From assembly GCA_963699155.1 (NCBI GenBank), contig OY969414.1, forward strand, positions 939,757 to 1,003,756: 64,000 bases of DNA, given 5' to 3'. Numbering within the stretch: position 1 is the first letter of the stretch; the number at the start of each line of letters is the position of its first letter. Under the pieces are notes generated by a model, which was not told the DNA's origin, did not search any database, and saw only the letters and a list, made by a program, of their open reading frames with translations. A program made the position numbers and the translations under genes. This stretch comes from an uncultured Chlamydiales bacterium. GTDB taxonomy: Bacteria; Chlamydiota; Chlamydiia; Chlamydiales; JAAKFR01. Positions 1 through 64,000 of this stretch are shown piece by piece.

Positions 1-328
1 CGAGCCCTTGTTCGATCAACCAGAGTATCGCCTGGTGTGTCTGGTCGAAAAAGTTTTCTAAGGGGTAATGGCCAGCCGCCATCTCTTTTGCCCACCATTC
101 CATCGCGTGAAATTTATTCAGTCCGGGCCCATGGCCGGGGATAGTGAAGGAGAAGACGCGGATGGAGTCGTCGGCGATCAGCAGGGGTGGTTGGCTGTAG
201 GGATGGAGGGTGAGACTCTCTTCGCCAGATAGAGCCAAGTAAAAAAAAGCAGGGAGCGAACCCTCCTCAGCGGTGGGGCCTAAAAAGTCGATGCGCCTAT
301 TTTGATTATCGAACAGGGTTTGACTCAT
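1..328 (-). CDS. Partial hypothetical protein, probably alpha/beta-hydrolase-like (runs off the left edge)
   Basis: Manual translation MSQTLFDNQNRRIDFLGPTAEEGSLPAFFYLALSGEESL...RVFSFTIPGHG...; the start overlaps the pcnB stop and there is no stop before position 1. Confidence 0.6.
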   Translation of the reverse strand, partial: MSQTLFDNQNRRIDFLGPTAEEGSLPAFFYLALSGEESLTLHPYSQPPLLIADDSIRVFSFTIPGHGPGLNKFHAMEWWAKEMAAGHYPLENFFDQTHQAILWLIEQGL

Positions 329-1520
329 ACTCATCGCTTTTTTGCAGAATGCGTTTCCAATGCTCGTACGACTTAAAGAGGTCGTGCTGGATGACAGCGC
401 GTAGTTTTAAAAAAGTAAGAGCATGGTTGAATCCCTTCTGCCTCACAATACGGGTGCGAGGCCTGCGGGATTTATCGATAGGAGTCAGACGATACTGCAT
501 CTGGAGGATAAAGAGAGAGCCCAGTCGTATTTTGCGCGGAAAATGGGAAAAGGCTTCGAAAAGCAGCTCATGTACTAAAGTTTCGCTTAAGTCCATGATC
601 TCGCCAAATTGAGGAACCAGCCCTTGGCTGGTATAGCGTTGGTCAATCTGATGTTCTAGAATGGGAAAGAGCAGAGCAGAGGCTAGGAGCGAACGATCTA
701 AGGTTTTATATTGACCTTGCGTATTCATCGAATCAGCCGCTTTAAGATAGCTATAGATCAATTCACTGGTTGCTTCATCTCGAAAGAAAAGTTGGAGTCG
801 TGGAAAAAGAATGGTCAGCATCTCCGACTCATAGAGAAGTCGGAAAAACTGTTCCGAAGTACCCGACTCTAGCATCCTGAAGAGCTCTTCCAAAACCCTT
901 GCAGGGGAACTTTTGATGATCTCGTTGCGGCATTCAACCAGAGCTTGATTGGCCACAGGATCCACATGGAAGCCAAAACGGGCGCGGAATTTCAGCATGC
1001 GGATCATCCGCACGGGATCTTGCTTAAAGCGCAAAACAGGATCACCGATCACATGGAGGTAATGCTTCTTGAGATCTTCAAACCCTCCCACATAGTCGAT
1101 AATTTTATGATCCAATGGGTCATAAAAGAGACCATTGATGGTAAAATCTCTCCTTAAAACATCTTCCTCAGGCGTCCCCCATACATTATCACGAGTCACC
1201 AGCTCTTCCTCAGTAGTGTCTCCCGATCTAAAGGTCGATACTTCGATGATCTGCTTGCCAAAACGGATATGGGCTAACCTGAACCGTCGCCCAATCAAGA
1301 TGCTATTGCGAAACAGCCCCTTAATCTCCTCGGGCTTCGCCGAAGTAGAGATATCAAAGTCTTTGGGCTTCTTCCGCATTAAAAGGTCTCTCACCCCTCC
1401 CCCCACCAGATAGGCAGTATAGCCCGCCTCATGAAGTCTCTTCAGCACGCTCAAAGCATTCGTATCAATCAGATCGTTCCGAATATGGTGATCTTCGCTA
1501 GTATAAATTTTCGGTTCCAC
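306..1520 (-). CDS. pcnB: Poly(A) polymerase I / tRNA nucleotidyltransferase family
   Basis: YLVGGGVRDLL...KDFDIST, PAP signature LIGRRFRLAHIRF, RRDFTINGLFY, DPVRMIR. Confidence 0.92.
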   Translation of the reverse strand: MEPKIYTSEDHHIRNDLIDTNALSVLKRLHEAGYTAYLVGGGVRDLLMRKKPKDFDISTSAKPEEIKGLFRNSILIGRRFRLAHIRFGKQIIEVSTFRSGDTTEEELVTRDNVWGTPEEDVLRRDFTINGLFYDPLDHKIIDYVGGFEDLKKHYLHVIGDPVLRFKQDPVRMIRMLKFRARFGFHVDPVANQALVECRNEIIKSSPARVLEELFRMLESGTSEQFFRLLYESEMLTILFPRLQLFFRDEATSELIYSYLKAADSMNTQGQYKTLDRSLLASALLFPILEHQIDQRYTSQGLVPQFGEIMDLSETLVHELLFEAFSHFPRKIRLGSLFILQMQYRLTPIDKSRRPRTRIVRQKGFNHALTFLKLRAVIQHDLFKSYEHWKRILQKSDEYESNPVR

Positions 1521-1752
1521 GGCAAAACATCATACCACAACGAGGAGAAAAGATCATCCTCTAGAATTTACTATGTGTTTTGAAAAAAAAAGAAGATAAT
1601 CTGCGGAGATCCGCCGCGTCCAATCGGCCACCACCACATCGCCCCCTGCCCTTTTTTTCAAGCTATTCAATTTGAAGGTTTAGATTAAAAAGGAAACTTG
1701 TAGACATGTCGGGTGGGTTGCGTCACTTCGTGTCAGCAACCCCCCAGCGACC

Positions 1753-3120
1753 TAATGCCGTCAAGTTAAGGAAATTTCTATTAGTTTATAAAAAAGTTCA
1801 TGGCATCTTAGCCCTTATTCATTACCACACGAAAAGGAGATGCCATGAAGACGTTCGAGATAGTCTGTAAAAGAATAAATCATCTCATATTGGCCCCTTC
1901 CTTTAAAGAGAGATTTCGATCCCGTCCCGAGGATTTTACTCGCATGCGTTGTCTTTCTTTTGAGCTTATTGTTTTTTCGATTCTCGATCTTGCCAAAAAA
2001 TGCCTTCAGATTACTTTGAATGAATTGTTTACTGGAATAGGTCTTAACGCTGTTACAAAATAGGCTTTTTCTCTCTCAAGGCATAAGGTTACGTGGGAGG
2101 CTTTCAAAGTATTACACGAAGAGGTAGTGAATACTTTTTATAGCTCATCCCCTTACAGGCTTTTGTGGGGCAAATATCTAGTCATAGCAATGGATGGAAG
2201 CTCCATAACACTCTCTAATTCTAGCGATTTAATTGACTATTTTGGAAAGGTCATCAATCAATTTTCAGAATGCTCCATGGGAAGAATTTCGCTTCTTTTT
2301 GATGTGCTGAATAAAATTACACTCGACGTGCGAATTGTTCCCTGCGAATCTTCAGAAAAAGTCATGGCAATCGAGCATTTGCAGTGGCTTGCTGAGTTTA
2401 AGAGAAAGGTGAAGAAAAAGATCGTTCTTATTTTTGATAGAGGCTATCCATGCACCGGAATTTTTCTACTTCTTCAAAAGCATGGAATTGACTTTGTTTG
2501 TAGAGCGCAGTCTAAGGTGAACGGTGGGCTTATAAGTCAATTGGGCTCACAGAAAGATGGACAAGTGGTAGCAAAGCCAAATAGGGGAAACAAAAAGAAA
2601 ATACTCAAAACATGGTTTCGGGAAGAAAAATTGACAAACGAGAGATCAGTATTGAGATGCGTTCGTACATCCAAAAAAGATATTTATTTAACTTCGCTAA
2701 AAAAGATAAAGCCTAAACAAGTAAAGAACTTATATTTAAAAAGATGGGGAATAGAACTTGACTATCGAACAATAAAAGCTGACACATTACTGGAAAACTT
2801 TAGTGGGCGGAAGCCAAACACCATTTTTCAAGAGATCTATGCAACAGTGATAATTCAAAACCTGGCAAGAATACTTGAGTTCGATCTCAGTAAGAGGTGT
2901 GCAAAAGGGCGATTCCCTAATCATCGAGAAGTTTTGGGAATAATAAGACTAGTTTTAAGGAATATGCATCTGAAAAAAAAGCCCTTGGTAGATATTTTGA
3001 GGCAAATAAAGATAAATTGGGAAAGAGAAAGGAAGGGAAGAAAATGTCCTAGGCCTATAGCTGATTATAGGCTCAAGACTAGGTTTACAAGGCTTTGTTA
3101 TGCTTAACTTGACGGCATTA
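1753..3120 (+). mobile_element. IS4-family insertion sequence, 1368 bp
   Basis: Perfect 18-bp terminal inverted repeats TAATGCCGTCAAGTTAAG (1753-1770 / 3103-3120); 10-bp direct repeat CCCAGCGACC at 1743-1752 and 3121-3130. Confidence 0.93.
1845..3107 (+). pseudogene. IS4-family DDE transposase interrupted by an in-frame TAG at 2061-2063
   Basis: ORFs 1845-2063 and 2127-3107 share a frame; the junction reads VTK*AFSLSR; motifs AMDGS, FDRGY and Y-x2-RW-x-IE. Confidence 0.88.
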
Positions 3121-3194
3121 CCCAGCGACCTAATACCGTCAAGTTAAGGAAATCCGCAGTTATTATAAGGGGAGGGCCCCTCGCGCCGTTGGCG

Positions 3195-4437
3195 TGTATA
3201 GTATCAAGACATAGGTAACACTTTGTATCAGGACATAGGTTACACTCATTAATTTTTTGATGAGGTAACTATGCCATGGGATAACAGAGGACTTATGTCT
3301 TTAAGAGAAGAATTTATAAGCGCGGCCAAAGAAAAAATAGATACGATTAGTAATCTAGCTCGAAAATACAGTATCAGTCGAAAAACTGCCTATAAATGGC
3401 TCCAGAGATATGCAGAAGAGGGGAAGTTGGGCCTTAACAATCGGTCTAAACGGCCTACTCATATGCCTTCTAGATTAGATACAGAGAATGTGGAGCTCAT
3501 TTTGTCTAAAAGAGCTCAATATCCTTGCTGGGGAGCAAAAAAATTACGACAGGTATTGATCAATGAAGGCCATCAAGTTTTACCAAGCATTGCTTCCTTC
3601 AATCGCATATTGCATCGTCAGAACCAAATTTCAGCTATGGAAACATCTAAAAGACAGGGCTGTATACGATTTCAAAGAGATTATCCAAATGAATTATGGC
3701 AAATGGACTTTAAAGGGTTTTTTGCTGTGATTGAAGGCCGATGCTACCCACTCACCGTTTTAGATGATTGTTCACGATTTTCAATATGCATTAAAGCCTG
3801 CGGCGCAGAGGATACCATTTCGGTTCGTACAGCATTGGAAGAGGCATTTCGTGAATATGGGCTTCCAGATGCAATGACTATGGATAATGGCTCTCCTTGG
3901 AAAGGCTACCCTACCCAAAGGTTATCCAAGCTGACGATTTGGTTGATGAGACTTGGCATTAAAGTTGGACACTCTAGACCACATCATCCTCAAACCCAAG
4001 GGAAGGATGAAAGGTTTCATCGGACTTTGAAAGCAGAAGTCTTAAAATATCATAATTTTAAAGATTTGGCAGATGCTCAAAGGGGTTTAAATGAGTGGAG
4101 GAATGTATACAATTACATTCGGCCACATGAAGCCATAGATATGCTTTGTCCTGCACAAAGGTATAAACGCAGTGAAAGAGAATTTCCTGAAAAGCTCCCC
4201 TCGATAGAGTATGAAATGGAAGATGAAGTAAGACAGGTTAGACGAGGAGGAGAAATAAAATTTAAAGGACGACAGTATTATGTAGGAGAGTATCTACATG
4301 GAGAGCCTGTAGCATTACGCCAAAAGGGAGAACGTAGATGGGACATTTACTATGTCAAGACTAGGATTGGTAGTTTTGATGAAAAAGTGTAACCTATGTC
4401 TTGATACAAAGTGTTACCTATGTCTTGAGACTTTACA
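3195..4437 (+). mobile_element. IS481-family insertion sequence, 1243 bp
   Basis: TGT...ACA ends; ~52-bp imperfect terminal IRs (3 mismatches), each with two copies of GACATAGGT(A/T)ACAC. Confidence 0.92.
3271..4392 (+). CDS. IS481-family transposase
   Basis: N-terminal HTH (ISRKTAYKWLQRY); rve core with WQMDFKG, TVLDDCSR, MDNGSPW, PQTQGKDERFHRTLK. Confidence 0.93.
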   Translation: MPWDNRGLMSLREEFISAAKEKIDTISNLARKYSISRKTAYKWLQRYAEEGKLGLNNRSKRPTHMPSRLDTENVELILSKRAQYPCWGAKKLRQVLINEGHQVLPSIASFNRILHRQNQISAMETSKRQGCIRFQRDYPNELWQMDFKGFFAVIEGRCYPLTVLDDCSRFSICIKACGAEDTISVRTALEEAFREYGLPDAMTMDNGSPWKGYPTQRLSKLTIWLMRLGIKVGHSRPHHPQTQGKDERFHRTLKAEVLKYHNFKDLADAQRGLNEWRNVYNYIRPHEAIDMLCPAQRYKRSEREFPEKLPSIEYEMEDEVRQVRRGGEIKFKGRQYYVGEYLHGEPVALRQKGERRWDIYYVKTRIGSFDEKV

Positions 4438-4599
4438 CGCTTTGCGCTCGCCCCCCCTCCCCTTTTAACCCCTCTCCCGCCCGATTTTGTGCTTGAGGTA
4501 TGCGGGTGCCTCTTGCTCGAATATCCCTCCGGACTTCATCTTCTGCTTTGACCCCGTTCATGTCTGGGGAAGGTCTCTCTGTTCATCGGTCTTGCTTTC

Positions 4600-4878
4600 A
4601 GCCTTGGGTGCTTAACTCTTCTTCGATTTCTTGGATTGTGGGGAGGCTAGAGCGGAGATCTTCGGGAATGGCTTTGGTGAGCATAGTTTCATACTCGACA
4701 ACTCCCATGGGGCGTTCGACTTCTTAGGATTTTTGAGTTTTTCTAAAATGAGAGCATTATGACCCCAAGGGATTCCCCATCCCTCTTGAGATTGTCTTTC
4801 CGCAATGTCTTGACTTTCCAATAAAGTTGAAGGAGTTCGGAATTGACTGCCTGGGCCGCTTTGAGTTGGGTCTCAGCC
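4600..4878 (-). pseudogene. Internally deleted, frameshifted remnant of a DUF1016/YhcG PD-(D/E)xK nuclease family gene
   Basis: Fragments in different frames: QLKAAQAVNSELLQLYW, DIAERQSQEGWG, IPWGHNALILEKLK and C-terminal PMGVVEY...IPEDLRSSLPTIQEIEEEL. Confidence 0.7.
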
Positions 4879-4879
4879 C

Positions 4880-5194
4880 TCATGGCTTGAGAAACTGGCT
4901 CCTCACCTCTTCACTTAAAGCCCTATGTAAAGAATAGTGGTTAAGTGCGCCAACAACTATTCCATACACGAGAGCTATTACAGACGTGCCCGCTACAAAG
5001 AAGTTGATCGTAGCAAAAATGTAATGGCCTCCAGGATTACAAACAATGTTCACACTGATGATAAGAGCCACGGCTGCAATGATTGCAATGACAAACCCGA
5101 TGCTCCTATTCTCGTCATATTTATTAAGTTCTGCCTGCCCTTTCATTGAGAGTCGATCACTTTTTGCAGCTTCCGCAAAAGATATAGATGACAT
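4880..5194 (-). CDS. Small hypothetical membrane protein with a bilobed hydrophobic region (Inc-like)
   Basis: Two adjacent TM segments separated by a short loop; purine-rich SD and AT-rich upstream region. Confidence 0.6.
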   Translation of the reverse strand: MSSISFAEAAKSDRLSMKGQAELNKYDENRSIGFVIAIIAAVALIISVNIVCNPGGHYIFATINFFVAGTSVIALVYGIVVGALNHYSLHRALSEEVRSQFLKP

Positions 5195-5375
5195 ATAATT
5201 TCCTTTTTTTAAAGAAATTATATCATTTTTATATTAATTTTTTATTAATAATTAAAAATGAAGAGAACGAATATATCTTCTAAGATTCCTTCAGAACAAT
5301 GTGACTTGGCGTAAAAATTTTCAAAGCTACTAAAGAAAAAATTCGGCTATAATTCGGTCCTGCTTGAGAGGATGA

Positions 5376-6818
5376 ATGAGTGAAGATAGCCGCTATGGAA
5401 TTCGACTGGCAATCATCTATGGGATCATTTGGTTTATTGATCTCTTAGATGCCTCTCTTCTCAATGTGGCTCTTCCAGAAATATCAAAATATTTCCATAT
5501 TGGTCCGGCGGATGCTGAGTGGGCATTGATCGGTTTTTTATTGGCCATGGTGATTGGCATGCTCCTCAGTGCGCCTTCTACTAAAAATTTTGGCAATAGG
5601 CCGGTTTTCTTGTTCTCACAGTGGATGTATCTGGTGAGTTCGCTGGCTTGCGGCTTGTCCGTGCATTTTTCTGAACTCGTTCTGTTTCGGATTCTCCAGG
5701 GCTTTGCCGGGGGATTGGCCATTCCCTTGGGAATGTATCTGATCATGACGGTTATGCCTCATGATCTTTGGGCTAAAACGGGAGCTTGTATCAACTTCTT
5801 TTCCCTGCTTGCTCCAGCACTGGGTCCTATCTTGGCTGGGTACATCACTAGCTACCTTAACTGGAGATGGCTCTTTTTGATTAAACTTCCGATTTCGCTG
5901 ATAGCACTATTGTTATCTCATGCATGGGTGAAGCGTGATTTGGAGAAAAAAAATGAACGGTTTGATTGGTTTGGGTTTCTTTTTGCTTCCTTGAGCCTCA
6001 GTTTTTTACTACTTGTAATCAGCCAGGTAGGGAATTCATTCTTTTCAGACATGCAACTCATCCTTTTCTTAATTTTAGCTATTTTTTGTGGCGCTCTTTT
6101 CATTTGGCAGGAAAAAAGAGCCCTTCATCCTATCGTACCTTTTAAACTTTTCCACTACCGTTTATTCGCCTGGGGTAATCTCATCCAATCGGCTGCGAAT
6201 ATGCTCTTCTTGGGGGCCACCTTCATCGTAGCGATCTACCTCCAGCGTGGATTGAATTTTTCGATCACTGAAACAGGTTGGATCATGTCAGCGATTACAC
6301 TGGGCATGATGTGCGTGATGCCCCTGACGGGAAAATATTATAACCGATGGGGTCCTGTTCCTTTTATCGTTCCTGGATTGCTTTTAATGTCTTTTGCTAT
6401 GTTCGGATTGCTATTTGTATCCTCTCAAACATCGCCTTGGTTGATTGCTCTCCTCATTTTTTGCGAAGGGGCAGGTTCTGCAGCTGTCCAAAGTGCCAAT
6501 TTTGTCTCCATTTTCAGTGAGATTCCAACCAAATTGAAAGCTTCAGGGAGCTCCCTCTATTCCCTCTTCAAACAAATTTCCGCTAGCTTTGGCATTGCCC
6601 TGTCCACAATGGTACTCTCCTTTAGCATGAACCATAAAGGGATTTCTTCCACTGCTTCTCATGTTCCCCAAGATGCCTTTTACGGCTCTTTTATCCTTTT
6701 AGGAGCCATTCCATTATTCTCTCTTCTCTGCGTTTTCCGCATTGATAATCAACGTGCACTCAAAAAGCTTGCCTCACACGATCATCTCGACACCGAATTC
6801 GAGCACGGAGTCGATTAA
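5376..6818 (+). CDS. MFS drug:H+ antiporter, DHA2 (EmrB/QacA) family
   Basis: LDASLLNVALPEI, FRILQGFAGG, APALGPILAGYI...WRWLF; ~14 TM segments. Confidence 0.9.
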   Translation: MSEDSRYGIRLAIIYGIIWFIDLLDASLLNVALPEISKYFHIGPADAEWALIGFLLAMVIGMLLSAPSTKNFGNRPVFLFSQWMYLVSSLACGLSVHFSELVLFRILQGFAGGLAIPLGMYLIMTVMPHDLWAKTGACINFFSLLAPALGPILAGYITSYLNWRWLFLIKLPISLIALLLSHAWVKRDLEKKNERFDWFGFLFASLSLSFLLLVISQVGNSFFSDMQLILFLILAIFCGALFIWQEKRALHPIVPFKLFHYRLFAWGNLIQSAANMLFLGATFIVAIYLQRGLNFSITETGWIMSAITLGMMCVMPLTGKYYNRWGPVPFIVPGLLLMSFAMFGLLFVSSQTSPWLIALLIFCEGAGSAAVQSANFVSIFSEIPTKLKASGSSLYSLFKQISASFGIALSTMVLSFSMNHKGISSTASHVPQDAFYGSFILLGAIPLFSLLCVFRIDNQRALKKLASHDHLDTEFEHGVD

Positions 6819-6844
6819 TGCAGATGTTTAATACAATTCAGCCA

Positions 6845-7375
6845 TTACCAATGATCTTCTGTGACGGCATCATATTCTTCTTGCGAGAGCTTTTCAGCTT
6901 CCCTAAAAGCAGATTCCCAGGCCTGTTTTGGGCTACTACAATACTTAAGGTTACTTTCAAATTCATAGGAAGCATCGTCGATGAATTGTTCTTCTTGTGT
7001 CAGTCCCTTCCAAACAGCCGGAACAACCGCTAGCACAGTGCCGAGAACGGGTATGGGAGTCAGGCCTAGAACCCCCCTAATCCCTTCGACTACGGAAGAG
7101 AGAGTTGCACCACACTCTTGTTTCATGGTCTTGAGTTTTTCTCTGTATAAATGAATTTGATGAAGATCTTCGATCTGAGTCTGCAAGCCTTGAACTTGTT
7201 GTTTGAGTTGTCTGTTTTCTTCTTCCAATCTTGCGAAGTCTGAGTTTCGTTGAGTGAGAATTTCTGAAATTAAACTAGCGAGTGCTCTATTTTTGACCTC
7301 TTCGGGTACTCCTCGGCGCTGAAGAATTTCTAATGCTTCTGACTGATCTCTTACTGATGACAAAGCTGGTGCCAT
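6845..7375 (-). CDS. Hypothetical coiled-coil protein with a hydrophobic segment
   Basis: 176-aa ORF with AGGAG SD; heptad region RLEEENRQLKQQVQGLQTQIEDL. Confidence 0.6.
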   Translation of the reverse strand: MAPALSSVRDQSEALEILQRRGVPEEVKNRALASLISEILTQRNSDFARLEEENRQLKQQVQGLQTQIEDLHQIHLYREKLKTMKQECGATLSSVVEGIRGVLGLTPIPVLGTVLAVVPAVWKGLTQEEQFIDDASYEFESNLKYCSSPKQAWESAFREAEKLSQEEYDAVTEDHW

Positions 7376-7414
7376 AAATCCTCCTTTTCAGAGAGATGAT
7401 ATATTTTCTAATAG

Positions 7415-8788
7415 TTACTTTCGAGAGGAGACTTTCTGGAAGAGGGTGGGGAAGGCGTGGGCCGAGTACTTGTGGCGGAGCTGGGTGTAGAGATCGATGG
7501 GGTAGATGGTGTTGAAGGTGGGTTCGTCATAGTAGACAAAGCTGTAGAGCATCTTGCGGCCGCCGAAGTGGAGGAGATCTTTTTCGAGTTGGGCTGAGAG
7601 GTAGGGGATGGAGGTGGTAGGGGGAGGACGGCCATAGAGGCCAATGTTGAGGAAGTGGGAGTGTCCATAGTGGGGGGAGAGGAATTGGGTTTGGCTCCCT
7701 TTTATGGGGCAGAGCCAGATGGGAAAGATCTGAGTGAGCTCCATCCAGCGCTGGAGGGCTTGGTGGGCGTGCGGGAAGGGGGTATAGAAGTCATGGATGA
7801 AGAAGAGATTTTCTGAAACGGTGTTAGGGATGCGATGCCAGAGATGGTAGAGGCGGTGGCTGGGAAAATACCAGCCGAAGAGAAGGCGGAGAAGGAGAGA
7901 AGGGTTAAGGGGAGAGGGTTCAATTTCGGGAATTCCCCAATGAAAGATCGATTGGAGGAGGGTTTGGAAGGAGAGGATGTAGCGTCCGATCCAAAAGGCT
8001 CCACGGTCATGGCGGAAGAGGTATTGGAGGGTGGGAATCGTTTCTTGGTGCGGGCGGTCTTGCTGGAGATGCTGCGCAAACCAGCGCGACCAAGGAAAGG
8101 ATTGCTTGTAGATAGGGCTTTGAAGAGAGTCTGTTAGGGTCGCCTCGACCACAACCGCTTCAGAGGGCGAAAAAACGATTCCTTCGATTCCATCAGTTGA
8201 TGAGGGAAGGGTCAGTTTTTTGACTGCTTCTTCGGGATGGTTAAACCAGTGGGTATGAAGCTGCACGAAGGGTTTGGCGGGGATCAAACGTAGGCGGACC
8301 GCAGTCAAAAGGGCTAAAGTTCCATAAGATCCTGAAATGGCGTAGAAAAGATCGGAGTGCTCTTCGGGAGAAGCGGTGATTTTGTCGCCATTACCTAAAA
8401 GCAGCTCATAGCTCAAACAGTGGTCGCTCACCTGACCATAGCGGTGGGAGGTGCTTTCGATCGCAGCTCCCGTGATGGCGCCGCCAACCGTGATGGAGGG
8501 AAACTCAGGAACAACGGGCGGAAGCAGGCCATGTTTGAGGGTAAAGCGGCATAAAGTTCCAAAGGTGATACGCGGTTCCACCAAAATGGAGCCAGTTTGG
8601 GGATCAAATTCGAGAATCTGATTGAATGGAGAGAGATCAAGCGAGTGGCTCTTTTTTTTATAGTCGCCATTACGCAGAGTGTTTGAGGAGCGATTCTGTT
8701 TTAAAGAAAAGCGTCCTTTTTTTTGAGTTAAAGTCTGCTGAAGTTTCTCGACCTCTTGGAAGTGCGCTTGAGGCTTTTTAAATTTCAT
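7415..8788 (-). CDS. FAD-binding oxidoreductase, delta(24)-sterol reductase (DHCR24)-like
   Basis: PVVPEFPSITVGGAITGAAIESTSHRYG, DLFYAISGSYGTL, YLFRHDRGAFW, FPIWLCP, GGRKMLY; likely start at MKFKK. Confidence 0.8.
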   Translation of the reverse strand: MKFKKPQAHFQEVEKLQQTLTQKKGRFSLKQNRSSNTLRNGDYKKKSHSLDLSPFNQILEFDPQTGSILVEPRITFGTLCRFTLKHGLLPPVVPEFPSITVGGAITGAAIESTSHRYGQVSDHCLSYELLLGNGDKITASPEEHSDLFYAISGSYGTLALLTAVRLRLIPAKPFVQLHTHWFNHPEEAVKKLTLPSSTDGIEGIVFSPSEAVVVEATLTDSLQSPIYKQSFPWSRWFAQHLQQDRPHQETIPTLQYLFRHDRGAFWIGRYILSFQTLLQSIFHWGIPEIEPSPLNPSLLLRLLFGWYFPSHRLYHLWHRIPNTVSENLFFIHDFYTPFPHAHQALQRWMELTQIFPIWLCPIKGSQTQFLSPHYGHSHFLNIGLYGRPPPTTSIPYLSAQLEKDLLHFGGRKMLYSFVYYDEPTFNTIYPIDLYTQLRHKYSAHAFPTLFQKVSSRK

Positions 8789-8850
8789 CCATAGCCTGGA
8801 AGTAAAATCATAAGTTAGGTATACCATGCATTCAAATTTGGGAAACAGAA

Positions 8851-10221
8851 ATGGCAACAAAATTTAAACTATTTGGGACGGATGGGGTTCGCGGACGCGC
8901 CAACCATTTCCCCATGACTGTCGAAGTGGCGATGATGTTGGGAAAGGCTGTGGCGAAGATTTTGAGAAAACATCCCGGCAAGCACCGCGTCGTCATAGGA
9001 AAAGATACGCGACTCTCCTGCTATATGTTTGAAAATGGCCTCGTAGCGGGCCTCAACTCGATGGGGGTCGATACATTGATGGTAGGGCCCTTACCCACTC
9101 CTGGAGTCGCCTTTATCACGAGAGCTTACCGCGCCGACGCGGGGATCGTCATTTCCGCTTCTCACAACCCTTTTTACGATAACGGCATCAAGATCTTTTC
9201 TTCAGATGGATTTAAACTTCCCGATTCAGTAGAGGAAGAGATGGAGGCGATGATCGAATCGCAAGATTTTGCAGATATTCCCGATGACTACGATGTCGGA
9301 AGAAACAAAAGAATCGCCGATGCGGATGGACGCTACATCGAATTTGTCAAAGCGACATTTCCTAAAGGAAAGACACTCAAAGGGCTGAGAATCTTTCTCG
9401 ATTGCGCGAATGGAGCTGCCCACAGAGTAGCTCCTCAAGCCTTTTGGGAGCTAGATGCTGAAATTTTTGTGACGGGGAATGAGCCAAACGGCATCAACAT
9501 TAATCGGGAGTGTGGCGCTCTTCATCCTTCGGTCATTCAAAAAGGGGTGATCGAAAACAAAGCCAATGTAGGGATCGCTCTCGATGGAGATGCAGATCGT
9601 GTCATCATGGTCGATGAGAAGGGCCATCTGATCGATGGCGATACGATGCTGGCGATCTGTGCCAATGAGATGAAACGGCGGGATATGTTAAAAAACAATC
9701 GAGTCGTCGCCACTGTGATGACCAATTTTGGTGTCGTTAAGTATTTGGAATCGCTAGGAATCGAGGTTTTTCTCTCCAAGGTGGGAGATCGTTATGTGAT
9801 TCAAGATATGTTGACACATAAAGCGATTTTGGGTGGCGAGCAGAGCGGACATCTCATCTTTCTCGACCACAACACAACGGGAGATGGTATTGTCTCCGCC
9901 ATGCAGATCTTGCGGATCATGATTGAAAGTGAATCTACCCTCTCTGATTTAGCGAGTGGCGTGAAAAAATTTCCTCAAACTCTTGTCAATGTTCCCGTCA
10001 AGAAAAAGACCCCTTTGACGCAGCTGAAAAGCGTCTTGGATGTCATAGAAGAGGTGGAAAAAGAATTGGGTGACCAAGGTCGCGTCATTGTCCGATTTTC
10101 AGGGACTGAAAATCTATGCCGCGTCATGGTGGAAGGCCCTAAAAAGCATCAAGTGGATCAGCTTGCTGCCACAATTGCTCACGCAGTTGAAAAAGAAATT
10201 GGGATGAAACAGAAGAAGTAG
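8851..10221 (+). CDS. glmM: Phosphoglucosamine mutase
   Basis: FGTDGVRG, VISASHNP, DGDADR, GGEQSGH. Confidence 0.97.
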   Translation: MATKFKLFGTDGVRGRANHFPMTVEVAMMLGKAVAKILRKHPGKHRVVIGKDTRLSCYMFENGLVAGLNSMGVDTLMVGPLPTPGVAFITRAYRADAGIVISASHNPFYDNGIKIFSSDGFKLPDSVEEEMEAMIESQDFADIPDDYDVGRNKRIADADGRYIEFVKATFPKGKTLKGLRIFLDCANGAAHRVAPQAFWELDAEIFVTGNEPNGININRECGALHPSVIQKGVIENKANVGIALDGDADRVIMVDEKGHLIDGDTMLAICANEMKRRDMLKNNRVVATVMTNFGVVKYLESLGIEVFLSKVGDRYVIQDMLTHKAILGGEQSGHLIFLDHNTTGDGIVSAMQILRIMIESESTLSDLASGVKKFPQTLVNVPVKKKTPLTQLKSVLDVIEEVEKELGDQGRVIVRFSGTENLCRVMVEGPKKHQVDQLAATIAHAVEKEIGMKQKK

Positions 10222-10224
10222 ATC

Positions 10225-12051
10225 ATGTGTGGAATTTTTTGTTATCTAGGACCTCGAAATGCCATTTCCATCGTGTTGGAAGGGCTGCATAAGCTGGAAT
10301 ATCGGGGTTATGATTCTGCTGGAGTGGCCACGATCAAAGAGGGGAAATTACTCTATGATAAAGAGGTCGGAAAAGTCGACCGCCTCGAAGAAGCTGTTCT
10401 AGGCAAAAGATGGGATACACACATCGCCATCGCCCATACCCGTTGGGCCACTCATGGCAAACCGACACAGGCCAATGCCCACCCCCATTTTGATCAGGAG
10501 ATGAAGTGTGCCGTTGTCCACAACGGGATTATCGAGAATCATGATGTGCTGCGTAGACTTCTCGAAAAACGGGGCATTCAATTCCGTTCAGAGACCGATA
10601 CGGAAGTTATCTCTCAACTGATAGGCTACCTTTATAAAGGGAATTTCCTGCGTGCTGTACAACGTGCTCTCCCATTGTTGCAAGGGGCTTTTGCGATCGC
10701 TGTCATCCATCAAGAACATCCTGAAGAGATCATCTGCGCAGCAAAAGAGAGCCCGCTCGCTATTGGTATCGGACAGGGCGAGATGTTCATCGCCTCAGAT
10801 TCCAATGCCTTTTTGAAATATACCAAAAGGGTGACCTATCTCCATAGTTCCGAGGTGGCCCACATCACAAAAAATGGCGTACAAGCCTTTGACGCCCATT
10901 TAGCCCCTATTTTTAAAGAGAGCGAGCAGCTCGATCTTCAGTCTGAAGAGATCGACAAAGGCTCTTTTAAACATTTCATGCTGAAAGAGATTTTTGAGCA
11001 GCCCCAGACCATCCAGAATGCCCTTTTAGCTAGATTCAGCGAACAGTATGGAACAGCCACTTTGGATGGCCTCCACTTCACCGATGAGGAGCTGCTCAGA
11101 ATCCAGCGCATCGTCATTCTCGCTTGTGGGACCTCGCTGCATGCGGGCATGTTGGCCTCATATATGTTTGAAGAGAATGCCCGAATCCCTGTTCAAGTCG
11201 AGATCTCATCTGAATTTCGATACAAAAACCCGATCGTCCTCGACAATACTCTGGCGATAGCCATCAGCCAGTCGGGTGAAACAGCCGATACCTTGGCAGC
11301 CATGCGTGAACTGCGTGAAAAAGGCGCAAAAATCTTAGGAATCTGCAACGTACAAGGCTCCACAATGGCGCGAGAAGTGGATAGCTGCCTCTTCTTAAGA
11401 GCTGGTGCTGAAATCGGTGTCGCCGCTACAAAAAGTTTTCTCAGCCAGATTGTGCTTCTTGCGCTTCTCAATCTCCGCTTCGCTCGCATGCGCCAGATGA
11501 GTCAGCAAGAGGGACGACTCTTTATTGAAGCTCTGACCCAACTGCCCTCACAAGTTTACTCTGTTTTACAGCTGAACGAAAAAATCCACCAGATCGCTGT
11601 CAAGTATGCCCATTATGAAAACTTCTTCTTTCTCGGACGCCGCTTTATGTATCCCACGGCTTTGGAAGGGGCTCTCAAATTGAAAGAGATCGCCTATGTG
11701 AACGCGAATGGCTACCCCGCAGGAGAGATGAAACATGGACCGATCGCGCTCATCAACCCCAACTGCCCCACTGTGGCCTTCTGCAGTGACTCAGTCACCT
11801 CTACCAAGATTTTGAGCAATCTGATGGAGGTCAAAGCACGTGGGGGACCAATCATCGCGATCGCTCCCGAAGGCATGCCAGAGGTCGATTCGATCGCCGA
11901 CGATCTCATTTGGGTGCCCCAGACTATCGACGAACTAGCCGCCGTCCCTTCCACAGTGGCGGGACAGCTCTTTGCCTATCACTTCGCCTCTCTCCGGGAA
12001 GCCGAGATCGACCAGCCGCGCAATCTGGCGAAATCGGTTACGGTCGAATAA
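10225..12051 (+). CDS. glmS: Glutamine--fructose-6-phosphate aminotransferase
   Basis: MCGI N-terminus, HTRWATHG, SQSGETADT, PRNLAKSVTVE. Confidence 0.98.
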   Translation: MCGIFCYLGPRNAISIVLEGLHKLEYRGYDSAGVATIKEGKLLYDKEVGKVDRLEEAVLGKRWDTHIAIAHTRWATHGKPTQANAHPHFDQEMKCAVVHNGIIENHDVLRRLLEKRGIQFRSETDTEVISQLIGYLYKGNFLRAVQRALPLLQGAFAIAVIHQEHPEEIICAAKESPLAIGIGQGEMFIASDSNAFLKYTKRVTYLHSSEVAHITKNGVQAFDAHLAPIFKESEQLDLQSEEIDKGSFKHFMLKEIFEQPQTIQNALLARFSEQYGTATLDGLHFTDEELLRIQRIVILACGTSLHAGMLASYMFEENARIPVQVEISSEFRYKNPIVLDNTLAIAISQSGETADTLAAMRELREKGAKILGICNVQGSTMAREVDSCLFLRAGAEIGVAATKSFLSQIVLLALLNLRFARMRQMSQQEGRLFIEALTQLPSQVYSVLQLNEKIHQIAVKYAHYENFFFLGRRFMYPTALEGALKLKEIAYVNANGYPAGEMKHGPIALINPNCPTVAFCSDSVTSTKILSNLMEVKARGGPIIAIAPEGMPEVDSIADDLIWVPQTIDELAAVPSTVAGQLFAYHFASLREAEIDQPRNLAKSVTVE

Positions 12052-12099
12052 CTCAAAAGCCATTGAGTTTTTCTTTGGCCCTCTTTACCATTATCATCT

Positions 12100-13311
12100 A
12101 TGGAAAAAGCGATGGATCTCTCACGCGGTGGCACACTTTTTGGAGGGTCGCTGCTGGTTGCTGGAACTGCGATCGGTGGTGGGATGCTCGCCCTGCCTGT
12201 TCTGACGGCTCCTGGGGGCTTTTTTCCTGCTGTTACAATCTATGTTCTCTGTTGGCTCTTTATGGCCTCAACAGGTCTCCTCTTAATGGAGGTCTTTCTC
12301 TGGAGTAAAGAAGAGGTCAACATCGTCTCTATGGCCCGGATGACCTTGGGCAATGGAGGGCGCATTTTTGCCTGGATTCTCTATATTTTTCTTTTTTACT
12401 CACTGACGGTCGCCTATGTATCTGGTGGTGGGGAGCTTGTCGAAGCTATCTTTGAGGGGACGAACCGAGGAAATCTCGAGTTGCCTCCCTGGCTCGGCTC
12501 TGTCATCTTTGTGCTCGTTTTTGCCCCTTTTGTGGCACTCGGAGCGAAGGCGGTCGACCGGGTCAACGTCATCCTCATGACGGGGCTCATCATCTCATTC
12601 TTATTTTTTGTTTTTTTGGGTTTTTCCCATATTGATCTTCAGTTTTTAGCACATTTCGATTGGAGGCTTGCTTTGGCCGCCACCCCTGTCATGTTCACCT
12701 CATTTGGATTTCAGGGCATCGTTCCCACATTGACCAATTATCTCGATCGTAACCCGGATCGCGTCAAAAAGGCGATCCTCTTTGGAAGCGCTCTCCCTTT
12801 AATCGTCTATATCATCTGGGAAGCTCTCATTCTCGGCGTGATCCCGTTTGATGCAATGGAAGCAGCACGCGACTCAGGTCAGTCGGCGGTCGCTCCACTC
12901 AAAAATATTCTTCATCTTCCCTGGCTCTATGTGGTTGGCCAGTTTTTTGCCTTCTTTGCCATCGTCACCTCATTTTTAGGTGTCACGCTGGGACTCCTCG
13001 ACTTTTTGGCAGATGGGCTCAAAGTGCAAAAAACGGGGAGAGGAAGAGCTCTTTTAGCACTGATTATCTTCATCCCTCCTCTGCTCTTGGCCATGTTTAA
13101 CCCTGGCATCTTTCTCTATGCCCTCCACTATGCAGGAGGCCTCGGCTGCGCCCTTCTGCTGGGTCTTCTACCCATCTTAATGGCGTGGAGCGGACGCTAT
13201 AGATTAAAATTAAAAAGTAGCTATTCTCTCCCCGGCGGACGCGTTATACTTCTTATTCTTATTCTCTTTGTGGTTCTGGAATTGGCCCAGATGGTGGTCA
13301 AAATCTACTAA
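12100..13311 (+). CDS. tyrP: Aromatic amino acid (tyrosine/tryptophan) permease
   Basis: LLVAGTAIGGGMLALP, TSFGFQ, TSFLGVTLGL; follows glmS as in Chlamydia. Confidence 0.88.
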   Translation: MEKAMDLSRGGTLFGGSLLVAGTAIGGGMLALPVLTAPGGFFPAVTIYVLCWLFMASTGLLLMEVFLWSKEEVNIVSMARMTLGNGGRIFAWILYIFLFYSLTVAYVSGGGELVEAIFEGTNRGNLELPPWLGSVIFVLVFAPFVALGAKAVDRVNVILMTGLIISFLFFVFLGFSHIDLQFLAHFDWRLALAATPVMFTSFGFQGIVPTLTNYLDRNPDRVKKAILFGSALPLIVYIIWEALILGVIPFDAMEAARDSGQSAVAPLKNILHLPWLYVVGQFFAFFAIVTSFLGVTLGLLDFLADGLKVQKTGRGRALLALIIFIPPLLLAMFNPGIFLYALHYAGGLGCALLLGLLPILMAWSGRYRLKLKSSYSLPGGRVILLILILFVVLELAQMVVKIY

Positions 13312-13405
13312 TTTGTGTATAATCCCACTTTCGTACACTTTCCCCTATTTTTGTCATTTTAGCTGATTTTGGGCCGAGCGTACGGGTACAAAGGAGTTAA
13401 AGAAT

Positions 13406-14119
13406 ATGTTTGACCGACAAGAAATTTTAGATCCACGACAGGCGCAGGCTGTAGGGACCTTTTCTTCCCGAGTCTATGGCTGGATGGCGATCGGTTTGGG
13501 TTTCACTGCTACTATTGCCTACTTTTTGTTCCGCACAGGATTGTTTATCAAATTGATGCCCTTCTGGTGGGTTTTTGCCCTCGGAACCTTCGGTATCGCC
13601 CTGGGATTTAATGTTTCGGTGCAAAGATTTTCTGTGGCAGGCGTCGTCTCCATGTTCTTAGCCTATGCGGGTTTAGAAGGTGTTCTTTTCGGCACGATTC
13701 TCCCTGCTTTTGCAGCTGCCTATGGCGGTCAGGTGATCTGGCTCGCTTTTGCCACAGCTTCTGTGATTTTTCTGCTGGCGATGGGCTACGGTATGTTCAC
13801 GCGCAACGATTTAACCAGCTTAGGGCGTGTTTTAACTTTCGGATTGATTGGTCTGATTGCAGTGAGCTTCCTCTACATGATCCTCTCTTTCTTCATGCAA
13901 CTCACCTTCCTCAGTTTGCTCATCAGCTATCTCGGTCTCATTATCTTCGTCGGCCTGACAGCCTATGATGCCCAGACGATTCGCAGATTCAGTCTACAAG
14001 CCGAAGTCGGCTCCGTCGCATCATACAAGCTTTCGATCGTGATGGCGTTGAAGATGTATATCAATGTGATCATGATTTTCTGGTATCTGCTGAGAATTTT
14101 CTCCTCTAGCAAGCGCTAA
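13406..14119 (+). CDS. yccA: Bax inhibitor-1/YccA family membrane protein
   Basis: 7 TM segments; VYGWMAIGL, GLTAYDAQTI, ALKMYINVI. Confidence 0.88.
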   Translation: MFDRQEILDPRQAQAVGTFSSRVYGWMAIGLGFTATIAYFLFRTGLFIKLMPFWWVFALGTFGIALGFNVSVQRFSVAGVVSMFLAYAGLEGVLFGTILPAFAAAYGGQVIWLAFATASVIFLLAMGYGMFTRNDLTSLGRVLTFGLIGLIAVSFLYMILSFFMQLTFLSLLISYLGLIIFVGLTAYDAQTIRRFSLQAEVGSVASYKLSIVMALKMYINVIMIFWYLLRIFSSSKR

Positions 14120-14179
14120 AAAGCCAAGCAGCGGCCGCTCAGCCGCTCGCAGATTTTTGGCCGCTTAGCCGCTGCAGAT

Positions 14180-15043
14180 TTATTCAAAGAGTGAATCGAC
14201 GAAGGCCTTTGGGTTGAATGACTCAAAGGCCTCAATTTTTTCCCCTGTGCCGATAAAGGCGATCGGGAGGCGCAATTTCTTCTGGATGGCGATGGCGGTT
14301 CCCCCTTTTGCAGTGCCATCCATTTTTGTCAGGATCAGGCCACTTAGGGGAGTGAATTTGTGGAAGATCATCGCCTGCTCGACCCCGTTCTGACCAATGG
14401 TCGCATCTAGCACGAGAAGCGTTTCATGAGGTGATCCTGGAAGGGCTTTGCCGCTGACACGATGAATTTTTTCCAGCTCTTTCATCAGGTCTGTTTTTGT
14501 GTGAAGCCGTCCTGCCGTATCGACAAGAACCAGATCACAACCTCTGCTCTTAGCCGCTTCGATGGCATCAAAAACGACGGCAGCAGGATCGCTTCCATGC
14601 TTCCCTTTAACCATTTCAACGCCAATTTGAGAGGCCCATTTTTCAAGCTGTTCGATCGCCGCCGCACGAAAGGTATCGGCAGCTGCAATCAGCACCTTCT
14701 TGCCTTTGCGTTGAAAATAATAGGCGAGTTTAGCTACCGAGGTGGTTTTTCCATTTCCGTTTACGCCGACGACCAAAATCACGTGGGGCTTCCCCTCAAT
14801 CGCACTGCGTGCGGGCAGTTGATTTAACTCAGCCACTAGGTCTTGCTTAATCTCGGCAAGAATCTCATCGCTTGTCAAGTTGGGTCTCTTTTTGTAGAGA
14901 GAGCGGACCTTATCTGCCAGTAACTGGCTCGTCTCACTACCTAGATCAGCTTGATAGAAGAGCTCTTCGAGCCGCTCGATCGCCTCTTCATCGACCTTGC
15001 CCTGGAAAAGCTCCCGGATCTTTTTGCCTAAAAACTTAAACAT
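14180..15043 (-). CDS. ftsY: Signal recognition particle receptor
   Basis: GVNGNGKTTS, DTFRAAA, DTAGR, TKMDGTAKGG; start MFKFLGKK at 15043. Confidence 0.95.
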   Translation of the reverse strand: MFKFLGKKIRELFQGKVDEEAIERLEELFYQADLGSETSQLLADKVRSLYKKRPNLTSDEILAEIKQDLVAELNQLPARSAIEGKPHVILVVGVNGNGKTTSVAKLAYYFQRKGKKVLIAAADTFRAAAIEQLEKWASQIGVEMVKGKHGSDPAAVVFDAIEAAKSRGCDLVLVDTAGRLHTKTDLMKELEKIHRVSGKALPGSPHETLLVLDATIGQNGVEQAMIFHKFTPLSGLILTKMDGTAKGGTAIAIQKKLRLPIAFIGTGEKIEAFESFNPKAFVDSLFE

Positions 15044-16122
15044 TAGAAATAAATATTCCAATGGACTTGATTGATTAGATTTTGCTCTTGGGGTGTCGTG
15101 GGAGTAAATTTTTCTTCCCCAGATTGGAAACGCCGAAGATGACTCTGAATGATGGATAAATCAATAGCCTTGCATTTAGCTAAATGATTGGCAATCTCCG
15201 CCCCTTTTTTTATGAGCGCCATTTTGTAGTTTTCGTCTCTTGCAGATATTATTTTTGAGTCAAAGAGGAAAGATAAATCATGACTTTCAAGAGCTACTAT
15301 TGGGCTCTCATTATCATGAATATCTAAGAGTGTCACAATCGCCTTCAAGTGGATGCATTTTTCTAATGAAGTCTCAAATCCATAAGCCCAGCTTGGGTGA
15401 ATATGGAGCTCTCTTGTCTCACCGACTTTCATTCCTTTGATGCCATAAGCAAAGCCAGGTATTGTATTATTTAAGTTGAGAACTGTAATTTGGTGATCCA
15501 AACAATGGCCTAATGGCGAAAAGATGCTATATTCTAAGGAAACAAGGGGTCCAGAACATGCAACTTTTCCTTTTCCATTTTTCAGAATTTTGTAGTAGAG
15601 TTTTCCAGGAGTAACACTTTCATAATCTCTCACTTGATCTAAGGAGTGAAAAATACTGTTTGCTTTTTCAAGGTTTGCTTTTCCTTCCAATAATTCTCTG
15701 CGATAAGAAGGAAACCAGGCAAGACGATCCGTCCGTGATTGTGGCACCTCTTTTTTTCCAAATCCATCTATAAAGTAAGTAAGATACTCTGAATCATATT
15801 CTTGAACAGATTCCCAAATGCCCCTTGCTACGACATTGTTGATTTCCTCACTATCAAATTGAAAATAAAATCCCTCTTTATCAGTTGGAACATATTCTTT
15901 TCCAGTTACTTGTTTTAATATGTCTGTTAAAAAAGTAGGGGATTTAAGAAAATATTGAATTTGATCTTGAGCATCCTCCAATTCAGTAATCAGTTTATGA
16001 TTCTCATTTGAATCTTTTAAATAACCAAAAATGAATTCGAGATTCTTTTCTATTAGTTTTTGTGATGATATTATCATTCTATCTTGTAATGTATCGAGCT
16101 CCTGCCTGACAGTCCTATTCAC
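15043..16122 (-). CDS. FKBP-type peptidyl-prolyl isomerase domain protein with N- and C-terminal extensions
   Basis: LYYKILKNGKG, TIPGFAYGIKGMKVGETRELHIHPSWAYG. Confidence 0.75.
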   Translation of the reverse strand: MNRTVRQELDTLQDRMIISSQKLIEKNLEFIFGYLKDSNENHKLITELEDAQDQIQYFLKSPTFLTDILKQVTGKEYVPTDKEGFYFQFDSEEINNVVARGIWESVQEYDSEYLTYFIDGFGKKEVPQSRTDRLAWFPSYRRELLEGKANLEKANSIFHSLDQVRDYESVTPGKLYYKILKNGKGKVACSGPLVSLEYSIFSPLGHCLDHQITVLNLNNTIPGFAYGIKGMKVGETRELHIHPSWAYGFETSLEKCIHLKAIVTLLDIHDNESPIVALESHDLSFLFDSKIISARDENYKMALIKKGAEIANHLAKCKAIDLSIIQSHLRRFQSGEEKFTPTTPQEQNLINQVHWNIYF

Positions 16123-16252
16123 AGTAATACTCTGAACAAAAAAGAGTTAACCAGAACCACTTTTCTCCCGCAAGCAATTTTGAACCCTGTTCACATGTGT
16201 TCTAAAATTTCCCCTATCTTTCCAGTCATTTGCGGAAAAAATGCGGAAAATC

Positions 16253-16633
16253 TTACGAGTTACGCCAGGGAATTAATAAAGGGTCATGGAAACACATAAG
16301 CGCAAAGGATAATAATGGTGCTATGATGCAGCAAAGCAAGGGTAGGCAGCAGAACAAAAACATTTGCCCATACCGTGCACCTATAAAACGCTTATAAATC
16401 AAATAAATGCTAAAGGGCATAGAAAGGGGAATCGTTGCGAAGGCTAACATACAGATTGTCGCTCCAAACGTAGTGACATTATCCGCAGTTAAAGAAAATG
16501 CACCTAGAAAAGGGACATACATCAAAGCAGGAACAAACAATAAAACGTATGCTAGACCAAACAGAATTCCAAAAAACTTTGAAACTTTTCGTATAAGTTG
16601 TGCATCCTTTTTAACATGGCTACTATTTACCAT
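16253..16633 (-). CDS. Small membrane protein (3 TM)
   Basis: Hydrophobic ORF; its likely ATG (16633) overlaps the end of the upstream gene. Confidence 0.6.
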   Translation of the reverse strand: MVNSSHVKKDAQLIRKVSKFFGILFGLAYVLLFVPALMYVPFLGAFSLTADNVTTFGATICMLAFATIPLSMPFSIYLIYKRFIGARYGQMFLFCCLPLLCCIIAPLLSFALMCFHDPLLIPWRNS

Positions 16634-18080
16634 GCTGATACCCATGGATAATTTTTTTGAGAACGTTTTGATAGATGGGGTTAATGAATGCATGTTCAAA
16701 AGTTCCTGATCTATCCTCATCTAGAACGGTCACATTACGTACGCCATGCAGCTTATCGTCATAATACTTTTGTCTTTCCTTCCAATAGGCTTTGATGGCT
16801 TTTTCATCCTGGGATGTCATGTAAACGTCGGCATCATCCTGTATCATTCGAGCGATGACTTGTTCAACCGTGAGCCCAGCTTTAGTTCCTTCATGCAGTT
16901 CCAAAAGAAATAATGCGGGATCGCGGGAGGTTAACCGGGATATAAGATCGCCGGCGCTGAAATAATTATGTGATTCTGGATGTGAAGCGCAGGGAGAGAC
17001 AAGAGCAGCTCCGCCAAATGTAAAAATCCTAATGCGTTGCCTAATGGCTGAAGCTACTCGCTCAAGTGCCCGATGAGCAATTAATGCTCCTTGACTATGG
17101 GTAACCACTACAACAGGAGGTTTGACGTCAGCAAGCGATTGGTCGGAAAGGTCCGCAAGCATTTTAAAAAACTGAGCATAAAACTTAACAGTCTCAGTGT
17201 CATGACCCGATTTTTGCGCAATTGCGTCACCACTACTGCGGATATAGGCATCATTGGTTAGATACCAAACATGTTCACCCCCTGTCATGTTGCAAACTAG
17301 AGTTGCTGAAGCCCGCGCCTTTGCCTGTGTATTGAGAATTCCATTCACGAATCCCCAGATACATTGTCCTTCACTTATCTCCCCAACTTCTTTGACAGCA
17401 TCCTTAAACTCTTTCTCAGCACCGTAATCTTTTTCCGGAAAGCGTATTTGATCGAAATGATGTCCTGGTCTGGACCTTAAATACATTTCTCCATTACTTT
17501 TGTGGACGATAACAGCATCAAGCCTATGAGTCTCAACCCATTTTATGGCCTGATTTTTTGTTAATAAGTCTTCATAACCAGCAAGATAGAATTCAACCTT
17601 CTGTCCGGCAGAATAGAACCTGGCAGTAATCTTAGGGAGTAATGCCACTTGATGCTCATTTTCTGGAGAAAACCCAGCAAGCTTTTGGATTGCCTTCAGG
17701 AGCTTATCGAAATCTTTTGCAGAAAGGGCACGAGGTATGATCTCTGATGAAAAGCCACAAATCGCACATAGTTGGTTTAAGTATTCCTTTGGATTACTTG
17801 GTAGATAGTATCTTGCAATTTCGATAAGAGGCGAGTCAAAATATCTTGTAGAACAAATCCAGGCACGTAACGCATCTTTTCCGATAATCGGGTGAGCAAA
17901 AATAGCATATTGATGGTAGGCGCCAATTGCATTGTAGCCCGTACGATGAAGACTATGAGATAAAAGAAGCCCAGGGTTATTCAATCTCCAGGCAAGGGAG
18001 CCACCCTTAGCCACATATTTGTTATCAAAAGCATCAAAATAGAAGATGATCTCGTCATCATAGCGATAGGCTTTTTTCAA
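16623..18080 (-). CDS. Multidomain protein: NNPG lysozyme-like N-terminus, DUF3892-like middle, alpha/beta-hydrolase (DUF687-like) C-terminus
   Basis: GGSLAWRLNNPG...YAIF; GEMYLRSRPG; GFVNGILNT...THSQG...IFTFGG...GDLIS...EHAF. Confidence 0.65.
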   Translation of the reverse strand: MKKAYRYDDEIIFYFDAFDNKYVAKGGSLAWRLNNPGLLLSHSLHRTGYNAIGAYHQYAIFAHPIIGKDALRAWICSTRYFDSPLIEIARYYLPSNPKEYLNQLCAICGFSSEIIPRALSAKDFDKLLKAIQKLAGFSPENEHQVALLPKITARFYSAGQKVEFYLAGYEDLLTKNQAIKWVETHRLDAVIVHKSNGEMYLRSRPGHHFDQIRFPEKDYGAEKEFKDAVKEVGEISEGQCIWGFVNGILNTQAKARASATLVCNMTGGEHVWYLTNDAYIRSSGDAIAQKSGHDTETVKFYAQFFKMLADLSDQSLADVKPPVVVVTHSQGALIAHRALERVASAIRQRIRIFTFGGAALVSPCASHPESHNYFSAGDLISRLTSRDPALFLLELHEGTKAGLTVEQVIARMIQDDADVYMTSQDEKAIKAYWKERQKYYDDKLHGVRNVTVLDEDRSGTFEHAFINPIYQNVLKKIIHGYQHGK

Positions 18081-18265
18081 AATTTTCCCCTTTCAGCGGC
18101 TTTACAGTAGACTAGAAGTGAAAATTTTATATTTTATTGCACATTCGTTGCAATCGACAAACGCGTATTCCATCTCTTTGATACCCTTGTCATTCATAAA
18201 GATATTTTATTGAAAAAATACCCGCATTTTACATATTCTCCCTCCTTCACAGGGTGTAGGGAATC

Positions 18266-18721
18266 ATGTTTAGAGTATGTGCATTTAGTGGAATTTTAGC
18301 CTTATTGCTATCCTTGACCATCTTATGCCAAGCAAATCAATATGGAGCACACCAAAATTCAATGATAAATGATGAAAAAAAAATGTTCCTAATTCTTTTG
18401 AAGTATATTCAACCACTTGAACGAGTCGATGAGTTAGTGCCAGCTCATGTTGAATTTTTGAAAGCTTGTTATGAGCGTTCTGAATTTATTTTTTCAGGTC
18501 CTCGTATTCCTAGAGTCGGTGGAGTAATCTTAGCCAATTTAGAGTCTTTAGAGGCTGCGTGGGCATTGATAAAAGAAGATCCGTTTTATATTCACCAAAT
18601 TGCTGAATTTGAAGTCATTGAATTTAAGCCATGGATGTATGACTCTCGATTTGAGAGTTTCATAAATGAGCCAAAAAATGATGCATATAATCCAAATAAT
18701 CTGATTCCTACTTCTCATTAA
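18266..18721 (+). CDS. YciI-family protein
   Basis: VDELVPAHVEFL, FSGPRIPRVGGVILA, EDPFY. Confidence 0.8.
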   Translation: MFRVCAFSGILALLLSLTILCQANQYGAHQNSMINDEKKMFLILLKYIQPLERVDELVPAHVEFLKACYERSEFIFSGPRIPRVGGVILANLESLEAAWALIKEDPFYIHQIAEFEVIEFKPWMYDSRFESFINEPKNDAYNPNNLIPTSH

Positions 18722-19168
18722 TTAATCATTTATGAATTTTTGCATTTTCTGGTATGGAATGTTATTTTTAAAAGTGATCTCACCGCAAATTTGGAAGCCA
18801 TTTTTCATATAGAATAAGATTACTTCGATTCTTGAATAACAGTAGATCAATTTAAAAGAATTATTTTTTGCGTATTCCTCACAAAAGGCGACTAACGCTG
18901 ACCCTATTCCTTGCCTTTGGAGCTTTTCTTTTACAGCAACGCGTTGCATTTTTGCGATACCACATTCGGGAACCAAAACAGCAGTGGCACAAAGTTCCTT
19001 TTCCAGATATCCCCCAATGTGAATATAGCCTTTCTCTTCTGCCAGTTCCTCTGATAAAACAAGACCTAAAGGCTTTCTTAAAACTTGTTCTCGTAAAGAC
19101 AGAGCTTGCTTGTATTCATCACTATTGTAAGCTAACACATTGAAAATAAGATTTTTCTTTTCTAACAA
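18722..19168 (-). CDS. GNAT family N-acetyltransferase
   Basis: LREQVLRKPLG, MQRVAV...QRQGIGSAL, FYMKNGF. Confidence 0.85.
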   Translation of the reverse strand: MLEKKNLIFNVLAYNSDEYKQALSLREQVLRKPLGLVLSEELAEEKGYIHIGGYLEKELCATAVLVPECGIAKMQRVAVKEKLQRQGIGSALVAFCEEYAKNNSFKLIYCYSRIEVILFYMKNGFQICGEITFKNNIPYQKMQKFIND

Positions 19169-19359
19169 ACTGTTTTACCTTCAATGACATTGCGTAATAT
19201 GCTTGAATAGGATTATGCAGAAATTAAACAAAAGGGGCTTTTTTTTCCAGAATGAGCGACATGGATCTCTGTGGGCACATACCCTAGACAATTTGGGATT
19301 TTTTAGTGGCTTTGCAGATTTCTACTTAACCGTGATAATATGGAAAATTCGTGACAAAA

Positions 19360-20412
19360 TTACACGTCGTCTTGCTGAACTACCTCCCTGTTTGACATAA
19401 GCTTATTAAGGGCATCGCGCAACTCTTCTTCAGAATGCATTAATTCTCCCAATTGTCGTTGTTCTTCGAATTTAACATATTCGTTAAGTGCAAGTTCTTT
19501 AGCCATCTCCGCTGAAATTTTTCCAGCATGAGTTAAAATTTTTTCATCATTTAGCTGAAGAAAGGCATCTAATTTGGTTTTCCAATCGGCCATATACATT
19601 ATCTTACGCTGTCTAGCTTGCCGTTCAGCAAAGTCCAAATATTGGCTAACAAGAAGTTCTAAATCTTTAATTTCTTCATGATGTAAATAATTTTTCGCAA
19701 TTTCAACATCACCTTTAGCTAATTTTTTTCCTCTGCTAGCTCCATCCCAAGTGGTTAATCCCATATTGGGCAAGGAAGCATTGGCTCTTCCATGAATAAT
19801 TTCAGCAGCGGTCAAACCTGTAACAGCGTATAGTAGCTTATTTTGTACAGTCTTAAAGAATTCTTGTGTCAGGGAATGTTTGACATCATAATCAGCGCTT
19901 AAAGTGTAAATATCCCGAATTTTTTGATAGAATCGTTTCTCGGATGCCCGAATAGTCCGAATACGATCGAGTAGTTCATCAAAATAGTCCATTCCTCCAG
20001 GTTTACTTAAACGTTCATCATCTAGTGCAAAGCCTTTAACAATATATTCTTGTAAACGTTCAGTCGCCCATTGGCGGAATTGTATCCCTCTATGGGATCG
20101 CACGCGATAACCAACAGCTAAAATCATTTTTAGGTCATAAAAATCCATCTCGCGAAAAACCTGGCGAGTTCCCTCCGTTTGAACTATTCGATATTTTCGA
20201 ATAGTTGCCTGTGGTTGAAGCTCTCCTTCTTTATAAATTTCCTTTATGTGGTAATTTATGGTGTTTACAGCAACTCCAAAAAGCTCAGCTAGCAGTTTTT
20301 GAGTCAACCATACCGATCCATCTTGAAGTCGAACCTCAATACGTTGGCGACCGTCTTCAGTTTGATAAAGTAGAATCTGACTTTGATTCATCGTGCGTTC
20401 ATTAGCTGACAT
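19360..20412 (-). CDS. rhuM: RhuM-family (virulence RhuM) DNA-binding protein
   Basis: VWLTQKLLAELF, ILAVGYRVRS...FRQWAT, DYFDELLDRIRTIRASEKRFYQKIRDIY, NMGLT. Confidence 0.9.
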   Translation of the reverse strand: MSANERTMNQSQILLYQTEDGRQRIEVRLQDGSVWLTQKLLAELFGVAVNTINYHIKEIYKEGELQPQATIRKYRIVQTEGTRQVFREMDFYDLKMILAVGYRVRSHRGIQFRQWATERLQEYIVKGFALDDERLSKPGGMDYFDELLDRIRTIRASEKRFYQKIRDIYTLSADYDVKHSLTQEFFKTVQNKLLYAVTGLTAAEIIHGRANASLPNMGLTTWDGASRGKKLAKGDVEIAKNYLHHEEIKDLELLVSQYLDFAERQARQRKIMYMADWKTKLDAFLQLNDEKILTHAGKISAEMAKELALNEYVKFEEQRQLGELMHSEEELRDALNKLMSNREVVQQDDV

Positions 20413-20588
20413 ATCTTTAGTATCGTTTTACTTGTAATGTCTCGAATTGCGAACCAAGCAAAAAGTATACCCTGGATCAACCATAAAGGCAATGAGATGG
20501 TCACCATCCATTTGTTTGCGTTGGCTGATTGCAATGCCGCGGACGTCCGCGGACGGGAACATGCCTAAGGATTGTTTGCAGTCACAAA

Positions 20589-20864
20589 TCAGTCATAATT
20601 GAATTTGTGTAAAATATCTTTACTATGCCTGATTAACTCCATTGCAGCCTTATGCATTGCCAGTGCTTCCTTTGTATTGCCGCCATGTTTCAAAACGGCT
20701 TGGCGCGAACGTTCCCTCCCAACTGCCGTTTTCGGACCATGGGCAGTACCTCCATGCATATGGCATGTATTTCTCCCACGCACTGCCCACTTTAGACATC
20801 GTTGTTTCGATCGCTTACTTTTCGCTGTACACTGCATCAATGATCCATGGGGTTCAATTCTCAT
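20589..20864 (-). CDS. HGGxSTG-domain protein (mobile-element/phage associated)
   Basis: CTAKSKRSKQRC...GRNTCHMHGGTAHGPKT...AVLKHG. Confidence 0.75.
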   Translation of the reverse strand: MRIEPHGSLMQCTAKSKRSKQRCLKWAVRGRNTCHMHGGTAHGPKTAVGRERSRQAVLKHGGNTKEALAMHKAAMELIRHSKDILHKFNYD

Positions 20865-21462
20865 TTTTTTCCATAAGCCCCCCCTTGGATTGTATAGGGG
20901 AAAGGTTTTGAGCGACAATAGCCTGACCTTCATTATGCACATGTACAACCTGAACTGTTTGTTGACCTCCTGAACGGTATTTAAGCACGGTCTGCATAGT
21001 TTGATTTGCCGTATTCAAAAGTTTGTTAGCCAATAAAAACAGCCTTTCCACGTGATAAAAACCCTGTTCTGGCAGATTGGCAATCCGAAGACATTTCATA
21101 CCCGAATCCTGTAAGGCAAGAAATTGACCTAAAAGTAGAGCTTCAGTTTCATTTTGAGGTTGTAGGGTTGGCAACAAAGCAGACACTTCATTTAGGCGCG
21201 ATGCGTGCTCTTCCATTGTCATTCCTCGATCAACTTTGTTTAAAATTTTATCCCCAATGGCTAAGTCCGATGTGCCTGTGGCTTTTTTTAAAGCTGTTTT
21301 GATTTTTTGCTCACTAAGATCGCTATCATCAGAAAGAGTGATAGTATCAAACTCATTTTGCCCAGTCTTTTCGTTGAATTTAAATTTCCAACGAAGGAAA
21401 GGGTCTTGTTTGGTTTCTTGATCTGACTGCTGTTGTTGAACCAATTGTGTTTTTTTGTTCAT
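20854..21462 (-). CDS. Hypothetical protein of a type usually adjacent to HGGxSTG genes
   Basis: PQNETEALLLGQ...KYRSGGQQTVQVVHVHNEGQAIV; overlaps the start of the HGGxSTG gene. Confidence 0.65.
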   Translation of the reverse strand: MNKKTQLVQQQQSDQETKQDPFLRWKFKFNEKTGQNEFDTITLSDDSDLSEQKIKTALKKATGTSDLAIGDKILNKVDRGMTMEEHASRLNEVSALLPTLQPQNETEALLLGQFLALQDSGMKCLRIANLPEQGFYHVERLFLLANKLLNTANQTMQTVLKYRSGGQQTVQVVHVHNEGQAIVAQNLSPIQSKGGLMEKNEN

Positions 21463-22060
21463 ATTAGCCCCTGTTTTAAGCGGGATACTCGATCCCACAT
21501 CATGTCCGTGGACGCCTGTGGACAAATTAGCCTGGATCTTCTTACTTCAACGACCTCATCATAGGTTTTTATAAATGCCACTAAAACCTTTTTAGAGGCT
21601 CTGTAGGCAATGATCTTATTTGAAGCATAGGATAATCCGCTTGCATTAAGTTGCGCATTTTAAGCTTGCATTTTCAGGATCCAAAAATTTGAGTCACAAG
21701 AGGCGTAATTTTTCCTCGAGCCTGTTCTAGCGTCCTTCGAAGAGAGCCAGAAAAAAATTTTTCAGTACAACACTCTCTTCGGCAGATAGCACTAGTTTCT
21801 CTTGGCCGAAGCAGCTCGAAAAGAGGAATAAAACAATCAAGAAAAAAGGCATCCCCAACATCTGGAAAATAGCTATTGTTAGACGATTTGCTAAATATTT
21901 CAACCATTTTTTGATCCGTTAAGGTGTGCCCGCTGCAATTTTGATTGAAGAACTGCACTGGCCAATCTTCCATCAAGAAGATGCGAGAATGGCTCCTAAG
22001 TGGATGTCTATTGCTGGAAATGGGGATGATAGCAGATAAGGAGGGCTGAAGGCAATCCGT

Positions 22061-23230
22061 ATGAATCTCCACGAATACGAAGCTAAGAACTTGTTGTCAC
22101 GCTATAAGGTGCCCGTTCCGCCTTTTGGCGTGGCGACAAATTCAGAAGAGGTCGTAGAGGGGGTTAAAGAGCTCGGTTTGACAAAGGCGGTGATCAAAGT
22201 TCAGATCCACGCTGGGGGAAGAGGCAAAGCGGGCGGGGTGAAATTTGCCGATGATCCTGAAGAGATTACGCGGATCGCTGAAACTTTGATTGGGATGAAA
22301 ATCACCAATGCGCAGACAGGGCCTAATGGTGTCATCGCGAAGAAGGTGATCTTTTATGCCCCCCTCACCATCCAGAAAGAATACTACCTAGCAGCTACCA
22401 TCGACCGCTCACAAAAGATTCCGATCATCCTTGCGTCGCCAGAAGGGGGTATGGAGATCGAAGAGATTGCCCAAAAAAGCCCTGAAAAGCTGCTCAAGGT
22501 GAAGATCGAACTCGATGGAAAGATGCGCCATTACCACCTTTTGGAGATTGCTAAGTTCATGGGATGGGAGGGAGAGGTGAGGAAGCAGGGGATGGAGCTC
22601 GTCTCTAATCTTGCCAGAGCATTTATCGAAACTGATGCCTCACTGATCGAAATCAATCCCCTTGTCCAGACACCAGAGGGAAAGCTTTTTGCTGTCGACG
22701 CGAAGTGCTCCATCGATGATGATGCCTTATTTAGGCAGCCTGCGCTGGCTCAGTGGTACGATCCTACTCAATCTACGCCGCAAGAGGTGATGGCTAAAGA
22801 GTTTGACCTCGCCTACATCGGTCTCGAAGGGGAGATTGGCTGTTTGGTCAATGGGGCAGGGCTGGCGATGGCGACGATGGATATCATTCGCCATTATGGC
22901 GGCTCTCCTGCCAACTTTCTCGATGTGGGCGGAGGAGCCACTCAAGAAGAGGTTTCTCACGGCTTTAAAATTATCCTCCAAGATCCGAAAGTAAAAGCGA
23001 TCTTTGTCAATATTTTCGGAGGCATTTTGGATTGTGGGCTTTTGGCTCAAGGCATTGTAAACGCCTGCAAAGAAAATCCGCTCAAAGTGCCGCTGGTCGT
23101 ACGCCTAGAAGGGACCAATGTAGATGTGGGAAAAATGATCCTCCAAGAGTCTGGACTGCCCATCATCACTGCTGAAACGATGGCAGATGGGGCTCAAAAA
23201 GCGATTCAAGCGGCAGAGTGGAAGAAATAA
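22061..23230 (+). CDS. sucC: Succinyl-CoA synthetase beta subunit
   Basis: [40 protein letters not shown]. Confidence 0.97.
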
Positions 23231-23232
23231 TC

Positions 23233-24108
23233 ATGGCTGTTCTGATCGATAAAAAGACTAAGGTAATCACACAGGGCCTCACAGGTAAGGCTGGCACATT
23301 TCATACCGAGCAGGGAATCCAATATGGCTCCCACTATGTGGGTGGAGTCACTCCTGGCAAAGGGGGGCAAACTCATCTGGACCTTCCTGTCTTTGATACT
23401 GTCAAGGAGGCGAAGGAGGCCACAGGGTGTGATGCCAGTCTCATCTTTGTCCCTGCCCCTTATGCTGCAGAGGCCATTCTGGAGGCAGAAGAGGCGGCTA
23501 TCCCTCTCATAGTCTGTATCACTGAAGGAATCCCTGTCAGGGATATGTTGGAGGTTTCCCAAATCCTGAGTAAAAGCCGCACCAGCCGTCTCATTGGACC
23601 TAACTGCCCTGGGATCATTACACCAGAGGCTTGCAAAATCGGAATCATGCCTGGCTATATCCACAAACGGGGAAAGATCGGGATTGTCTCGCGCTCAGGC
23701 ACGTTGACCTATGAAGCTGTCTGGCAGACTACCCAAGAAGGGCTGGGACAAAGCACCTGCATCGGAATCGGCGGAGATCCTCTCAATGGAACCAGCTTTA
23801 TCGATATGCTCGAGCTCTTTGAGCAAGATCCCGAAACTGAAGCGATCCTGATGATCGGCGAAATTGGCGGTAGCGCAGAAGAAGAGGCGGCCGACTGGAT
23901 CAAAGAGAAGGGAAAAAAGCCTGTCGTCGCCTTTATCGCTGGGCAGACAGCCCCCCCAGGAAAGAGAATGGGCCACGCAGGTGCAATCATCTCTGGTGGA
24001 AAAGGAACTGCTCAAGGTAAAATTGCTGCTCTCAAAGAGGCAGGAGCGGTGATTGCCGAAACTCCCGCTGTGATAGGCAAAACGATTAAACAAGTTCTCT
24101 CGTCATGA
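23233..24108 (+). CDS. sucD: Succinyl-CoA synthetase alpha subunit
   Basis: [31 protein letters not shown]. Confidence 0.97.
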
Positions 24109-25250
24109 TCACTCTACCAGGACGCATTCCCATCACCATCCAACCTCTCTTTTGGTTGATCGCTTTTTTTATCGGCTGGATGTGGACCTATACTCTTATG
24201 GGAGCCCTTCTCAGCGTGGGCATCATCTGCTTTTCCGTCCTCTTCCACGAGTTTGGCCATGCTCTCACGGCGCAGTTCTTTGGGCAGAAAGCACGCATCG
24301 AACTGGCCGCCTTCGGCGGTTTCACCTACCGTGAAGGGCGCAAGCTCAAACTGTGGGAAGAATTTATCGTGGTTTTCAATGGGCCTATCGCCGGCTTTCT
24401 GCTCTTCGTCGTCGCCTATCTCATCCAGAAGAATGTGGCCATTACCCAACCCAACCTAGCACAAGCAGTTCGATTTACCCTACTCGCCAATCTCTTTTGG
24501 ACCATCATCAACCTGGTCCCTGTCCTTCCACTCGATGGTGGTCATCTCCTCAGCATTATCCTCGAGTCGATTTTTGGATTCAAAGGGATCAAGATCGCCA
24601 TTATCGTGGGGATCGCCATCGCAGTAGCAATCAGCATCACCTGCTTCGCTATCGGCCAATTTTTTGTTGGGGCTCTCTTCCTCATTCTCACCTTTGAAAG
24701 CTTCCGCTCACTCCGCTACTACAAACTGTTCAACGAAAAGGATCGCGATGTCGAACTCCAAGAGATGGTGAAGGAGGCTGATGCTGATTATCAGGCGGGA
24801 CATACCGATCTCGCTCTCGAAAAACTCACCACCGTCCGCGCGCGTGCCCCAGAGGGGATCCTCAACACGATGGCGACCCAGGTGATGGCCGAAATTTATC
24901 GGAATCAAGAACGCTACGATGAGGCCTACCAGCTCCTCCTCCCAATCGAATCAACCCTCTCAGGTAATTCTCTCGCGCTTCTCCACTTCCTCGCCTACAT
25001 GGCAGGTGACTTCAAAAAGGTTCTCTCCCTCGGCAACAAATGCTACCAAGATAACCCCTCCTACGATACCGCACTCATCAACGCTCTCGCCAACGGCGCC
25101 CTCGCCCATGTCGAAGCGGCAGTCGGTTGGCTCGAATGCGCCCTCCGCGAAGGTCTCCCTTCCATCTCCCAAGCGATCAAGCGAGCCGAATTCGACCCCA
25201 TCCGCCAAGATCCCCGCTTCGTCACCTTCCAACAATCCCATATTGACTAA
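24105..25250 (+). CDS. Site-2 (M50) intramembrane metalloprotease with TPR-like C-terminus
   Basis: HEFGH zinc motif, [11 protein letters not shown]. Confidence 0.88.
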
Positions 25251-25297
25251 AATTTTTAACTACCCTATCATCGCTCTTGCTTCATCGGAGGAATCAT

Positions 25298-26071
25298 ATG
25301 AAAGGATGGATCAAAGCTACTGCGCTTTTTTTACTCTCTGTTTCTCACGCCATTCTTTCGGCACAGAATCCTTTTGATGGCTTCTATGTTGGCGGCAATT
25401 TTGGTTTTGCCACTTATAGAAGCGAGCGCGTTGATCGTGATATCTACCAGACACTGCCCGCAAATCTTACTGATAAGAAGACAAATTGGGCAGCGGGTTT
25501 GCAAGTGGGGTATGATTGGTCGTTGTGCCCCTGGGTTGTGGGTCTCGTCGGAGATTGGGATTGGACAAATAGCAGAACTCAAATCGATCTGAATACAAAT
25601 TCGCCCGGGGTCACAAAAAAGATCGAGAGTGATCTGCGCTGGATTTCGACACTGCGTGCACGCTTCGGCTTTGCTTCCCGTTGTACCCTATTTTTTCTCA
25701 CAGCTGGCGCTGCAGTTGCCGATTTTAAGACCCATTTTACCAAGATAGAACCAGGGTTCCCGGCAATCCCCCCTTTTCTTCCATTTCCAATGCCTCCACT
25801 TAACGAACATTCCACTTCTGATAAAAAGAGGTGGGGATGGACAGCAGGCTTTGGGGCTGAGTGGGCTTTTGGTTGTCATTGGAGTATCCTAGCAGAAATT
25901 CTCTATGCCAATTTTGGACAATATGAAACGAGTTTTTTAGCCTCAATCAACAGCCAAGTTACAGGTCCTGCCACGACAACTTATCGATTTAACATGCTGG
26001 AAGAAGTCTGGTTAGGGCGTATCGGGATTAATTACCGTTTTTCACTCTCGAATTTTGGTTTTGGATCATGA
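25298..26071 (+). CDS. Outer membrane beta-barrel, Omp25/RopB-like, copy 1
   Basis: Signal peptide; FDGFYVGGNFG, GLQVGYDW, STLRARFG, GWTAGFGAEW, GINYRF. Confidence 0.85.
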   Translation: MKGWIKATALFLLSVSHAILSAQNPFDGFYVGGNFGFATYRSERVDRDIYQTLPANLTDKKTNWAAGLQVGYDWSLCPWVVGLVGDWDWTNSRTQIDLNTNSPGVTKKIESDLRWISTLRARFGFASRCTLFFLTAGAAVADFKTHFTKIEPGFPAIPPFLPFPMPPLNEHSTSDKKRWGWTAGFGAEWAFGCHWSILAEILYANFGQYETSFLASINSQVTGPATTTYRFNMLEEVWLGRIGINYRFSLSNFGFGS

Positions 26072-26108
26072 AGCATGTGCCAAGCAATCTGTTTTTTGGA
26101 GGAATACA

Positions 26109-26840
26109 ATGAAATGGTTAAAAGTTATCACTCTCACTGCATATTGCTTTTTGGCGGCTCAACTCTATGCTGAAGCAAATCGCTCACCTTCTTTTGATGG
26201 TTTTTATGTAGGTGGTAACGTCGGCTTTGTCCATTTTAAAAATCTCTTCCTTGATAGAGATGATTATCTCACTTTTGTTTCTTTACCCAATGCTTTAGAA
26301 AATAGCGATATTAACTGGTTAGCGGGCATTCAAGCAGGCTATGATTGGAGCTATTGTCACTGGTTATTTGGCCTTGTTGCCGATTGGGACTGGACCAATG
26401 CCAAAGTAAAAAACAGCCTTCTTAAGTCAAATCCTACGATTATAACAATCTCATCTGAAATTCGTCTCCATTGGTTATCCACGATCCGTGGTCGGACAGG
26501 GATTCTGTTCGATTCCTTTTTATTTTACTTCACAGCCGGTGCAGCAGCAGCCCACTTCAAAACACATCTGAGCAACAATCAGCCCCTAAGCTTTCCTGTC
26601 AATGAAAGATTCTCCTTCGAAAGAAACCGATGGGGGTGGACGGCAGGATTTGGAGCTGAATGGCTTGCAGGTTGCCACTTGTCGCTTAATGCGGAACTCC
26701 TCTATGCCAGTTTTGATTCTTATCGATTTAAAATCTTTAGTCCAGCTGCGGCAAATACCTTTTCATTTAGTTCTACTAACGATATCTGGTTAGGACGCAT
26801 CGGATTGAATTATCGATTTTCACTGAGGAGCTTTTTATGA
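26109..26840 (+). CDS. Outer membrane beta-barrel, Omp25/RopB-like, copy 2
   Basis: Same motifs: FDGFYVGGNVG, GIQAGYDW, STIRGRTG, GWTAGFGAEW, GLNYRF. Confidence 0.85.
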   Translation: MKWLKVITLTAYCFLAAQLYAEANRSPSFDGFYVGGNVGFVHFKNLFLDRDDYLTFVSLPNALENSDINWLAGIQAGYDWSYCHWLFGLVADWDWTNAKVKNSLLKSNPTIITISSEIRLHWLSTIRGRTGILFDSFLFYFTAGAAAAHFKTHLSNNQPLSFPVNERFSFERNRWGWTAGFGAEWLAGCHLSLNAELLYASFDSYRFKIFSPAAANTFSFSSTNDIWLGRIGLNYRFSLRSFL

Positions 26841-27592
26841 AAAAGGGTGTCCCACACTTGTTACTAATTCTGATGTGCCTTTTTTGGAGCGGAGCCTCCT
26901 CTGCTCAAGAGTGTCAGGCCCCATTTTTTGGCGGATTCTATTTCGGCGCCAATGTCGGATTTGTCCATGCCAGAAGCTATCTGGCGGATCTTGACGCTTT
27001 TTTTTTAGGTAATACAAATCCAAAAGGCATTCATACGCCAGGCTCGCTTTCTGCCAAAAATCTGAATTGGGCAGGAGGTGTTCAGCTCGGTTACGATTGG
27101 ACCTGTGGCCATTCACTTTTTGGTCTTGTAGCCGACTGGGATTGGACCAATGCCCATGCAAAAACTGCGATTTTTGAAGTCACTACCACCACGATCGATA
27201 TCTTCACGGAATCAGAACTGCGCTGGTTATCGACCCTGCGCGCACGGTTCGGTTTCTTCTGGAAAAGAGCCCTCCTCTATTTCACAGCAGGAGCTGCCGC
27301 TGCAGATTTTAAAACTCTCATCCATTCGAATCTGCTCGCCCTCTCTCCTACTATTATCATTGAGAATGAAAAATTTACTTTTAAGAAAACCCGATGGGGT
27401 TGGACGGCAGGATTTGGTGGTGAGTTTGCCTTAAGCTGCCATTGGGCGATCAATGCCGAGCTTCTCTATGCCGGCTTCAGTACCTATCAAATGAAATTCT
27501 TCAGCCCAACCCTTTCTGATACCTTCCGCTTCAACGCCAATCAAGAGGTCTGGCTGGGCCGCATCGGCCTCAAATACCGCATCCCCTTCTGA
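26837..27592 (+). CDS. Outer membrane beta-barrel, Omp25/RopB-like, copy 3
   Basis: Same motifs; terminal Phe. Confidence 0.85.
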   Translation: MKKGVPHLLLILMCLFWSGASSAQECQAPFFGGFYFGANVGFVHARSYLADLDAFFLGNTNPKGIHTPGSLSAKNLNWAGGVQLGYDWTCGHSLFGLVADWDWTNAHAKTAIFEVTTTTIDIFTESELRWLSTLRARFGFFWKRALLYFTAGAAAADFKTLIHSNLLALSPTIIIENEKFTFKKTRWGWTAGFGGEFALSCHWAINAELLYAGFSTYQMKFFSPTLSDTFRFNANQEVWLGRIGLKYRIPF

Positions 27593-27682
27593 CAACACCT
27601 TTCAAAACTTCATTGGAAGGATATCGAAAAAGAGAGAATCGCCTAAGCGACCAATTATTTCTGGCGGTCGTCGAGCTCCTAT

Positions 27683-28144
27683 TTATGAAAATTCAGCAGC
27701 GAGTCGCCTTGTAAGAGCTGCAAATTCCGAAGCACTGTTGGATAACCCTACTGTTTTCTTCTGAAGAGCAGCTAGCCCTCCTTTGCGATGAGTAGGCCGG
27801 TGGAGGGGCGTAGTGTCAGCACTATTCGCTGTGAGAAGAGGTGAAGTGTCGATGGTCTCAGTGGTGCGGGTAACACTTTCTTCGCACCAGGTCAATTTGG
27901 GGTGGTAGCGGTCGAGTAGGCCGAGGATTACGGCTAAGGCAACACCGCCGCCGCCGATGGCGAAGGCGCTATAGCCCAATCGCGAATAGAGACAGCCAGT
28001 CGCAATGAGGCTGCCGATCATGAGGATGATTCCGATCACTAGAAAAAGGTGGTGAGTTTCACACTTCTCTTCCGCAATTGGCTGCCGCGGAACAATGTGG
28101 TGAATGGGTACATCAGGCGAGCTATAGGAGCGTTCCATGGTCAA
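27683..28144 (-). CDS. Hypothetical Inc-like membrane protein
   Basis: Bilobed hydrophobic segment followed by a Ser/Thr-rich tail. Confidence 0.55.
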   Translation of the reverse strand: MTMERSYSSPDVPIHHIVPRQPIAEEKCETHHLFLVIGIILMIGSLIATGCLYSRLGYSAFAIGGGGVALAVILGLLDRYHPKLTWCEESVTRTTETIDTSPLLTANSADTTPLHRPTHRKGGLAALQKKTVGLSNSASEFAALTRRLAAEFS

Positions 28145-28313
28145 AATCCTTTTAACCTGAGTGTGAGGGAAATCAACCCAAAACTCAGGTTTTAAGTTAA
28201 AGAGATTATGGTACTTGCCAAGAAGGCAAAAGTCAAGCCTAAAATTTTTATTTGTATCGCAGGGGATGGTGGGGTCGACCTTGCTGTTTTCCGTGGCAGG
28301 ATAGTCTCTCCTT

Positions 28314-29753
28314 TTATTTAAAGCGCAGGGCGACGATGCGGATGGCCTCGCCTTGGCGCACCATGAGGAGGACGCGACTCTCTTTGGCGGCTATGTTGAG
28401 AGCTGTTGAGAATTCGGTCATATTGGAGATTTTTTGGCGGTTGACGGCCATGATGAGGCTGCCCGGTTTGAGGGCTGCTTCGGCTGCGGGACTTCCAGGA
28501 GTCACTTGCGTGATAACGACCCCCTTGAGATCGATGAGGTTGAGCCTCTGGGCGAGTTCAGGGGTGAGATCTTGCAGTTTGAGGCCCAGTTTTTCGGCAT
28601 GGAGGGTAGGGCTGACAGCTTCGGTGGGCAGTTGGGTCGTCGTGACATTGAGCTCTATCTCTTTGCCTTCACGGAAGATTTTCAGCTTGAGCTTCGATCC
28701 GGGGGTCAAAAGGGCGACATGGTTGCGGAAGCTGCTGAGATTCTCCACAGGGTTGCCGTTATAGGCCATGATAATATCTTCTTGCTTCACACCCGCTTTG
28801 TCAGCCGGAGAGTCTTTCACAATGTCGGTCACGAGCGCTCCTTGCGTGTTCTTGAGCTTATAGAAGCTGGCAAGATCGCTATCGATCGGTTGGAGAGTGA
28901 CACCGAGAAAGCCGCGCGTCACCTGACCCTCTTTGATCAGCTGGGCGACAATCTGTTTCGCCATGCTGCTCGGAATCGCAAAACCGATGCCCATATAGCC
29001 TCCTGAGCCGCTGACGATGGCGGTATTGACGCCGATCACTTCAGCTTCGACATCGAGTAACGGACCGCCCGAATTGCCGGGATTGATTGCCGCATCGGTT
29101 TGGATGAAATCTTCAAAGTCGGCGATGTGGAGCTGATTCCTTCCTTTTGCACTGACGACGCCGACGGTGAGGGAGGTTTGCAATCCAAAGGGGTTGCCGA
29201 TGGCAATGGCCCAGTCACCCACTTCCAGCTTGTCGGAATCACCAAATTGGAGGAAAGGGAAGTCGTTTCCCTCGACTTTAACGACCGCAAGATCCGTTTT
29301 GGGATCGGATCCAACGACGGTGGCGGTCAGCTTTTCCCCATTAGATAAGGTGACATTGACTTTCTCGCTATCTTCGACGACATGATTATTGGTCACGATG
29401 TAGCCATCTTTGGAAATGAAGAAGCCAGAGCCTCGGACAGTTTCTGACGATTTGGGCTGCTTCTTCTCAAAGGGAAATCCAAAAAAGCGGTTGAAGAAAT
29501 CATCATTGAAATAGTCGAAAGGATTCTCTGAAGCACCTTTGTGCGAAAAAACTTCCTTGGTTTTCTCTGCTGTTTGGCTCTCGATATAGACCACAGCAGG
29601 GGTTGCCTTTTTGGCAACATTCGAAAAGCCTTTGGAAATTTGTTTGAGCAAAGCTTCATTGCTACAGCACTCGGGAGTGTCTGCGAAGCCAGCTGCCAAA
29701 AGCATCATTGTGCTGAGAGAGAGCAGGAAAATTTTCTTGAAGATCATAACCAC
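28314..29753 (-). CDS. htrA: Periplasmic serine protease DegP/HtrA (two PDZ domains)
   Basis: TNNHVV, TDLAV, INPGNSGGPL; signal peptide. Confidence 0.95.
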   Translation of the reverse strand: MVMIFKKIFLLSLSTMMLLAAGFADTPECCSNEALLKQISKGFSNVAKKATPAVVYIESQTAEKTKEVFSHKGASENPFDYFNDDFFNRFFGFPFEKKQPKSSETVRGSGFFISKDGYIVTNNHVVEDSEKVNVTLSNGEKLTATVVGSDPKTDLAVVKVEGNDFPFLQFGDSDKLEVGDWAIAIGNPFGLQTSLTVGVVSAKGRNQLHIADFEDFIQTDAAINPGNSGGPLLDVEAEVIGVNTAIVSGSGGYMGIGFAIPSSMAKQIVAQLIKEGQVTRGFLGVTLQPIDSDLASFYKLKNTQGALVTDIVKDSPADKAGVKQEDIIMAYNGNPVENLSSFRNHVALLTPGSKLKLKIFREGKEIELNVTTTQLPTEAVSPTLHAEKLGLKLQDLTPELAQRLNLIDLKGVVITQVTPGSPAAEAALKPGSLIMAVNRQKISNMTEFSTALNIAAKESRVLLMVRQGEAIRIVALRFK

Positions 29754-29783
29754 CTCGTATCGAAAAAGGTCATTATACTTAGC

Positions 29784-31154
29784 CTAGTGGAATAATTCAA
29801 TGGCTCGACAGATTGTCAAAAAACCCTTTTCAAGCCTCTCTAAGCCGAAATGTTCATTGGGTGCATGGATTCTGTCATCAGGAAGACCCAGCCCGACCAG
29901 CACCATTTCCGCTTTTGCTGCCTCGCAGAGCTGTGCCGCAATGGGAATCGAGCCGCCAGTTAAAATATTTTTGCAAGGTTTGCCAAAAACCTCAGAATAG
30001 GCCTTGGACATCAGCTTTACGATGCGGGAGTTGGGATCAGTTCGGAACCCTCTGCCATTTCCAGGCAGTGTCTCGAGGGTGAGTTTCATCGTGTGAGGAG
30101 CCAGCTGCAGCAGGTAATTTTTGACTTGGCGCGCGATCGTTTCTGGCTCTTGGTGGGGAACTAATCGGCAAGAGAGTTTTGCAAAGGCCTTGGCGGGAAT
30201 GACTGTTTTAAAACCAGCGCCTGTGTAGCCACCCCATAGGCCATTAATTTCCAAAGTGGGCCGTATCCAGGCCGCTTGATGAGGAGAAAACCCCTTTTCC
30301 ATTCCACTGGGGGCAAAGCCAAACATCTTTTGGTAGCGCTGCTGATCGAAATCAAAAGAGATCGCCTCCTTTTCAGAAGGGGTAAGAGGGGAGACCGCAT
30401 CATAAAAACCAGGGACAGTGACCTTTCCATCGCCATCGTGCAATTGGCTCAACAGTTTAGCCAGGGCGCGATTAGGATTGGAGGCGATGCCGCCAGCTTG
30501 CCCAGAATGGAGATCATAGTCAGCTTCTTGTAGAGAGATTTGGAAACAGACAAGACCGCGTGCTCCTAAAGTGATCGACGGTTCATTCAGACTATCCATG
30601 CCGCTATCGACAATGACCAGATAATCGGCCTTCAGAGCCTCTTGTTTGGTAGGGATCAACTGAGAAAGTCCTACGCTGCCACTCTCTTCTTCTCCCTCAA
30701 TCACAAATTTGATGTTGATGGGGAGGCGTTCGTGCATCTGTAGCATTGTTTTCAGGGCTAAAGCGGTGTAGAAGCATTGCCCTTTGTCATCGACAGCGCC
30801 TCGTGCGTAGATCTCGCCCTCCCTCAGCGTCGGTTCAAAAGGAGGATTCGTCCATTCGTTTAATGGGTCGACGGGTTGCACATCATAGTGACAGTAGATA
30901 AGCAGTGTCTCTTTGTCAGGGCCGGCGCGCAAATCTTGTGCAAAGAGAATGGGTGCACGCCCTGTCTCCCAGATTTCTACCTGTAAGCCACATTTTTTCA
31001 AATAGGAGGCGAGCCAATTGGCACAGTGTAAAACCTCTTCCTTGTAGGAGGGGTCGGTAGCGATGCTGGGAAAGCGGAGAAAGTTGAGGTAGTCGTTGAG
31101 ATTCTGCTGCTTTTCCTTTTCATAGATCTCTTTGAAGGGGGCTAGGGAAGTCAT
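29784..31154 (-). CDS. M20 family dipeptidase (ArgE/DapE-like)
   Basis: YCHYDVQP, ARGAVDDKGQ, EGEEESGS, DLHSG, HAPNE. Confidence 0.9.
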   Translation of the reverse strand: MTSLAPFKEIYEKEKQQNLNDYLNFLRFPSIATDPSYKEEVLHCANWLASYLKKCGLQVEIWETGRAPILFAQDLRAGPDKETLLIYCHYDVQPVDPLNEWTNPPFEPTLREGEIYARGAVDDKGQCFYTALALKTMLQMHERLPINIKFVIEGEEESGSVGLSQLIPTKQEALKADYLVIVDSGMDSLNEPSITLGARGLVCFQISLQEADYDLHSGQAGGIASNPNRALAKLLSQLHDGDGKVTVPGFYDAVSPLTPSEKEAISFDFDQQRYQKMFGFAPSGMEKGFSPHQAAWIRPTLEINGLWGGYTGAGFKTVIPAKAFAKLSCRLVPHQEPETIARQVKNYLLQLAPHTMKLTLETLPGNGRGFRTDPNSRIVKLMSKAYSEVFGKPCKNILTGGSIPIAAQLCEAAKAEMVLVGLGLPDDRIHAPNEHFGLERLEKGFLTICRAIELFH

Positions 31155-31167
31155 ATAGCTACTCTGT

Positions 31168-34125
31168 TTAAATGTTGAATAGGGGGAGCGCTCTCTCTTT
31201 CAAGAGCGCATTTTCTTTTTCGAGAAGCTCTTTACCGGCAAAAGTGACCACCACGCTCTGGTCTAGGCCTGGAAGAAGAATCTCTTTGGCAGTCTGCTGG
31301 ATCTCTTCTCGTCCGCAATTGAGCAAGGCTTCTCGAAAACGTTGTCGCATTTCAGGTGTCCTTCCACCGCGGAAGCGGTGATAGGTGGAGATGGAGCGCG
31401 ATCCGGGAGGCGTGGGAGCGTCCAGATCTTGAAAGAGACCCAGTTTGGCCTCTTCGATATCTTTGCTGAGGATTTTTTTATTGACAAGAGCATGAACCGC
31501 ATCAGAAAAGGCCTTCAAAGTCGATTTGAGATGGGGATCGCGATAGGCGTAGAAATAGAATTGGCCCGCTAAGATACTGTTGACCGCTCCAGTGCCATAG
31601 GCTCCTCCTTGCTCCCGAATTTTTTTATGTAGCGTGCGATTTTCCATAATTTCCGAAGCGATGCTGAGGGCAGCCGCGTACGGATGGGTATAGAGGACAG
31701 AGGGGAAGAGCATGGCGGTAAAGGCAACAGGAGAGGAGATGATCCGCGCCTGCGACTTTTTTTCTGCATGGGGATAGTGGCTATCCCAAGGAGGTAGCTG
31801 TTTGGGGGGGATTTCTCCCAAGCCAAAAAATGCCTCTTGCTTAAGCTGGTAGACCATTTCAGGATCGCAACTGAGCACCAAATGGGCTCCTGCTGACCCT
31901 AAGCACTCATTTTGAATTCGCTGTAAACTTTCAATGAGTGGGATTGCATGGCTCTCAAATTCTTTTACCCTCTCTTTTAGCCAGTGATAATAATCGAGTC
32001 CAAACCAGAGATTATTGATGCGTGAAGAAGTGGAGAAGCCACTAGCAGCGAGGTTGACCGCATATCTCAAGGAGCTATTTTGGATGCTATGCTCGACCGC
32101 ATGGAGATGCTGCATCAACAGCTCGTTCAAGCGTCCGGCATCGGTAAAGTCGACGCTGAGCACCATATCCCTGAAAATGGGAAAGAGTTTATCGACTTTA
32201 CGGTTCAGCGCCTTGCCCCGCAAAGTCAGTGAAGGGCGCATTTTTTCAGTGGTGGTGGCCTGCAGATTCAATTCGAGAGAAGCTCCCACACCCCCTGTAT
32301 GCTGGAGCAGATATTCGAGATGCTGGTCATAAGTTCTTCCGCCGCACCCCAATTGAGGCAAAAGTAGAGTGAATAGGCGAACGAGAGGAAGATCCTCCTC
32401 AGCAATGTAAGGGAGGTCGAAGACGAGGTCTGCATAGGTGAGCTCGTTGGTGAAGCAAGGGTGAGCAAAGAGAGTAAAGTCTCCAAAAGCCTCCCTGATG
32501 AGGGGATACTCTTTTCCCTCCTTCTGAACATCGCTCAAACTTACTTTAGGAAGGGTATCGAGATTCTCCTCAGCAGAGCTCTCCTGGTAGCTCGCCAGCT
32601 CTTTGGCTTGGTCCAGAATTTTGTGGCTCTCAGGCTCTGTCAATGCGTGCTGAATCTGGCCCAGACGCTCTTGTTCATCAGCTAGCTCTTTGGCGGCGAG
32701 CGTGGCGTCAGGCTCCATTTCTACACAGATAAAGTGGTGATTTTTGAGGAAATATTTCTGGATCAGAGTGGGAAAGTAGCTGGGATCTTTTACCTTTTGA
32801 TGGAGCTGCTGGAAGAGGGTATGGATCTTTAAACCATCTTCGGGATGGCCTCCATGCTGCTTCAACAGGGCAGAGCGCCAGAAAAGGGAGAGACCATAGG
32901 GAGAAGAGTTCCCGGTAATTTCCGTCCGCGCAAGCTCAATTTGATGGATCGCCGCATCGATCAGATGGCCGGGGATGCCCTCACGCACAATCTGTTCGAG
33001 AACATTACGCACAATTTTCTCGATCGCCTCTCCGCTCTTTTCCTGACATCCTTTACAGACGATGATAAAGGGGGCTTCGCTGATTTCGAGCTCAATCGTT
33101 GTGTCCGCCTGTTTGCATAAACCAGATCTCAACAGCGCCATCTTCAGCGGGGCGGCATCTGTTCCCGAAAGGACCACATCGAGCACTGTGAGAGCGAGCA
33201 GCTCTTCCTGTTCTAAGATGGAGCAGGTGAGCCAGGCAAGCCCTATGAGTGTTTTGTCGCTCTTCTCCTCTTCCTGAGATATAGGATAGTGAGTTTTGAC
33301 CTGTACGGGGCCTTTGAAGCGGGGTTGTTTCGGTAAAAAGGGGAGAGGCTCTACTTTTTTTACCCCATCAAAGGCATGCTTTTGGAGAAAGTCGAGATGC
33401 CCTTTGATCGGTAGATTGCCATAAAAGTAGAAGAGACAACGGCTGGGATGATAAAAGTTAGAGTGGAAGGCCTTCAGCTCCTCATAAGTGAGGTCGAGAA
33501 TCTCCTTGGGATCGCCTCCCGAGTTGATGCCATAGGTCAAGTTGGGAAAAAGCGCCTGCATCAAGGCCTCGCTCAAGCGGGAGTCTGGATTGGCCATCGC
33601 CCCTTTCATCTCATTAAAGACGATCCCTTTGAAGACCAGAGGGGTCCCTGGATCGTCCGGCTTCAGGAATTCGAGCCGGTGACCCTCTTGCAAGAAGCTG
33701 AGTCGCGAGAGTGTCGGATGAAAGACCGCATCCAAATAGACCTCTAACAGATTGTAAAAGTCTTTGGGCACCTGTGAAGAGGCGGGGTAACAGGTGAAAT
33801 CGGGCCCCGTCAGCGCATTCATGAAGGTATTTAAGCTCCGCCTGCTCATGCTGAAGAAGGGATCGCGGATTGGAAATTGACGTGAGCCACAGAGAACCGT
33901 ATGTTCGAGAATATGGGCCACACCATTCGATTTATCAGGATGGGTGCGAAACGAGAGGTTGAAGAGATTTTCCTCATCATCATTGGCAATCTGCATGATT
34001 TGAGCCCCTGTGGGCTCATGCTCCAGCTCCAGCAAAGTACTCTGAATTTCAGGTATAGCTGTGAGCCTTCTAGCTACGAAATGGCCATAACGATCCCCCA
34101 CACGCTGGAAGGCAGATGGTGTCAT
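31168..34125 (-). CDS. M16C zinc metallopeptidase (presequence protease/insulinase family)
   Basis: HILEHTVLCGS (HxxEH), FMNALT, IREQGGAYG, YRDP. Confidence 0.92.
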   Translation of the reverse strand: MTPSAFQRVGDRYGHFVARRLTAIPEIQSTLLELEHEPTGAQIMQIANDDEENLFNLSFRTHPDKSNGVAHILEHTVLCGSRQFPIRDPFFSMSRRSLNTFMNALTGPDFTCYPASSQVPKDFYNLLEVYLDAVFHPTLSRLSFLQEGHRLEFLKPDDPGTPLVFKGIVFNEMKGAMANPDSRLSEALMQALFPNLTYGINSGGDPKEILDLTYEELKAFHSNFYHPSRCLFYFYGNLPIKGHLDFLQKHAFDGVKKVEPLPFLPKQPRFKGPVQVKTHYPISQEEEKSDKTLIGLAWLTCSILEQEELLALTVLDVVLSGTDAAPLKMALLRSGLCKQADTTIELEISEAPFIIVCKGCQEKSGEAIEKIVRNVLEQIVREGIPGHLIDAAIHQIELARTEITGNSSPYGLSLFWRSALLKQHGGHPEDGLKIHTLFQQLHQKVKDPSYFPTLIQKYFLKNHHFICVEMEPDATLAAKELADEQERLGQIQHALTEPESHKILDQAKELASYQESSAEENLDTLPKVSLSDVQKEGKEYPLIREAFGDFTLFAHPCFTNELTYADLVFDLPYIAEEDLPLVRLFTLLLPQLGCGGRTYDQHLEYLLQHTGGVGASLELNLQATTTEKMRPSLTLRGKALNRKVDKLFPIFRDMVLSVDFTDAGRLNELLMQHLHAVEHSIQNSSLRYAVNLAASGFSTSSRINNLWFGLDYYHWLKERVKEFESHAIPLIESLQRIQNECLGSAGAHLVLSCDPEMVYQLKQEAFFGLGEIPPKQLPPWDSHYPHAEKKSQARIISSPVAFTAMLFPSVLYTHPYAAALSIASEIMENRTLHKKIREQGGAYGTGAVNSILAGQFYFYAYRDPHLKSTLKAFSDAVHALVNKKILSKDIEEAKLGLFQDLDAPTPPGSRSISTYHRFRGGRTPEMRQRFREALLNCGREEIQQTAKEILLPGLDQSVVVTFAGKELLEKENALLKERALPLFNI

Positions 34126-34130
34126 AGGAG

Positions 34131-35183
34131 TTACCAAGAGAGGTTGCCGGCAGTCTGGTATTCGGTCACCCGGGTTTCGAAGAAGTTTTTCTCTTTAAAG
34201 AGATCGATCGTCTCGCTCATCCAGGGAAAGGGGTTTTTCGAACCGTAGATCGCTTTGAGGCCGATTCGTTCGAGGCGGCGGTCGGCGATGTGCTGGACAT
34301 AGTCGCGGAACATGGGCGCTCTGAGGCCGAGAATGCCGCGGGGGAGACAATCTTTAGCATAGGCGATCTCGAGTTCTACTGCCTGCTCAACAAGTGAGAC
34401 CACTTTACGCTGGAAGTCGGCTGTCCATAACTGGGGATTTTCTTCCTTGATCCCATTGATCAGGTCGATGCCGAAATTGAGGTGGATCGACTCATCGCGG
34501 AGGATATATTGGTACTGCTCACCGATTCCAGTCATCTTATTCTGACGATGGAAGGAGAGGATCATCACAAAGCCGCTGTAGAAGAAGATCCCTTCCATGA
34601 TTAAGTAGTAGCCGACCAGATTTTCGAGGAACTTCTGGGCACCCTCAAAAGAGGCTGTGGAAAAGCCGTCACTCAAGACATCGGCTGTCAGCTTCATTTG
34701 GAACTCATCTTTTTCACGGATGACACGGTTTTCGTTGTACATGTTGAAGATCTCTCCCTCATCCAACCCGAGAGATTCACAGATGTAGAGAAAGGTATGG
34801 GTGTGGACAGCCTCTTCAAAAGCTTGCCGGAGGAGATACTGGCGCGCTTCAGGATTGGTGATGTGTTTGAAGATGGCGAGGACGATATTATTTCCCACCA
34901 GACTTTCTGCGGTGCTGAAGAAGCCGAGATTGCGCAAAATGACCTGTCTCTCATCGTCTGAGAGTGTTTTCGATTTCCAGATTTCGATATCTTTCGCCAT
35001 CGGCACTTCGGTGGGAAGCCAGTTGTTGGCGCATCCATTCAGATAGTGCTCCCAGGCCCATTTATACTTGAGGGGCATCAGCTGGTTGACATCGACCGTG
35101 TTGCAGTTGATCAGCCTTTTAGAGCTAGCATCGACGCGTTTTTCTTTTCCTGAGTGGATCTCTGGTTTTTCTAAAGTAAGCAT
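34131..35183 (-). CDS. nrdB: Ribonucleotide reductase beta subunit, class Ic (Mn/Fe)-type
   Basis: [18 protein letters not shown] (Phe at the radical-Tyr position), [26 protein letters not shown]. Confidence 0.95.
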
Positions 35184-35201
35184 TTCTATTTCCTTTTAAT
35201 A

Positions 35202-38200
35202 TTATTGACAGCTTTCACAGGTTCCATCCAAGTTACACGCAATCGGCTTCTCCTCTCTCTGAACGACGATGCGTGCAGAGGCCGATTCGCTCTTCATCCA
35301 GCGGGGCTGTAGACCCCTCTTATTGATATCTGTGGTCGATTTCTCTATATGGGTTGCCCCTAAAGCGCGCAAGTAGTAGGTTGTCTTTAACCCCTTTTTC
35401 CACGCCATCAGATACATCTGATTGAGCTTCTTCCCACTTGGTTCAGCAAGGTAGAGGTTGAGAGATTGCCCCATATCGATCCATTTCTGGCGTCGTTCTG
35501 CGCATTCGATGATCCAGTCGGGCTCAATTTCGAAGGCGGTCAAAAAGAGATTTTTGATCTCCTCAGGGATCCGTTCGATCTCCATGACTGACCCGTCAAA
35601 GTATTTCAGGTCATCGATCATATCGTGATCCCAGAGCCCTAGCCCTTTCAGCTTATCCACGAGCCAGGGGTTCAAGACAATGAATTCACCGGAAAGGTTC
35701 GATTTGACGAAGAGATGGTTATACATCGGTTCGATCGATTGGGTCACCCCAGTGATATTGGAAATGGTCGCTGTGGGAGCGATCGCCATCGTATTGCAGT
35801 TGCGCATCCCATGTTTTTTGATCGAATCTCTGACGGGAGTCCAATCGAGGCGGTTGCCGGTATGCAGCTCGACATACTCTTGTCCTCTCTCTTGTTTCAG
35901 CAGTTGCAGCGTATCGATCGGGAGAAGGCCACGGTGCCATTTCGAGCCTTTATAGGAGGAATAGGTGCCCCGTTCCTTGGCCAGTTCGCTCGAGGCTTGA
36001 ATGGCGTAGTAGGAGATCAGCTCCATGCTTTCGTCGGCAAATTCAACCGCTTCGTGGCTGGCATAGCTGATACCTAGTTTATAGAGAGCATCTTGGAAGC
36101 CCATAAGTCCCAATCCGATCGCACGGTGGCGCAGGTTGGCCTTTTTCGCCTCTTCGATAGGATAGAAGTTGATGTCGATCACATTGTCGAGCATCCGGAC
36201 AGCGGTGCGGATCGTTGAGGCGAGCAGTTCCCGATCGATTCCCTTCTCATTGATGTGGGCCAGCAAATTAACCGAACCCAGGTTACAGACGGCGGTCTCC
36301 TCAGCAGAGGTATTGAGCAAAATCTCGGTGCAGAGATTGGAGCTATGGACAACCCCTGCATGGTCCTGGGGAGAGCGGATATTCGAGGGATCTTTAAAAG
36401 TTATCCAGGGGTGGCCCGTTTCATAGAGCATGCCGAGCATTTTTCTCCACAAAGAGGCAGCCTCAATCTTTTTGAAAAGCTTGAGTTTTCCCTGCTCCGC
36501 CATCTTTTCATACTCGACATAGCGCTCTTCGAATGCTTTGCCATAAAGATGGTGCAGATCGGGCACATCGTTCGGACTAAAGAGCGTCCACATCCCATTC
36601 TCAACCACCCGCTTCATAAACAGATCGGGGATCCAATTGGCCGTATTCATGTCATGGGTGCGCCGTCTCTCATCTCCCGTATTTTTCCGCAGCTCCAGGA
36701 AATCCTCGATATCCAGATGCCACGTCTCCAAGTAGGCACACATTGCCCCCTTACGTTTACCGCCATTGTGGGCCAAGCCTGCCGTCGTCATATAGGACTC
36801 ATCGCCCTCTACTTTGAGGTCGCAAACGAAGGGTGTGGGAATCAGCGACCTACTTTTTTTGAGTCGGGTGAAGAGATGGTTGCCGCGCACCAGCCAATTG
36901 TATTTAGTGAGCGGCTGGCAACCGACCAATGAGGCGATCTCCTCTACAGCAGGAATGCGGACATCATAGTTCGTCGTTGTGCAATCAAACTGAGTCGTCG
37001 ATCCGTCGGATCGTTTTCCCTCATGTTGATGACGTCGGGTACGGCAATTGCCGGCAGTGGGGATTCCCAAGCGAAGACATTGGTAGCGCACGCCTTCAGC
37101 CAGCTCTCTAGAGGTATTGCAGAAGGTGATCTCCTTGTTTCGGGAAACGTTTCCATCGGTCTCCAAAAGACCTTGTAAGAGTGCCAAAGTCTGTTGACGA
37201 GGGAGATGAGCAAGCCTAGAAGCGATTCTCTTATTCCCTTTGCCATCATAAAGGTCGTCATAGTCAAAGGGAAGCGTATCTGAGCCGCTGCCAATGATAC
37301 GGCCTGTAGTGGCATCTCTGACAGCCCCTCTTCCTGCAGCCCAATGCACCTGTAGATAGTGTTCTCCTCGTCCACTTTCCCAAAAATGGATGCCTCTTTG
37401 GATTAAGTAAGAACGGACAAATTCTAGATGGTTATCTTTTGTGGGATTTCCGGAAATTCCCCACTGCATACCATCTCTAGAGAGATGGCCATCCCCAAGC
37501 AAGATACCGTAGAGGCGCGCCTCTTCGACGCCGATCTCAGCAACAGGCACAACCTCTTTGGGAATGGTCTGAGCAACATAATCTCCTCTCTGAAGTTGCC
37601 CAGCCTCGACCCATTCCCCACGGACTTTCCCCTTGTCTAGCCATTGCATGGTACGCTCTATAGCCTGTTCCATGGGCACCGAGCGGATCGCATAGAAGGG
37701 ATGTCCGGCAGTAACAGAGATCGGATCTATCGCATGTTTGAAGTCCAAAGAGACCATCGCATCGTGCTGATTGTAGAGATAGGTATCCAAAACGGTACGG
37801 TAGGTCCCGCTGGTTCCTAGAACTAAGTCACCAATTTTTACCTCTTGAATGGGTTTGATTCCCTCTGCTGTGTAGATCAATGTTTCTGGCGAAAAACATT
37901 GGTTGACCGCTACGGCGGTGTCGTTGGCAACTTTGAGGAAAGGGATAACGCCTTGGCTCCTGCCGTTGGTCCCTTTGATTTTGGAGCCGGTGGCGCGGAC
38001 GTTGGTCCAGTCGTTGCCGAGGCCGCCAGCCCATTTAGAGAGCTGGGCATCATCGGAAATCACTTTGTAGATATGGTGGAGGTCATCCATGACAGTAGAG
38101 AGATAGCAGGAGCTGAGCTGAGAGTGGGTCGTTCCTGAGTTGAAGAGAGTCGGGGTGGCTGACATGTAGAGGAACTTCGACAGCACATTGTAGAACTCGA

Positions 38201-39563
38201 TAGCTCTTTTCTCTTTCTGTTTTCCTTCATTGAGAGCGAGACCCATTGCGACTCTCATCCAGAGGATCTGGGGTGTTTCGAGGCGGCGATCCTCATGATG
38301 GATGAAATAGCGGTCGTAGAGAGTCTGTAGGCCAAGATAGGTGAATAGATGGTCGCGGCTGAGGTCGATGGCGCTAGCGAGCTTATCGAGGTCGAAGCTG
38401 AGCAAGGTGGGGTCGAGCCTTTCCAGTGAGACGGCTGTTTTGAAATAGTCTTTGAAGTACTGACGGTACAATTTGTTCAGATTGGGATGGTAGGCCTCCA
38501 CGCCGATCGTTTCGCGGTAGAGAGTATCGAGCAAAAGATTGGCTGCCACATAGGTGTAGGCAGGTTCAAACTCCACTTTAGCGCGCGCTGCCATCGTCGT
38601 TGCCAGATCGACCTCATGCTCTTTGATCCCATCATAGAAATTGGCGATGGCCAGCTCGACCAGCTCATCGGATGAGGTCTCTTTATGTCCTTTACAGGCG
38701 TGGGCAATTTTTTTTCTCAGCTCCCTTTTTCCCAATTTGTAGGTGGTGCCATCTTTGCGCACGACTGTGAAGAGGTGATCCTTCTCCTCTCCTTCAAATT
38801 GGAGTTCTGCTTCTGGTGCTAGCTCCTCCTCTTCCTTCTTCTCTTTTCTCTCGGCTCGATAGAGAATGAATTCTTTCGCAACTTCGTAATAGCCCTCTAC
38901 CATCAATGCCTTTTCGATGGCATTTTGGATCATGTCGATGCTGACCGTCTCCCCTTTGGCTGCTGTAGACATGGCAAATTCGACAATTCTGTTCGTCAAA
39001 AGGTTGACCGCTTCGATCACCTCTTGTGAGGTCGGTCCCGTCATCTTCAGGGCGCTGCGGAAGGCGCGTTCGATCGATGCCGCCACTTTGATCGGATTGA
39101 AGCGGACAAAGGAGATGCCGTCACGTCTTAAAATTTTCAGTGCTCGCGGAGAATCGAGGCGGAGCTTTTTATGCTCGTCGCGATAGATGATGTAGTCTCT
39201 CGCCACATCGTGGTGGCCTGTTTCCATCAATTTCACTTCGACGATATCTTGAATCTCCTCGACATTGAGAAGAATACCCTTCGATGCCGCTTTGATCGCC
39301 TCATCAACCACAAGGTCGGTGATCTCATCGATGATCTCTCGCATCTGTTCTAGCAATGGACGCGGCTCTTCAATTTTTTTGGTATCGCGGAAGGCTGCTT
39401 CCAACGCATTAAAGATCCGTTCGCGACGGAAAGGGACCAACATCCCATTCCGTTTCACAATGGTATATCCAGAAATTGTATCTTGTGACATCTCTTCACC
39501 CATCGAATGCTGCTCCTCTTCCAGAACGAGAGTAGCTGTTGCCTGATCAAAATCTTTCCTCAT
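35202..39563 (-). CDS. nrdA: Ribonucleotide reductase alpha subunit with three ATP cones and an intein
   Basis: QLSSCYL, SSNLCTEI, AVCNLGS, TTYYLR, C-terminal CESCQ; start at 39563 (ATG) or 39587. Confidence 0.95.
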   Translation of the reverse strand: MRKDFDQATATLVLEEEQHSMGEEMSQDTISGYTIVKRNGMLVPFRRERIFNALEAAFRDTKKIEEPRPLLEQMREIIDEITDLVVDEAIKAASKGILLNVEEIQDIVEVKLMETGHHDVARDYIIYRDEHKKLRLDSPRALKILRRDGISFVRFNPIKVAASIERAFRSALKMTGPTSQEVIEAVNLLTNRIVEFAMSTAAKGETVSIDMIQNAIEKALMVEGYYEVAKEFILYRAERKEKKEEEELAPEAELQFEGEEKDHLFTVVRKDGTTYKLGKRELRKKIAHACKGHKETSSDELVELAIANFYDGIKEHEVDLATTMAARAKVEFEPAYTYVAANLLLDTLYRETIGVEAYHPNLNKLYRQYFKDYFKTAVSLERLDPTLLSFDLDKLASAIDLSRDHLFTYLGLQTLYDRYFIHHEDRRLETPQILWMRVAMGLALNEGKQKEKRAIEFYNVLSKFLYMSATPTLFNSGTTHSQLSSCYLSTVMDDLHHIYKVISDDAQLSKWAGGLGNDWTNVRATGSKIKGTNGRSQGVIPFLKVANDTAVAVNQCFSPETLIYTAEGIKPIQEVKIGDLVLGTSGTYRTVLDTYLYNQHDAMVSLDFKHAIDPISVTAGHPFYAIRSVPMEQAIERTMQWLDKGKVRGEWVEAGQLQRGDYVAQTIPKEVVPVAEIGVEEARLYGILLGDGHLSRDGMQWGISGNPTKDNHLEFVRSYLIQRGIHFWESGRGEHYLQVHWAAGRGAVRDATTGRIIGSGSDTLPFDYDDLYDGKGNKRIASRLAHLPRQQTLALLQGLLETDGNVSRNKEITFCNTSRELAEGVRYQCLRLGIPTAGNCRTRRHQHEGKRSDGSTTQFDCTTTNYDVRIPAVEEIASLVGCQPLTKYNWLVRGNHLFTRLKKSRSLIPTPFVCDLKVEGDESYMTTAGLAHNGGKRKGAMCAYLETWHLDIEDFLELRKNTGDERRRTHDMNTANWIPDLFMKRVVENGMWTLFSPNDVPDLHHLYGKAFEERYVEYEKMAEQGKLKLFKKIEAASLWRKMLGMLYETGHPWITFKDPSNIRSPQDHAGVVHSSNLCTEILLNTSAEETAVCNLGSVNLLAHINEKGIDRELLASTIRTAVRMLDNVIDINFYPIEEAKKANLRHRAIGLGLMGFQDALYKLGISYASHEAVEFADESMELISYYAIQASSELAKERGTYSSYKGSKWHRGLLPIDTLQLLKQERGQEYVELHTGNRLDWTPVRDSIKKHGMRNCNTMAIAPTATISNITGVTQSIEPMYNHLFVKSNLSGEFIVLNPWLVDKLKGLGLWDHDMIDDLKYFDGSVMEIERIPEEIKNLFLTAFEIEPDWIIECAERRQKWIDMGQSLNLYLAEPSGKKLNQMYLMAWKKGLKTTYYLRALGATHIEKSTTDINKRGLQPRWMKSESASARIVVQREEKPIACNLDGTCESCQ
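36765..37898 (-). mobile_element. Intein with LAGLIDADG homing endonuclease (378 aa) in NrdA; +1 residue is Gly
   Basis: Starts CFSPETLI, block B SVTAGHPF, LAGLIDADG motifs LYGILLGDG and LLQGLLETDG, ends LAHN; removing it restores AVAVNQGGKRKGA. Confidence 0.93.
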
Positions 39564-39614
39564 AATGACCTCAAAATTCGCTTGCAAAAAATAGCATCAA
39601 TTTGCTGCGAGAAA

Positions 39615-39661
39615 ATACTAGGGATTGTGCTGTTTTGGTAATATAGCACTATATATAGTAG
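39615..39661. promoter_or_regulatory. Tandem NrdR boxes upstream of nrdAB
   Basis: ATACTAGGGATTGTGC (39615-39630) and GCACTATATATAGTAG (39646-39661), 31 bp apart, resembling the NrdR palindrome. Confidence 0.8.
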
Positions 39662-39788
39662 CTATATCCGCTTTCTGTCCACCGAAATTTCTAACTGGTT
39701 TGAAAAGAAAAAGTTTACGTTCTTGTGCGGGGGCTGGGAGAGTCGAAATCCCCAATTTTTTTCCAAATTTCTGCCTCATTTTCACCAT

Positions 39789-40658
39789 TTAGGAAGTGAG
39801 TTCGCCGTTCACGTTTTTAGGAAAAGCTTTAGGAGTGATCTGCATGCGGAAGGCTTCTCGAATGAGCAAGCTAGCTTCACGCGTCACTAGAGGGATATTG
39901 CGATCGAGCAACCAGTGACGATGGGGGTCTATAGAAGAGTCGCCCGCATTGTATGTGGCAAAAGCCACTGTTTCCGAAGAGAGGGGCAACGCTTCTTGGA
40001 CCGCCATCCAATAGTCACCACTCCCTTCGCTCTGGCGCCACTCATGAGTACGCGCTTGAATCGCTTCGTGGTCGAAGACAAAGGTAAGGCCTTTTCTGTC
40101 AGCATAGTTACGATATTCATCTGCTGTAGAGAGAAAGAGACCAAAACCTCTTTTAGCTAGACCGCATTGCAGCTGACCCGCTGAGAGAATGGAGCTGACA
40201 TTCCCCCATTTGGTCGCATGCAGCCAGACGGGGAGGGGAAGATCTTTTCCGCCCTCAATAGCTTGGACAGTTTGCTGAAAATAGGTGTCAACTTCAGTGT
40301 GCACCTCCAGTGCCAAATCCTCCGGACAGCTCTTCCGAAACGCCTCCCAAACCATTTTGACAAGCTGAACTTTTTGGCTGTTGACGATGGGTGGTGGTTT
40401 ACTTTCCGTTGCAGTGCACCTTCTAGCGATGAGGAGGCTTAAAAAGGCGGTGAGATCCAGAGCTGCTAAACCGCCGCCCCCTTCAAGGAGTGCTTTGGTC
40501 GTGAAGGCCTGAACTGAGGTGGGAATTTTTAGAAAATTGAGAAGAGTAACCACTCCCAAAGCAGCAGAAATGGCGGCAATGGCACCTATAGTGATCAAGG
40601 GCGCCTTGACCTTCCAACTAAAAAAAGTTGAAAATGAAGATGAAAGTGGGTTAATCAT
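39789..40658 (-). CDS. Hypothetical protein with an N-terminal membrane anchor (putative effector)
   Basis: Ser-rich N-terminus, two hydrophobic segments, soluble C-terminal domain with WLHATK...SIL...GLFLST. Confidence 0.65.
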   Translation of the reverse strand: MINPLSSSFSTFFSWKVKAPLITIGAIAAISAALGVVTLLNFLKIPTSVQAFTTKALLEGGGGLAALDLTAFLSLLIARRCTATESKPPPIVNSQKVQLVKMVWEAFRKSCPEDLALEVHTEVDTYFQQTVQAIEGGKDLPLPVWLHATKWGNVSSILSAGQLQCGLAKRGFGLFLSTADEYRNYADRKGLTFVFDHEAIQARTHEWRQSEGSGDYWMAVQEALPLSSETVAFATYNAGDSSIDPHRHWLLDRNIPLVTREASLLIREAFRMQITPKAFPKNVNGELTS

Positions 40659-40782
40659 AGAAATATTGTAACATCAATTTTTTAAGTTTTTATTAAAAAT
40701 GGCCACTTTTGCTCCCTGGGTCGCAAAAAAAGAAAATAGAGGGTATCATCTGTGGCCTCGAACTTTAGATAGGTCTTAAAGA

Positions 40783-41625
40783 TTGAAACGGGTTTTCCTC
40801 ATCCCTAACGCGATCACTGCCTTTGGCTTAGCCTGTGGTCTTTTTGTCATTTTTAAAATTAGTCTAGCGGACCCGAGCCGCGACCTCTTTTCTCTGATAC
40901 AGGCCTCAGCGATTCTTCTCTTAATTGCAGGTGTTGCTGATCTCGCCGATGGAGCGATCGCGCGGCTGATTAAGGCTGAGAGTGACTTTGGAGGGCAGTT
41001 TGATTCATTGAGCGACTCGGTCACCTTTGGCGTGGCTCCCCCTCTTTTAATCCTGAAAAGCCTCGGAGGGGAGGACTTGGGCCGTCTTTTGACCTTCTTC
41101 GTCATCATCGCTGCGATGATCTATACCCTCTGTGGGGTTCTCCGTCTCGTCCGGTACAACCTACGCAGCAAAGCGGTGAAGGAGAGTGGTGATGAGGAGG
41201 CCAAGCTCAAAGAGAAGAAACATTTTACAGGGCTACCCATTCCCGCCGCCGCCGCCGCCTCGGTCTCGGCCGCTCTGATCCTCATCTCTCCCGAGGCAAT
41301 CCAATGGCTCGCCCTCACCGCACACGCCCGCGCCTGGATCCTAATAGGTGTCCTTCTCGTCCTCGGCTACTTTATGGTCAGTAGATGGAAGTTCCCCAGC
41401 GCCCACGCCCTCCATTTCCGCATCCCCACCTTCTACCTCATGTTCTTCACCGGAGTCATCGCCGTCCTCTTCCTCTATGGCATCCTCGACTACTTTGCCG
41501 AAGCCTTCTTCATCGGCACCTGGCTCTACCTCCTCGTCGGCTGGACGCTCTCCATCATCCGCCTCATCGCCGGCAAGCGCTCCAAAGCCCTCGAAGACTT
41601 CGAGCCCGACGATCAGGAAGATTGA
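40783..41625 (+). CDS. pssA: CDP-diacylglycerol--serine O-phosphatidyltransferase
   Basis: IPNAIT, DLADGAIAR...GGQFDSLSDSVTFGVAP, LRLVRYN, FTGLPIP. Confidence 0.92.
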   Translation: MKRVFLIPNAITAFGLACGLFVIFKISLADPSRDLFSLIQASAILLLIAGVADLADGAIARLIKAESDFGGQFDSLSDSVTFGVAPPLLILKSLGGEDLGRLLTFFVIIAAMIYTLCGVLRLVRYNLRSKAVKESGDEEAKLKEKKHFTGLPIPAAAAASVSAALILISPEAIQWLALTAHARAWILIGVLLVLGYFMVSRWKFPSAHALHFRIPTFYLMFFTGVIAVLFLYGILDYFAEAFFIGTWLYLLVGWTLSIIRLIAGKRSKALEDFEPDDQED

Positions 41626-41639
41626 GGTTCGTCAAATTG

Positions 41640-41688
41640 AATGTAATAGCGGCACTCAGTTGTCATTATTGAGTGCTTATGTTACATT
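41640..41688. promoter_or_regulatory. Inverted repeat, probable AbiEi autoregulatory operator
   Basis: AATGTAA-N5-GCACTCA ... TGAGTGC-N5-TTACATT immediately before the antitoxin ATG. Confidence 0.6.
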
Positions 41689-41694
41689 TTCTCT

Positions 41695-42291
41695 ATGGGA
41701 CGATCGAAATATCAAGCGGCTCTAACGGTTCTTTCCAAGAAACCCTATTTCAAGACAAGTGAAGCTCGTACGATGGGTATACCTGCCCGTATGCTTGTTT
41801 ATTTTTGTGACCAAGGAATCTTGGAAAGAATGGGGAGAGGAATTTATAGAATCGTTAATGAAGAGACAGGTTTAGCTTTGGATTTAGAGGGCTTAGTGCT
41901 GACTACGATGAGCATTCCAAATGGAGTCGTTTGTTTGATCTCGGCTTTACACTTTTATGAATTGACTGATCAGATCATGAGGGAATACTGGATCGCCATT
42001 CCAAATGTAGACAAAAGTCCTAAGAGACCACACACACGAATTATTCGCATGCGTAATATAACACTGGGTCAAACTCAAATTAAAATCGGTAAATACGAGT
42101 TACGAATTTTTGATCGAGAAAGAACCGTGGTGGATTCTTTTCGCTATCTTGATTACGAAATTGGAATTAAAGCACTTCAGGAATACTTGAAATCAGGCAA
42201 GAATAACAAACCCGATTTGGATAAATTAGTGAAGTACGCCAAGCTCTTAAGAGTGAAAATAACTCCTTACATTTTAGCATTAACGACATGA
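41695..42291 (+). CDS. abiEi: Type IV TA antitoxin, AbiEi family
   Basis: wHTH with LERMGRGIY, GVVCLISALHFYELTDQ, FDRERTVVDSFR. Confidence 0.88.
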   Translation: MGRSKYQAALTVLSKKPYFKTSEARTMGIPARMLVYFCDQGILERMGRGIYRIVNEETGLALDLEGLVLTTMSIPNGVVCLISALHFYELTDQIMREYWIAIPNVDKSPKRPHTRIIRMRNITLGQTQIKIGKYELRIFDRERTVVDSFRYLDYEIGIKALQEYLKSGKNNKPDLDKLVKYAKLLRVKITPYILALTT

Positions 42292-43082
42292 TTTCTTCTT
42301 TTGAACAATCTTTTAAAAAAAGGCTCCAAGCAATTGCAAAAGGGCGTAATATGACTCCCTCTGAGGTTTGGCAAAATGTAGTCCACGAGTGCTTTCTTAT
42401 TCGGCTTTGTCGTTCTCCTTACCGTGATAATTTTATTCTTAAAGGAGGGGTACTCTTAGCTAAACATATCAATATTGGAAGGGAAACGAAAGATTTAGAC
42501 TTTTCAGTGAGACAGATTCAATCGGATATCAAGCGCATCAGCGAAGTCATGCATGAAATTGTCTCTATCGACCCGCACGATGGGTTTACTTTTCATGATA
42601 TCAAAATAGAAGAGCTCGATCATTTTCACATGGAATATGTTGGCGCTCGGGTTAAAATGGTTGCCTGTTTAGGAAAAGCTCGCTTGCCTCTCTTTATCGA
42701 TCTCGGATTTGGCGACTTTGTTCAGGAAAAGGAAGAAAAAATTTCTCTACTTATGAGTGGAAACGAGGCTCCTTTTACTGAAAACTTGAACCTTCATTGC
42801 TATCCGGTAGAGTTCGTTTTTGCTGAGAAGTTAGAGACGATTGTATTTCGTGGTGGTCAAAATAGCCGCATGAAAGATTATCATGATCTCTATTCCATGA
42901 CATATACCGATAATATTCTTGATAAGGAACTTGCTAATTTAGCAGTTAGATCTGTATTCACTCATCGTAATACCGCTCTTCGAATACCACTACGCTTTGA
43001 GATAGCTGCTTTGGAAAACTTACAAAATTTTTGGGTTAAGTATCGAAAAAACACTTCAGTCCAAAAAAACCTTCCCTCTTAA
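42288..43082 (+). CDS. abiEii: Type IV TA toxin, AbiEii nucleotidyltransferase (possibly truncated at the C-terminus)
   Basis: FILKGG, RETKDLDF, AEKLET, NSRMKDYHD; ATGA overlap with the antitoxin. Confidence 0.88.
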   Translation: MISSFEQSFKKRLQAIAKGRNMTPSEVWQNVVHECFLIRLCRSPYRDNFILKGGVLLAKHINIGRETKDLDFSVRQIQSDIKRISEVMHEIVSIDPHDGFTFHDIKIEELDHFHMEYVGARVKMVACLGKARLPLFIDLGFGDFVQEKEEKISLLMSGNEAPFTENLNLHCYPVEFVFAEKLETIVFRGGQNSRMKDYHDLYSMTYTDNILDKELANLAVRSVFTHRNTALRIPLRFEIAALENLQNFWVKYRKNTSVQKNLPS

Positions 43083-43128
43083 ATTCAAGAAGTGATTCAG
43101 CAGATTAATTTCTGGTGGGAAAATTAAT

Positions 43129-43572
43129 TTAGTGAGGGAGCTCTTGCAATTCAGTAGGATGTGTCCAGAGAAGTTCGTTCCAGCTACGAAGGCGTTCTAA
43201 AAGGCGACCCGCCTCTTGCTCATTCAGCTGCTTGTTCAAATGGCGGTGAAGCAAGCGAGTAGAGATTCCAAAACCTGCGCCACCGAGCACAACCACTCCT
43301 CCAGTAATCCCCACAACGGTCTTGATTAGGAAAAGGTTGTCTCTAAAACCGGTGGTTAATGCGAGAAAAATCACTGCACTCGCTACGGTTATGATGGGTC
43401 CAATACCAGAAATTATTTGAATCGATTCTAACGGTCCCTCAAAGCCTCTTTCCCGAACGTAAGTAACGATTGTGCCATTGATTTCTCCTTTAGATTTCTC
43501 AAGTAGTTCTTGGCGAGAGATGGTTTCTCGTCCATCCATGTAAGATGCCGCTGATGTTTTAGATAATGACAT
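43129..43572 (-). CDS. Hypothetical Inc-like membrane protein
   Basis: Bilobed hydrophobic region plus a short coiled coil; GAGG SD and AT-rich upstream region. Confidence 0.55.
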   Translation of the reverse strand: MSLSKTSAASYMDGRETISRQELLEKSKGEINGTIVTYVRERGFEGPLESIQIISGIGPIITVASAVIFLALTTGFRDNLFLIKTVVGITGGVVVLGGAGFGISTRLLHRHLNKQLNEQEAGRLLERLRSWNELLWTHPTELQELPH

Positions 43573-43626
43573 AAATTAACCTCAGTAAATAGGAATTAAT
43601 TATAAATAAAAAATATTAAGTAGATA

Positions 43627-44229
43627 TTAAGAGAGATAATTTCTGATCAATGTGTGGATGAGGCCGAGGATTTCGACATTTTCGGAGCGGAGGAGGAGGG
43701 GCTGGAGGTGGGGGCTGTTGGAGAGGAAGCGGATGTAGGGGGGATCGCGGTAGGCCTTTTTGACAAGGGTGGTTTGGGCGACTTGGGCGAGGACGAGATC
43801 GCCATCGGTGAAGTGGGGGGTGGAGCGGATGAGAAGGAGATCGCCCTCCTGGATGTACTCCTCTTGGAGCTCTTTGCCGATCACTTTGAGGAGGTAGGAG
43901 GAGGGGGGAACCATCTTTTCGGGGAGAATGAAGGTGGCGATTTGGGGATAGGTGACGATGGGGAGGCCCGCTTTTAAGGTTCCCATGAGGGGAACTTCGA
44001 TGCCGCCTTCGTGCTGTTTGGGGAGGAGGGTGAGAGAGCGGCTGCGCTCTGTTTCTTGGGGAATGAGCCCTTTCTTTTTGAGCGACTGGATGTGGTTGTA
44101 GACGGAGCCGAGGGAGCTAAAGCTGAAGTGCTGTTGAATGTCGCGATAGCTAGGACTATGTTTCTTTTCGGCGATATAGCCTTCGATAAAATCGATAATT
44201 TCTCGTTGCCTTTTCGTGAGCCCTTCCAT
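43627..44229 (-). CDS. lexA: LexA repressor (atypical catalytic site)
   Basis: LTKRQREIIDFI...SPSYRDI...HIQSLKKKG HTH; AG cleavage site in KAGLP; S24 domain. Confidence 0.85.
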   Translation of the reverse strand: MEGLTKRQREIIDFIEGYIAEKKHSPSYRDIQQHFSFSSLGSVYNHIQSLKKKGLIPQETERSRSLTLLPKQHEGGIEVPLMGTLKAGLPIVTYPQIATFILPEKMVPPSSYLLKVIGKELQEEYIQEGDLLLIRSTPHFTDGDLVLAQVAQTTLVKKAYRDPPYIRFLSNSPHLQPLLLRSENVEILGLIHTLIRNYLS

Positions 44230-44244
44230 ATCGTGACAATTTAT

Positions 44245-44595
44245 ATGCGCAATAAGATTTTAGTGGTAGAGAGTGATGCCGAAGCGCGTGAGCAGTTGGA
44301 GCAGATGCTTCAAGAGGTGCTGGAAGCAGGTGGCGAGCTCTTCTTTACTCAGAATCGTGAAGATGCCTTAGCAATCATCGCGAAGGAGCAACCGGCGATC
44401 GTCTTCCTCGATCCGCGACTAGTTGGTGGTGATCTGGCTGTATGGAAGCGCGAAGGGGTTCACCTCGTTGTGACGGGCGAGGCGAAGAGAGACGGTGCCG
44501 ATTTTCTCGCTAGGCCTTTCGAGGTGGAACAGGTGGTTGAGAAGTGTCATCTCTATTTAAGCGCAGAACCTGTGCCCCCCATCCTACCGATGTAA
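44245..44595 (+). CDS. Single-domain response regulator receiver (divergent)
   Basis: KILVVESD, PAIVFLD, VVTG, FLARPF (Arg in place of the conserved Lys). Confidence 0.65.
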   Translation: MRNKILVVESDAEAREQLEQMLQEVLEAGGELFFTQNREDALAIIAKEQPAIVFLDPRLVGGDLAVWKREGVHLVVTGEAKRDGADFLARPFEVEQVVEKCHLYLSAEPVPPILPM

Positions 44596-45247
44596 AGCGA
44601 TCGGCCCACTTGGCGACATACCACATCAAGAGTGGGGAGACGATCACATCGGAGAAAAAGTGGCCTCCTTGAGCCACTCGAGCGACCATCAAACCTCCTC
44701 CCAGAAAAATCACTAAGAAGAGTCCGCTATAGGTGAGCAGCTTGTTATTGTACCGTTTGCCCATCAGCCAGAGCGAAAGGAAGTAGAAACCCATCGCCAC
44801 ATGGCCACTAGGAAAGGAGCGCTGATGATCCTTGCCCGTATGAAAATCGGGTTTCCAGAAGGGGCGATATTCATGGGTTCCTCCAAACTCGATGAGCTGC
44901 TTAGGGCGAGGTCTTCCCCAATATTCTTTTAGACCTAGGTTTGTCAAAATTCCCGCTCCAAGAACAATGGTGAGAATCATGGCAGCTGTACCCTGGCGCC
45001 ATTTCCTCCATCTGGGGCGGAAGCAAGAGAGGAGAAAAATGGCCGAGGCGAGCTCCCCCGAAGCCAAGCCAAAGAGTTCTCCATATTTGAAGAGAATCTC
45101 AAAAAATAGGTTGTTGTAGAAGCCACTTTCAGGGGAGTAGAAGTAGTGAGCGCAAGTGAGATCAATCGCCGGTGTGAATGGGGCAATGACGAGAAGCAAT
45201 AAAATCCACATCCCATTATGATACCGTTTCAGAAAGATTCCAGGCAA
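44510..45247 (-). CDS. PAP2 family membrane phosphatase
   Basis: KEYWGRPRP, SFPSGH, ARVAQGGHFFSDV. Confidence 0.88.
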   Translation of the reverse strand: MPGIFLKRYHNGMWILLLLVIAPFTPAIDLTCAHYFYSPESGFYNNLFFEILFKYGELFGLASGELASAIFLLSCFRPRWRKWRQGTAAMILTIVLGAGILTNLGLKEYWGRPRPKQLIEFGGTHEYRPFWKPDFHTGKDHQRSFPSGHVAMGFYFLSLWLMGKRYNNKLLTYSGLFLVIFLGGGLMVARVAQGGHFFSDVIVSPLLMWYVAKWADRFTSVGWGAQVLRLNRDDTSQPPVPPRKA

Positions 45248-45291
45248 AAGGGAATAGGATACCGCCTCAAAAAGATACCAGGCAGAAAAAA

Positions 45292-46560
45292 ATGAGTGAG
45301 ATTCTAGTTTTAGCAGCTCTCCTAGTGGGTGGCATGATAGGCTGGCTGGCAGCCCGCTATCAGGCAGAGGTGCGAGTTAAAGAGGCAGGGCTGGAAAAGA
45401 GGGCGGCTGTCGAAAAACTGGCTCTCGTCGAAACGCTCCAAAAATCCTTTGTCGAACAGTTCCAAGGGGCTTCGGCCTCGGCGTTAAAAAACAATAATGA
45501 AGCCTTCCTGCAGCTGGCCGAGCAGGCTTTCGATAAAAGGTCGCAGGCGATTGGAGAGATGGTCAAACCTGTCAAAGAATCTCTGGAAAAGTTTGATGGG
45601 AAGATCCGCGACATCGAGCAGGCGCGGACTGGTGCCTATGCGATGCTGAAGGAGCAGGTGGGGTCGCTTATCGAAACGCAGAAAGAGTTGCGCCGGGAAA
45701 CTTCCAATTTATCAAAAGCGCTGCGGGCTCCGACCGTGAGAGGTCGCTGGGGGGAGATGCAGCTGAAGCGGGTGGTCGAAATGGCCGGAATGGTCGACCA
45801 TTGTGATTTCTATGAGCAGACCACTGTATCAACGGAAGAGCGCCGTTATCGACCCGACCTTCTTGTTAAATTACCCGGGGATAAAAATCTGGTCGTCGAT
45901 GCCAAAGCGCCCCTCGAAGCCTACCTGCAGGCGATCGAAACTAGTGATGAGAGGGTCCGTCAAGAAAAACTGCGAGAGCATGCACAATCGATCCGAAACC
46001 ATATGACCCTGCTTAGTCGCAAATCCTATTGGGAGCAATTTCAGCCGACTCCCGAGTTTGTCGTCCTCTTCTTGCCGGGCGAAACCTTTTTTAGCGCCGC
46101 TTTGGAATATGATCCCGCTTTGATCGAAGTGGGTGTCGATCAGAAGGTCATCCTAGCCACGCCGACAACCCTGATTGCCCTTTTGCGCGCCGTCGCTTAT
46201 GGCTGGCGTCAAGAGAGCCTTTCTAAAAATGCTGAGCAGATCAGTGCCCTGGGAAAAGAGCTCTATAAGCGGATTGCCGATCTAGGTAGCCACTGGGAAA
46301 AAGTGGGCAAAGGGCTCTCCCATGCTGTTCAGGCCTATAACAAAGCTGTGGGCTCTCTCGAATCGAGAGTCCTTGTTTCGGCCCGTCGTTTTGCTGAATT
46401 AGGGGGAGAGAAGGAGATGGACTTATTGAGTCCGATCGATGAAATGCCACGCTCGCTTCAAGCGCCTGAGGTGGTGGTTTCGGAGAGTGCACTTCAAGCG
46501 CCTGAGGTGACAGCCACTGAGGGCGACACTTCCACAAATTTGCCAAAGAGCGCTTCGTAG
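45292..46560 (+). CDS. rmuC: DNA recombination protein RmuC
   Basis: RGRWGEMQL, RPDLLVKLPG, VDAKAPL, FVVLFLPGE, LATPTTLIALL. Confidence 0.93.
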   Translation: MSEILVLAALLVGGMIGWLAARYQAEVRVKEAGLEKRAAVEKLALVETLQKSFVEQFQGASASALKNNNEAFLQLAEQAFDKRSQAIGEMVKPVKESLEKFDGKIRDIEQARTGAYAMLKEQVGSLIETQKELRRETSNLSKALRAPTVRGRWGEMQLKRVVEMAGMVDHCDFYEQTTVSTEERRYRPDLLVKLPGDKNLVVDAKAPLEAYLQAIETSDERVRQEKLREHAQSIRNHMTLLSRKSYWEQFQPTPEFVVLFLPGETFFSAALEYDPALIEVGVDQKVILATPTTLIALLRAVAYGWRQESLSKNAEQISALGKELYKRIADLGSHWEKVGKGLSHAVQAYNKAVGSLESRVLVSARRFAELGGEKEMDLLSPIDEMPRSLQAPEVVVSESALQAPEVTATEGDTSTNLPKSAS

Positions 46561-47105
46561 CAGGCCATGAGATGTTTGACTCCATTCATGGCGCGGTGAG
46601 GCTGCACTTCAGCAGGGATTCCGAAATGGGCGGCGATCGCATCTTTTGAGAGATCTTTTTCTTTGACAATCGAGGTGACTCCCTCTTTATGGCAGAGCGC
46701 CCAATACATGGAGGCCAGGTCGAGCCAGTGGTAGGGCCATCCATAACTCTCTTGCATATCTGGGTTGATGATCTGGAGAAAAAAGGCTCTGTCGAAAGAG
46801 GGATTTTGACAGATAAAGACCCCCTCGCTAGTGCCAAGGCCCAGATGGTTGAGATCGAGGGCGATTTCATCGGCAACTACCTTTTCTATCTTCCCATGCA
46901 GCAGATCTTCCCAGATAAATCCACTAATTTTGAGACTGTCAGGATCTGCAGCGGCCCAAACCTCTAACGGCTGTGAAATGATTGTTTCATAACTAAAAAC
47001 AACCCGCTTTGCCTTTGAATCGACGACTTTGTAGGCAATTTCGATGATCCGATGGTTCTCAGGATTCAACCCTGTCGTCTCGGTATCCAGGAAGACTAAA
47101 TACAT
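46494..47105 (-). CDS. DEDDh 3'-5' exonuclease
   Basis: FLDTETTGL, QNPSFDRAF, WLDL, HRAMN. Confidence 0.85.
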   Translation of the reverse strand: MYLVFLDTETTGLNPENHRIIEIAYKVVDSKAKRVVFSYETIISQPLEVWAAADPDSLKISGFIWEDLLHGKIEKVVADEIALDLNHLGLGTSEGVFICQNPSFDRAFFLQIINPDMQESYGWPYHWLDLASMYWALCHKEGVTSIVKEKDLSKDAIAAHFGIPAEVQPHRAMNGVKHLMACYEALFGKFVEVSPSVAVTSGA

Positions 47106-47260
47106 AGAGTCAAATTATAACAGCAGCCACAAAAAATCAAAGCCTTCGTGAACGTAAACTCTCTTATTAAGAAATTTTTAAGTACTAGAAAATGGCTGGA
47201 CTAAATTATACTTGCTTGCTATCCGTGGAAATTGAGAACGGAATATTAAAGTGAACGAGG

Positions 47261-47674
47261 TTGATGATGCTGTTGATAGAGAGTCTCAATCGGTTGATTA
47301 GTCGCTTTCGCTACCCAGTCTCTTTGCCTGAAGATGTTGCCCATGATCTCGGACTCTATCTCCCCAACACACTCAATTTTCAAGAATTTCTCCACACGCT
47401 CTCTTCACCCCACCAGCGGCCTGCAAAACTGCGCAAATTCATGTCGCGCACACTGGCAGAGGCTACCTTTGAGTCAGCCCTAAAAAAGGAGAGCTTCCGC
47501 TCCTGTTCGCTCTTTTCCTACTACTTTAATAAAGGGTGGCTGGTCTTCGCCCTCTACTTCGACGAAGAGGCGCGCCTGCGCCGCATCTACCTACAATGTC
47601 CCTCTTGCGAATCGCTCGATGGCTTCGATCTCCCTCTCGAAGAAGAGATCTTAGCAGAAGCCTCCTCCCATTAA
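47261..47674 (+). CDS. Hypothetical protein
   Basis: 137-aa ORF with an SD-like upstream sequence; coding-like composition. Confidence 0.6.
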   Translation: MMMLLIESLNRLISRFRYPVSLPEDVAHDLGLYLPNTLNFQEFLHTLSSPHQRPAKLRKFMSRTLAEATFESALKKESFRSCSLFSYYFNKGWLVFALYFDEEARLRRIYLQCPSCESLDGFDLPLEEEILAEASSH

Positions 47675-48549
47675 GAAGAAAGCCACCCCCACTCAGTGAG
47701 TTGCTGCAAGACGGTTTTTGCTGCAGGAGAAGAGGAGTCCTCTTTCAATCGAGGAATCATACTTCGCAATTGCTTCTCAGCTTCTTCATCGAAGAGCTTT
47801 CTAAATCCTAACTGTTCTTTCACGAGGTGGTTATACCATTTTTGATAGCGACAAAAAGCTAAACAGAGCTCTTTGGGATGATCAAGTGAGTGGCGCAAAC
47901 CTGTAATATTCTTTGCAAACTCCTCGTGAGTAAGTGAGGAAGGTGTCTCTGGATGATATTTTTTTTCTAAATCTAAGTAGGTAACAAGGTTGGTGAAATA
48001 CCTTTCATCAGCGACAGACCAGAAGAGAAGATGGTGAGAGAGTAGCTGATAGTCGGCTGTTTTTAAAATCGCGAATGATGTTCCGATGCTAATCCCTTTG
48101 GAGAGCAATAGCTCTATGACATCCGCTTGGAGTTGTTGGTTTTTTTTTAACATATGAAGAAGGGCATGTTCTAATACCGTATGATTGGAACCATTGACAC
48201 TATCGATCACTGGATCTTTGAGGAGGAGTTCTAGCCTAGAGCTAGAAATTAAATTATCGCAGCAATCGATATAAAAATGGGCAATGGATCCCTTTGCCAG
48301 AGGAGATTTGGGTTCTGCTCCTTTTGCAAAAGCTTCTCTTACCAGCAGAGGGTCACCCAATCTCACAGCATATTCTAGAAGTGTATAAACCTTGCCATCT
48401 TCTCGATCATAAAACTTCGTTCTAAGGCATTGGGGATTTTTTTGAAGTTCCTGTTCCAGCCTTTCCAGTGAAGCGGGAAGAGACCAAGTTGTATAGAGCG
48501 TAAAGGTATCTGAGGCCCATTGAGCAGCCCCCTGTACGAATGATGCCAT
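47671..48549 (-). CDS. Ankyrin-like repeat protein (one module)
   Basis: TLLEYAVRLGD, HTVLEHALLH...IELLLSKG; paralog of the upstream gene. Confidence 0.7.
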   Translation of the reverse strand: MASFVQGAAQWASDTFTLYTTWSLPASLERLEQELQKNPQCLRTKFYDREDGKVYTLLEYAVRLGDPLLVREAFAKGAEPKSPLAKGSIAHFYIDCCDNLISSSRLELLLKDPVIDSVNGSNHTVLEHALLHMLKKNQQLQADVIELLLSKGISIGTSFAILKTADYQLLSHHLLFWSVADERYFTNLVTYLDLEKKYHPETPSSLTHEEFAKNITGLRHSLDHPKELCLAFCRYQKWYNHLVKEQLGFRKLFDEEAEKQLRSMIPRLKEDSSSPAAKTVLQQLTEWGWLSS

Positions 48550-48567
48550 ATTTTCTCCAAATTTCTT

Positions 48568-50247
48568 TTAGGTTCCGAGACCCCAATCGATAAGCTGCTG
48601 CAACATCGTTCGTGCTGCAGTGCTGGTACTCATTTTCTTTAATCCTGGGATCATCCCTTGTAATTCTTGCGTGTTGAAAAATTTTTTAAAGCCTTCGGTG
48701 GACTTGACAAGGGCATTGTACCACTCGATGTAGTGACAGAAAAGGGCGCAGTGCTGCACTGAGAAGCTCCCTTGCTGTAAAGGAAATCGGGATCTCAGAT
48801 GGTGAGCCTTGGCCGCAAACTCTTCATGAGTGAGGGCTGAGCTGCTTTGAGGATCATGTTTTTTTTCTATAGCTAGATAGGCAGTCAGATCTTGGAAATA
48901 GAATTTTTCTGCTTGAACAGGAGAGACGGTTTGCCCATACAACTTTCGCTGAGAGAAGACCGCTTGGTAGTCACAATTTTTAAGGAGTGTGAAGCCATTC
49001 GTGAAAGGAACCCCTTTTGCGAGCAAGAGTTTTACAATGGAGGGATTGAACCGACTTTTTTGCACCATATGGAGAAGCGCATGTTCTAATACGGTATGTT
49101 GGGAACTATTGACACTATCGATGCCATGCTCCACCTTGACGAGGGCCTCAAGAAGAGATTCTAACATCTGAGAACCAATGGAACTGTCACAGCAATCGAT
49201 ATAAAAATGGACCACTGACCCTTGAGGTGTGGTGACTGCTGCTCCTGCGGCAAGAGCTTGTTGCGCCGCCCCGAGGTTATCCGACTTGATAGCGCTCTCC
49301 AAAGAAATGGGAGTCGGGTCTGCCCTTTCTACGCATCCCCACGCTTGTAGCTGGGTACGCATGGTGACGGCATCCGGAAAATCTAATCTCTCTAGTTGAG
49401 AGACGAAATTGCCCAACCTCGCTTCATCGAACCCATTTTTGTAATCATCCTTTGTAGGTACGAGGCTATCGAACCACTTTTGATATTTCAAAAAGAGCGC
49501 GGCGAAGCCATTTACTAAAATGGCTTCTCTAAAAGAGCTCTTTAAATAGGTGGCGCGGGAAAAAAACTCCTGCCATGTCAGGGCAGAAGTGGTCTTAGGG
49601 TGATATTTTCTTTCCAAAGCGAGATAAGCAATGAGATGGGTAAAGTAGATCTCATCCTCTTTTTCGAGTGTAGAGTTGGGGGGATTGGCATCCTTTAAGA
49701 TAGTGAAGGGAGAGGTGCCATAAAAATTATGGATCCGGCTACCTTTTGAGAGCAACACTTCGATGAGTGGCCCATCGAGTCGTCCTTGTTGGGTCATATG
49801 GGCAAGGGTATGCTCCAGAAGAGTATGCGAAGTACGGCCACTGATTTCATTAATCCCTACATCTTCGCCCTCTTGGCCTTTTCCTTTACTGTTCAGGGTT
49901 TCCAAGAGAACGAGTAGAAGACTCACCGCCGCCATCTCACAGTTTGCCCTCGTGCAATCGATAAAAAAATGGGCAATAGAGGCTTGACTTATGGGAGAAA
50001 AGGGCTCCACTCGGTAGGTCCCTAAGGCCTCTTTAACAGCATAAGTATCCCCTACGAGCACAGCATATTCTAAAAATGTATAGATTTGATGGTTCTGGTC
50101 TTCAAATTTTAGCTGGAAAAATTGGGGATTATTCTCGAGCTCATTCCTCAGCCGCTCCGGACTTGCAGGGACTGTTTGGGTGGTTTGACCACGGGCCCAG
50201 AGGTAATAGCTGTAAGCCGTGCTTGCAATGGAATAAAGAAAAGTCAT
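48568..50247 (-). CDS. Ankyrin-like repeat protein (two tandem modules)
   Basis: Two copies of HF(F/Y)IDC...HT(L/V)LEH...YLA(L/I)E(R/K)K...SALT...W(F/Y)(D/N)xLV...WG. Confidence 0.7.
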   Translation of the reverse strand: MTFLYSIASTAYSYYLWARGQTTQTVPASPERLRNELENNPQFFQLKFEDQNHQIYTFLEYAVLVGDTYAVKEALGTYRVEPFSPISQASIAHFFIDCTRANCEMAAVSLLLVLLETLNSKGKGQEGEDVGINEISGRTSHTLLEHTLAHMTQQGRLDGPLIEVLLSKGSRIHNFYGTSPFTILKDANPPNSTLEKEDEIYFTHLIAYLALERKYHPKTTSALTWQEFFSRATYLKSSFREAILVNGFAALFLKYQKWFDSLVPTKDDYKNGFDEARLGNFVSQLERLDFPDAVTMRTQLQAWGCVERADPTPISLESAIKSDNLGAAQQALAAGAAVTTPQGSVVHFYIDCCDSSIGSQMLESLLEALVKVEHGIDSVNSSQHTVLEHALLHMVQKSRFNPSIVKLLLAKGVPFTNGFTLLKNCDYQAVFSQRKLYGQTVSPVQAEKFYFQDLTAYLAIEKKHDPQSSSALTHEEFAAKAHHLRSRFPLQQGSFSVQHCALFCHYIEWYNALVKSTEGFKKFFNTQELQGMIPGLKKMSTSTAARTMLQQLIDWGLGT

Positions 50248-50326
50248 AGTCTCTCCAAATAATCTTTATGAGGCTAACTTTTTTCCAATTTGTTTTCAAC
50301 TAATCGATTCTTTATAATTTACAATT

Positions 50327-50770
50327 ATGGAATTCCCTCCGCAAAAATTCCGTGAGATTGTTTTTCAACTGCTTTTTTCCTTCGATATGGGAGGAGATCC
50401 TGAAGCGGAATTAATTCCTTTTCTCATGAGGGAGCTGCAGGTAGCGAAGAGACAGGTCAGTGCGGCTTATGTCAAAGCAAAGGCCGTGTGGGAAAAAAAG
50501 GAGGAGCTCGATCAGGCCATTACACGTCATTCACGAGACTATTCCTTGGAGCGGATTAAGACAGTTGAACGGAGTGTGCTCCGTCTTGCACTGTATGAAC
50601 TCTTGCTAGAAAAAGAGCTAAGTAGAAAAATTATCCTTTCTGAAGCGCACCGCTTAGCCCGCAAGTTCAGTGCTCTGGAAGGGGCTGCCTACGTAAACGC
50701 TGTACTCGATAGTTTGGAGACCATTCATGAATCCGCCCTTTGCCCACCAAATGGGAAAACGCCTCTCTAA
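50327..50770 (+). CDS. nusB: Transcription antitermination factor NusB
   Basis: KFREIVFQLLF, ERSVLRLALYEL, YVNAVLD. Confidence 0.9.
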   Translation: MEFPPQKFREIVFQLLFSFDMGGDPEAELIPFLMRELQVAKRQVSAAYVKAKAVWEKKEELDQAITRHSRDYSLERIKTVERSVLRLALYELLLEKELSRKIILSEAHRLARKFSALEGAAYVNAVLDSLETIHESALCPPNGKTPL

Positions 50771-51596
50771 CTACTCCACCTTTGGCATTGGGGGTCCAGC
50801 CCGCTATTTTGCTGAGGCCGTAACCATTCAAGCAATGCAAGAAATGCTCTCCTTTGCCCACCAAAAGAAGCTTCCTCTACTCATCATTGGAAAGGGGTCT
50901 AACTCTCTTTTCGATGATCGAGGTTTCAATGGCCTTGCCATCCTGAACAGGATCGACTACCTGAAAGATGAGGGTGAGGGCCTTTTTCGTGCAGGCGCCG
51001 GGTATAGTTTCGCCCGCTTGGGTGGTCTCACGGCCCGCCAAGGCTGGTCGGGCATGGAATTTGCCTCGGGCATCCCTGCAACGGTCGGTGGGGCTATTTA
51101 TATGAATGCAGGGGCGAATGGTAAAGAGACCTTCGACACCTTGGTGGAGGTGAAATATGTTACGGAAAATGGAGAATTGCAGTCTTTGAAGAGAGGGGAT
51201 CTCACCTTTAGTTATCGCACCTCCCTATTTCAGCAAAAAAAAGGGGCGATTGTCGAAGGCTGCTTTCAGCTCCATCCTTCAACAGTTGCTAAGCAATCTC
51301 AGAAAGAGATTCTCAATTATCGTTTGAAGACGCAGCCCTATGGAGAAAAGTCGGCCGGTTGCGCCTTCCGAAATCCCCAAGCAGCCCCCGCAGGAAAGTT
51401 GATCGAAGAGTGTGGCCTGAAAGGGTTATCGGTCGGAGGGGCTAAGGTCTCTACTCTTCACGCCAATTTTATTGTCAATTCCGGAGGTGCCACTGCCCAG
51501 GAGGTGCAGAAGTTGATGGAGCTGATTAAAGAGAAGGTCTATCGTGAAAAGGGGATTCTTCTAGAAGAAGAAATTAGGTGCCTTCCCTATGAATGA
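50727..51596 (+). CDS. murB: UDP-N-acetylenolpyruvoylglucosamine reductase
   Basis: TFGIGGPA, GKGSN, GIPATVGGAIYMNAG, SAGCAFRNP, HANFIVN. Confidence 0.95.
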   Translation: MNPPFAHQMGKRLSNYSTFGIGGPARYFAEAVTIQAMQEMLSFAHQKKLPLLIIGKGSNSLFDDRGFNGLAILNRIDYLKDEGEGLFRAGAGYSFARLGGLTARQGWSGMEFASGIPATVGGAIYMNAGANGKETFDTLVEVKYVTENGELQSLKRGDLTFSYRTSLFQQKKGAIVEGCFQLHPSTVAKQSQKEILNYRLKTQPYGEKSAGCAFRNPQAAPAGKLIEECGLKGLSVGGAKVSTLHANFIVNSGGATAQEVQKLMELIKEKVYREKGILLEEEIRCLPYE

Positions 51597-52413
51597 TTTT
51601 CGCGCCGATCTCCATTGCCACTCCCTCTTTTCCGATGGGACAGATAGTCCACAGGCATTGATTCAAAAAGCGATCGATATAGGCCTTTCAGGGCTGGCGA
51701 TCACCGATCATGATACCATCGCCGCTTATGGAGAAGCTCTAGCTGTGGCTGCAGAGCATCAATTTCCCCTTCTCAATGGCGTCGAATTCTCCGCTTCTTA
51801 TCGGTCTGAGCCTGTCCACATCTTAGGCTATTCCTTCGATCTCAAGAGCCAGGAAATCGCCTCCCTCTGCCTTCGCCATCAAGCGAGGCGCGAAGAGCGG
51901 AATCTGAGAATTCTTGCCAATCTGCAGCGTTTAGGTATTCCTATCGAGCTTTCTGAACTGGGACATCAAGGAAGTTGGGGCCGTCCTCACATTGCCTCTG
52001 TCTTAGTCCAAAAAGGGATTGTGAGCTCTATCCAAGAGGCATTTGATATTTATCTGGGTGAGGGTAAAGCAGCCTTCGATCCGGGTGAACAGGTGAGTGT
52101 CGAAGAGACGATACAGGTCATCCAGGCGGGTAATGGAAAGGCCATTTTGGCCCACCCTCATCTGTTGAAACGGAGCACGACTATCCGCGCACTCTTGAAA
52201 ATGCCCTTCGATGGTTTAGAGTGCTATTATGCAAAATTTACTCTAGGGCAAGAACAGAAATGGATCAATCTGGCCAAAGAGCGAGGCTTGTTGATCACCG
52301 GAGGATCCGATTACCATGGCTCGATCAAGCCCCACAGTGCCCTAGGAACCTCTTGGGTCCCCAAAGAGACATTTGAATTTTTATATTCCCTTTTCAAGAA
52401 AAATAATCTATAA
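51589..52413 (+). CDS. PHP-domain phosphoesterase/nuclease (TrpH/YciV-like)
   Basis: DLHCHS, ITDHD, GRPHIA, LAHP, GGSDYHG. Confidence 0.88.
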   Translation: MNDFRADLHCHSLFSDGTDSPQALIQKAIDIGLSGLAITDHDTIAAYGEALAVAAEHQFPLLNGVEFSASYRSEPVHILGYSFDLKSQEIASLCLRHQARREERNLRILANLQRLGIPIELSELGHQGSWGRPHIASVLVQKGIVSSIQEAFDIYLGEGKAAFDPGEQVSVEETIQVIQAGNGKAILAHPHLLKRSTTIRALLKMPFDGLECYYAKFTLGQEQKWINLAKERGLLITGGSDYHGSIKPHSALGTSWVPKETFEFLYSLFKKNNL

Positions 52414-52423
52414 TAGATCCCTT

Positions 52424-53323
52424 ATGGCATTACCGACTCCTTCCATACCTAGTTCTCTCATCCAAAGCTACCTTCCCGAGGCCGGCAGTAGCAGTTTCCC
52501 TCAGCCACTTGCCATCGCCTTGATCATTCTGGGGATTGCTTCGCTCTCTGTTGGTTTTGGCAGCTATTTAGGGTTTGGATTCAAACAGGGGTGGACTTCT
52601 ATCAATGCATTGACCATTGGTTTGGTGGGTGTGGCCTGTGGGATTGTCTTCCTGATCGCCGGAATCGTAGGGCTTGTGAAGCAGAGTGGAGCTGTTCGGA
52701 GAATAGCCGTTGCGCCCATTGTTCCAGAGTCGATTGTTCCAGAGTCCATTATTCCTGAGTCCGCTAAAGAATCGAGAAAAAAGCCTCTCATCGATGCCTC
52801 CTTCATTGCCTCTCATTATTGGTTCAATTATGACACTTTGATTTCTGATGAGATGGTCACGAAGGTGAATGTTGTCTCTGACTATCTCAATGCTAGAGGT
52901 TTTAAGCTTATAGGAATTCTTGCCGATGGCGACTGCTTTTTCTCAGCCTATTTAGAAAGTTTGAAAAAGACGTCAAAAACAATTCCGCTCCTTAAGATGG
53001 CGGACAATCCTATCCTCTTTTTGAGAGAACAAGTTTCTGCAATTGTAGGGAATAAGAACATTGATCGCTCACTTGAAATTCTACAAGAGAAAGAATGGGT
53101 GACGGCCAACCAAGAGGGAGATCTACTTGCTGCAGCTCTCAAAATTCCGATGCGGCTTGTCACTGTCAATTATTCAGAGGAGGGATCAGGCGTCAGTGAT
53201 ACTTTTGTCTCTGTAGTTGCCGGTGAAACTCAGGAAGAATGGGAAAACGGTACAGAGAGACCTGCAGAGTACATTTTCATCGTCGATTTAGGCGGCCATT
53301 TTCTCGCTGCAACTGGCCGTTGA
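52424..53323 (+). CDS. Membrane-anchored OTU-like cysteine protease (putative deubiquitinase effector)
   Basis: Bilobed TM segment; ILADGDCFFSAY...LREQV...W...LAAALKIPMRLV...GGHF. Confidence 0.7.
   Translation: MALPTPSIPSSLIQSYLPEAGSSSFPQPLAIALIILGIASLSVGFGSYLGFGFKQGWTSINALTIGLVGVACGIVFLIAGIVGLVKQSGAVRRIAVAPIVPESIVPESIIPESAKESRKKPLIDASFIASHYWFNYDTLISDEMVTKVNVVSDYLNARGFKLIGILADGDCFFSAYLESLKKTSKTIPLLKMADNPILFLREQVSAIVGNKNIDRSLEILQEKEWVTANQEGDLLAAALKIPMRLVTVNYSEEGSGVSDTFVSVVAGETQEEWENGTERPAEYIFIVDLGGHFLAATGR
52718..52762 (+). repeat. Three in-frame 15-bp tandem repeats encoding I(V/I)PES
   Basis: attgttccagagtcg attgttccagagtcc attattcctgagtcc. Confidence 0.85.
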
Positions 53324-53367
53324 CATGATCTCTCACTTTTACTAAAATGCTTGAAATTTTTTAATTT

Positions 53368-54129
53368 TTGACACAAGTGAGTCTCGATCCACGACATTAT
53401 TTAAAGTATTCCAAGGTCCAGATGAGTGTGGCTGCCGAGGTGATCGAGCAGATCCACTTGCGTGGTGATGAAAAAATTCTCGATGTCGGTTGTGGTGATG
53501 GAAAAATCACTGCACTCCTCCATGAGATGGCGCAAGAAGCGGTAGGGATCGATCTCTGCACCAACATGATCGCCTTTGCCTCAGAACTCTTTCCTCACCT
53601 GACCTTCGAGCAACACAATGCTGAGGAGATGGCCTTCGAAAACCGATTTGATGTCATTACCTGCTTGAGTGCTCTTCATTGGATGCGCAATCCTGTTAAG
53701 GCTTTAGTCCAGATGAAAAAAGCCCTCAAAAGGGGGGGTAGGGCCTATATTTTAACCTACCCTAAAGAATCGATCTACTGGCAGCCATCCCTCAGAACGC
53801 TGGCTGACCCCCGTTTTTCTCCTTACCAGGCCTCTGCTGCTCCGATCCATAGTGCAGCGCACTATCTTGAAATGGCAAAAATGGCTGGGTTTGAGATCCC
53901 ATTTCATGAGCTGAAAGAGCATTTTGCCTCCCACCAAGATATTGAAGAGGCGAAGGCCTATATCAGAGGGTGGCTTCCCAGCTTCATTCCCCTCCCAGAC
54001 CAGCTAATGGACCCTTTTATCCAGACAACTGTTCAGTATCAGCTGTCACAAGCAGTCGATCAAGGGGATGGTCAACTCCACCTGCCCTATACCAAACTAG
54101 TCATGGTTCTGCAAAGACCTCTTGTGTAA
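53368..54129 (+). CDS. Class I SAM-dependent methyltransferase (Tam-like)
   Basis: ILDVGCGDGKIT, FDVITCLSALHW, LKRGG. Confidence 0.85.
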   Translation: MTQVSLDPRHYLKYSKVQMSVAAEVIEQIHLRGDEKILDVGCGDGKITALLHEMAQEAVGIDLCTNMIAFASELFPHLTFEQHNAEEMAFENRFDVITCLSALHWMRNPVKALVQMKKALKRGGRAYILTYPKESIYWQPSLRTLADPRFSPYQASAAPIHSAAHYLEMAKMAGFEIPFHELKEHFASHQDIEEAKAYIRGWLPSFIPLPDQLMDPFIQTTVQYQLSQAVDQGDGQLHLPYTKLVMVLQRPLV

Positions 54130-54193
54130 TCTTCTATAGGTCTATTAACTTCTATTTTAAGTATTTGCGTTTTTGTGATAAAATATTCTTGTC

Positions 54194-55323
54194 ATGACGT
54201 TACATCCCCTTTTAGAAGACAGTTTGGAGATCAAATCGATGAAACTTGGCCTGGAAAGGATGGTCGAAGTGGATTCCCTTTTGGGCTCCCCCAGCAAGCA
54301 GTTTGCCTCTGTCCAGGTGGCTGGGACAAACGGAAAGGGGTCGGTCAGTACTAAAATTGCCAGAGCCCTTCAGGAGAGTGGAAAAAAGATCGGGCTCTAT
54401 ACCTCGCCCCACATCACCAGCTACCACGAGCGTATCCAGATCAATGGGAAGCCAATTCCCGATGAAACAGCGGACCGCTGGTTAAAGAAGATCGTCGAGA
54501 TTTCCCCGGTAAAACTTTCCTACTTCGAGCTGATGACCCTACTCTGTTTTTGCTACTTTGCAGAGGAAAAGGTCGATTTTGCGGTACTGGAAGTGGGGAT
54601 GGGGGGACGGTTAGATGCCACCAATATCGTGATTCCTGTTTTAGCCGTCATTACCTCGATAGACAAGGATCATATGGCCTATCTTGGGGAGAGTTTAGAG
54701 GCTATTGCCAGGGAAAAGGCAGGCATCATCAAGGCAGGGGTACCAACCCTCCTTGGCCCACATGTCAAGCCTATGGTGGTTTTTGAAGAGGCCGCTGAAG
54801 GAGTCAGGAGCCCCCTTTTTCAGGTCCAAGGCAAATTTTTGCACTATGAAGAGGAGAATCGCTCCATCGCCCGCAAGGCATTGGCTCTCCTGCCCTTTCC
54901 TCTCGAAAGGCGCTCGATTGCGATCGGTCTTGCCGCTGTTCCCCCTTGCCGTTTTGAAATAGTCAGTCAAAAACCGACCATCATTCTAGATGTTGCCCAC
55001 AATCCCGATGGCTTAAAGCGCACCTTTGAACGGCTTTCCTACGCCTTTCCCAACAGTAAAGTGCGGGTCTTAGCCGGTTTTTCGGCCGATAAAGAGATCA
55101 CAGAGGCCAAAAAGATCATCGAAAAAAATGCCATAGGCCTCCATCTCACCCATGTCGACCATATGCGTCTGGCGAAACTGGGTTCTGTCTTGGAAAAAGC
55201 CTTTGAAAATGCTTACAAGCAAGCCAAAGAGGGGGAGAAATTTTACTCGTCTGTGGCACCTTTTTCATCATGCACCGGGCCCGGCTTGCAGCCAAATCCA
55301 TGTTGGAGAGCTCGGACGATTAA
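54194..55323 (+). CDS. folC: Folylpolyglutamate/dihydrofolate synthase with a late 1-bp frameshift
   Basis: VAGTNGKGS, YTSPH, EVGMGGRLDATN, LDVAHNP; the C-terminal motif EILLVCGTFF is in another frame after ~55235. Confidence 0.88.
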
Positions 55324-55813
55324 CAGAGAATTTTTCCCACGAAAAAGAGAGATGGCTCAAAAAGTCTAGAATCGCCTGCTGCTCTCTCAAGCCTTCGGGG
55401 TGGCCTGGGTAACAGGTGATAGAAATCGCCCCATTTTCTGACAGATTTTCCAGCGCACTTTTCAGGCTGAGAAGGGTGATTTCTGACTGCGTCGTGAGCG
55501 ATTTAGCCCCTCCTGGCAGGTAGCCTAAATTATATACAAATAGTTTGACATTCGTTTCACTGAAGATCTGGTGAGATTGCTGTTTGAGGGTGATGATTTT
55601 TTTGAATGACTCGGGGAGCTGTTCCACCCTTTTTTGAGTTTGCAGTAGAGCCGCCGCTTGGATATCGTAGCCGGTCAATGATCCCTGACCCTGGAGGAGC
55701 CCGGCTAAAAAATAGGTGTCATGGCCATTCCCCACTGTGGCATCGACAACAAGATCTCCGGGCCGAATCCAGGAGCGCCACCTCTCATGAGCCTGAACCA
55801 AATGGGCTTTCAT
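55268..55813 (-). CDS. Putative RNA methyltransferase (YtqB-like)
   Basis: VDATVGNGHDT, YDIQ, YNLGYLPG, YPGHPEG. Confidence 0.85.
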   Translation of the reverse strand: MKAHLVQAHERWRSWIRPGDLVVDATVGNGHDTYFLAGLLQGQGSLTGYDIQAAALLQTQKRVEQLPESFKKIITLKQQSHQIFSETNVKLFVYNLGYLPGGAKSLTTQSEITLLSLKSALENLSENGAISITCYPGHPEGLREQQAILDFLSHLSFSWEKFSVNRPSSPTWIWLQAGPGA

Positions 55814-55934
55814 AGAGCACCACCCCTCATGAGTCTTCATTACCCCGCACCAAACACGCCTTCATAAACCAGAAAAAGAATACCTCTTTTCTCTTTGAAG
55901 AAATAGCGATCTTTGTTAAATTTTACTCCCGCCC

Positions 55935-56008
55935 GGGGTATTAGCTCAGTTGGTTAGAGCGCCACGTTGACATCGTGGAGGTCGGCTGTTCGAGTCAGCC
56001 ATATCCCA
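55935..56008 (+). tRNA. tRNA-Val (GAC)
   Basis: Acceptor GGGGTAT/ATATCCC; anticodon arm CCACG-TTGACAT-CGTGG; GTTCGAG T-loop; CCA not encoded. Confidence 0.95.
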
Positions 56009-56037
56009 GCTCTTGACCTAGCAAGGAGTCGTGTAGA

Positions 56038-56607
56038 TTGAATTTGCGAGTGAATAAACAGATACGTGCCCCAAAAGTGCGCGTGATTGGTCCCGAGGGG
56101 GACCAGGTTGGGATTCTTCTTTTGAGAGATGCTCTCCAGAAAGCACAGGAGATGAATCTCGACTTAGTAGAAATAGCGCCGAATGCTCAGCCTCCCGTTT
56201 GTAAAATTGTCGATTATGGCAAATTCCGCTACGACCAGACAAAGAGGGAGAAGGAGAGCAAAAAAGCACAGCATCAGGTCAGGGTGAAGGAGGTCAAGCT
56301 CAAGCCGAATATCGACGAGCATGACTTTCAAACCAAGTTGAAACAGGCCCGTCAATTTATTGAAAAGGGAAATAAGGTCAAGGTGACTTGCATGTTCCGC
56401 GGGCGAGAGATGGCCCATACCGCAATAGGGGAAAAAATGGTCCAAAATTTTTGTAAAGGCTTAGAAGATATTGCCCTGGTAGAAGCACCGCCGAAACTTT
56501 TAGGGCGCAACTTAATCGGAGTGCTCGCACCTGCCCCAGTGAAGGGAGCGAAAGCCAAACCAGCGCCGAAAAAGGAGAAAGCAGATGCCCAAGATGAAAA
56601 CCAATAA
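56038..56607 (+). CDS. infC: Translation initiation factor IF-3 (TTG start)
   Basis: [38 protein letters not shown]. Confidence 0.96.
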
Positions 56608-56782
56608 ATCGCACAGCTCCCGTTTCAAGGTGACAGGAACTGGCCAGTTAAAGCGTCGCCATCCCGGTCGCCGTCATAAATTGACCAAGAAAGCCTCAGT
56701 GAGAAAACGGAATTTAGCGAAACCTGCCCTTGTCGATGAGGGTCAATTGAAGATGTACAAGCGCAAGATGCAGGTCGGTTAA
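56585..56782 (+). CDS. rpmI: 50S ribosomal protein L35
   Basis: MPKMKTNK...RFKVTGTG. Confidence 0.95.
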
Positions 56783-56850
56783 ATTGACGCAGGCCCCCCT
56801 GCAAGCCCTCTTGAGCGTTTGAAGTAAAGTTAAGTAGAAGGAGAAAAATC

Positions 56851-57213
56851 ATGGTAAGAGCCACTAATGCACCGGCAACCCGCCGCCGCCATAAACGTCT
56901 TTTTAAAAAGACAAAAGGCTTTTTTGGCGACCGTAAAAATCATATTCGGCAGTCGACCAACGCTGTCATGAGCGCCATGTCGTTCAATTACCGCCACCGC
57001 AAACAGAAGAAGGGGGAATTTAGAGGCCTCTGGATCATGCGTGTGGGTGTAGCTGCAAAAATCAATGGGTTGTCCTACAGTAAATTTGTCTGTGGATTGA
57101 AAAGAGCGGGATGCGAACTGAATCGCAAAATGCTTTCTGAAATGGCGATCCACAATCCTGAAGGTTTCAAGTCTTTAGCCGAAATGGCAAAAAAGGCACT
57201 CGCTGCCAAATAG
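56851..57213 (+). CDS. rplT: 50S ribosomal protein L20
   Basis: MVRAT...KGFFG...FRGLWI...LNRKMLSEMA. Confidence 0.96.
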   Translation: MVRATNAPATRRRHKRLFKKTKGFFGDRKNHIRQSTNAVMSAMSFNYRHRKQKKGEFRGLWIMRVGVAAKINGLSYSKFVCGLKRAGCELNRKMLSEMAIHNPEGFKSLAEMAKKALAAK

Positions 57214-57214
57214 T

Positions 57215-58246
57215 ATGCAAGCCATCGAACAGCAGATTCATCGCATTGTAGAAGAATTGAAAGCGGATCTGCAGGCTTGCCCGAGTAGTAAAGAGCTTGA
57301 AGCTCTCAAGGTCAAATATTTAGGAAAAAAAGGGTCTGTGCAAAGTCTCATGCACACCCTCAAAGATTGCACCCCGGAAGAACGTCCCCATGTAGGGAAG
57401 CTGATCAATGACCTCAAGGAAGGTGTCACGGGGCAGATCGAATCTCATCTCCAAGAGCTCGAAAATCGAGAGCTGCAGCAGAGACTCGCCACAGAAAAAA
57501 TCGATATCACGCTTCCAGGTCGGCGCCGCTTTCTGGGTAAGCCACATGTCGCTTTAGCCCTTCTCGATGAAGCGATCGATGTGCTCGTCAGCATGGGCTT
57601 TTCTGTTCAATATGGCCCCGATATCGAGAGCGATTTCTACAATTTTGAGGCGCTCAACTTTGCCAAGGATCACCCTGCACGCGACATGCATGACACCTTT
57701 TACATCACTCCCGATATTCTCCTCAGAACCCATACATCCAATACTCAAGTCCGCGTGATGGAAAAAACCACCCCTCCCATCCGCGTCATTGCGCCCGGCA
57801 AATGTTACCGCAATGAAGATGTGTCGGCGCGCTCTCACGTCCTCTTCCATCAGATCGAAGGTCTTTACATCGACAAAAGGGTTACCTTTGCTGACCTTCT
57901 CAGCACCCTCGAAGAGCTCTTCTCCAAGCTGCTCAAGCAAGAGGAGATTAAAATGCGCTACCGGCCAAGCTATTTCCCCTTTGTTGAACCTGGCATGGAG
58001 GTCGATATCAGCTGCTTTGTCTGTAACGCTAAAGGATGTAGCGTCTGCAAGCAGAGCGGTTGGCTCGAAGTGTGTGGTGCTGGCATGGTCCATCCCGAAG
58101 TGCTCAAGTCGGGCGGCATCGATCCCGAAGTCTACTCTGGCTATGCCTGGGGAATGGGGATCGAGCGGCTCACCATGCTGCGTTACGGAATCGAAGATAT
58201 TCGACTTTTTCTGGAGGATAATCTCAAGTTTCTGCAACAATTCTGA
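57215..58246 (+). CDS. pheS: Phenylalanyl-tRNA synthetase alpha subunit
   Basis: HPARDMHDTF, LRTHTS, FHQIEG, YFPFVEP, GMGIER. Confidence 0.97.
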   Translation: MQAIEQQIHRIVEELKADLQACPSSKELEALKVKYLGKKGSVQSLMHTLKDCTPEERPHVGKLINDLKEGVTGQIESHLQELENRELQQRLATEKIDITLPGRRRFLGKPHVALALLDEAIDVLVSMGFSVQYGPDIESDFYNFEALNFAKDHPARDMHDTFYITPDILLRTHTSNTQVRVMEKTTPPIRVIAPGKCYRNEDVSARSHVLFHQIEGLYIDKRVTFADLLSTLEELFSKLLKQEEIKMRYRPSYFPFVEPGMEVDISCFVCNAKGCSVCKQSGWLEVCGAGMVHPEVLKSGGIDPEVYSGYAWGMGIERLTMLRYGIEDIRLFLEDNLKFLQQF

Positions 58247-58254
58247 ATCACTAG

Positions 58255-58341
58255 GGAAGAGTGGCAGAGTGGCCGAATGCGCCTGTCTTGAAAACAGGAG
58301 TCCCTTCGCGGGGACCGTGGGTTCGAATCCTACCTCTTCCG
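58255..58341 (+). tRNA. tRNA-Ser (TGA)
   Basis: Acceptor GGAAGAG/CTCTTCC; anticodon arm CCTGT-CTTGAAA-ACAGG; long variable arm; GTTCGAATC. Confidence 0.95.
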
Positions 58342-58346
58342 AAAAC

Positions 58347-58377
58347 AAAAGACCGGCAATCGCCGGTCTTTTTTTTT
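58347..58377 (+). terminator. Rho-independent terminator after tRNA-Ser
   Basis: AAAAGACCGGC-AATC-GCCGGTCTTTT followed by a T run. Confidence 0.85.
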
Positions 58378-58575
58378 CGGAAGAGAAGGAGCCGATCGGT
58401 CGGCTCCTGTGTAGGATTCGAAGGGTTTCGCGATGCCGCACGGCAGCGCGCCTAACGGCGCGGCCCCGCTCTGCCTGGGCTGGTTAAACCCTGAGGTAGT
58501 GAAAGTATTTATGTTTTCATATTGCGGGAGTAATGCCTCGCCACTCCTGCCTGCGAACGGGAACCCCGGCCCCGT

Positions 58576-58925
58576 AGAGAAACCCGCTTACGGGTTTCTC
58601 GAAGGGGGAATCCTATTGAAAAATCCCGCCATCCGTCGCCTTAGAGAGTATCTTTGCGGAACCAGGTGAGTTGAGTTTACTGGCGCCGTTGCATAATTGC
58701 CATGTTGCGCAAGCTACATGGCTTTTTTGCTTCGGCGCCCCCACCCGCGCCTGAGACCGAGGCTGCGCCAGCAGGCGAGGGTCTCAGCGGGGGAAAGAAA
58801 AGATAGAAACAAGGATATGAAAGAGCGCAAGCGGCATGATATATAGGATATCCCCCGAACTTCAGAGAGAAACCCGTTTACGAAGGGGGAATCCTATTGA
58901 AAAATCCCGCCATCCGTCGCCTTAG
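58576..58925. repeat. Direct repeat pair (58576-58644 and 58866-58925) with a 45-bp identical core
   Basis: CGAAGGGGGAATCCTATTGAAAAATCCCGCCATCCGTCGCCTTAG at 58600-58644 and 58881-58925, each preceded by AGAGAAACCCG(C/T)TTA. Confidence 0.9.
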
Positions 58926-58942
58926 TGGAGATAGCGTAGCCT

Positions 58943-59482
58943 TTAGCTCTCAGTATTGCCGAAGCACCAAACGATTTCGCCATCCTTTTTCAACGCTACA
59001 CTCAGAACTTTCGCACTAGCTTGGGGATGGTTGATCAACCCGATAAGCTCAGTAATTGTTGCATCAGTTTTTTTGAATTTGCTTTTTAGAGCTTCTGTGA
59101 TTTTTTTGTATAAATCTTCATGTTTGGCATGCTCTTTATTGCCGCCAATTAAATACAAACGAAGGAGATAACTTTTGGGATCTAGACAGTCAATGAAGTC
59201 ATTCATATTTTGGGGTGTGATATCATATGTCATATGATAACCCCCATACCAATCTACTCTCTGTTGGATGCGGAGCAAATGCACTGCAAATAAGACGATC
59301 CCATTGGTGACAGGTGCCACCAGACAATCCGATGAAGAATAATAAACAACTGCACGTTCCTGTATCACTTTTTTAATACCCTCAATTTTGCAAAATTCCC
59401 GTGGGGAGAGTTGTGTCGGGGGTGTTGGAGTATCTATGGTTTCTTGATGAGTGGTCGATTGGACTGGCCTAAGAGATGCCAT
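58943..59482 (-). CDS. Hypothetical protein
   Basis: ORF from MASLRP with a GGGAGA SD; Thr/Pro-rich N-terminus. Confidence 0.6.
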   Translation of the reverse strand: MASLRPVQSTTHQETIDTPTPPTQLSPREFCKIEGIKKVIQERAVVYYSSSDCLVAPVTNGIVLFAVHLLRIQQRVDWYGGYHMTYDITPQNMNDFIDCLDPKSYLLRLYLIGGNKEHAKHEDLYKKITEALKSKFKKTDATITELIGLINHPQASAKVLSVALKKDGEIVWCFGNTES

Positions 59483-59674
59483 TTTCTTCTCCCTATTTAT
59501 CGGTTTGTAAAAAAATAAACCTAAAATCCTAACAAAGCAAAAATTTTTTTTCAACACTCCACCCACCTTTCCCAGATTTTTTTGTACAAGGAGCGCTAAT
59601 CCCTCTTCGAGTTTGTGTGTATCTTGGGGCTAAACCTTAGTAATTTGTATAGCAGAGGAATTTTGAGCTTGGGA

Positions 59675-59740
59675 AGTTATATCTAGTTATATATAGTTAT
59701 TCATGATTTCAGATATAACTGTATATAACTTGGTATAAGT
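59675..59740. promoter_or_regulatory. Operator-like array of 10-bp repeats in inverted arrangement
   Basis: AGTTATATCT AGTTATATAT AGTTAT ... AGATATAACT GTATATAACT just before the ATPase start. Confidence 0.6.
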
Positions 59741-59744
59741 TCTC

Positions 59745-60932
59745 ATGGACCCTATCAAAAATCCATTTTCTCCCGGTGCAGGGTCTCCTCCTCCTGAGCT
59801 TGTCGGAAGAGATCCTGTGCTGGAGCAGGCCAGGGTGCTTCTAGGGCGGACTAAGAAAAAGCGTCCTGAAAAGAGCCTCTTATTAACAGGTCTTAGAGGA
59901 GTCGGCAAAACCGTTTTACTGAACGAAATGGAAAGAATGGCTCAAAATGAAGGATATAAAACAATTTTTATTGAAGCGCATGAAGATAAAGCTCTCGGTT
60001 CATTGATCACACCTCACTTAAGAAAGCTGCTTTTTGAATTAGATAGGGCAGCAGGCATGGGAGACAAGGTCAAACGGGGATTGGCTGTACTCCGTAGCTT
60101 TATCGGGACTCTCAAACTTACCGTTCAAGATATTTCGATCCAACTTGATATTGAACCTGAGAAGGGTTGTGCTGATAGTGGTGACCTGGAAATCGATTTA
60201 CCTTCCCTTTTTATGGCAATTGGAGAGGCTGCTGAGGAAAAGAAAACTGCAGTCGCTCTTCTGATTGATGAGATCCAATATTTCAGCAAAAAAGAATTAG
60301 GCGCCCTCATCATGGCGATGCATAAAATGCAACAGCGTCAACTACCTCTAGTGCTTCTTGCAGCAGGTCTGCCGATCCTTCCTGGACTTGCTGGGGAATC
60401 AAAATCTTACGCTGAAAGGCTTTTTAGCTTTCCTGATATTGGTGCTTTAACGGAAGCAGATACAGCTAAGGCATTACAGGAACCTGCTCAGGTAGCTGGA
60501 GTGGTATTTGAATCTTTAGCTTTAAAAGAAATTTTTCATCTTACCAAAGGATATCCCTATTTTCTACAGGAATGGGGGTATGTGGCTTGGGACCTAGCCA
60601 CAGCGAGCCCTATAACCCTGGAAGTTGTTAAAAGTTCAACAGAGAAGGTTATCCCTAGACTGGATAAGAACTTTTTCCGAGTACGCTTTGATAGATTGAC
60701 GCCTGGCGAAAAAAGCTTTTTGAGAGCAATGGCCGAGCTCGACGGTGGTACCCATAGATTAGGAGATATAGGCGAAGTCTTACATATGAAAGTAACAAGT
60801 CTAAGTCCTATCCGAGCCAAGCTTATCAAAAAAGGAATGATCTATAGCCCATCTTATGGAGACTTGGCTTTCACTGTTCCACTTTTTGATCAATTCATGT
60901 TGCGAGCGATGCCAAAACTTGGACTTGACTAG
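59745..60932 (+). CDS. P-loop ATPase (AAA_16-like) with a C-terminal winged helix
   Basis: NPFSPGAG..P..LVGR, Walker A GLRGVGKT, Walker B LLIDEIQ, GYPYFLQ, RAKLIKKGMIY. Confidence 0.85.
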   Translation: MDPIKNPFSPGAGSPPPELVGRDPVLEQARVLLGRTKKKRPEKSLLLTGLRGVGKTVLLNEMERMAQNEGYKTIFIEAHEDKALGSLITPHLRKLLFELDRAAGMGDKVKRGLAVLRSFIGTLKLTVQDISIQLDIEPEKGCADSGDLEIDLPSLFMAIGEAAEEKKTAVALLIDEIQYFSKKELGALIMAMHKMQQRQLPLVLLAAGLPILPGLAGESKSYAERLFSFPDIGALTEADTAKALQEPAQVAGVVFESLALKEIFHLTKGYPYFLQEWGYVAWDLATASPITLEVVKSSTEKVIPRLDKNFFRVRFDRLTPGEKSFLRAMAELDGGTHRLGDIGEVLHMKVTSLSPIRAKLIKKGMIYSPSYGDLAFTVPLFDQFMLRAMPKLGLD

Positions 60933-60973
60933 GTGTTGTCACTTCAATGGGAGAAAGGGGGATGCAGCGCGAG

Positions 60974-62389
60974 TTAAAAGACGCCGAGGGCACTGTAGAG
61001 GGTGGCGTAGGCGAGGGCGATGTCGCCTTGGGATTGGGCGAGGCGGTCTTCCGTATCGACTTGAAGTTGGAGGGAGTTGAGGACGCGAGTGAAGTCGGCG
61101 ATTCCCTCTTCGTATTGAAGGGTAGAGATGTCGACGGCTCGTTTGGCGGCTTTATAGCTGATTTCAAGATTACGTGTGGCGTTGATGGACTCGGCAAAGA
61201 AGGTGAGGGCATCTTCGACCTCTTTGTAGACGGAAAGGACTTGGTTGCGGTAGTTCGCAATCCCCTCTTTGAGAAGGGCGCACTGTTCGATGATCTGATT
61301 CTCAATACGGCCAAAGCTGAAGAATTGCCAGGTAAAAGAGGGGCCAAAAGTATAGGTGATGCTTTTGGCGTTGAAGAGACTCTTTGAGCCACGATTGGCA
61401 GTCGTATGGGAGGTGGAGGTTTCGAGGCCAAAGAAGCCGAGCAGTGAAATATGGGGATAGAGATCGCTCACAGCGATGCCCACAGCCGCTGTTTGGGCGT
61501 AGAGCAGATCGACCGTGCTGCGCAAGTCGGGCCGCTGCCAGAGAATTTGGCAGGGGAAGCTGACAGTGGCGTCAGTGGGTATCTCCACCTGGTTATTATC
61601 GATAGAGAAGAGGCAGAGAAAGGCTTCTGGAGTGACTCCTGCAAGGATGGCAAGAGTGGTTGAAAATTGTTTGACAGAGATTTCTAGTGTCTCTTTCTGC
61701 GCGATACTCTCTTTCCAGAGAGAGACCGCCTGAGCATTGTCGAGCTCGGAATCAAGGCCTCCTTCATAACGAACCTGGGCGATTTCGGCGCTGCGCTCTT
61801 GTATGGCAATATTGCTATCTAAACTTTTAATGCGTTGTAGGACGGTTTTGAGTTGGATGTAAGCAAATACAATGTCGGAAATGAGAATCCTTTTAACATT
61901 AAGGAAATCATCTTCAGAAGAGAGAAATTGGCCATAGGCTTGTTGGACACCGCGATAAAATCGGCCCCAAAAATCCAATTCCCAACCGATGCGTAGGCCT
62001 AAAATGAAATCCCAATAGTTTCGGTCGATGATCAGGGTGTTGGGGGCATTGGAACTGATATGGGTTCGGAGGGCGGCACCCTCCAATTGGAAGGTTTGGG
62101 GAAATTGCTCTCCTGCGGCAAATCCGAGATTGGCTCTTGCAGCGATAATTTGATAACCGGCCGCTTTGAGGTTATAATTTCTCATAAGGGCAAAATCGAT
62201 GAGAGCATTTAGTGTGGGATCGTTGTAGCGATACCACCAGGGGCCCATGAGAATGGAGGGTGTGAGGGAAACCGCTCTCGTATCGGTCCAGGAGCTTTGT
62301 TTGTCGACGCAGGGAAACTTAAAATCGGGACCGACGCGGAAGCAACCGCTAATGATCAGTGGGATGAAAAGGAGCAAAATCTTTCTCAT
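60974..62389 (-). CDS. Efflux outer membrane factor lipoprotein (NodT/TolC family)
   Basis: Lipobox ISGC-x-x-VGP, WWYRYNDPTLNALI, WELDFWG, RPDL, LYSALG. Confidence 0.9.
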   Translation of the reverse strand: MRKILLLFIPLIISGCFRVGPDFKFPCVDKQSSWTDTRAVSLTPSILMGPWWYRYNDPTLNALIDFALMRNYNLKAAGYQIIAARANLGFAAGEQFPQTFQLEGAALRTHISSNAPNTLIIDRNYWDFILGLRIGWELDFWGRFYRGVQQAYGQFLSSEDDFLNVKRILISDIVFAYIQLKTVLQRIKSLDSNIAIQERSAEIAQVRYEGGLDSELDNAQAVSLWKESIAQKETLEISVKQFSTTLAILAGVTPEAFLCLFSIDNNQVEIPTDATVSFPCQILWQRPDLRSTVDLLYAQTAAVGIAVSDLYPHISLLGFFGLETSTSHTTANRGSKSLFNAKSITYTFGPSFTWQFFSFGRIENQIIEQCALLKEGIANYRNQVLSVYKEVEDALTFFAESINATRNLEISYKAAKRAVDISTLQYEEGIADFTRVLNSLQLQVDTEDRLAQSQGDIALAYATLYSALGVF

Positions 62390-64000
62390 GCACCCTCCTG
62401 AGGAGGAGGTTTCAAGCGGTAAATGATCACATAGAAGAGGGGGACGGCGACCAGGGTCAAAAGCGAGCCTACTGCTAAGCCTCCCATGATGGCGACAGCA
62501 AGGCCGGTCCAAAAGATATCTTGAAGGAGTGGTATGACCCCTAAAACGGTGGTTCCTGCAGCTAGCATCACCGGTCTTGCCCGTTTCACAGTGGCCTCCA
62601 GGATGGCTTGATAAGGATCCATGCCACTGTCGATATTTTCTTTGCAGCTGTCAAGAAGGACGACGATGTTTTTATTCATCATTCCAGCAAGACTCATGGC
62701 TCCTAAGAGAGCCATAAATCCAAAAGGAACATTAAAAAGGAGTAAGCCCGCTGTGATGCCGATCATAGCGAAGGGGATGGTTAAAAAGATGACGGCGATT
62801 GGTCTAAAATCATTGAAGGTGACGACAAGACAGAGGAGAATGACGATGAGTGCGGGCACAAGACCTGGAATGAGCTGTTTCTGAGCTGTGGTGCTGCTAT
62901 CCTCTTCTCCCCCCCAGAAATAGCTAAAGCCTCTGGGTAACGTGAAGTGATCGATCTGAGGCAGGACACTCTTTTTCAAAGCTGCAAAGGTTGATGCGAG
63001 GATCGGTGAGCCTTGAATGGCCACTTGCCTCTGGTGGTCCCAGCGGATGATGTAGGGCTCTTCCCATTGAAAGCGGCGATCATCGGTCACTTGTGTGAGG
63101 GGAATGGAGTTGACACTCATCTCGCCTCTTACGGGAAGTGTGTCGAGATGGGAAAGAAAAGTCTGCCTTTCGGCTTCCGTACTGTTCCACTGGATCTGGT
63201 AGAGCTTATTTTTTTCTCGATAGAGCCCCACATTGAGACCATCGTAGCCACGTTCCAGGGCATTAGCGATATCCTCGCGGGAGATATTGACCGAACGCGC
63301 TCTTCTCTGCTGATAATCCATTTTGAGCTGACGGATCGGATTCATCAGATCAAGTCGCCAGTCGGTACCTAAAGAGGAGCTGCGGATATCGGCTAGCAGC
63401 TGATTTCCCGTTTCTCGCAGTTGTGACAAGTTAGCATTGTAGGAGCCTAAAATTCTCAGCTCAAATTTCCATGGGTTTCCGGGGCCGACCGTATATTTGC
63501 GTATCCTTATTAAAGCTTCAGGGAAGTGGTTGTTGAGCCATTCTTGATTGCGGCTGATAAAAGGATCGATCTCTTTGTTGTTGTTAAAATTGATGAGCAG
63601 CTGTCCATAATTAGAGTAGATAAATTCGGGATCGACAGGAAGATAAAAGCGGGGAGGTCCTGCCCCTATAAAACTGGAGACAGATTGGACAGTCGCCTCT
63701 TCGCGAAACTTTTTGACCATCTCCTCTGTTCTAGCAGAAACTTCATGGATGCTGGTGCCTGCTGGAGCCCAATAATCGACCATCAGTTGAGGCCTTGTAG
63801 AGAAGGGGAAGAAGAGTTTGATGACAAATTGGAATCCCACAAAAGAGAGGATCAAGAGTGCTAATAAAAGTATCAGCATGAAGAAGCGATGGCGAAGAAC
63901 CCAGTCAATGGCTCTTCTAAAACGATGGAAAAGGGGGGTGTCAAATTCATCGCGAAGGGCTTCTCCACTCTTTGTCTTTATAAACCAGAGACAGTGCTGT
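62386..64000 (-). CDS. RND efflux permease (AcrB family), C-terminal part; continues past the right edge
   Basis: FFPFSTRPQ, FIGAGPPRFYL, TIPFAMIG, LAGMMNKNIVVLLD, RARPVMLAAGTTVLG. Confidence 0.9.
   Translation of the reverse strand, partial: QHCLWFIKTKSGEALRDEFDTPLFHRFRRAIDWVLRHRFFMLILLLALLILSFVGFQFVIKLFFPFSTRPQLMVDYWAPAGTSIHEVSARTEEMVKKFREEATVQSVSSFIGAGPPRFYLPVDPEFIYSNYGQLLINFNNNKEIDPFISRNQEWLNNHFPEALIRIRKYTVGPGNPWKFELRILGSYNANLSQLRETGNQLLADIRSSSLGTDWRLDLMNPIRQLKMDYQQRRARSVNISREDIANALERGYDGLNVGLYREKNKLYQIQWNSTEAERQTFLSHLDTLPVRGEMSVNSIPLTQVTDDRRFQWEEPYIIRWDHQRQVAIQGSPILASTFAALKKSVLPQIDHFTLPRGFSYFWGGEEDSSTTAQKQLIPGLVPALIVILLCLVVTFNDFRPIAVIFLTIPFAMIGITAGLLLFNVPFGFMALLGAMSLAGMMNKNIVVLLDSCKENIDSGMDPYQAILEATVKRARPVMLAAGTTVLGVIPLLQDIFWTGLAVAIMGGLAVGSLLTLVAVPLFYVIIYRLKPPPQEGA

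Follow-up and report, generated by a model that had tools for sequence, protein, structure and literature searches.

The nrdA gene of the window, by which we mean the whole 64,000-nucleotide stretch of DNA analysed here, is split by a genuine intein of full length, in which a LAGLIDADG endonuclease is nested within a HINT splicing domain, and the C-extein begins with glycine. The first-pass annotation had excluded the canonical class 1 route, and this exclusion stands because the available text of a review gives Cys, Ser, or Thr at +1 as the requirement for the branched intermediate (PMC4031507), whereas the codon at +1 is GGC. From the comparisons below, this NrdA probably has a putative non-canonical way of maturing. 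We give an even chance to one such way, in which a class-1-like homing intein would mature without a side-chain nucleophile: a thioester would form at Cys1, the terminal Asn would cyclise, and the freed Gly amine would attack the thioester. The features are listed in Table 1.

Table 1. Positions of nrdA, its intein, and nrdB in the window.
Feature	Coordinates	Strand	Description and evidence
nrdA precursor ORF	35202..39587	(-)	class I RNR alpha subunit with N-terminal ATP-cone; unbroken
N-extein	37899..39587	(-)	residues 1-563, ends ...AVAVNQ; aligns with 5im3_A up to residue 442
Intein	36765..37898	(-)	378 aa, HINT splicing domain and nested LAGLIDADG endonuclease; exact in-frame insert, Pfam, AF2, Foldseek
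Cys1 codon TGT	37896..37898	(-)	N-terminal splicing nucleophile; Cys in 184/186 site-mates, Ser in 2
Block B T63-A-G-H66, then Pro67	37701..37712	(-)	H66 in 54/54 and T63 in 46/54 Gly+1 rows
LAGLIDADG motif 1, LYGILLGDGHL	37482..37514	(-)	intein residues 129-139; Asp136 in 174/186
LAGLIDADG motif 2, LQGLLETDGNV	37146..37178	(-)	intein residues 241-251; Asp248 in 169/186
Block F Asp360, within FVCDLKVEG	36819..36821	(-)	Asp in 54/54 Gly+1 and 17/17 Ser+1 rows
Block G His377-Asn378, CAC AAT	36765..36770	(-)	C-terminal splice junction; HN in 186/187 junction-resolved site-mates
Gly+1 codon GGC	36762..36764	(-)	C-extein residue 1, first Gly of loop-2 QGGKR; sequence and homologues
C-extein	35202..36764	(-)	GGKRKGAMCAYLE... 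through stop codon; translation and 5im3_A alignment
nrdB	34131..35183	(-)	350 aa, partner beta subunit, directly downstream of nrdA; 1syy_A match, E 4.8e-192

The insert comprises 1134 nt, or 378 codons, in frame. Read base by base, the codons are GTC AAC CAA/TGT at the N junction and CAC AAT/GGC GGT AAA CGT at the C junction (Asn at 36767-36765; slashes mark the junctions), and the junction peptides are AVAVNQ/CFSPET and GLAHN/GGKRKGAMC. This reading agreed with the first-pass annotation in the junctions, Cys1, the TxxH motif, the block F Asp, the terminal His-Asn, both LAGLIDADG motifs, and the unbroken ORF. The insertion is precise: in the solved structure of NrdA, 5im3_A, ...AVAVNQ (residue 442) continues uninterrupted into GGKRKGAVCAYLE, and a genome of the same genus (G147) has an empty site, ...AVAVNQGGKRKGAMC, reading NQ/GG with 20/20 identical residues in each flank. 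The intein is positioned between CAA (Gln) and GGC (Gly) in loop 2, the element of RNR through which the active site receives the specificity signal. This placement, also claimed earlier, was recovered in an alignment of query residues 934-1300 with E. coli R1 residues 287-650, in which the residue preceding Gly+1 would correspond to roughly Q294 if no gap intervenes. In the 120 nearest NrdA proteins, all intein-free sites read NQGG (95/95), and all intein-bearing sites read GG (25/25).

The nrdA precursor has 1461 aa when counted from TTG, and the database form (P0003) has 1453 aa from the ATG at 39563. Pfam matched Ribonuc_red_lgC in two stretches (E 4.2e-188), together with ATP-cone and Ribonuc_red_lgN. 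NCBIfam NF009029 gave 1645.9 bits (cut-off 1350), a full-length NrdA match with the insert skipped, and 5im3_A also aligned in two stretches (E 0). Compared with orthologues that lack the intein, the exteins show 83-93% identity. Other RNRs were looked for in the complete, single-contig 2.4-Mb genome, and no second RNR catalytic gene was found there: it holds one PF02867 gene, which is nrdA, and zero PF13597 genes. The same two counts were obtained in five of five further intein-bearing genomes of the phylum. Since nrdA is the sole RNR catalytic gene of a complete genome, the intein-bearing nrdA has to work. Chlamydiae import nucleotides, and that RNR is strictly essential to this organism is an assumption of the present analysis. 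Within the window, no conserved neighbours of nrdA other than nrdB were seen.

On the intein itself, Pfam LAGLIDADG_3 (PF14528) scored 37.0 bits (cut-off 22.5), and the insert has the two motifs with acidic residues and the predicted endonuclease fold of LAGLIDADG homing endonucleases. The Pfam Hint models fell below their cut-offs (Hint_2, 25.4 vs 28.4), as did PT-HINT (23.5 bits, cut-off 27.7), and the NCBIfam search of the precursor listed no intein splice-region model. That standard intein models miss this element may explain why surveys have not flagged the family. The AF2 model of the intein (pLDDT 92.9, pTM 0.91) had its best Foldseek matches in PI-SceI (E 1.5e-18), TliVMA (TMq 0.64), PI-PfuI, and PhoVMA, with E values of 1e-14 to 1e-18 for the first three, and it also matched I-DmoI. 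Together with the exact insertion and the empty site in the same genus, this predicted PI-SceI-type fold upholds the earlier claim of an intein in NrdA. In the model, the two-domain fold is common to the window intein, PI-SceI (Sce VMA1), TliVMA/PhoVMA, and the archaeal RNR intein PI-PfuI (1dq3), at 12-16% sequence identity in the fold alignments; the full-length predicted matches are thus class 1 endonuclease inteins, not BIL domains. Blocks A, B, F, and G (Cys1, TxxH, Asp, His-Asn) and in-frame insertion at a conserved site are shared with class 1 endonuclease inteins, but these have Cys, Ser, or Thr at +1 according to the accessible part of PMC4031507.

The Gly at +1 had been noted from the window alone, and it is conserved at this site. 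The 120 closest intein homologues all read HN/GG, and 79 of the 80 species-representative loci read NQC...HN/GGKR without a stop codon. At those 79 loci, Gly+1 is encoded by GGC (48), GGT (17), GGA (9), or GGG (5). In a diverse set of 186 junction-resolved site-mates, obtained from 187 by leaving out P0205 (which ends in TN), the +1 residue is Gly in 169 and Ser in 17. At the level of these alignments, the pattern shows that Gly+1 is kept by purifying selection and is not accidental. Additionally, a soil-metagenome contig (X2, record 8, 246 nt; Logan assembly) spans HN/GG with 0 differences, a kind of support that consists of assembled contigs from four soil-metagenome runs of one study and is weak for the GGC codon; these contigs cover parts of the window, and the runs listed included no RNA.

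Across the phylum, 40 of 300 genomes and 25 of 165 genera carry the intein, which is missing from the same-genus genome with the empty site. Intein and C-extein similarities disagree among homologues (77%/77% for P0004, 75%/91% for P0005), and the intein is probably still mobile, as judged from these patterns. By record title, the family occurs in at least four bacterial phyla (Chlamydiota, Verrucomicrobiota, Pseudomonadota, and a Thermomicrobiales MAG), and also in glutaredoxin-fused RNRs, one of them named as viral-metagenome derived. Cultured carriers include Thiothrix lacustris DSM 21227, Thiofilum flexile DSM 14609, Thiolinea disciformis DSM 14473, and Halomonas cerina CECT 7282. As aligned, a large family holds this one site across many RNR lineages, and its C-extein nearly always starts with Gly. 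One further genome, G132, was considered as a natural knockout and set aside as uninformative; there, the exteins of nrdA are also broken up, apparently through assembly indels or decay of the gene.

The autoprocessing residues are nearly invariant in 54 diverse Gly+1 rows, with Cys1 in 52 (Ser in 2) and His66, Asp360, His377, and Asn378 in all 54. The first-pass annotation had offered help from another Cys as one option, and this option is weakened. Cys359, which adjoins the block F Asp360, occurs in 5/54 diverse Gly+1 inteins (Tyr is commonest there, with 29), and the extein Cys at +9 in 14/49 rows. Any Cys within +1..+12 was found in 16/49 rows, and Ser, Thr, or Cys within +1..+6 was absent in 46/49 and present in 3/49. 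Because neither Cys is conserved, both were rejected as helpers for the whole family, and the aligned rows show that a conserved substitute nucleophile is absent from the intein and the nearby extein.

Assignment to class 3 was also rejected. Class 3 inteins lack Cys1 or Ser1 and have a WCT motif whose nucleophilic Cys is at block F position 4, and the window copy likewise has a block F Cys; however, this Cys is non-conserved and stands one position before an Asp that occupies the block F position in every diverse row, and Cys1 is present. Class 3 inteins, moreover, still require a +1 nucleophile, as stated in the available text of PMC4031507. With type A BIL domains (e.g., 2lwy_A) the window intein shares Cys1, a C-terminal His-Asn, and a C-flank without a +1 nucleophile. 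The only PDB sequence match of the intein was 2lwy_A itself, a weak one (E 0.0056, residues 2-70, T..HPFY at block B).

The Ser+1 inteins at the same site (P0176 and 16 other representatives) are homologous, with 26-33% identity, an identical [ND]Q/ site, and the same blocks; they differ in the canonical Ser+1 and in their hosts, which are glutaredoxin-fused RNRs. No special adaptation was marked in the Gly+1 intein sequences, and the sole candidate was Pro67 after the block B His, present in 47/54 Gly+1 rows vs 0/17 Ser+1 rows. It was rejected as a Gly+1 signature: it is missing from seven of the Gly+1 rows, the division between Gly and Ser represents one or two evolutionary changes only, and the association has no statistical weight. 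In the intein tree, the split needs 2 changes, and a single split was not rejected (p-AU 0.20); the tree is unrooted, with a midpoint root only, and gives no direction of ancestry between Gly+1 and Ser+1.

The maturation route that we favour would have three steps. In the first, an N-S acyl shift at Gln(-1)-Cys1 would form a thioester, with the block B Thr and His assisting. In the second, Asn378 would cyclise with help from His377 and Asp360, and the C-extein would be freed with an N-terminal Gly; since the +1 residue has no side chain, no branched intermediate would be possible. In the third, the unhindered alpha-amine of Gly would attack the thioester and give a native Gln-Gly peptide bond; the intein active site, together with RNR barrel halves that have already come together, would keep this amine near the thioester. 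The products would be mature NrdA (...AVAVNQGGKRKG...) and the free intein. The same route has been proposed for type A BILs, which end in His-Asn and lack a +1 nucleophile, and in which the amine freed by Asn cyclisation attacks the N-terminal thioester (PMC4031507, in its accessible part); here it would operate in a true homing intein of an essential enzyme.

The ligation step is purely one that we infer, and self-excision at both ends without ligation would account just as well for the conservation of Cys1, His66, Asp360, and His-Asn. Amine-mediated ligation may be inefficient, since cleaved products outweigh the spliced product in type A BILs according to the same portion of PMC4031507. 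No experiments on any family member were found in the literature. Slightly short of an even chance, in our estimate, is the broader proposal that a large and old homing-intein lineage splices efficiently without a +1 side-chain nucleophile, templated by the pre-folded RNR barrel, and would be in effect a fourth mechanistic class.

The main rival is a two-chain enzyme, in which the intein would excise at both junctions, by hydrolysis or thiolysis of the thioester at the N junction and Asn cyclisation at the C junction, and the exteins would stay unjoined but associated as a nicked alpha subunit. We consider it unlikely, although it is the only alternative with appreciable weight. The residues for both cleavages are all conserved; without a +1 nucleophile, mainly cleaved products are described in the available parts of two reviews (PMC4031507, PMC7664689), and the RNR of phage Aeh1 works from two NrdA chains, as reported in the accessible text of PMC3045599 and PMC2677866. 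Against this, the related clade at the same site keeps Ser+1, so ligation would be the ancestral or a parallel outcome there. The nick would also fall inside loop 2, through which the specificity signal reaches the active site and whose Gln and Gly are invariant in the empty sites of the clade. Furthermore, in the glutaredoxin-fused RNR clade, occupied sites have only Gly or Ser at +1 (33/33), whereas the first loop residue of empty sites is G in 42, S in 19, A in 11, and E in 1 (n=73), with Ala or Glu thus at 12/73. The restriction of +1 to Gly or Ser hints at a chemical requirement; homing co-conversion could explain it too.

The remaining alternatives are far less probable than the two-chain enzyme. 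Canonical-like splicing through another nucleophile (the block F Cys, the +9 Cys, or another Ser, Thr, or Cys) followed by rearrangement to the native bond is very improbable. The window copy does have both Cys359 and a Cys at +9, but the counts given above speak against their use, and use of the +9 residue would remove GGKRKGAM, which is invariant in the clade. We hold equally improbable that a trans-acting host factor (a thiol, a peptidase or ligase, or a chaperone) is needed for ligation or cleavage, an idea that arises only from the blocked canonical chemistry: the spread over at least four phyla and glutaredoxin-fused RNRs makes a shared dedicated helper unlikely, and nrdB was the only conserved neighbour seen in the window. 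Marginally less credible still is a retained intein, with either an active precursor from whose loop 2 the 378-residue domain protrudes or a gene that is a dead relic. The close termini of inteins make a looped-out insertion topologically possible, but no observation of this analysis favours it. A passive insert would not keep its five autoprocessing residues between rows that share only 25-30% identity, no stop codon breaks the ORF in the window or in 79/80 loci, and nrdA is the sole RNR gene, with exteins close to those of intein-free orthologues. That the GGC codon or the junctions are artefacts of sequencing, assembly, or annotation has a negligible chance, since the hundreds of independent assemblies with Gly+1, in four synonymous codons, make a sequencing error untenable and an independent contig spans the junction unchanged.

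No discussion of a Gly+1 RNR intein or of this junction was found in the literature. InBase reportedly listed an A. vinelandii RIR1 element as 'BIL', and work by Amitai from 2003 is said to describe BILs as lacking a homing endonuclease and residing in the variable parts of proteins that are non-essential and often secreted. Unlike BILs as so described, the window intein has a LAGLIDADG domain, an invariant site in the sole RNR, and a sporadic distribution of the homing type. The first-pass annotation had described such inteins as catalogued before, which fits: an Azotobacter nrdA intein is in print (A. chroococcum NCIMB 8003, aa 442-800; likewise A. vinelandii DJ, Avin_33290; PMC4465626), but the accessible text of that paper is silent on the +1 residue and on splicing. 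The Azotobacter intein has the host protein and the LAGLIDADG_3 endonuclease type in common with ours, and, going by the available published description, its insertion point is apparently the same, aa 442 being the loop-2 Gln of the 963-aa NrdA 5im3_A. The accessible portions of PMC4760082, PMC5784728, PMC3653736, PMC517821, and bioRxiv 10.1101/2025.01.02.630785 contain nothing on +1 at this site.

In hundreds of species, an essential enzyme depends on an intein without the +1 residue that is held to be required in the available text of PMC4031507. If ligation does take place, nucleophile-free protein splicing would be a working natural mechanism, beyond a side reaction of BILs, and the textbook requirement for Cys, Ser, or Thr at +1 would not be general. 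The intein would then also provide protein engineers with a natural scarless ligation module whose footprint is Gly only. If ligation is absent, class I RNR would tolerate a nick in its specificity loop, which would bear on the allosteric relay through loop 2.

The first-pass annotation had described an intein in nrdA that is followed by Gly, and a base-level reading of the locus bore this out, with an AAT/GGC junction in an open ORF. Every motif it had named (Cys1, block B, block F, the final His-Asn, and two LAGLIDADG motifs) was present in the translation. The insert comprises 1134 nt, or 378 codons, and its G+C content of 0.49-0.54 is the same as that of the flanks. A TTG start gives the 1461-aa product, and the database form of the protein (P0003, 1453 aa) fits an ATG 8 codons downstream (39563-39587, minus strand). 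The intein is overlapped by ORFs of 225 aa (36255-36932, plus strand) and 143 aa (36944-37375, minus strand), which use the other strand or a different frame; no sign of their being genes was seen, and with an intact LAGLIDADG domain in frame there is no need for an antisense endonuclease.

Features of the nrdA-nrdB locus, in window positions unless intein numbering is indicated
Feature	Position	Strand	Description
nrdA ORF	35202..39587	-	unbroken, translates to 1461 aa
Upstream junction, GTC AAC CAA / TGT	Cys1 = 37898-37896	-	base-by-base reading
Downstream junction, CAC AAT / GGC GGT AAA CGT	Asn = 36767-36765, Gly+1 = 36764-36762	-	base-by-base reading
Intein motifs	Cys1; T63-A-G-H66; FVCD360LKVEG; H377-N378 (intein numbering)	-	translation
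Two LAGLIDADG motifs	intein	-	LYGILLGDGHL and LQGLLETDGNV, translation
nrdB	34131-35183	-	directly after nrdA; matches 1syy_A, E 4.8e-192

Pfam analysis of the window NrdA recovered ATP-cones, an all-alpha domain, and the RNR barrel domain split in two stretches (E 4.2e-188). Within the intein, LAGLIDADG_3 exceeded its cut-off, and Hint-type models matched only below theirs. The 1046-position NCBIfam NrdA model NF009029 scored 1645.9 bits (cut-off 1350), and no intein splice-region model was found among the NCBIfam matches at E <= 0.01. In the alignment with the best solved chain, 5im3_A (963 aa), which we take to be Pseudomonas aeruginosa NrdA, ...VNDTAVAVNQ was aligned to its residue 442, followed by GGKRKGAVCAYLE; therefore, the host is contiguous NQ/GG, with nothing missing or duplicated. 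Residues 934-1300 of the window NrdA aligned to residues 287-650 of E. coli R1, and this range approximately places Gln at 294 and Gly+1 at 295, presumably in loop 2. Additionally, another genome of the same genus (G147) has an empty site with identical flanking residues (20/20 on each side) and flanking DNA identities to the window of 47/60 and 52/60 bases. In soil-metagenome run X3, contig record 11 aligns to the C-extein over window 36685-36758 (74 bases, 11 differences) and, read by hand past the junction, gives ...DTAVAVNQGG, an empty site in a relative; the study that yielded this intein-free allele also yielded contigs identical to the window.

The intein and 10 flanking residues on each side were modeled with AlphaFold2 from a 65-row alignment (pLDDT 92.9, pTM 0.91). 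Foldseek against the PDB ranked PI-SceI first (1ef0_A, E 1.5e-18), followed by TliVMA (7qsu, TMq 0.64), PI-PfuI (1dq3), and PhoVMA (7qst); free-standing LAGLIDADG enzymes, I-DmoI among them, ranked below the intein structures. The sole PDB match by sequence, a weak one (E 0.0056, residues 2-70), was 2lwy_A, a solved BIL (bacterial intein-like) domain, which has T..HPFY at block B in common with the window intein.

Conservation of Gly+1 among inteins at this site, a check proposed in the first pass, was confirmed. With query residues 545-960, all 120 proteins among the matches listed carry the intein (65-100% identity), and all 120 read HN/GG (GGKRKG in 119, GGKRLG in 1). When the 120 nearest NrdA were ranked by C-extein, 95 had empty sites (NQGGKRKGA 94, NQGGRRKGA 1), and the 25 occupied sites all read HN/GGKRKGA. 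Across the phylum, the intein was present in 40 of 300 scored genomes and 25 of 165 genera, one further genome being left out of the scoring. Species-representative genomes scanned with two peptide patterns yielded 346 stretches encoding a relative of the intein. Among the best 80 of these 346, 79 read NQC...HN/GGKR in one open frame, and locus L032 had no junction within a single frame. The 79 loci use four Gly codons at +1 (GGC 48, GGT 17, GGA 9, GGG 5); therefore, the amino acid is conserved, not the DNA. By record title, the hosts include Chlamydiota, Verrucomicrobiota, Gamma- and Betaproteobacteria, and a Thermomicrobiales MAG, with Thiothrix, Thiofilum, Thiolinea, and Halomonas strains as cultured hosts.

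An exhaustive search with the intein alone against 50%-identity representatives gave 1945 matches at E <= 1e-3, of which 85 reached E <= 1e-30, and junctions were mapped on 150 representatives among the matches listed plus the earlier protein set. Both junctions were resolved at the [NDQ]Q site in 186 proteins, rows without either junction being uncounted. The +1 residue was Gly in 169 and Ser in 17, and the first intein residue was Cys in 184 and Ser in 2. Among the loops of the Gly+1 hosts are GGKRKG, GGGKRKG, GGNKRPG, and GGVRKG, so that the set spans several lineages of RNR. Among three odd site-mates (P0175, P0188, and P0205), two inteins start with Ser, not Cys; the P0175 intein is followed by GSKRKG, and that of P0205 ends in Thr-Asn rather than His-Asn and was dropped from the 186.

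Rows with Ser+1 fall into two groups (15 and 2 rows; SH-aLRT 99 and 98) in an unrooted 71-row maximum-likelihood tree, which needs two Gly/Ser changes, a single split not being rejected (p-AU 0.20). Their hosts are glutaredoxin-fused RNRs, one named as viral-metagenome. Host alleles were compared among the 120 proteins nearest by C-extein to P0176, a Ser+1 example (P0176 and P0273-P0391), 14 of them unresolved by pattern. The 73 empty sites have G (42), S (19), A (11), or E (1) as first loop residue, and the 33 occupied sites comprise 30 Ser+1 and 3 Gly+1. At 94-98% identity, the closest empty alleles carry NQGGGKRNGS or NQSGKRNGS, and the occupied allele carries NQ/intein/SGKRNGS; thus, the intein uses Ser in hosts that tolerate it. 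Those empty sites that bear Ser and are one residue shorter look like precise intein-loss footprints or co-converted recipients. In the NrdA clade of the window, Gly is invariant and the intein lives with it. Pro67 (window 37698-37700, minus strand), after the block B His, was found in 47 of 54 Gly+1 versus 0 of 17 Ser+1 inteins (P0123-P0272), which is only a lead, as seven Gly+1 rows lack it and the contrast represents one or two evolutionary changes; 2lwy_A has Pro here, as do most Gly+1 inteins.

A single contig of 2,399,326 bp makes up the window genome, whose completeness is rated at 100%. The search for other RNRs, also proposed earlier, returned one PF02867 locus, the intein-bearing nrdA, and no PF13597 (NrdD) match in this complete genome; in each of five other genomes of the phylum that carry the intein, there is likewise a single PF02867 locus and PF13597 is absent. 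The window nrdA, judged by this gene content, has to work. In two chlamydial genomes of one or a few contigs (G132:C1:1149201-1151948 and G259:C1:131936-134615), the intein-bearing nrdA, the only RNR locus found, is broken over several frames with stops in the intein and exteins, which may be assembly indels or real decay. The nrdB product has a 17-residue stretch in common with 1syy_A, presumably the class Ic R2 of Chlamydia trachomatis, in which Phe replaces the radical Tyr; if this identity holds, the window RNR would be class Ic.

According to PMC4031507, the +1 nucleophile is Cys, Ser, or Thr, and BILs, which lack it, cannot make the branched intermediate; for type A BILs, the proposal is that a thioester forms N-terminally, Asn cyclises C-terminally, and the amine thereby freed attacks the thioester, with cleavage products dominating (PMC7664689 agrees). 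By analogy, a thioester would form at the N terminus of the window intein, Asn would cyclise at its C terminus, freeing the amine of Gly+1, and this amine would attack the thioester, regenerating a native Gln-Gly bond. Gly, the least hindered amine, should favour ligation over hydrolysis, as should the two RNR barrel halves, which can hold the ends together. The type A route would need exactly the residues conserved in Gly+1 inteins: in 54 diverse rows, Cys1 was kept in 52 (Ser in 2), Thr63 in 46, and His66, Asp360, Tyr369, His377, and Asn378 in all 54. The suggested non-canonical maturation is supported, and ligation by the amine route has, in our estimate, about an even chance. The main rival, a nicked two-chain enzyme with unjoined exteins, calls for the same conserved residues, and phage Aeh1, with its split NrdA, offers a precedent (PMC3045599 and PMC2677866); we regard this rival as possible but rather unlikely. 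Help from another Cys, the remaining earlier option, is disfavoured, as the block F Cys of the window copy occurs in 5 of 54 Gly+1 rows (Tyr in 29) and, in the 49 rows with at least 12 residues past the junction, Cys lies at +9 in 14, any Cys within +1..+12 in 16, and any Ser/Thr/Cys within +1..+6 in 3, so that no side chain can serve the whole family.

The intein fits a homing element that is active or was so until recently, because of its sporadic distribution, the same-genus empty site, the kept LAGLIDADG aspartates (first in 174/186 and second in 169/186 site-mates), and mismatched intein and extein similarities. Intein and C-extein similarities were 77% and 77% for P0004, 75% and 91% for P0005, and 66% and 65% for Thiothrix nivea P0090. 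Three long NrdA hosts with extra Hint-type Pfam matches, P0086 (2297 aa), P0067 (1702 aa), and P0100 (1700 aa), may accommodate an additional intein, or two, at sites elsewhere in the protein.

InBase reportedly listed an A. vinelandii RIR1 'BIL', and our literature search turned up no publication about an RNR intein with Gly at +1. The A. chroococcum nrdA intein (aa 442-800, LAGLIDADG-3 type, conserved in A. vinelandii DJ) carries no remark on the +1 residue in the available text of PMC4465626. Judged from its sequence, the window element is a genuine homing intein whose junction is of the BIL type, and it adds one more member to a large family that has been insufficiently described.
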